Origin: Macrostomum lignano
Taxonomy: Eukaryota
Assembly: GCA_002269645.1 (NCBI GenBank)
Contig: NIVC01003866.1
Span: 9,052-73,051, forward strand
Reading direction: 5' to 3'
Length of the DNA: 64,000 bases
The translations under genes were made by a program, and so were the position numbers. The notes under the pieces were generated by a model. The model had not been told where the DNA came from. It was given only the letters and a program-made list of their open reading frames with translations, and did not search any database. Positions 1-64,000 of the stretch are shown here, one piece after another (the stretch's first letter is position 1; each line of letters begins with the position of its first letter).

Positions 1-2862
1 CTGTATTCGAGCAGGCCTTGCAGCTGAGGCAGGAGTTTACAAAGTTCTCGACGGAGGCCCGCATTGAGGGCCACCAGACCTTTGTCTGGAGGCGTGTCAA
101 TGTTTTCTGGACACCCAGGTGGCCTTGGTGCGCCAGCTGCAGGCAGCGGTAGCGCAGAAAGGCGGGAACGACGATTCGGTGCCCTTTGAGCAGGAGTCCG
201 TCGTGTTGTGAAAGCTCGTGCCGCAAGCCGTGCAGGCTGCGCGTGTCGTGGCTATCGAGTTGCCACCGATGGGACTGGAGCCTGGATACGGCGGCTTGGA
301 TCGTCTTGTCGCCTGCGGCGGCAACCTCCTTGATCGTGTCGAGGCTGATGCTGTTCGGCGCTGCTGCCTGTGCTGTCAATGCGATGTAGGCCGTGTCGAT
401 GTCCTCGCCCTCGTTGTTCGGCGGTGTTGGACGTGGCTGGCGGCTCAAGACATCTGCCGGGTTGTCTGCGCCCGGCTGGTAGGTGACTTCGAAGTGGAGA
501 TCCTGCAGCCGAAGTGCCATGCGCTCAATCCGCGGCGGGGGCCGTGAGCCGGGGCTGAGCAGGCTGACCAGCGGATTGTGGTCGTTGATGACCTTGAAAT
601 TTGGGCAGACGCTAAGGTAGTGGTGGAACTTGCAGCCGAATTTGACGACCAGCGCCTCCCTCTCTGTCTGCGAGTAGCGCTGCTCGGTGTCACTGAGGCT
701 GCGGCTGGCGTAGGCGATTGGCCTGGTGAGGCCGCCAGGTTGCACCTGGGCGAGGATCGCCCCGAGGCCGGTCGGACTAGCGACGACGATCAACCTGGTC
801 TCGCAGTTCTTGCTGAAAAAGGCAAGCGTGGTGCTGTGAGCGATCGACTGCTTGATTGACTGAAAGGCTGAGGCTTGCTGTGGACCCCACGACCATTTCA
901 CGTTCTTCTTGGTCAGCTCTCGAAGTGGCCTCGCTTTGTCGGCGAGGTTTGGGATGAAGCGGGCTACGAATGTGATGAGCCCGAGAAAGGACCGCACCTC
1001 CGTTGCATTTTCTGGTCGCTTGAAGTTGGCCACAGCCTCCAGATTTTCCTCAGTCGGTTGGATTCCGGCCGCCGAGAGGCGCATGGCCAGTCGGCCTGCT
1101 GGGTTGCAATGCAGCATTTGCGGGGGTTCAGAGTCACGTTGTGTTGACGCAGCCTGTCAAGGCAGTTGCGCAGCCTCTCGTTGTGCTCCTTTATGGTGCT
1201 GGCGAAGATAATGATGTCGTCGTGGACCCACCGCACGCCTCTTAAACCGCTCAGGATAGATGTCATGACGCGCTGTAGGATTTCGGATGCTGAGGTAAAT
1301 CCCATGCAAAGGCTCTTGAGGCGGAGCAGACCCAGAGGCGTTGAGAAAGTGAGCAGCTGCCAGGACTCCTTGCTGACCTCGATCTGGTGGAAGGCCTTGG
1401 CAACGTCTAGTTCGGAGAAATAGGTGGAGCCGGCCATCTCGTCGGTGACTTCTTCGAATGTCGGTATTAGCTGTTTTTCTGGGATGACGTACTTATTCAC
1501 GTCCCTCAGGTCCTGCGTGATGCGGATCTCGCCTGGCGAGGCCTTTGGAACGACCACCATGCGTGAACTCCAAGCGCTGGGCCCCGTCACTCGCTCCAGG
1601 ATGCCGGCTGCTAGCTGGTCCTTCAGCTCCTTTTCCACGGTGGTTCGAAGATGCACCGGAACTCGAGACGGAGGGTGGCAGACAGGCACTGCTTCTTCCT
1701 TCAGCTGGATGCTGACTGAGACGCCCTTGATGCAGCCGATTCCTTGAAACCTGTCGCTGAACTCCTTCATGATCGATGACAGTCGCAGGTCTTGCGGAAG
1801 GTGCTGGTCGTTGACTGTTAGTGTCAGTCCGGCGGTGAGAGCTGTCTCGGCCTGCGGTCCGACCCTCAGCATCCCAATCTGCGTGCTTGTTTCGCGACCT
1901 AGAATTGTGATGCAGTCTTCTCTGATGACGATGAAGCGCACTCTCTCCGAGTTGCCGTTGATCTTCGTGTGCAGAGTGATCTGGCCGGCGGGTGTCAGGG
2001 GCCTCGCTGCTCCTAGAGGATAGACCCTTGTGTGCGTGGGCTGAAGCGCCCTCTGGGGTGCTCCCGTTAGACGAAGGGTCCGCTGGCTGAGCACGTTGCA
2101 GCTCGCGCCACTGTCGATCAGGACGGGTACGTTCGAGCCGTTGATGACCGCTTTGAAGGTGCCGCTTTTGCGGCTGGGGTCGAGGCTGGAGAATACCGCC
2201 TCCGCCAGGTGCGCCACTGCTGGTTCCTCTGGCTCAGGCTCTGCCATGTTGATGCGTGCGCGGCCGCTTAGGCACGCCTTCGCCAGGTGGTGCAGCTTTC
2301 CGCAGTTGCTGCAGCGCTTGCCTTGGGCCCAGTTGCATGTGCAGTGGCCGGGCTCTCCACACCTCAGGCATTTGTCGGCCGGGCTGGCTGGCGGGCACCT
2401 GGCGGGGTGCTTGTCGCAAGCCGCATGCACTTCTTCAGCTGGTCCGGCTGCCGAGCGCTCCATGATTGCCGCTTGCTGGCTGGCTGCTTCGTTTGTTCTT
2501 GCCAGCTGTAGGGCCTCGGGGAGGCTGATGTTGGGCCCGTTGAGCAGCCGCTTTCTGAGGGATTCGCTGCGGCAGCAGGCGACGATCTGGTCGCGGATGA
2601 GGGACTAACACAGCTCGCAAAACTGGCAGGCCTCAGCCGCGTTGCACAGTCGGTTGTACCAGCTGTCGATGGCTTCCTCGTCCAGCTGCGTGCACTGGCG
2701 GAATTGGTACCGGATGAACACCACATTGTCGCGTCCTTGAAAGTGCTGAGTTAGCGCCGCCATGAGTGAGTCGAGCGCGTTTGCTGCTCCGGCTGTGACG
2801 GTGTGGGGGTCCGCACTGATGCTGAATGCGGATGGCGGCTGTAGCTGTATAGTAGCGCCATT
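1..2862 (-). pseudogene. Disrupted gag-pol polyprotein
   Basis: In-frame TAG in gag at 2605-2607; frameshift after QQADW near 1085 (the other frame continues MRLSAAGIQPTEENLEAVANFKRP); another frameshift near 180 (KG to RIVVPAF); RNase H DAS motif reads VAS. Largest open piece is ORF 964-2463. Confidence 0.88.
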
Positions 2863-2884
2863 GGGTTCTGGCTTGCGACGCCAA

Positions 2885-3109
2885 TGTAGCGAGCAACTCT
2901 GGCTGGTTATTGCGAGTGTTAGTTAGCCACTGAAAAAGGTGGAGAAATAGAATGTGGCTGTGCCTGTATATTTATTGTCTGGTAGAACACAGATTTCCGG
3001 TTCATTGAGTGCGCGTTGGGATGTGCTCGAGCAGAGGGAAGTGGATAGGCTGGGTGGGGGTCACAGAGTGCAAACTAGGTGCCCGAACTGCCTGTCTGCG
3101 CATGCTACA
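2885..3109 (-). repeat. Putative 5' LTR of the left element (225 bp)
   Basis: Ends form an inverted pair TGTAGC...GCTACA; contains AATAAA on the minus strand (plus tttatt near 2971-2976); followed after 1 nt by TGGCGTCGC. Partner LTR is outside the window. Confidence 0.7.
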
Positions 3110-6100
3110 TATATTATACATGCGAAATTAATTATACGGGATTTTTCTAAGTTGCTGTAAATGCGAAATGAATTGCATCCATGATAAATGATCCTGATCC
3201 TAAATATGCTCTATTGTTTTCTTATCATTCTCATTAAATAAATTTTCCAATGGTCGTTCATTTAATGGACGTAGGCAAGATTTTGTCTTCTCATTTTCAT
3301 AAGAATTGCTGTACAATTCTGTCTTCGATCTGGTTAAAAGAGCCTAATATCACAGAGAATACGGATCAATTTTATTCAGCAAGAATGGCGAAAGGTACAG
3401 CCTATAAGCTCATAAATTGAATGGATTAAAAACAATTTCTACAATGAGCTTAAAATCAACTACCACTCGCGATACATGTACTTAGGGTCATCCATTAATA
3501 TTGAACAGCAAAATATAACTGACTTGGAAAGACTATAATCAAGGAGTGACTGCTTCTGATAAATTTGAATCCGGTTAAAATCACTTTAAAAAAACGAGTC
3601 CATTATATCGTTTGTTGCCGCGGTATTTTTGCGTACTACTTTTTGAAACGCGATTCTAAGAAAACTGACTTCCAATTTTTGATGTGCGAGAAGTCAATTT
3701 CAACATGCGCGACACGCTTTGAATACTTATAGTTGATAATCAAAATATGAAATTATATATTTCAGATTCTAAAAATCATCGTTTTAAATTAGGCAGTTTC
3801 TTCTTTAATATAATAACGTTCGACTGAATCTAAAGTCAAGAAGAACAGGGTTTAAACTCACACATTTATATTTTATTAGTGAAACTATTTTGAGTATTGA
3901 CCTTTTTTAATTTCATTTCTTCTAAGGTTTTCGCTGAAAAATGTCATGTCATGACACATCAACTTTTGCATCCTGAATTTGGAGCCCAGATGCCAAATTG
4001 GCACCCATTCTCCAAACTGGATGCTAATACCATTTAATTTAAGTTTATTAAAGTTCCATATTTTTAGTTAGTTTTTTATTTGAAGCATTAATAATTTTAT
4101 ACTTTTTGGGATTCTTTGGATATAAAAAAAGTTATAGTAATTTTAAAAATTCATGCACTCTGTCAAAAATAGTTGATTAGACTAAGATATTTTATATAAA
4201 ATCATACTTTAATACTTTATTTAGTTTTGTAAAATTGTTTAGGCCTACTTAGCCCTACTAATGCTAATAGGGTCAGTGTGCAGTCATTTTTATGCTACAT
4301 TAATCTGCTAGCAGAAAAAAAATGTTTATAAAAATAAATTTAAAAAATTTAATATTTTGCTTAGACAAAATGTGTTGTATTGTAGGGTACTTTCTTTAAT
4401 AATAATATCCCTAATTACCAGCAGTTGTAGGGCTATTCTAATTCCTATTTTCTGGTTTCCTAAAGTGGCCACCAAAGTGGTTGCAGGGTTAAACTTCCCT
4501 CTATTAATTAATGTACTTTTGTATCAATGTACTTATAATTTTTGGTAGCGTGACTACTTCTCTATCTACTTCTATATTGGTAGCGTCTACTTATCTTATT
4601 GGTAGCATTTGTATATTCACTATATTCTTTGGCCTGAGCAGTCTAATGGCATTATCTATTCCTACTATCTTCCAGTCCTGGGCGTTCTTGGGATTAGTGT
4701 CACAGCCTTATGCATTTTCCTTGCCTTGAGGCAATTTTCCTGCCCTGAGGCAATCTTACTACTCTATAGTGCTTTCTTGCCCTGAGGCAATTCTCACTCT
4801 TAGCAGTTTCTGATACTCCCAATAAGGGGCTTAATACTCTAGAAAATGAGTAAAGCTTTTGAATACTGCAATATAGCAATTTAATATAGGAACAAATATA
4901 TTCAGAGCAAGTTATTTAGCTTGCAGAACTATAACACGAAGGAAACAAGTTAACACAATTTATTTTTCTTGGCCTCTTCTAGGCTCCTATTTATACTACG
5001 ATTTCTTATTGTTTCAAACTAATAATAATTGCAAAAAATATTTTTATAACTCATAACATTTAAACAAAGGATAAAATATTTATTTTAGTGCAGATTCAAA
5101 ATAGTTTTCTAAGAAACAAAAAATGAGTAAACTATTAGAACTATTATATAGTATTATACTATTATTAACGCACCATCTCAAATGATTTAATTAATATCAT
5201 TTTTGTAGACAAACAAAAGAGTGGCAACTGTATTGCAAATAAACAAAATGATTATCAATGCCATTTTCCCATTTTTGTAGTTATTATTTTGGTATCTTGA
5301 ATTTTTATCAAGGATGTATTCTGATCCTTTAATTGCACCTCTTTAAAATTCTAAATGTTATAGAATTAAAATCTTAGGTTAAAAGTAAAACCAAAGTTTA
5401 GAAATAAATTATGTCATCTTATATTTTTTATTTATAACTTGAACTTAATAATTTAATTGGAAAATGGTTCTTGTAATAATAATCAAAATAGCATTTTATT
5501 GTACTTAATTATTAATTTGATTAAATACTTTTAATTAAGTACTTTAATTGTACATTATTATAATTAATAATTATATTATTTTTGTATCAAGTAACCAGCA
5601 AAATTTTACATAATTATTAAATGGCATAGGGAAAATCATATTTCTATTATTTTGTTTATAGAATGTAAATATTTTTTTGTATTCAAAAAGAATTAATTAC
5701 TTTTTTCTAATTTGTTAATATTATTTTATCTTGCAATCCCCTACCATTGTCCCTATGACAGTTGGGGCTTTTGCTATATAATCCCTAGTAAAAATGGTAA
5801 CAATCTTTAAAATTAAGTTAGATCATTGAGGAAGGCCTATACTAGATTTGACTTACATCTTTACAATTGGAGCCCATATATTCATTTTTCATTCTGTGAT
5901 CATTTAAATGGGGAGGTTATATGAAAATGATTGTAGGATTGTAGGACAAAAGTGAGATATCTATTTAGGTCATTAATTATATCAATAGTCAAATTATAAT
6001 TTAAGGGATCATAGCATGAAAATAGAAAAAATTGAACATAGTAAACTGAAACATGCAGAAAAACAAACAAAACAGAAAGCAGGTATTAGATTTGAGCTAA

Positions 6101-6719
6101 TATCTTTACACATGAAGCCTAAACAGGTATATTCACTAATCACTTTCATTCTGCAATCATTTAATTGGGGAGATTGTATGAAAATGATTGTACAAGCGTG
6201 GGACAAAAGTGAGGAAGATGTCTATTTCATTTTATGATCTCCTCAATGGAAAAACTATGTAGAGGAGATCATAGTGCAATTTAGGTAAATAGAATTAAGT
6301 GTAGTTTGCAAACTAACAAATGTCATTCAGTCATTCCAGAGAAATAGAGTCCCAAGCAACATCAAAGCATTGAAACTGAATATATAGGCTATGTTCATGT
6401 TCGTTGTTCTAGCTTGTTTTTTGTTTGTTTGTTAAATCTAAAATAGAAATTTACTATATTATTTAAATTTTTCTTTCTGTGTTACTCTGTCACAAATTTC
6501 TACTAGATCAAATATGGGTGCAGCATATTCCATTGGATCTCCAGTAGGCGTTCTTTGCAACCGTGTGAATGTATGGCAAAATCTACAGGGTATAGACTTG
6601 GTAGTAAGCAAGAACTTCTTATTTGTTGTCTTTGTTGATCAGGCTGCTGTTATGCTTTCATGCTACAGCTAGCACAGCGGCAGCAGCCACCAGCGCCGCC
6701 CTGACGGAATCGCAGCGCG

Positions 6720-27022
<20,303 letters not shown>

Positions 27023-27718
27023 AGTATTTGGACGATGCTTTGCGTTATTGTAGAGGCTGATTTTTATCTTAGCTGTTTGCGGTGCAGCGCTTCCCTAAGT
27101 TTGCTTGTAGAATTTGAATAGCAACCTGTGCCATTTTGCTGACAATCTGTCTATCTAATTATTGCTTCTAAAAGCAAAAGCAACATCGCGTCTTCCCGAG
27201 GTGTTAAGAAAGTATTGCAGTGCCCTATGGTATTCTATTGTCACCCTATAAACTTCCCATTGCGAATTGCAATTAACCGCCGCAACGTTTTGTTTAACCT
27301 GTCCTAATCCTCTTGGAATTATCTGACAACAGACAATGGGAGCTCGCTTTTATCGCTTATTATATTTATTATTCTCCAATGCTTAAACTTTTGTCAACTC
27401 TCAGCTTCCGCTGTTTTTTCGGCTTTTGTCTCCGCCCATGCATACGAAGTTGTAATTGCATTAGCCAGCATGTTCAGCATGTTTAAATAAACTCCCCAGT
27501 ATTTTCACTGTGCGTCTTGTCAATGCTTTGTTATTTCGCTATTTCTGAGCTTTGAATTTGTCGACGCAGCGATAGGCAGCTACACTACTGAAAGTAGTTG
27601 ATTATATGAGCGCCTATCGCATTTCAGCTTGATGTCGCTTTAGCGCCAGTGTCGCACAGACACTAACAAAAATAGTTTTTGCGCGCAATTTTTTCGGGCG
27701 GCAAACATCAAACAAGAC

Positions 27719-34369
<6,651 letters not shown>

Positions 34370-34845
34370 CTCCCAGATCCCCAATCCACTCTCCCAGATC
34401 CTCAGTCTACTCTCTCCCAGATCCCCCAATCCGCTCTACCAGATCCTCAGTCTACTCTCTCCCAGATCCCCCATCCGCTCTCCCAGATCCTCAAGCTACT
34501 CTACCAGATCCTCAGTCTACTCTCTCCCAGATCTTCAGTCTACTCTCTCCCAGATCCTCAGTTTACTCTCCCAAATCCCCAGTCTACTCTCTCCCAGATC
34601 CTCAGTTTACTCTCTCAGATCCTCAGTCTACTCTCTCCCAGATCCTCAGTCTACTCTCTCCCAGATCCTCAGTCTACTCTCTCCCAGATCCCCAGTCTAC
34701 TCTCTCTTAGATCCTCAGTCTACTCTCTCCCAGATCCTCAGTCTACTCTCTCCCAGATCCTCAGTCTACTCTCTCCCAGATCCTCAGTCTACTCTCCCAG
34801 ATCCTCAGTCTACTCTCCCAGATCCTCAGTCTACTCTTCCAGATC
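34370..34845. repeat. 23-bp minisatellite directly after the FAN1 stop codon
   Basis: Unit tctactctctcccagatcctcag. Confidence 0.93.
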
Positions 34846-35757
34846 CTTCGACCCGTCGCCTAATTTTCGAGAAGTTGCTTCGAGTTTATATATCAAATAA
34901 ATATCAAACTTTGGCAGGTACGCGTATTTCTTCTGGTAGCAGCAAAAACTTTGAGTTTAAACTGTTTCTATACCGGTTAGTCATAAATTATCTTATTGTA
35001 TTTTTTTTAAATTGGCGGAGCATTTGTTTGTAGTAATTAGTATTCTAATTATGGCCTACACTGAATTAACCTTTGTTCAGTTCATCCTATGCTCTCTCAT
35101 TGCTGTTTGTTTTCTTTGCTTGAAGGCCAACTGATGCGCTTTATTTATTAACAAAGACCGTGCATTGATAGCAATAAAGCCTGTTGCTATGCGGGCTGTT
35201 GCTTTGACCTATTTTGTCTATTCCAAAGCCTGTGTTATATTGCCTTGACTTCTACTTCCATCCAGCAAAGTTTAGGAAAAAAAGCCTTAGTAGAACGGCC
35301 CAAGGATACTATATGATAGCAGTATTGGCAAAGAAGTTTCCTAGGTTAGCTCTTCAACGTTTCTTAGAAAATGTTAAGTTTTAAGGAGATAGGAAGTTTT
35401 CATTTTTTCAACACGAAAACTGTGTTGAAATCTATGCTGAAATCTGTGCTGAAACCTACCTCCGTAGTGTATTTGTTCAAAAAAGCTGCCTTCTAAAATT
35501 TTCTAAGACACGTTGTTTCCCGTCCATCTACTTTAGTAGTCCTTGTAGTTCTTAAAGAAAATCTAAATCTCTGTTATAAAATGCGCATAAGCTACTAGAC
35601 AAAAAGAGTAGTGTAAAAGGGTAGTGTATGACTGGGTCAAGGGTGACCGTATTTTGGGGCCCCAAAGCTCTCTGTAGCTGTTTCCTGCTGCCGACCTCTC
35701 TAGAGCATCTTCCGCTCGCTTACAGACACTCCGTCGCGACACGACTGTCGGCACGTC

Positions 35758-36510
35758 ATGACGTCGGCTTCGACTACGCCGCCGCCGCCGCCGCCGCGAT
35801 CATCGAGCGCCGCCGACTGGAAGCCGCGCGATCTCCGCCTGCTGACCGAGATGGTCCTGCGGCCGCTCAGGGCTGCCGAGGATCTGCAGAACCAGCAGCA
35901 GCGGCGCTCCGAGCCCAGCCGCCCGCCGCCTCCGCCTTCGCAGTCGCCGCCTCGGCAGTCGCTGCCGTCTCAATCGCCGCCTCCGTCGCCTTCTTCGCCT
36001 CCGTCGCCTTCTTCGCCTTCTCGCCCGTCGGCCGCCATTGAAATTGTCAACGGCGCCGCCGCTTGCTGCGACAAGTCCGTGCAGGCGAACTGCCCGACCC
36101 CGCTGCCGCCGGCCTCCGAGGCCGCCGCCGCCACCACGTGGCTCGTCCCGCTTGACCAGCGGGTGCCGGACCGCTTTCTGTCCGCCCCCAGCGCCGCCCG
36201 GGGCTTGCCGCGCCTCATGCTGGCGGACCCGTCGGCTGCTGCCGCTGCGGCCGCCCTGCCCTCTCCGCTGCCTGCGTCGCCGCCGCCGCACCCCCGGTCG
36301 CAGCTGCAGCAGCTGCTGTCCTCCTCGTCCTCGTCTGGCGCGTCGCTCGCCTCGGCTGCCGGTGTTACCGATTGGAGAGGCCGCAGCCCGCTGCTGATTG
36401 GTGGGTTCGTGCCCGGCGGCTTTGGCGGACTGGCGCCGCAGCACCGCAGCTTGCCGGAAAGATTCCTGACCAGCGGCGGCCGGCCCAACGGTGCGGCCCG
36501 GCGGCAGTGA
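35758..36510 (+). CDS. Hypothetical Pro/Ser/Ala-rich protein, possibly the first exon of a spliced gene
   Basis: 750-bp GC-rich ORF with the same GC3-rich codon style as neighbouring exons; the apparent stop lies inside ca|GTGAGT at 36507, a consensus donor. No family recognised. Confidence 0.6.
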   Translation: MTSASTTPPPPPPRSSSAADWKPRDLRLLTEMVLRPLRAAEDLQNQQQRRSEPSRPPPPPSQSPPRQSLPSQSPPPSPSSPPSPSSPSRPSAAIEIVNGAAACCDKSVQANCPTPLPPASEAAAATTWLVPLDQRVPDRFLSAPSAARGLPRLMLADPSAAAAAAALPSPLPASPPPHPRSQLQQLLSSSSSSGASLASAAGVTDWRGRSPLLIGGFVPGGFGGLAPQHRSLPERFLTSGGRPNGAARRQ

Positions 36511-36624
36511 GTGGCCCGGTCTGCTCGCGTCATGGGCGCTGGCTGTTGCGACTCAACTGATTAGCAGTTTATTTAGGATGCCCGTTCAGGTGTAACAGGT
36601 GTACCATCCAAATCACTATCTCGA

Positions 36625-37920
36625 TTCACCAACCCCAAAACACCAACCCAAAACACCCACCCAAAACACCCACCCCAAAATACTCACCCCAAAACACTCA
36701 CACCAAAACTCTCACCCCAAAGCACTCACCCCAAAACTCTCACCCCAAAGCACTCACCCCAAAACTCTCACCCCAAAGCACTCACCCCAAAACACTCACC
36801 CTAAAACACTCACCCCAAAACTCTCACCCCAAAGCACTCACCCTAAAACACTCACCCCAAAACTCTCACCCCAAAGCACTCACCCCAAAGCACTCACCCC
36901 AAAACACTCACCCTAAAACACACCCTAAAACACTCACCCCAAAACTCTCACCCCAAAACTCTCACCCCAAAGCACTCACCCCAAAACACTCACCCTAAAA
37001 TACTCACCCTAAAACACTCACCCCAAAACTCTTACCCCAAAGCACTCACCCCAAAACACTCACCCCAAAACACCCACCCCAAAACACCCATCCCAAAACA
37101 CTCACCCCAAAATACTCACCCCAAAACACCCACCCTAAAACTCTCACCCCAAAACACCCATCCCAAAAGACCCACCCCAAAACACCCACCCCAAAACACC
37201 CACCCAAAACACCCATCCCAAAACATCCCAAATACCCAAAACACCAACCCCAAAACACCCACCCCAAAACACCCACCCCAAAACACCCACCCCAAAACAC
37301 CCACCCAAAACACCCACCCCAAAACACCCATCCCAAAACACCAACCCAAAACACCAACACCCCCCAAAACACCCACCCCAAAACACCCACCCCAAAACAC
37401 CCACCCCAAAACACCAACCCCAAAACACTCACCCCAAAACACCCACCCCAAAACACCCATCCCAAAACACTCACCCCAAAATACTCACCCCAAAACACCC
37501 ACCCTAAAACTCTCACCCCAAAACACCCATCCCAAAAGACCCACCCCAAAACACCCACCCCAAAACACCCACCCCAAAACACCCATCCCAAAACACCCAT
37601 CCCAAATACCCACCCCAAAACACCAACCCCAAAACACCCACCCCAAAACACCCACCCCAAAACACCCACCCCAAAACACCCACCCCAAAACACCCACCCC
37701 AAAACACCCACCCCAAAACACCAACCCCAAAACACCAACCCCAAAACACCCACCCCAAAACACCCACCCCAAAACACCCACCCCAAAACACCAACCCCAA
37801 AACACCAACCCCAAAACACCCACCCCAAAACACCAACCCCAAAACACCAACCCCAAAACACCCACCCCAAAACACTCACCCGAAAACTCTTACCCAAAAA
37901 TACCCACCCCAAAACACCAC
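36625..37920. repeat. 13-bp C/A-rich minisatellite
   Basis: Unit caccccaaaacac, about 1.3 kb. Confidence 0.96.
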
Positions 37921-38329
37921 CTAAAATCGAGAGACCCTTATCTCTTTCTATGCATATCGAATTCAATCAACAATCGTCTTCCCTTGTTGAATTTAATGCT
38001 GCAATTTTTCTCGATGCCAAACTTTGTGTAATTTTAACGAGGCCGATGTAACAGAAAAAATTGCTTGCTTTCTGTCTTCCCCTGAGCTTACTGCACTTTT
38101 TATACGGTCGCCACAATCAGTTCAATTATTAACTCAAATCTGTCTATCTACAAATATATTGCTAATTCTAGATTGATGTTTTATACCCATATTTTTATCA
38201 ACGCGATAAATTTGATGCCTTATGCAAACAGAGCAACAATGGCTGGTCTCTTGTGCCTCTGTTCCCTTCTTGATGGCTGCTGGCATTTCTCTTGCACGCA
38301 TTTGGTCTACTTCTCCACCTGCATGTACC

Positions 38330-41300
38330 TGTACCTGTCTATCCATCTACCTGCACACCCACTCACCTGTCTATCCATCTACCTGCACACCCACTCACCT
38401 GTCCATCCATCTACCTGCACACCCACTCACCTGTCCATCCATCTACCTGCACACCCACTCACCTGTCTATCCATCTACCTGCACACCCACTCACCTGTCT
38501 ATCCATCTACCTGCACACCCACTCACCTGTCTATCCATCTACCTGCACACCCATTCACCTGTCTATCCATCTACCTGCACACCCATTCACCTGTCCATCC
38601 ATCTACCTGCACACCCAGCCACCTGTCTATCCATCTACCTGCACACCCATTCACCTGTCTATCCATCTACCTGCACACCCATTCACCTGTCCATCCATCT
38701 ACCTGCACACCCATTCACCTGTCCATCCATCTACCTGCACACCCACTCACCTGTCCATCCATCTACCTGCACACCCACTCACCTGTCCATCCATCTACCT
38801 GCACACCCACTCACCTGTCCATCCATCTACCTGCACACCCACTCACCTGTCCATCCATCTACCTGCACACCCATTCACCTGTCCATCCATCTACCTGCAC
38901 ACCCACTCACCTGTCCATCCATCTACCTGCACACCCATTCACCTGTCCATCCATCTACCTGCACACCCAGCCACCTGTCTATCCATCTACCTGCACACCC
39001 ATTCACCTGTCTATCCATCTAACTGCACACCCATTCACCTGTCTATCCATCTACCTGCACACCCATTCACCTGTCTATCCATCTACCTGCACACCCACTC
39101 ACCTGTCTATCCATCTACCTGCACACCCAGCCACCTGTCTATCCATCTACCTGCACACCCACTCACCTGTCTATCCATCTACCTGCACACCCATTCACCT
39201 GTCTATCCATCTAACTGCACACCCACTCACCTGTCTATCCATCTACCTGCACACCCATTCACCTGTCTATCCATCTACCTGCACACCCATTCACCTGTCT
39301 ATCCATCTACCTGCACACCCATTCACCTGTCTATCCATCTACCTGAACACTCAGCCACCTGTCTATCCATCTACCTGCACACCCAGCCACCTGTCTATCC
39401 ATCTACCTGCACACCTATTCACCTGTCTATCCATCTAACTGCACACCCATTCACCTGTCTATCCATCTACCTGCACACCCACTCACCTGTCTATCCATCT
39501 ACCTGCACACCCAGCCACCTGTCTATCCATCTACCTGCACACCCACTCACCTGTCTATCCATCTACCTGCACACCCATTCACCTGTCTATCCATCTAACT
39601 GCACACCCACTCACCTGTCTATCCATCTACCTGCACACCCATTCACCTGTCTATCCATCTACCTGCACACCACCCACTCACCTGTCTATCCATCTACCTG
39701 CACACCCATTCACCTGTCTATCCATCTACCTGCACACCCACTCACCTGTCTATCCATCTACCTGCACACCCACTCACCTGTCTATCCATCTAACTGCACA
39801 CCCACTCACCTGTCTATCCATCTACCTGCACACCCACTCACCTGTCTATCCATCTACCTGCACACCCATTCACCTGTCTATCCATCTACCTGCACACCCA
39901 CTCACCTGTCTATCCATCTACCTGCACACCCACTCACCTGTCTATCCATCTACCTGCACACCCATTCACCTGTCTATCCATCTAACTGCACACCCACTCA
40001 CCTGTCTATCCATCTACCTGCACACCCATTCACCTGTCTATCCATCTACCTGCACACCCATTCACCTGTCTATCTATCTACCTGAACACTCAGCCACCTG
40101 TCTATCCACCCACCTGAACACTCAGCCACCTGTCTATCCATCTACCTGCACACCCATTCACCTGTCTATCCATCTACCTGCACACCCACTCACCTGTCTA
40201 TCCATCTACCTGCACACCCACTCACCTGTCTATCCATCTAACTGCACACCCACTCACCTGTCTATCCATCTACCTGAACACTCAGCCACCTGTCTATCCA
40301 CCCACCTGAACACTCAGCCACCTGTCTATCCATCTACCTGCACACCCATTCACCTGTCTATCCATCTACCTGAACACTCAGCCACCTGTCTATCCACCCA
40401 CCTGAACACTCAGCCACCTGTCTATCCATCTACCTGCACACCCATTCACCTGTCTATCCATCTACCTGCACACCCACTCACCTGTCTATCCATCTACCTG
40501 CACACCCATTCACCTGTCTATCCATCTACCTGCACACCCATTCACCTGTCTATCCATCTACCTGCACACCCATTCACCTGTCTATCCATCTACCTGCACA
40601 CCCATTCACCTGTCTATCCATCTACCTGCACACCCACTCACCTGTCTATCCATCTACCTGCACACCCATTCACCTGTCTATCCATCTACCTGAACACTCA
40701 GCCACCTGTCTATCCACCCACCTGAACACTCAGCCACCTGTCTATCCATCTACCTGCACACCCATTCACCTGTCTATCCATCTACCTGCACACCCACTCA
40801 CCTGTCTATCCATCTACCTGCACACCCACTCACCTGTCTATCCATCTACCTGCACACCCATTCACCTGTCTATCCATCTACCTGCACACCCATTCACCTG
40901 TCTATCCATCTACCTGCACACCCATTCACCTGTCTATCCATCTACCTGCACACCCATTCACCTGTCTATCCATCTAACTGCACACCCATTCACCTGTCTA
41001 TCCATCTACCTGCACACCCATTCACCTGTCTATCCATCTACCTGCACACCCACTCACCTGTCTATCCATCTACCTGCACACCCACTCACCTGTCTATCCA
41101 TCTAACTGCACACCCACTCACCTGTCTATCCATCTACCTGCACACCCATTCACCTGTCTATCCATCTACCTGCACACCCATTCACCTGTCTATCCATCTA
41201 CCTGCACACCCACTCACCTGTCTATCCATCTACCTGCACACCCACTCACCTGTCTATCCATCTACCTGCACACCCACTCACCTGTCTATCCATCTACCTG

Positions 41301-41828
41301 CACACCCATTCACCTGTCTATCCACCCACCTGCACACCCAGCCACCTGTCCATCCACCCACCTGCACACTCAGCCACCTGTCCATCCACCCACTTGCACA
41401 CTCAGCCACCTGTCCACCCACCCACCTGCACACCCACTTACCTGTCCATCCACCCACCTGCACACCCAGCCACCTGTCCATCCACCCACCTGCACACTCA
41501 GCCACCTGTCCACCCACCCACCTGCACACCCACTTACCTGTCCATCCACCCACCTGCACACCCAGCCACCTGTCCATCCACCCACCTGCACACTCAGCCA
41601 CCTGTCCACCCACCCACCTGCACACCCACTTACCTGTCCATCCACCCACCTGCACACTCAGCCACCTGTCCATCCACCCACCTGAACACTCAGCCACCTG
41701 TCCGTCCACCCACCTGCACACCCAGCCACCTGTCCGTCCACCCACCTGCACACTCAGCCACCTGTCCATCCACTCACCTGCACACCCACTCACCTGTCTA
41801 TCCACCCACCTGCACACCCAGCCACCTG
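38330..41828. repeat. 32-bp satellite (two related 16-mers), about 3.5 kb, with a short resumption at 42858-42950
   Basis: Unit acctgcacacccactc-acctgtctatccatct. Confidence 0.97.
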
Positions 41829-43222
41829 CTCAGCCCATCAATGTACAAGTGCTGGTGCACTTTCAAACCAGCGGTGACCTCGCACACCAGCCTTGGAGCT
41901 GACGGCATCGCTGAAATTCCAACTGACTTTATTTTGCATTTTTGGCCGGCAGCGGCGCTGCCATAAATTTGGAGCTAAAATTAGAAAATTATGCGAAGCC
42001 GCTTTTTATTTGACCAAAAAAGTCGGCAATTCTGGGAAACTTTCGAGAGAAAAAAGATAAAATTTGCGGACAGTTTTTGAATTGAAGCAGTTTTTACTGA
42101 GCAGCCAACTCAACTGTGCCCGGCACGGACTCGGAGCTTCCCCGGGCCCGAAATTCAAAAGGCCTGCCCTGCGCCTTTGTAAAATCAATAAGGCGCTCAA
42201 AGAGTTTGAACCCCGAGTCCAAGGGTTGAATTTGATGAAGCAAAAGATAATGGGTGGAATTGCTGGTTTTGTTCCTAATTCTGCGGGATGAGGCAAATAT
42301 TTGCTGAGCTCTCGGCGCATTGTTCTCCTCAGCTTCTTTTTCTGTCCGAGTTGCTTGGGGGGGGGGTGTTGCTTCAAGCGGGCTCTTCATCATCCAGCAA
42401 ATATTGGCAACTGAAAGAGCGAGTGGCTTTACAGCCTGAATCGCTCTCTCAATTGCGCTTGGCTCCGCGCCGTTACTTTTTTTGAGCAATGGGTAGCGAT
42501 GACGCTGGGAGGCTGGGCTGCCAAAGTCATTGTCTGTGTTGTCAAGCCCCAAAGCGCGAACGCAGACCTGCAGCAGCGCCCGTGTTTTCGCACAGTTGTG
42601 TCTGTCTGCTTTTTTGAGAACCGCCATCTGCATCTCAATGAGGGCGAGCGTTCGCAGTGAAACTCGGGGCGCGAGTTTCCTGCTCTGCGCATGCGGGATC
42701 ACGATTTCTCGGTCACTTTCGATCGATCGGCAGCTGGCCCGGTGCGACTCTGCATTGTGCCGAGGGCCTCATCTCTTCAGATCACTGGGAGACCGACTTT
42801 TCCCCGGTTCTTGCATTGCACTTTTCGGGCACTTTAATCCCTGACCAGGTGTTTTAATTGTCTATCCATCCGCCTGCACACCCACTCACCTGTCTATCCA
42901 CCCGCCTGCACACCTACTCGCCTGTCTATCCATCCACCTGCTCACCCACCAACCTATTACTAATTAGGAGGATCAATTCAATACTCGAGTTGTTTCAGTG
43001 CCAAGTTTAGCTTATAAAAAAACAAAAACTGCAAGAGTCTGAAGCAGCAATTTATCTGTGTGCAAATTCGACTAATGCGAAACTCGCCGAGACGGCAATG
43101 CGTGGCCGTGGATCGCGGGAGCAATCTTAGATTTTAATTAGTACATAATAACTTGCACAAATATTTTGAGTCTGCCAATGATCTCAGCCAGGACTGACAT
43201 GGCCGGTTCGTCCCGAGGAAAT

Positions 43223-44186
43223 TCACTGCCGGGGCACCGGCACGCAGGTGGACTTGCACTCCCCTACCGCGCACATGTAGCTGGGGCTGCGGTACTGCGC
43301 CATGCAGTCCACGTGGTTGAAGCACTGCACCTCGAAGGCCTCGCAGCCGCCGCCTGAGTTGTAGAGAAACCGCTTGGCCCGCGGGCCCGCCAGCTCGCCG
43401 AGGCCTGTGGGAGGGAGTTGCTTTGGCTTTGATTAATCTGTTTTAAAGTTGGTTGCTAGTCTAGCCAAAACGTGAATTAATAATGAAGATTCTACTTAAT
43501 TCCATCCGAGTTCAGCTCAAAGCTTCAGTCCGTACGACTTGGATCTGTCTATCTGGTTCGAACCCCGTCCCAGCCCGAGTTCGAACCCCAAGCCTGAGTT
43601 CGAACCCCCAGCCCGAGTTCGAAACCCCCCAGCCCGAGTTCGAACCCCCAGCGCGAGTTAGAACCCACCAGCCCGAGTTCGAACCCCCAGCGCGAGTTAG
43701 AACCCACCAGCCCGAGTTCGAACCCCCAGCGCGAGTTAGAACCCACCAGCCCGAGTTCGAAACCCCCCAGCCCGAGTTCGAACCCCCAGCGCGAGTTAGA
43801 ACCCACCAGCCCGAGTTCGAACCCCCAGCGCGAGTTAGAACCCACCAGCCCGAGTTCGAACCCCCAGCGCGAGTTAGAACCCACCAGCCCGAGTTCAAAC
43901 CCCCAGCGCGAGTTCGAACCCCCCCCAACCCGAGTTCGAACCCCCTCCCAGCCCGAGTTCGAACCCCCCAGCCCGAGTTCGAACCCCCCCAGCCCGAGAT
44001 CGAACCCCCAGCCCGAGTTCGAACCCCCCCCCCCAGCCCGAGTTCGAACCCCCAGCCCGAGTTCCAACCCCCCCAGCCCGAGATCGAACCCGCGGATCTC
44101 GCGACGCGAACGGCGCTGGCCGCGCCTTCCTGCTGAGCTGCCAGCAGCAGGACCAGTAGGGCGATGATGGCGTGCAGAGGCTGCAT
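43223..44186 (-). CDS. Small secreted six-cysteine peptide precursor, 2 exons, 92 aa
   Basis: Exon 1 44186-44090, exon 2 43404-43223, phase 1 GT-AG intron (acceptor ctccctcccacag). Product MQPLHAIIALLVLLLAAQQEGAASAVRVARSAGLGELAGPRAKR-FLYNSGGGCEAFEVQCFNHVDCMAQYRSPSYMCAVGECKSTCVPVPRQ: hydrophobic signal, KR site, six Cys. ATTAAA about 85 nt after the stop. Donor (G|GTTCGA) is weak. Confidence 0.75.
43555..44090. repeat. 18-19-bp minisatellite filling the peptide gene intron
   Basis: Unit gttcgaacccccagcccga with higher-order variants. Confidence 0.93.
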
Positions 44187-44956
44187 TGCGCTCGTTTGCT
44201 TCTTCTGTTGTTGGCTTTAGTGATGTTGCAGATTCTGCGGAGGTCAGAGGTCAGAATGTAGGGTTGGCGGCAACTCGTGGGATCGAGGCGGAGTCTTCCC
44301 AGCAACCGCCAAAAGGCCACAGAGAGTGCTCGTAGAGTTTCCCCAATATTTCCCCAAACCAAGACCAGCTTTAAAGACTTTGGCTCCCAATCGGCCCCAA
44401 TTTGAATATTTCAGGAGCCACGCCGCTGGCCCACAAAAATCCCAGTCTGAATTTTTCATGAACTCTGCGGAGCTGCAGACCAACTAGTTGTCCCCAGTGG
44501 GAATTCAGGGGATAACTAACTAACGCTGTCCATTTCAAACGCAAACTCTGCAAAGTGCTCGCCCAGGCAATCATCGTCTTACCGAAGTGTCGCCGTTGCC
44601 AGGTGGTGCCGAGGTATCCGAGAGAGACTTGCAGGAAGCGAATTCGAGCTGGGAATGGCCGCTGTCGCTTTTAACTTGCTGTCAGGAGCCGGCGGGGTGG
44701 CTGACTGGGGGGGGGGAGGGGGGCAGCCCAGGCCAATGGTGGAGCGGGTACTGCCAACTTTTTCTATTGGATTTTTTGGTATTGATCAATATGCAAGTCA
44801 AGGTGTGAGATTAATGCCATGCAGTCCGAGAGTGAGATTCGAACTCCCGATAGGTCCAGACAGTGTTCTGAGTGAGATCTCAGAGTCAGGCTGAGCAAGG
44901 GGCAAGGGCATCATCCAGTGCTCACACACTCTAGAAGTTCTGTTTAACTATAAAAC

Positions 44957-45240
44957 CATTGCATAGCCTAGTGGTTAAGAGCATCAGACTCACGACTTGA
45001 AGGTTCAGGGGTTCGATTCCCGATCCCCACTGGAACAATTTGTGTCCTTGAGCAAAACACTATACTTAACTCTGCATTGCTTCAGTTCACCCAGCTGTAA
45101 ATTGGTTACCAGCATTAGCTGAGGTAGCTGAGGGTGTGGTGACCCGCCATGCAGTCCTTGGACTGAACAGCCGTACGCAGCCTTCAGATGCATCAAGTGG
45201 GCCCAGTTGGGCAGGTGTAATCAATTATAATAATAATTAT
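44957..45240 (+). mobile_element. tRNA-derived SINE with CORE-like central domain
   Basis: A box tagcctagtgg (44964-44974), B box ggttcgattcc (45010-45020), then tgtgtccttgagcaaaacac...ttaactctgcattgcttcagttcacccagctgtaaattgg (45041-45105) aligning by eye to the MIR core, and an (ATA)n tail. Confidence 0.8.
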
Positions 45241-45984
45241 TTTTACACGAAGTATGAGATTCGCTTCACATTCCTTTCTTGCTACTCGTCAGTAGGCGAT
45301 GGGAAGCATGTGAATGCATGTGCATATCCCATTTATTCAGCAGGTTGCATGTAACAAATGAGATCAGCAAATGCGTGTTATTTTCAGGGCAAACTAAAAC
45401 CAGCCGAGAAAATACATGTCACATTGGCGCTCAGCATTGTGTCTTTGCATGGCAGCACTGACATCTCCCAGCTTCAATTGGCGCCCCATCAAACAGACCC
45501 TGCTGACTCGCCCCTGGTGCCACGGCAATTTTGCATGCCAATGCTTCTTTGAGGCGCACAGATCTGGATCACCAATGCAGATAACAACAGAAAACTGCGA
45601 ACAGCACAAGCCAACCGCTTTTTTACCCAAGAGATGCCTGTCTGCAAGAAGGGAAAAAAACACTGAGAACCCAGAATGTCATTATGCTAATCAATTGAAG
45701 CTCGCAAGTGAAACTTTTCCGACCCCAGTTTAGCGTCGGATTACAGAAAATGTAATTTAAATTGCGGATAGAAATTTGATCGATATCGAAATGGCTCGCT
45801 CCCAACTCCCCAACAACAGCGTGATGATTGTTCCAATATCAAATTGGTTTGCTTCATTGCAACTGAGAATTAGCTTTGCTTTTGCACTGCTAATTTAAAA
45901 GTGCTTTTCCTTCCCAGTTTTTGGTGCGACATCAAAGCGTTCTGAAACTTTTCTGATTCTATTCATTCCACTGAGAGCTGTCAG

Positions 45985-47475
45985 GTAAATGGGATCTGTC
46001 AGAGTCAGGTAATGGGGTCTGTCAATATCAGGTAATGGGAACTGTCAGTGTCTGGAGGCGGGATCTTTCAGTGTCAGGAGCCGGGATTTTTAGTGTCAGT
46101 GAGGTAATAGGATCATTCAGTGTCAGGGAGCGGGATCTGTCAGTGTCAGGTAATGGGATCTGTCAGTGTCAGGTAATAGAAACTGTCAGTGTCAGGTAAT
46201 GGGGTCTGTCAATATCAGGTAATGGGGTCTGTCAGTGTCAGGTAATGGGAACTGTCAGAGTCAGGTAATGGGGTCTGTCAGTGTAAGGTAATGGGAACTG
46301 TCAGAGTCAGGTAATGGGGTCTGTCAGTGTCAGGTAATGGGAACTGTCAGTGTCAGGTAATGGGGTCTGTCAGTGTCAGGTAATAGAAACTGTCAGTGTC
46401 AGGTAATGGGAACTGTCAGTGTCAGGTAATGGGAACTGTCAGTGTCAGGTAATGGGATCTGTCAGTGTCAGGTAATAGAAACTGTCAGTGTCAGGTGATG
46501 GGTCTGTCAGTGTCAGGTAATGGGAACTGTCAGAGTCAGGTAATGGGAACTGTCAGAGTCAGGTAATGGGGTCTGTCAGTGTCAGGTAATGGGAACTGTC
46601 AGAGTCAGGTAATGGGAACTGTCAGTGTCAGGTAATGGGGTCTGTCAGTGTCAGGTAATGGGATCTGTTAGTGTCAGGTAATAGAAACTGTCAGTGTCAG
46701 GTAATGGGGTCTGTCAGTGTCAGGTAATGGGAACTGTCAGAGTCAGGTAATGGGGTCTGTCAGTGTCAGGTAATGGGGTCTGTCAGTGTCAGGTAATAGA
46801 AACTGTTAGTGTCAGGTAATGGGGTCTGTCAGTGTCAGGTAATGGGGTCTGTCAGTGTCAGGTAATAGAAACTGTTAGTGTCAGGTAATGGGGTCTGTCA
46901 GTGTCAGGTAATAGAAACTGTCAGTGTCAGGTAATGGGGTCTGTCAGTGTCAGGTAATGGGAACTGTCAGAGTCAGGTAATGGGGTCTGTCAGTGTCAGG
47001 TAATGGGGTCTGTCAGTGTCAGGTAATAGAAACTGTTAGTGTCAGGTAATGGGGTCTGTCAGTGTCAGGTAATGGGATCTGTCAGTGTCAGGTAATAGAA
47101 ACTGTCAGTGTCAGGTAATGGGATCTGTCAGTGTCAGGTAATAGAAACTGTCAGTGTCAGGTAATGGGATCTGTCAGTGTCAGGTAATAGAAACTGTCAG
47201 TGTCAGGTAATGGGGTCTGTCAGTGTCAGGTAATGGGAACTGTCAGAGTCAGGTAATGGGGTCTGTCAGTGTCAGGTAATAGAAACTGTCAGTGTCAGGT
47301 AATGGGAACTGTCAGTGTCAGGTAATGGGGTCTGTCAGTGTCAGGTAATGGGAACTGCCAGTGTCAGGTAATGGGGTCTGTCAGTGTCAGGTAATAGAAA
47401 CTGTCAGTGTCAGGTAATGGGGTCTGTCAGTGTCAGGAGGTGGGATCAGCCAGTGTCAGGATGCGGGATCTGTCA
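45985..47475. repeat. 23-bp satellite, about 1.5 kb
   Basis: Unit gtcagtgtcaggtaatggggtct. Confidence 0.97.
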
Positions 47476-48376
47476 GAGTCAGCTCCTTAACAGTCAGTTC
47501 AACGGCAGTAAGAGAAGCCCAGAGTCGAAAGCCAAATATTCAATTAGCGTGATAAGCAGATGGCTTGCACACAAAACCAGCAGCAGGCTGTATAATTATC
47601 AATGCTCATCCACAAAAGTTTAAGTTAGCAACAAGAATTTGTGAGAGAAAAAATATATAATTACAGCACTTTGTATTTTCATAATTTCTTTTCCTTTTGC
47701 TAAAAAACGGACTCAAGCGACAGGGGGGGGGCGAGTTTAATTAACACAATGAGCAGCCCAGCGCGTGAAGATAAAAAAATCAAAATGATGAAGAACAGAT
47801 TGCATGGGATTTGCATGCAGCATAGCAACTGAAAATCTGCAGTCGACGGCACCAAATGAAAATTCAATTGAAGTGGCGAGGCCCTCCCTGGACTGCTCAA
47901 CTTTACAGAGTTGCACAAACAACTCGCAATTCATTAGTGTCATTATTAAGGACTGCGGACTCGCTTATTTGGGATTTTTAAAACCTTTTTTTTCTTACGC
48001 AGAGATTGGACACTACTGCAAGTAGGGAGAGTTGACTAGTACTATATATTATCTATTTAATTAGTAATTTGCATGCAGGTATAATAAATAAATAATGATG
48101 ATAAAATAGAAGAAAAAATGACATCAACAGTTTGCTATATACAGATTGGAACATTATAGAATTTTAGAACTGCTGTGCACATGATTATCATTAAACAGGC
48201 GGGCAAGGCACTCGCGGGGATCTGTGCTAGTCGGGGATTAGCTTTGGTTAGAAGATGCCCAGTGGGATTGAAGCTACGAGCTCGTAAATCAGCATTGTCA
48301 GATTTGGCAGGAAATATTCGAATACACAAGCAGACAGCAAGCCTGTTAATTTCAAATAAGAATTAATAAGTTTTCG

Positions 48377-48790
48377 TTGATGGGCCACTCAGGCATATTT
48401 ACTTAGTAAAACAGCTTTCTACTTTCAGTTCAGTAGCAAGGAAGTATACATAAGCTATTTTATAAAAAGAAAGGCAGCTGAAATGACTTTGATAAGTTTA
48501 GAAGCCCAAGCTTGCAGGCGTAAACAGCTTGCTAATTGGTTCAGCAATAATGTACATTAGCCAGTCCACTGAAATGTACACGGCAGCTTTAGGCTGGAAT
48601 TCCGAGAATGGCAATAAAAATTGGGGCGGGACGGGGGGGTAGTGTGGAAAAGCGCGGTTGGAGGGTTTAAGCTGGGAATGGAGGGGGGTTAAGAGCCAAT
48701 AAATGAGCTTTGGCTTTAAAAATGCTTCAGTTTAACATACTACTGAACTAAAAGTAGCTTACACGCAAATGTGCTGTGCGGCCCATCTAG
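48377..48790. mobile_element. MITE-like foldback element, copy A
   Basis: gatgggccactcaggcatattt...ctactttcagttcagtag at the left is inverted as ctactgaactaaaagtag...aaatgtgctgtgcggcccatc at the right. Confidence 0.7.
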
Positions 48791-49004
48791 TTATTCTAGT
48801 ATTTGTGGTGATAACACGACTTTTGGATGACTTTTTTGCGGCTCTTACGATTCTGCAATTCACGTGATGCGCTTGTGTCTCAACAGTCGCCTCACCGTCG
48901 TATTGCAGTCGTTTGAGTCACAAGTCACAAGAGTCGCCCCAGAGCCAGTTCTTGTCACGATAAAGTTATCAACGGGCAAAGGCGACCACAGATGCTATTT
49001 TTAA

Positions 49005-49262
49005 TAACTAGACGCGTCACTTAGGCAAATATATGGGCTTTTACTACTTTCAGTTCAGTAGTAAGGAAGAAGGCAGTTGCAGATGGAAATGACATGTTAT
49101 TAGTGCATCTGTCATGTACATCCACTTGGCAGCTTGGGGGGAGGGGGGTAAGATGACGAAAAAACCTGTGCCGCCCTAAAATACATTAAAATGCTTCTAT
49201 TTAACTTACTACTGAACTGAAAGTAGTTTAAACGCAAATGTGCTGAGTGGCCCATCTAGTTA
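49005..49262. mobile_element. MITE-like foldback element, copy B (same family, shorter)
   Basis: Ends taactaga...tctagtta, with internal inverted ctactttcagttcagtag / ctactgaactgaaagtag; right end nearly identical to copy A. Confidence 0.72.
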
Positions 49263-49300
49263 TTTTAGTCACTGTACTCTAATAAAGTGTTAATGAGAGC

Positions 49301-50471
49301 TCACAGCCGGTTGCCAGGAGCCTGCCTGCCCTGCTGCTGCTGGCTGTACTGTGTCAGCACCTGCTGTAGCGCCTGTACAGACAGCTCGTGCACCGTCTGC
49401 GGCCGGCACTGCTCCTCCAGCCAGGTGATTACGCAGCCGGACAGCTCGGCGAAGCTGCCAGCCGACGTGGACCGGTCGAAGCCGGCGAACAGCTGGTCCA
49501 TCACGGACTGGAACACGCTGAACTTCACCTGCTCCGGCAGCGGCTGCGACTGCGGCGAGGAGGCGGCCGCAGCCCCGCCAGATGCTCCGGCACTGCTCAC
49601 AAAGTGCTCATAGTTCATCTTCATTATCTTCAGCGCCATCACCTGCAGTTGGTAGACAGGTTTACTTATTAGCTATGATTTATGAGCAACTTGTAATGTA
49701 TATCACTAGGTAGAATCCCTAGATCAAGGCTGGAATGGCACTCATCAAGGCTGGAATGGCACTCATCAGTACTAGAATTGCACTTATCAAGGCTGGAATG
49801 GCACTCATCAATACAAGAATGGCACTCATCAAGGCTGGAATGGCACTCATCAAGTCTGGAATGGCACTCATCAATACTAGAATGGTACTCATCAATACTA
49901 GAATGGCACTCATCAATACTAGAATGGCACTCATCAATACTAGAATGGCACTCATCAATACTAGAATGGCACTCATCAAAGCTAGTATAATACCCTCTTG
50001 GCACCCTCGCACCTCTTTGTGCAGTTTGTCCAGCTCGCGCTCCTGCAACTCCTTCTGCTTGGCCAGATGCTCCATGTGCCTGATTGACCTCTGCAAGATG
50101 GACGCTTTGCTCAGCGACTTGGCGTTAGTTTCTCCAGACCCGCCACCAGCAGCGGCAGCGCCGCCGGCAGCCGAGGCGCTGGGCGCGGCGCCAACCAGCT
50201 CGTACAGCTTGTCATAGCCCTGCTTGATGGCGTCCCTGCGCTTCTGCTCGGCCTGCGTGTGCAGCTCGCGCCTCCGGTCCTTCACCAGCGCGGCTGAATC
50301 ATGCGAGAAGTCGCCACCACCACCGGCGCCGCCGCTGTTGCTGCTGTCCAGCAGCATGTCCTCCCGGTCGGAGAGGCTCGGGGACCGATGGCCGCTGCGG
50401 CCGCCGCCAGCACTGCCGCCGGAGGCCTGCAGAGCGCGGGATCTGCTGCTGTGCTGACCGCTGACCTGGCG
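49301..50471 (-). CDS. MLX: Max-like protein X (MLX/bigmax) bHLH-ZIP transcription factor, 5' end uncertain
   Basis: Exons about 50471-50013 and 49642-49301 (phase 0 at KE|VMAL). HTQAEQKRRDAIKQGY, LSKASILQRSI, ALKIMKMNYE, QVKFSVFQSVMDQLF, SFAELSGCVITWLEEQCRPQT match MLX bHLH-ZIP plus the C-terminal DCD. Start is either an upstream exon or the in-frame ATG at 50359. Confidence 0.92.
49725..49982. repeat. 21-bp minisatellite, MLX intron
   Basis: Unit ggcactcatcaatactagaat. Confidence 0.93.
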
Positions 50472-53400
50472 CTGCAGCAAGTTGTTAAAGCAGCTAATTT
50501 TCTTGCTCTGCATGCTACTTACTTTCAGTAGGCAGCTCACAGTTCGCTCATCTTAATTTTATTGTTCCTATTTTTTATTTCAAATAAAGTAAAAACAGCT
50601 TGGCTTCTGTGAAAAAAGCATCAAAAAGTTAAAAGCCTGACTATTGTTGTCAACTTACATTACTTTAAGAATCTCAACCAAAATATAAGTTTGATGAATC
50701 TTAATATTTGCTAACAATTAATTCTACATTTTGCAATGTTTTATTTCAAATTAAAATTTTAACTACTTTTTAAAAATATTAACAAATTATTGAAATTGTT
50801 ACGAATGAAAAAATAAAATCTTAGAATTATTAATAGCAATAATAAACAATCTTTTATTTTAAATTTTATAAGCATGTATCTAACAACAAGTGATATATGC
50901 TAATAAAAAAACTAAGTTTATTTGCCACAAAGCTTGCCTCTTGTCTTATACTAAGCAAAGTAGGCATTGCAAAATCTTTTTGCATATATGTTAATTATTG
51001 GTTTAGCCTTGTGGTAGAAACTCTAGATGCAAAATATCTTTTGCATCAAAGAAACATAGCATAAGCTTCATTTTTTACTTTGATTACTAAAAATACTATT
51101 TCTTCATAGGTTTTTATGATCCTGTCTGCCTCTATTCAAGATTCTGGCACTTAAGTTCAAAATAAGTTATTTGCCTAGTCTAGCTCACTAAGATTTTTTA
51201 ATTCCAAAAACTCATAGAGGGGTTGATAGTCATTTTGTCTGCTTCCAGTTTGTGTACCCCTCTTGTCTGCCAAAATACAATATAGTTAATAGAGGTAGCA
51301 GAAAAATGATTACATACCCAAGGAGGTACTCAAAAGAATTAATTTCTTATTTAAACACTAAATAAGAGAGCCATAAACATTGGACTTTAGACTTTAGATA
51401 GCTAAAGCAAGGGGTCCACAAGCTTAAGGAAAGAAGCAAAGCAAAGAAACAAAGGAAAAGAGTGGCTGCTGACTGCAAGAGTGTATTTATAATTGGTAGG
51501 TAAACAAGATAATAACAAGCTTAATCCAAAAACTAGACTACCCCTTAGCTTAGGCACAATAAAATATGATTGATAAAAAACAAGTATTGTGCAGGAATAC
51601 TATAAAGTCAATACATATACATAGACAGATGGAACTACTTTACAATAAATATTTCAATATGCAAGAAATACAAATAATACTAGAATAAATACATACAAGG
51701 CTATTGATATAGTGATATAGTAATAATTGCTTATATTATGTATATTACTCATTAAATGCGTTATGAAAATTATATATCCCTTTAATAGCAAAATATTTCT
51801 GTCTATTTGATCATTAAAAGTAGCCTAAATATCGTTTTTTGTCTCAAATATGCTTATAGTGCCTCCTATTTTTAAAGTTTTGTTATGAATTGTCCGCCAT
51901 TTTTACTAAAGTTACTATAAATATGAGCAAATAAATCTGTAGAGAGCCCAGACTTCTGTGGCTGCCACTAGTAACAGGCTTTGCCTTTCGGCCGAATTGA
52001 ACAGTTGTTCTAAAAATAGACCAGTTTATGAGTTGTTCCTTTGAAGGCGCCCGCCTTTCCCCTTCCCCAAGATATAGCTGCTTTAAGAAATATAGTAATA
52101 TTTCTAACCCCCTTTTTCCTTTATCAGTTGGACAGGTGTGAGGCCTCCCTTCCCCAGATCTCTGAGTAACCTGGCGATCTGCCAACTCCTTATCTAGACA
52201 CACTGTCTGCTTAGGCGTCCTGCCCTTAGCTAATTCTCTATTAAGGCATATCTTTCCCATGTCAGCATTCCCTATTAGCTGCTAAAACCCCTTTTGTGTG
52301 CCCCGTTTCCCAGGCAACTCCGATCCATCGCGAAGCCCTTAATTCCCCTCTCCCACCTATATTCCCCGGACTGAGAATAGAAAACAGTGTCTTGCCGCTC
52401 GGACACTTCATGCCCCAGGAGCAACCCACGGCTTATTCCTGTTAGTAGTAAAATTTGAATCTTTCTTTGTTCCCCAATTAAAGTCCCTTGTGATAAATTG
52501 ATAGAATAGGAGTCAGTAATCTCACCCCACAACAGATTTTGGTGTCAGCAATAGGAAAACTTCCCTCCCCCAAGACCCCTGTAACACTATAAAAAACTAT
52601 AGATTCAACAGTTAACACTACTGCAATAATAATACATATAGAATATTGCTAAAATAAATAAAAGAATACAACTATCACCGGCGCCACCAGCATGCATACA
52701 AGATAGGGAAATACAATACTTGTACATATTCTTCTTTAAATTACACAGTCACACTTTGACTTAAAAAGTTGCAAAAGTTTATAGACTAAGCTACTTGTTT
52801 ATAGATAGAACATCTATAAGCTAGATTTGACAAAATTTTATACCAAGAATCTCAATCTCAATAATTATAAAATTATTACTATATCAAATAAAATATTATA
52901 CAATAATCATTCATGGCCTAGGCATTACGCCTAGCTAAAGAGCAAGTGAAATATACAAGACAAAGTAAAGAAAAGGAATGACAAGATAGACCTATAATAT
53001 AAAAAATGTAGCTAAATTGTGAATATATAAAACTTCTTTGGCATTTTAAACATTTAAATAAACTAATTGTATTGTAACTTTTAAGTAGGCCCTAACTAGA
53101 CAATTCCAGATTTAATTCCATTGCGCTAGAATCCCTAGAACTCTCAAGTCTATCTGTCGACTGTCTTACACGACTTACAGTGACAGACAAGTGTCATTCG
53201 AGTGCGCAAGGGTATACACTCTACTCTATGGCCGACAGACCAATAATTTTTTAATGATTTGAAATTTGAAGCATAAAAAGCAATAGGGCCGGCCTACATG
53301 TAATAGGTTGAAAGGCTGAGAAAATCAAAGCTAGCTTATCGGTTCGATTCGAAGAAAAGCAGCAGATAAAGCAGAAAAGCAATAAAAAGCAAGTAAACCT

Positions 53401-53691
53401 GTTTGTGCAACTAGCTCATTATTAAAAATATTTGAATAAATTTAAGTGAAATACATCTGCACTTTTATGTAAAATCTGTAAGATAAGTCATCATAAGTGT
53501 GAATTTTTGTTTTACAGTTCTAAAGTGCTATATTTTAAGTTTTTGTTTTCAAGGAAACAGATTTTTAATCCAGGAAATTTTTTATCTGTAGGAGTTATGA
53601 TCTAGGAAGGAGGAAGAGGCAAAAGTAGTTTAAAGAGTCTAATCATCTAGACGTGATTTATATATATATAGCTGCTTTATTTTATACCATT

Positions 53692-54389
53692 ATGACTTCA
53701 AAGGATGACGAATATGACTATCTTTTCAAAGGTACATTCTTTATTTTGAAATATGATATTATTTTTTCCCTTCCTGCAGTGGCGTACGCAGAATTTTCCA
53801 TTGAAGGGGGCGCCAACAGACCAGGGGGAGTATCGTCCATCTGCACCGACAAGTTGCAAAAATAAAGGACATTTTTGGGGTTCTCTCTGGCTAGTCGCCT
53901 CTGGCAAGACCTCCATCAGTCACCCCCTAGGTAATAGGGGGGGGGGGCTGCGTAAGCCACCGCCTTCCTAGCCTATTTGAGTCCTGAATTCTGGTTCATC
54001 CATGTCTCGGAATTAAGTTAACATTTTTTCCCTACCCATAACCCGTTATCTTTCAATTTGCACTCACCCATTTTTAATGATAATGAATTTTTGTTAGTGA
54101 ATCCATGCCACCCCAATAGATTGTGGTTTGATTTTAGTTCTAAATATGCTACAATTTCATGATGAAATGAAACTTACCTATATTTTATCTGATTTGTCTC
54201 TATTAGACACAAGACTATAAATGATCAAAAAAAGTTTTTATTTTGATTTAAACTTCTATCTATATAATTAACTAGTTTTATATTTTTCTAATTCTTAATA
54301 CAATTAACCTTAAATTCTTAACTCCGACCAAAGCAATACATATATAATCCTTTGTAATTCAAAGAATATATATTAATCTACATATTTTG

Positions 54390-54444
<55 letters not shown>

Positions 54445-57400
54445 TAACACACGCTGGCGCAGGGGTTAGCAAAGCACCCATTGGTGGAAAACAGCTGTCC
54501 AGCCTAGCTACAGACTAAGAGGTAAGGCCCAGAGCCTGCAAGTCAGTGAGAAGAGTGTCAGTCAGAGTGGTGCAGCATGCCTGGCCCTGGTGGAGTCTCC
54601 CACAAGGCAGGCTAAGTAGTAGGTCAGCGAGTGGGGCCTGGTGCCTCGTGTGTGGGCCCACAGGCAGTGGCCTGCAGCCCCACATCTGGCGCTGCCTCTG
54701 CAAAGTGCGACCAGGGGCGGCATGTGGGTCTGGACTGTCAGCTCAGCATTGCTCACGCGCTTGGGGAACTGGATACCCAGGGCATTGCGCAGGAGGTGAT
54801 GATGGCAGGCCTCCAAGCTCGCCTCACGAGTGGCAGTCATGGGGATGGCTTCCAGCCTGTAGGTCAGCACCTGTGGTGGAAGAGTCAACTGCCTCTTCCA
54901 CTTGGCAGTTGAGATTTTTTTATAGAAGTGATAATATAGCAAAAATCATTTCCTTAATAAGTACAAAATGCTATTTATCTTTTCTACTCATTTAATAGCA
55001 TTTATTATTAAAAATTACAAAACCATAAGTATTATTCTCTAGATCTTTATTGTTGTTTACTTATTTTCAATTGTTACCATTTTTATATTATTATAAGATT
55101 TAATACTGCATATGGGTATTGTGGAATCCCCCTAAATACAAATATCAACTTTCCATTTTAGTTGTCCTGATAGGCGACTCTGGAGTTGGCAAGTCCAACC
55201 TGCTCAGCAGATTCACTCGCAATGAGTTCAACCTGGAGTCCAAGTCCACCATTGGTGTAGAGTTTGCTACCCGCAGCATCCGGGTTAATGGCAAAGTTGT
55301 GAAGAGCCAAATCTGGGACACTGCTGGGCAGGAGAGGTGAATACACAAGTTCTGTGTCAAACGTTTAAGACCTGGCTTCAAGAGTTGAATATTTGATTTG
55401 AAATAACCATAGTCAACGTCATTGTAAGAGAATCAGGTGCAAGGGAATCTGCTTTGCCAGCGGGGCAATGAGTCCCAGCTCCCAGTTACTGAACAAAATA
55501 TTTTTAGTGTCAGTTTAGCACCGTTTAGTGCCACAGGCAAGAGTTTAGCGCCAAAGACAAGAGTTTAGCGCCACAGGCAAGAGTTTAGCGCCACAGACAA
55601 GAGTTTAGTGCCACAGGCAAGAGTTTAGCGCCACAGACAAGAGTTTAGTGCCACAGGCAAGAGTTTAGCGCCACAGGCAAGAGTTTAGTAGTGCCACAGG
55701 CAAGAGTTTAGTGCCACAGGCAAGAGGCGAGTTTAGAGCCACAGCCAAGAGTTTAGCTCCACAGGCAAGAGTTTAGCGCCACAGGCAAGAGTTTAGCGCC
55801 ACAGGCAAGAGTTTAGCGCCACAGGCAAGAGTTTAGCGCCACAGGCAAGAGTTTAGTGCCACAGGCAAGAGTTTAGCGCCAAAGTCAAGAGTTTAGCGCC
55901 ACAGACAAGAGTTTAGCGCCACAGGCAAGAGTTTAGTAGTGCCACAGGCAAGAGTTTAGCGCCACAGCCAAGAGTTTAGCTCCACAGGCAAGAGTTTAGC
56001 GCCACAGGCGAGTTTAGCGCCACAGGCAAGAGTTTAGCTCTACAGGCAAGAGGCGAGTTTAGCGCCACAGCCAAGAGTTTAGCTCCACAGGCAAGAGTTT
56101 AGCGCCACAGCCAAGAGTTTAGCTCCACAGGCAAGAGTTTAGCGCCACAGGCAAGAGTTTAGCGCCACAGGCAAGAGTTTAGCGCCACAGGCAAGAGTTT
56201 AGCTCCACAGGCAAGAGTTTAGTAGTGCCACAGGCAAGAGTTTAGCGCCACAGCCAAGAGTTTAGCTCCACAGGCAAGAGTTTAGCGCCACAGGCGAGTT
56301 TAGCGCCACAGGCAAGAGTTTAGCTCCACAGGCAAGAGTTTAGCGCCACAGGCAAGAGTTTAGCGCCACAGGCAAGAGTTTAGTGCCACAGGCAAGAGTT
56401 TAGCACCACAGGCAAGAGTTTAGCGCCACAGACAAGAGTTTAGCACCACAGGCAAGAGTTTAGCGCCACAGACAAGAGTTTAGCGCCACAGACAAGATTT
56501 TATCTTCTGAATTCCGAATTTGTATTCCTACATGTTACCATCAACATTTGCTGTTGAAAGTTGTAAGAATTATTTTCAAGGTCAGGGAATACTTGGCTAC
56601 GCCACTGGACAGACCTTCGGTTACCTTTCACAAAGGGAGGTTTTTTCCTGCGATTTCGATCTCCTTCGCGCATCAGAAAATGTCTGTCTTGGCTATAATT
56701 AACAGCTTTGCAATGGTACAAGTATAGCCCAGCTATCCAGTGCATTGGCTCTGTGCTAGCAGGTGCCGGTTGAGCTGTTCAAGTGTCCCAGACAAATAGG
56801 CGGGTTGGCGCAGTGCAATCTGCATTTTCTACGCTCGGCGCGCTGCTGTTGCTTTGCTAGTTAGGTTGGAGAGATGGGGAGTCAGGGCAGGCCCGTAAGT
56901 TCGAGTGTTTTATAATTAGCAACTTAATTGGCTTGAAAAATCTGATTTGGCCTTGGTATGCCTTCTTGCCGGAGCTAGCTTGAGCTGACGCCGGTGTGTG
57001 GAGTAAAGAGCTTTAGTCACGGACAGTTTCTAGCTTTAGTATACATGTACATGCATTCCCTGGTCCACCGATAGCACTATCAGATTTTGTATAGTGCTAA
57101 GACTTCAGACACAGAAACAGACTGCAGACACGGAACCGATAATTTGCATACCGAAGTCAAGAATCCAGATCCTAAATCCAAGAATCCAGATTCCGAATCC
57201 AAGAATCCAGATCCCAAATCCAAGAATCCAGATTCCGAATCCAAGAATCCAGATCCCAAATCCACAAATCCAGATCACAAATCCTAGAATCCAGATCCCA
57301 AATCCACAAATCCAGATCCCAAATCCTAGAATCCAGATCCCAAATCCTAGAATCCAGATTCCAAATCCTAGAATCCAGATCCCAAATCCAGAAATCCAGA

Positions 57401-59078
57401 TCACAAATCCTAGAATACAGATCCCAAATCCAAGAATCCAGATCCCAAATCCAAGAATCCAGATCCCAAATCCAAGAATCCAGATCCCAAATCCAAGAAT
57501 CCAGATCCCAAATTCAAGAATCCAGATCCCAAATTCAAGAATCCAGATCCCAAATCCAAGAATCCAGATCCCAAATCCAAGAATCCAGATCCCAAATCTA
57601 TAAATCCAGATCCCAAATCCAAGAATCCAGGTCCCAAATCCAAGAATCCAGATCCCAAATCCACGAATCTAGATCCCAAATCCAAGAATCCATATCCCAA
57701 ATCCTAGAATACAGATCCCAAATCCAAGAATCCAGATCCTAAATCCAACAATCCGGTTCTCGAATAAAAAATACCCAGTTGAACAGTTTGCGCTCCCATT
57801 TGCACCTATCAATCAAGGTACCGCGCCATCACTTCCGCCTACTACCGCGGCGCCGTGGGCGCCCTGCTGGTGTACGACATCGCCAAGCACGAGACATTCG
57901 AGAGCTGCGACCGCTGGCTGCGGGAGCTCCGCGACCACGCCGACCCCGCTACCGTGGTTGCCCTGGTTGGCAACAAGTGCGACCTGCGCCACCTGCGCGC
58001 TGTCCCGGCCGACGAGGCGCAAGCCTTCGCCGAGCGGAACAACCTCAGCTTTATGGAGACCAGCGCCCTGGATGCCACTAACGTTGAGGAGGCGTTTGTG
58101 CAGATTCTCACAGGTGAGACTGTTGGATGCTTGAGTCCTGCTGAGTCATTTGGAGTCCACTCGGCTGTAATTGGAATCCGGCGTGTTGCCATGGATATTC
58201 GCTGTCAATATCGGGATAAAATTTTTAATATTTTGATTATATACAGTAAATAGAACCTTTTCAGTAGTCATTAGCCATTAGAATCCTCCCCCAAAGTCAT
58301 TAGCATCCTCCATAAAGCCATTAGAATCCTCTCCAAAGTCATTAGCATCCTCCATAAAGCCATTAGAATCCTCCCCAAAGTCATTTGAATCTTCCCCAAA
58401 GTCATTAGAATCCTTTATAAAGTCATTAGAATCCGCTGCCAGCAGATGACCCCAAACGACCCCTAAATGACCCCAGTTGACCCCAACTGACCACCAAATG
58501 ACCCCAGTTGACCCCAAATGACCACCAAATGACCCCAGTTGACCCCAAATGACCACCAAATGACCCCAGTTGACCCCAAATGACCACCAAATGACCCCAG
58601 TTGACCCCAACTGACCACAAAATGACCCAAGTTGACCCCAAATGACCACCAAATGACCCCAGTTGACCCCAACTGACCACCAAATGACCCCAGTTGACCC
58701 CAAATGACCACCAAATGACCCCAGTTGACCCCAAATGACCACCAAATGACCCCAGTTGACCCCAACTGACCACCAAATGACCCCAGTTGACCCCAAATAA
58801 CCACAAAATGACCCAAGTTGACCCCAAATGACCACCAAATGACCCCAGTTGACCCCAACTGACCACCAAATGACCCCAGTTGACCCCAAATGACCACAAA
58901 ATGACCCCAGTTGACCCCAAATGACCCCAAACCAGGCATCTACCGCATCGCGAGCGCCAGACAGCTCCGGGATGACAACGCGGGCCACGGGGCCCTGCCG
59001 CAGCAGCGCTCCACCGTCAGCCTGGGCGCGGGCGCTGCCCAGCAATCGCAGAGCTCCAAGAAGTCTTGCTGCTCCTAG
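53692..59078 (+). CDS. RAB11: Rab11 small GTPase, 4 exons, 217 aa
   Basis: Exons 53692-53731, 55162-55336, 57818-58113, 58936-59078 (654 nt). [84 protein letters not shown]-terminal CCS prenylation motif. Confidence 0.96.
53777..53962. mobile_element. hAT-type MITE (186 bp) in Rab11 intron 1
   Basis: TIR cagtggcgtacgcag / ctgcgtaagccaccg (13 of 15 complementary); 8-bp TSD ccttcctg / ccttccta. Confidence 0.82.
54392..54915 (-). mobile_element. 5'-truncated non-LTR retrotransposon (RTE-like) with (TAA)n tail
   Basis: Minus-strand translation [43 protein letters not shown]...AGH resembles the post-RT C-terminal region of RTE-type LINEs; ends in (TAA)n at 54392-54444. Confidence 0.72.
55520..56497. 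repeat. 20-bp minisatellite, Rab11 intron 2
   Basis: Unit gccacaggcaagagtttagc. Confidence 0.96.
57155..57750. repeat. 21-bp minisatellite, Rab11 intron 2
   Basis: Unit aatccagatcccaaatccaag. Confidence 0.95.
58270..58932. repeat. Two minisatellites in Rab11 intron 3
   Basis: cattagaatcctccccaaagt (58270-58430) and gaccccagttgaccccaaatgaccaccaaat (58448-58932), the latter abutting the acceptor. Confidence 0.93.
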
Positions 59079-60310
59079 AAGACGATGCCGTCTGTGCCAG
59101 ATTATTTTCGCAAAGCTCGTGAAAATCTCTGACTTGGCTAGTTGAGTTGGACTTAACAATTTCTAGTACAATTTTGGTTGGAACAGACTGGAGGTAGAGC
59201 TTGGAGTGAGTATTCCATAGATTTCTGTATACTGGTTCAAACTGCTCTATATTACTTATATACTGCTTAAAAGACAGTTTCAGTAGAGAGTTAGGCATTG
59301 TCAATAGTGCAATGTGTTTGCTATTCATTCTTGGAACTAATTATATTATTATTTAGCTCTGCTCTGCTCTGTCTCAAAGAATCCAATGAGAATTTTACTC
59401 TTGAGTTTAACTCCTATTTTCTTACAATATGTTTTATTCTTAATTTTTTAATAGCAGACTTTCACTGCAGTCTTTTGTTGGTTTTAATCTCTGCTCTTCA
59501 CTCCTACTAGTTACAGTAGTCAGATGCGGGTCCATTGTGCTAAAAACTCTGGCTCTTGGATTACTAGTTTTAAATGCTTCACAGTGTCTGGCGTTGCCTT
59601 AGCTGCTTTTCTAGGCAATTTTTCCCATCGATTCTGAGTGCTAATTTGAGCACCAGTTTGAGCACCTGTTGTGAGCGCTCAATTGCACTTCTGCGGACAT
59701 ATTTATCTAAGAAATAATTGAGTCACACTACTTACATTAGTAATATAAATGGCTATGTTCGGCCATCTATTCAAGAAAGCTTCTTTTTTTCACTGATGCT
59801 TTATATTGCTTTAGCTGCGTTCCAATCATTCGGAAATATAATAAGCAAATGTATTTCATCATTTTTATGCAGTTGTCAAAGAGGGCATCCTAGACTGTGA
59901 ATTTTATTTATTTTCTATGCTGTTGGCTGCGGTTAGTGCGCTGTTGAACTAGTTTGTCTCTCTGTGATAGGGTAGCGCCTCCCCCCTAACAGTACACAAT
60001 CACAGCGGCTGTGCCGTTGGCTGCACACCTGCCCACTTAAGGTTTTTTTCTGTTTCTATATTAGATTGCACAATAATTTAGGTTTAGGGTAGAAAATAAA
60101 TTTAGGGAGTTGTAGAGATCATCTACTGATAAGTAGAAAGTATAGAATTGTAGCGCTAAAAGCTTGCACGGCGGGAAAAATTTTAATGGTCGAAATATAG
60201 CATTTTGGTCTACAGGGACAGAAACAGATCATGTTAGTACCAGTTGGATTTGGATGTACTTTATACCACTTGAGAGTCCCTCCGAGCTGACTTCCCTTCT
60301 TGCACTTCAG

Positions 60311-60963
60311 AGTCGCAAGTCGCAGTCGCAGCAGCAGCCGGAGACACACGGCTGCGGCGGCGGCGGCGGGGCGGTGGCGGCAGCCCCGACGACCTGCAGA
60401 AGCGTCGCGCCCACTCGCAGTCGGAGCAGCGCCGTCGCAACTCCATCAAGGCCGCCTACGCCGAATTGGCCGCCCTGACTGGCGGCAGCAGCGCCGAGGA
60501 GCCGGCCTTCGGCTCTGGAGAGGCGCCTTTGTCTCCGGCTGGGCGGGCGAGCCGGGCGGCCACCCTTCAGGCGGCCATCAGCCACTTTGAGGCGCTGATG
60601 CGCCAGCGCGATCAGCTCGATAGACAGCTGGCCGCCCTGCGCAAACAGACGGAAGCTGCGCGCCTCATCAATCGAGTTTATCAGCGCCGGGTCAGCCGAG
60701 ACGGCGGCCAGTCAGCCGCCGGAGCGAGCGCGGACGCTGCCAAGCTGGCCGTCTTCCGGCACGTCGCGGACCATCTGGCCGGCTCCTTTGCTAGCCGGCT
60801 GGGCGCCACCGCCGACTGCGGCAGCCTGCTGGACGGCGTCCTGGACTGGCTGGACGACTGCTGCTCGCCCGGCCAGCTGGCCGCCCTCGGCGAGGAGGCC
60901 GTGGCGCGGCACCTGGCAACCCCTCGGCCAGTGTCGAGTAGCAACGGAGAGGCCAGTCGCTAA
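60311..60963 (+). CDS. Divergent MLX-like bHLH-ZIP protein, 5' end not identified
   Basis: Reading 5' of the ORF-track start gives KRRAHSQSEQRRRNSIKAAYAELAAL (basic region, helix 1), SRAATLQAAISHFEAL (helix 2), a zipper, and AKLAVFRHVADHL...LLDGVLDWLDDCCSPGQL (DCD-like). Acceptor cttcttgcacttcag at 60310; TAA at 60961-60963. Confidence 0.8.
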
Positions 60964-63900
60964 AATTGATGACAGGTCTTTCCTACATAAGCTCTCCCAC
61001 ATTGGCTCTTCCCAAGTGGGCTCGGCATTTTACCAGTTTACAATGCAATATAGACGCATTCATAACTAACTTTTCCCGTTTGATTGGTCGCTGTGTTGCA
61101 TGTAAATTACAATCGAAACCATTAGATTGTTCTATTCATGTCGTAGTGGGAAAATGCTTTTTTTATTTGATTTACCATTAAAAATGAATCTGTCAGCTCT
61201 ACTGCATGCAATATTAACGCGGCTTTTCTACTTCCGGTGCTTCCATTATCTTTAACAAACAGTCTTCATTGACAGCAGTTTCAAAATTATTTGAATAAAA
61301 GCAGAAAACTTTTTGGCAGGTTTGAAGTCCTGTCAATTAGCATTTAATTGCTTGCATGCTCTGCATGTGCACTCTTGCACGGTTTTTTATCTCTTATAAG
61401 TTAAGATTGGTCCTACATGTAGCTTTTATAACGGGCGGGGGAGCGTAGGCCAAGGCCATAGCCCCCCAAACCCGGCTTGATCCACCGGCCCAACAAGAGC
61501 GAGGATAAGGAGAGAGACAGCATAGCAGCATAGCGCTACGATATGTATCTAGATAAGTATTTGTACCTTCAATTGAGTAAGGCATTATTATTATTACGTT
61601 ATTGTAAACATCAGATTCACTTTATGAAAGTCAAGATAATGAGAGAATTGAACATGGAGCCACTGGGCCAGACCAATGCAACAATATACGGTACCGTACA
61701 TCACACGAAAGCTTAAAAGACACGCCCGGAAAACATGTAAAAATATGTGCTAGATAGGACTAAATGAACCTGTAAACTATGCAATGTAATCTGCATCAAG
61801 AAATGTTAAGCAACGTTTATACCCGGCCGCCACTCCAGTACGTATGGCAACATTTTCTTGATTACACGGCTAGTACATATATTTTGCATTGCATTATATA
61901 TCAATCGTGCGATATGATGACTCATTTTGGCTTATATTGGGCCTTAAAGCCTTAAATATACTTTTCGAAATGTTTTGAAAAAATAATGAAACTGTCTACC
62001 GCAATTGTCGAATTAAGGTTTAAATGATTCCAAGCCGAAAAATTTAATTCCTTCATCTTAACTCAGGATTGCAGCGAGAATTTTATCTTAAAATTAAAAC
62101 GTTATATTTATTAGCAAGTCTTTTCTAGTTTTAAAGATTAGTCAGTTAATTTTTTCTAAAACCGAGTCTAATCGTTTTTTATCTCTAACAAGCAAACCCT
62201 TTGTTTATTCCTTTTAAACTGCAACATCTTAACTCGGAATTTTCGAGGAACTGAATCAAGAAAATATAAATTTAAGTTAAGCTAACTTATTAGTGCAAAC
62301 ACTAGTTTGGTGAAAGTAATAGCAACTAATAAAATGATATCGTTTATAACTATTCGAGGAAAAGCGAGCCCTATATTCAAGAGTTTGTGTTGTCGGCTTC
62401 ATAAATCAAACCAAATACCGATCCAATGGCATTGCCATCTCCATCAAAAGCAACTTCTCAAACAAATTGGTCTCACTTATACTGGATACAATAAGAGTCC
62501 TCAATATCGTTGTAAGTTAAAATAAGTTTATAAACATGTTAAAAGTTAGTTTTTTACCTCAATGGTATTATTAATAGAAATATGTTGACTCCTATTAGCT
62601 GTAGGTTGGTTGTCTCATATCCACTCATTGTCCATTGATAATAAGACTTAAGACTAAGTAAGAGCCATGTTTTTGCAAGTTTTCTCTTGGAAATATATTG
62701 TAAGTATATTTAAAGTAAAATTCGACTATATTTTAAGATTTAGTAAAAATAGCTTAATTTGAACCATTAAAATGCTAAGCTATTTTCTCAATATTAAAAC
62801 AAGTTAAATATTTGTTAGGATTATGTAGACATGCCAGGATGGAATTCTTGCACCCCCACTCCCGAATCTTACATATACGCCGGAAAATTCCGGCATACAG
62901 TAGACCTGAAAATATGCTTGGCGTATAACATCCGGCGTAACACAACAGCTATGCCAATTGTGCACCACTGCGCCGGCGTATCGGTGTCTGGCGCAGATGT
63001 CTGGCGTGGCAGTAGACATATAAAAATGATGTATTCACATATTGTATGTTCAATTGACGTACAAAAAATGTTTAAAAATGTTTTTACAAACAAAATGTTA
63101 AAACAAAATACAAAACAAGAAACACTATACAACAGTTACTATTTATTTATTCTCAGATTTTTGTGTTTATTAAAGTAAAAGGTAATTTTACTCAAAAAGA
63201 AAAGGGACCTAAAATGTGAGTTTCAATTTAGCGTAACGTTGCAATTTTGTTCGGCGTACATATCATGTACAAAATTTTTTTCTGGCATAAACTTAAATTT
63301 ATGGCGTAAGGGGTCATTTTTTCCGGCGTACCATACAACAGATTCGAAAGTGTGGTCTTGCACAAAAGTTGTTACACGTTTGTGCATGCTTGTCATATTT
63401 GTGCGCGCTTGCATGCTGAAAAGGAGTGTACTTGCGTGCTCTTAAAGAAGGTGTGTGCATGCTCATTGTATGCGCTTGCAAAGAAGCTGTTTGCTGCAGA
63501 ATCAAAGACAGGATTTGACTTTTACATGCATTCAACATGGTTAGGCCTATGTGCCATGTAGTGTATACACACTCAAGTTCTCCTACTTTTCATAGTCTGG
63601 AAGGTTGTTTTTGCAGAAAAATTTAAACAAAGTAAAATAAAGAATAATAGTTTTAGCAAAAAACAGTTACTTTAAAGTTCAGTGAAACTCCTATAATTTT
63701 TAAAGAATATTTTCTCTAAAAAGTATAGTGTTCAAGCTACCTTACACACTTAAAGTACAGATTTCTAATTTACATCGGCATAAGAATTGAAAAAACTAGA
63801 AATTTCATTTTTAGCCATGGGCCATGATCTGCATTATGACTTTTTTTTATAGCTGGCTTGCATGCTTGTGCGCTGCTCCAAAAAACTTGCGCGGCGTGCT

Positions 63901-64000
63901 CTACAAAACTTGCGCGCGCATTTTCCTAGCCCCCGAGCAAGAATTCCATCCTGCTAGACATGCTATTAGAAATTTGACATTTTGATGTCTATGCTTTTTG

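Follow-up and report, generated by a model that had tools for sequence, protein, structure and literature searches.

A Macrostomum lignano gene with a minisatellite-filled intron encodes a predicted secreted, processed six-cysteine peptide from a family of four

The 64-kb window of Macrostomum lignano DNA analysed here (the whole stretch, 64,000 nucleotides of contig NIVC01003866.1) raises the question of whether a short, intron-split reading frame on its minus strand is a real gene for a secreted peptide and, if so, what that peptide might do. The first-pass annotation had proposed that two exons, joined across a repeat-filled intron, encode a small precursor. Joining 44186..44090 to 43404..43223 on the minus strand does give, upon translation of the exons, the 92-aa protein MQPLHAIIALLVLLLAAQQEGAASAVRVARSAGLGELAGPRAKRFLYNSGGGCEAFEVQCFNHVDCMAQYRSPSYMCAVGECKSTCVPVPRQ, which is identical (100%, full length) to GenBank PAA49477.1 (BOX15_Mlig025436g3); the CDS of that entry starts at the same ATG, and its span of 43223-44186 is exactly the same. 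PAA49477.1 is filed as "hypothetical protein", and both GenBank and UniProt have listed the gene since 2017. The description of the gene as hidden therefore applies only to a prokaryote-style list of open reading frames, from which the second coding exon would be missed: as proposed, it lacks an in-frame ATG, and upstream a stop codon closes its reading frame.

The Mlig_3_7 GenBank annotation consists of genome-guided RNA-seq transcript assemblies with TransDecoder ORFs (PMC5730564). Since PAA49477.1 comes from this annotation, the 44090/43404 junction, for which a check in RNA-seq had been suggested, has transcript support; P0002 and P0004, two older models made independently, cross it as well. 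This is a genuine M. lignano gene that is transcribed, and we count four things as established: its exon-intron model, this junction, the existence of the family and the conservation pattern described below. Scans of the 64-kb window for tRNAs and Rfam families returned no matches. The features of the gene are collected in Table 1.

Table 1. Coordinates of the features of BOX15_Mlig025436g3 within the window.
Feature	Position	Strand	Details
5' non-coding exon	44583..44704	-	5' end at or past 44704; 3' end 44583
Start-codon exon	44090..44234	-	Acceptor 44236-44235; exon start 44234 as in P0002
Coding part of start-codon exon	44186-44090	-	97 nt; ATG at 44186; ends in phase 1
Predicted signal peptide, residues 1-25	44112..44186	-	MQPLHAIIALLVLLLAAQQEGAASA; putative cut after A-S-A motif
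Coding-region intron	43405..44089	-	685 nt; GT..AG; phase 1
Minisatellite	43569..44091	-	26 copies of the 19-nt unit GGTTCGAACTCGGGCTGGG
Last coding exon (coding part)	43223..43404	-	182 nt; remaining propeptide, KR site, 48-aa cysteine-rich peptide, TGA at 43225-43223
Lys43-Arg44 codons, predicted convertase site	43370..43375	-	Context R-A-K-R, then F; K and R invariant in four groups
Predicted mature peptide, 48 aa	43226..43369	-	FLYNSGGGCEAFEVQCFNHVDCMAQYRSPSYMCAVGECKSTCVPVPRQ; six cysteines; calculated 5.3 kDa, pI 5.5
Candidate polyadenylation signal ATTAAA	43133..43138	-	About 85 nt past the stop codon; read from sequence

The two exons proposed earlier are both coding exons of the gene, but they are preceded by a further 5' non-coding exon. 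This exon is drawn from the older-assembly models P0002 and P0004, which translate through it and then jump to 44234 or 44204; it is followed by a GTAAGA donor, giving the junction sequence GACACTTCG joined to GTAAGACG. The jump to 44204 uses a second acceptor (44206-44205) and is seen in P0004, a model of a sister copy of the gene. The best explanation of the locus is thus a gene of one non-coding and two coding exons, at least one more 5' exon than had been noted, encoding a 92-aa secretory precursor.

The minisatellite occupies the 5' three-quarters of the coding-region intron, and its first unit provides the splice donor, a weak site (G/GTTCGA). Donor-like GGTNNNA motifs recur 25 times in the minisatellite, 11 times in phase 1, so that besides the used donor there are 10 further in-phase copies within the intron. 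Given the weak donor and these additional copies, splice isoforms with longer propeptides are possible. Within exon 1, as read from the sequence, the GT at position 97 is the only one in a phase that keeps the frame.

The layout of the precursor agrees with the earlier proposal of a signal peptide, a propeptide, a KR site and a mature peptide. Its most hydrophobic 11-residue stretch, IIALLVLLLAA (mean Kyte-Doolittle value 3.42), lies at the N-terminus, and all four groups of the family described below have such a core (2.65-3.42 over 11 residues by this heuristic measure), which we take as a predicted signal peptide. The sequence R-A-K-R fits the furin consensus R-X-K/R-R. Because a basic residue is present at P4 in only 2 of the 4 paralogues, the site is better described as a plain dibasic KR than as a strict furin site. 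Translation confirms the 48-aa mature part and the cysteine spacing claimed for it: the cysteines are at positions 9, 16, 22, 33, 38 and 42, giving C-x6-C-x5-C-x10-C-x4-C-x3-C. The precursor holds a single peptide and no amidation signal, arguing that it is not a classical small neuropeptide precursor.

A search for paralogues, which the first-pass annotation had recommended, produced a small family. An exhaustive phmmer search of 1.84 billion representative sequences matched proteins from M. lignano only (P0005, E 1.3e-7; P0007, 7e-5; P0008, 1.5e-4). These belong to three further, diverged paralogue groups (Mlig004136, Mlig017203 and Mlig006190), making four with Mlig025436, and they have the same architecture. 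In every group a single phase-1 intron, downstream of the signal peptide, interrupts the coding sequence 91-103 nt past the ATG, and the genes are dispersed rather than arranged in tandem arrays. All four groups follow the pattern KR-F-x3-S-x-G-x-C-x6-C-F-x3-D-C-x9/10-C-x4-C-x3-C, in which K, R, F, S, G, C, C, F, D, C, C, C and C are invariant. Conservation begins at the KR: identity between groups is 18-26% before it, the propeptide being divergent, and reaches 43-61% over the stretch that runs from the KR through the last cysteine, and the most conserved part other than the cysteines is the F-L-Y-x-S-x-G-x-C segment that follows the KR. Conserved residues after an invariant KR, together with the hydrophobic N-termini, bear out the proposed layout, and we consider the architecture of a secreted, processed, disulfide-rich peptide highly probable; secretion, cleavage, disulfides and the free N-terminus are all predictions from the sequence.

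Word-indexed protein searches with the single sequence, the family profile and the paralogue P0008 also matched M. lignano proteins only, the profile search being insensitive here (it missed two family members). A metagenome scan with the family patterns gave 80 pattern matches, of which 0 were confirmed. In the searched databases, the family has so far been seen only in M. lignano.

We next consider whether the peptide belongs to a known family or fold. Pfam, the PDB and Foldseek place it in no family, in keeping with the earlier statement that the family was not recognised. An hmmscan of the 92-aa protein against Pfam-A returned 0 families at E<=10, and for the paralogues and older models nothing rose above threshold. 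There were only two weak matches: DUF5556 reached 13.6 bits against a cut-off of 29, and one paralogue matched Nodulin_late (NCR) below threshold (E 0.0011; 19.7 bits where 30.4 are required). PDB sequence searches with the mature peptide and with the family profile yielded only chance matches, to nitric-oxide synthase and to a module of the LDL receptor, with E no lower than about 0.7. AlphaFold2 modelled the mature peptide with a pLDDT of 79 from its own sequence and of 84 when given the family alignment. In each model residues 13-14 form a strand, 19-26 a helix and 31-35/39-44 a hairpin, so that the modelling confidently predicts a compact fold of short strand, helix and beta-hairpin. The profile and structure comparisons that had been suggested gave no significant result: hhalign probabilities are 0.2% for the family alignment against ShK and 4.7% for BPTI, and Foldseek with both models found nothing in the PDB below E 0.9.

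Several named families nevertheless invite comparison. A0A267DLA0 carries the automatic UniProt name ShKT (PF01549), and the peptide resembles ShKT domains in being secreted and in having six cysteines within about 35-40 residues; in cnidarian ShKT toxin and neuropeptide precursors, the domain also follows a propeptide that ends in KR. However, the ShKT cysteine pattern ends in C-x3-C-x2-C whereas all four M. lignano groups end in C-x4-C-x3-C, and the ShK fold is mainly helical and without beta-sheet whereas our AlphaFold2 models, as a prediction, contain a hairpin. No ShK structure is among the Foldseek matches. With no Pfam match at E<=10 for the 92-aa protein, and no ShK match for the paralogues or older models, we reject this assignment. 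A BPTI/Kunitz identity (PF00014), the automatic name of the older-assembly entries A0A1I8G0A0 and A0A1I8I8A7, is rejected as well, there being no Pfam match for P0004 or P0002. Kunitz domains are similar in size (about 50 residues), cysteine number and secretion, but their spacing is C-x8-C-x15-C-x7-C-x12-C-x3-C against 6/5/10/4/3 here, and no Kunitz structure is among the Foldseek matches.

The WAP four-disulfide core has eight cysteines and four disulfides; with six cysteines, no Pfam WAP match and a best Foldseek E of about 1 (TM <=0.52), the peptide does not fit a WAP domain. As for CS-alpha-beta defensins and scorpion K+ channel toxins, the predicted order of strand, helix and hairpin, the three disulfides and the size are similar. 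The hallmark of that fold, however, is a C-x3-C on the helix paired with a C-x-C on the C-terminal strand, while here Cys22 is the sole cysteine of the predicted helix (19-26) and three residues part the final two cysteines, so the peptide does not fit this fold; Foldseek matches to noxiustoxin and tamapin have E 4-9 and TM 0.3-0.4. A further concern had been that the peptide might be part of a known larger protein. In the UniProt models P0012 (1437 aa) and P0011 (177 aa), a signal peptide would lie internally, with unrelated protein sequence around it. Neither model occurs in Mlig_3_7, the annotation built from transcripts, which suggests that both are merged models, and we reject this reading.

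What might this peptide do? The least probable answer, which we regard as very remote, is that it does nothing, i.e., that the locus is transcribed but non-functional and its open reading frame fortuitous or decaying. The reading frame is indeed short, its weak donor is embedded in a minisatellite, and the older-assembly models P0002 and P0006, of related copies, are frameshifted. These frameshifts, however, sit in the error-prone ML2 assembly, which has fewer intact ORFs according to the genome paper (PMC5730564). Moreover, two more copies of the gene are present on NIVC01002470.1, in which the GT/AG sites are kept and exon 2 is unchanged; their introns of 789 and 551 nt have the same boundaries as the 685-nt intron. 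The three copies are intact and nearly identical, and while exon 2 is invariant (0/182 columns), the unique intron (8/164) and the 3' flank (9/254) vary (17/418 pooled), although flanks that differ by only 1.5-5% make this a weak signal of selection. In the three diverged paralogue groups, signal, KR and intron phase are retained along with every one of the six cysteines. A small protease inhibitor of Kunitz or WAP type is also improbable. Besides the automatic UniProt name, it could draw on the best Foldseek matches, which are non-significant and of WAP type (half-SLPI/omwaprin; 4doq_B with E 0.9-1.1 and TM 0.40-0.48, 3ngg with E 1.2 and TM 0.51), and on a local hhalign likeness over 19 columns to the C-terminal part of BPTI. 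Against this, the hhalign probability is low, Pfam gives no Kunitz or WAP match at E<=10, the number and spacing of the cysteines are unlike those of either family, and removal of a propeptide at a KR is not typical of such inhibitors.

Secreted peptides that are rich in cysteine and restricted to one lineage very often serve defence or reproduction and are not hormones; these are two further alternatives. In a defensive, antimicrobial or toxin-like role, the peptide would come from gland or epithelial cells, pass into the mucus or gut or onto prey, and target microbes or the ion channels of foreign organisms. Small size, secretion, three disulfides and several diverged paralogues within one lineage would suit this role; two paralogues are clearly cationic (+2.9 and +5.1), the strand-helix-hairpin order recalls the CS-alpha-beta defensins and scorpion K+ channel toxins that are among the weak Foldseek matches, and the late nodulin (NCR) match of one paralogue points the same way. 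On the other hand, the peptide of the window is acidic (net charge -1.2), and charge is not conserved in the family. Mature-peptide net charges ranging from -1.2 to +5.1 make a shared cationic, membrane-active mechanism unlikely. In conotoxin-style families the signal is conserved and the mature peptide hypervariable; the M. lignano family shows the reverse pattern, its mature region being better conserved than signal and propeptide, unlike typical fast-evolving toxin and AMP families. The dispersal of the genes and structural matches with E of about 1 or more and TM <=0.52 also count against defence, which we see as possible yet rather unlikely. A reproductive secretion, such as a seminal-fluid or egg/shell-gland peptide that acts on or is passed to the mating partner, seems to us a slim prospect. 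Among the products of the M. lignano prostate glands are many small secreted proteins that are lineage-specific and carry a signal peptide (PMC5977470), and the family is restricted to M. lignano in the searched databases. Such proteins, however, usually evolve fast in the mature part, which here is conserved; the family's peptide strings are also absent from the text of the supplements of the seminal-fluid screen, a weak argument as these files may hold no sequences.

We favour a processed extracellular ligand. The N-terminal hydrophobic signal of about 25 residues would take the precursor into the ER and then be removed, and the six cysteines would pair into three disulfides. A subtilisin-like proprotein convertase of furin or PC2 type would then cut after R-A-K-R44, discarding the short, poorly conserved propeptide and releasing the 48-aa, 5.3-kDa peptide with a new N-terminus, F-L-Y-x-S-x-G-x-C. 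Outside the cell, the peptide may act on a receptor or channel in the manner of a hormone, a neuropeptide or a paracrine factor, as one of four paralogous ligands in M. lignano. A PC2 homologue of M. lignano is expressed in the nervous system and essential (PMC4490696). For this reading as a whole, signalling role included, we estimate a probability of about 45%; the ligand role is a guess from the conservation pattern, and we consider a signalling ligand more likely than a defence peptide. Literature and searched supplements yielded no expression pattern, peptidomic detection or phenotype for the four genes; their ids and accessions occur in no paper text, and the text of the searched M. lignano supplements contains neither the gene ids nor the peptide motifs.

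How would such a ligand compare with known ones? In layout (signal, spacer, dibasic site, bioactive part), the precursor resembles flatworm PC2-processed prohormones such as those of the planarian npp/spp genes; the PC2 homologue of M. lignano is RNA815_2403.2. Most known flatworm neuropeptides, however, are short linear peptides that are amidated, and several copies often share one precursor, in contrast to the single 48-aa peptide predicted here, with three disulfides and no amidation signal. From general knowledge, and as a functional analogy only, prokineticin/Bv8 (AVIT) and the cnidarian 'toxin-like neuropeptides' likewise combine a signal peptide, a compact disulfide-rich peptide and a strictly conserved free N-terminus (FLY-x-S-x-G here); there is no sequence or fold relationship to either, and prokineticins have ten cysteines and lack a propeptide. 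Extending this analogy, the four genes could constitute a new convertase-released three-disulfide hormone family, restricted to flatworms and possibly to macrostomids, with a fold not in the PDB and a strictly conserved free N-terminus, FLY-x-S-N-G-x-C, that activates a receptor as AVIT does in prokineticins. We consider this more specific proposal doubtful.

Every animal genome holds many lineage-restricted cysteine-rich secreted peptides, and the family described here is an uncharacterised, lineage-restricted family of this familiar kind. For its entries automatic UniProt names are unreliable, be it ShKT and Kunitz or, for the chimeric models, DUF4149 and Ion_trans. If the peptides are ligands, they would add a cysteine-rich class to a flatworm peptide repertoire that is mostly short and linear; if they are defence peptides or toxins, they would provide a new small disulfide scaffold. 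In other respects this is an ordinary orphan gene. M. lignano is the flatworm model with working transgenesis and serves research on regeneration, stem cells, ageing and sexual conflict, and four uncharacterised peptides, predicted to be secreted and processed, make a cheap and tractable target in this animal.

Joining the start-codon exon to the last coding segment gives a 279-nt open reading frame, and its translation, MQPLHAIIALLVLLLAAQQEGAASAVRVARSAGLGELAGPRAKRFLYNSGGGCEAFEVQCFNHVDCMAQYRSPSYMCAVGECKSTCVPVPRQ (92 aa), has six cysteines spaced 6/5/10/4/3 in the 48 residues C-terminal to KR, which makes the two-exon join proposed in the first-pass annotation accurate in every detail. Position 97 is the sole GT in exon 1 whose phase keeps the frame. 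The donor (G/GTTCGA) is weak and coincides with the first minisatellite unit; the acceptor AG at 43406-43405 follows a stretch rich in pyrimidines (..CTCCCTCCCACAG/GCCTCGG). A protein search found the whole product, at 100% identity, as PAA49477.1 ('hypothetical protein BOX15_Mlig025436g3 [Macrostomum lignano]', UniProt A0A267DLA0), whose annotated gene span is exactly 43223-44186 (GenBank record NIVC01003866.1, GCA_002269645.1, Mlig_3_7); the reverse complement of this contig is identical to the window over 33223-54186. Contrary to the first-pass annotation, the gene is therefore not hidden, since this coding sequence was already in the public annotation. The Mlig_3_7 annotation is not ab initio: it derives from a genome-guided transcriptome (STAR, StringTie, TACO), with the de novo assembly MLRNA150904, the TBONE boundary pipeline and ORFs from TransDecoder (PMC5730564), so that the 44090/43404 junction is transcript-supported. 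Two models from the older ML2 assembly also cross it: P0004 (120 aa) carries the same junction (..ARSAGLGELAGPRAKR..), and P0002 (149 aa) has the identical nucleotide junction (..GATCCGCGG/GCCTCGG..) with exon 1 read in a different frame. Both are independent support.

Features of the peptide gene and its annotated neighbours (window positions)
Feature	Position	Strand	Remarks
Non-coding 5' exon (mapped part)	44704-44583	minus	matched by the 5' extensions of P0002 and P0004; ends ..ACACTTCG/GTAAGA
Coding part of start-codon exon	44186-44090	minus	97 nt; ATG at 44186; GT directly after
Minisatellite	43569-44091	minus	26 copies of GGTTCGAACTCGGGCTGGG; most of the 685-nt intron
Last coding segment	43404-43223	minus	182 nt; TGA at 43225-43223
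Candidate poly(A) signal ATTAAA	43138-43133	minus	predicted from sequence
HLH protein gene	49301-50474	minus	267 aa; upstream neighbour
FAN1-like nuclease gene	33223-34369	plus	downstream neighbour
Arf/Ras-type GTPase gene	53692-54186		neighbour

The gene has at least one more exon than the first-pass annotation saw, an extra non-coding 5' exon. Downstream of it P0002 resumes at 44234 and P0004 at 44204, each immediately after an AG (44236-44235 and 44206-44205), so that the 5'-UTR intron has two alternative acceptors. Just upstream of the gene, at approximately 44820-44860 and 44960-45050, lie fragments resembling tRNAs or SINEs that carry B-box-like GGTTCGA(A/T)TC motifs, none of which is recognised by ARAGORN or Rfam. 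The intron minisatellite, whose unit also contains GGTTCGAAC, may derive from such an element.

This minisatellite, the unit of which is absent elsewhere in the window, adjoins the splice donor and provides it. It contains 25 copies of the donor-like GGTNNNA, 11 of them in phase 1 (annotated donor included), and is free of stop codons in all three frames of the gene strand, which leaves cryptic donors available in frame. If a copy further downstream were used, Gly/Ser/Trp-rich sequence would be added to the propeptide and the mature peptide left untouched; the GenBank annotation shows no such isoform, but forms with a longer propeptide may exist.

Two sister copies on NIVC01002470.1 (PAA57578.1 and PAA57582.1) show V12I and one silent change. 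Both have matching neighbours, an HLH gene lying 5-7 kb upstream and a FAN1-like gene downstream, in the same gene order including the Arf/Ras-type GTPase, which fits the recent genome duplication of M. lignano (PMC5730564). Their introns measure 789 and 551 nt versus 685 nt in the window because minisatellite copy number differs, and the GT and AG positions are unchanged. Across the three copies, variable columns number 0/182 in exon 2, 8/164 in the unique intron and 9/254 in the 3' flank; as the copies are too young, the invariance of exon 2 is at most a weak sign of constraint. P0006 (UniProt A0A1I8FJH8, older assembly) is more divergent and frameshifted, reading ..ELVGPAAKRF.. versus ..ELAGPRAKRF.. 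in the window's gene, and represents either another copy in decay or a fault of the assembly.

Elsewhere in the window, tandem arrays of a 32-nt unit (109 copies, 3.5 kb, 38333-41828) and a 14-nt unit (92 copies, 1.3 kb, 36627-37918) separate the peptide gene from the FAN1-like gene and account for the extreme skew towards C between 36 and 42 kb; a short array akin to the 32-nt unit (42859-42949) lies just 3' of the peptide gene. Retrotransposon ORFs occur at 964-2463 (minus) and 7151-10984 (plus), one of 499 aa with reverse transcriptase plus a weak match to aspartyl protease, the other of 1277 aa with protease, reverse transcriptase, RNase H and integrase domains. A 375-aa ORF (19180-20307, minus) has Pfam matches to CBM_4_9, Big_5 and others with no individually significant stretch, and looks like repetitive or low-complexity sequence, not a domain.

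Six matches, all from M. lignano, came out of an exhaustive phmmer search of 1.84 billion representative proteins: the gene itself, frameshifted older models and three groups of diverged paralogues, all labelled hypothetical or uncharacterised. These groups are Mlig004136 (P0005, 92 aa, E = 1.3e-7), Mlig017203 (P0007, E = 7e-5) and Mlig006190 (P0008, 117 aa, E = 1.5e-4). Word-indexed protein searches and a metagenome scan found no further relatives; by these searches, the family is so far found in M. lignano alone, in four groups. Invariant in the alignment is K-R-F-x3-S-x-G-x-C-x6-C-F-x3-D-C-x9/10-C-x4-C-x3-C. The groups share 18-26% identity with one another across the signal and pro region, which also differs in length, and 43-61% from KR to the last cysteine; conservation thus sets in precisely at the dibasic site. 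A strong N-terminal hydrophobic core is common to all four groups, as is a single phase-1 coding intron 91-103 nt past the (probable) ATG, with canonical donors in the paralogues (G/GTGAGG, G/GTAAGT). The proposed layout of signal, propeptide, KR and cysteine-rich peptide is supported by this family and by its conservation from KR on. Two UniProt models look chimeric: P0012 (older assembly, 1437 aa, 'Ion_trans') fuses a TRPM-like channel to Mlig017203 (L005, NIVC01000540.1), and P0011 ('DUF4149') an upstream fragment to Mlig004136. Either merged gene models or shared transcriptional units that trans-splicing resolves would probably account for them.

Automatic UniProt names for the same peptide conflict, being 'ShKT domain-containing' in the Mlig_3_7 entry versus 'BPTI/Kunitz' in the ML2 entries. 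Both identities were rejected: the cysteine spacing departs from the textbook patterns of these families, Pfam gives 0 matches to either at E<=10 for any version of the peptide, and the family alignment reaches hhalign probabilities of 0.2% (ShK toxin) and 4.7% over 19 columns (BPTI). PDB sequence searches returned chance matches only. AlphaFold2 gave fairly confident models (pLDDT 79 from the single sequence, 84 from a seven-sequence family alignment), which agree on a strand (13-14), a helix (19-26) and a hairpin (31-35/39-44). This predicted order resembles the cysteine-stabilised alpha/beta fold, but the C-x3-C / C-x-C pairs that define that fold are missing. Foldseek against the PDB found nothing below E 0.9, the top matches being WAP domains (TM 0.40-0.51), a designed cystine-dense peptide and scorpion K+ channel toxins (E 4-9); as the method has little power on 48 residues, a new fold is not established.

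The gene model, junction, paralogues, conservation profile and shared intron phase are observed; the maturation pathway is predicted. Going by the protein sequence and general knowledge of the secretory pathway, the signal peptide would direct ER entry and probably be cut after A-S-A25, and the six cysteines would pair into three disulfides. A cut after R-A-K-R44, which fits the furin-type pattern R-X-K/R-R and of which KR alone is conserved in the family, would release a 5.3-kDa peptide starting FLYNSGGGC. An essential PC2 homologue with nervous-system expression is known from M. lignano (PMC4490696).

The best-conserved non-cysteine residues are those of the predicted free N-terminus, conservation is higher in the mature part than in the signal and pro sequence, and the net charge of the mature peptides is not conserved (-1.2 to +5.1). 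These features point to the product's exact N-terminus mattering for partner binding, and because of them we tentatively favour, at roughly 45%, an explanation that includes a role as signalling ligand. On the same features a defence or toxin peptide ranks lower and seems rather unlikely; a seminal-fluid peptide is improbable, a protease inhibitor slightly more so, and a gene without function most improbable of all. This ranking is soft: M. lignano papers and text-form supplements yielded no expression, proteomic or RNAi data on any family member.

The gene is thus an uncharacterised, lineage-restricted example of a very familiar layout, that of signal, propeptide, dibasic site and cysteine-rich peptide. 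New here are a four-group family whose conservation begins sharply at KR, a phase-1 intron shared by all groups, one additional 5' exon and the finding that the automatic names ShKT and Kunitz do not survive testing. The family would gain in interest if its products turned out to be hormones and to adopt a new fold.
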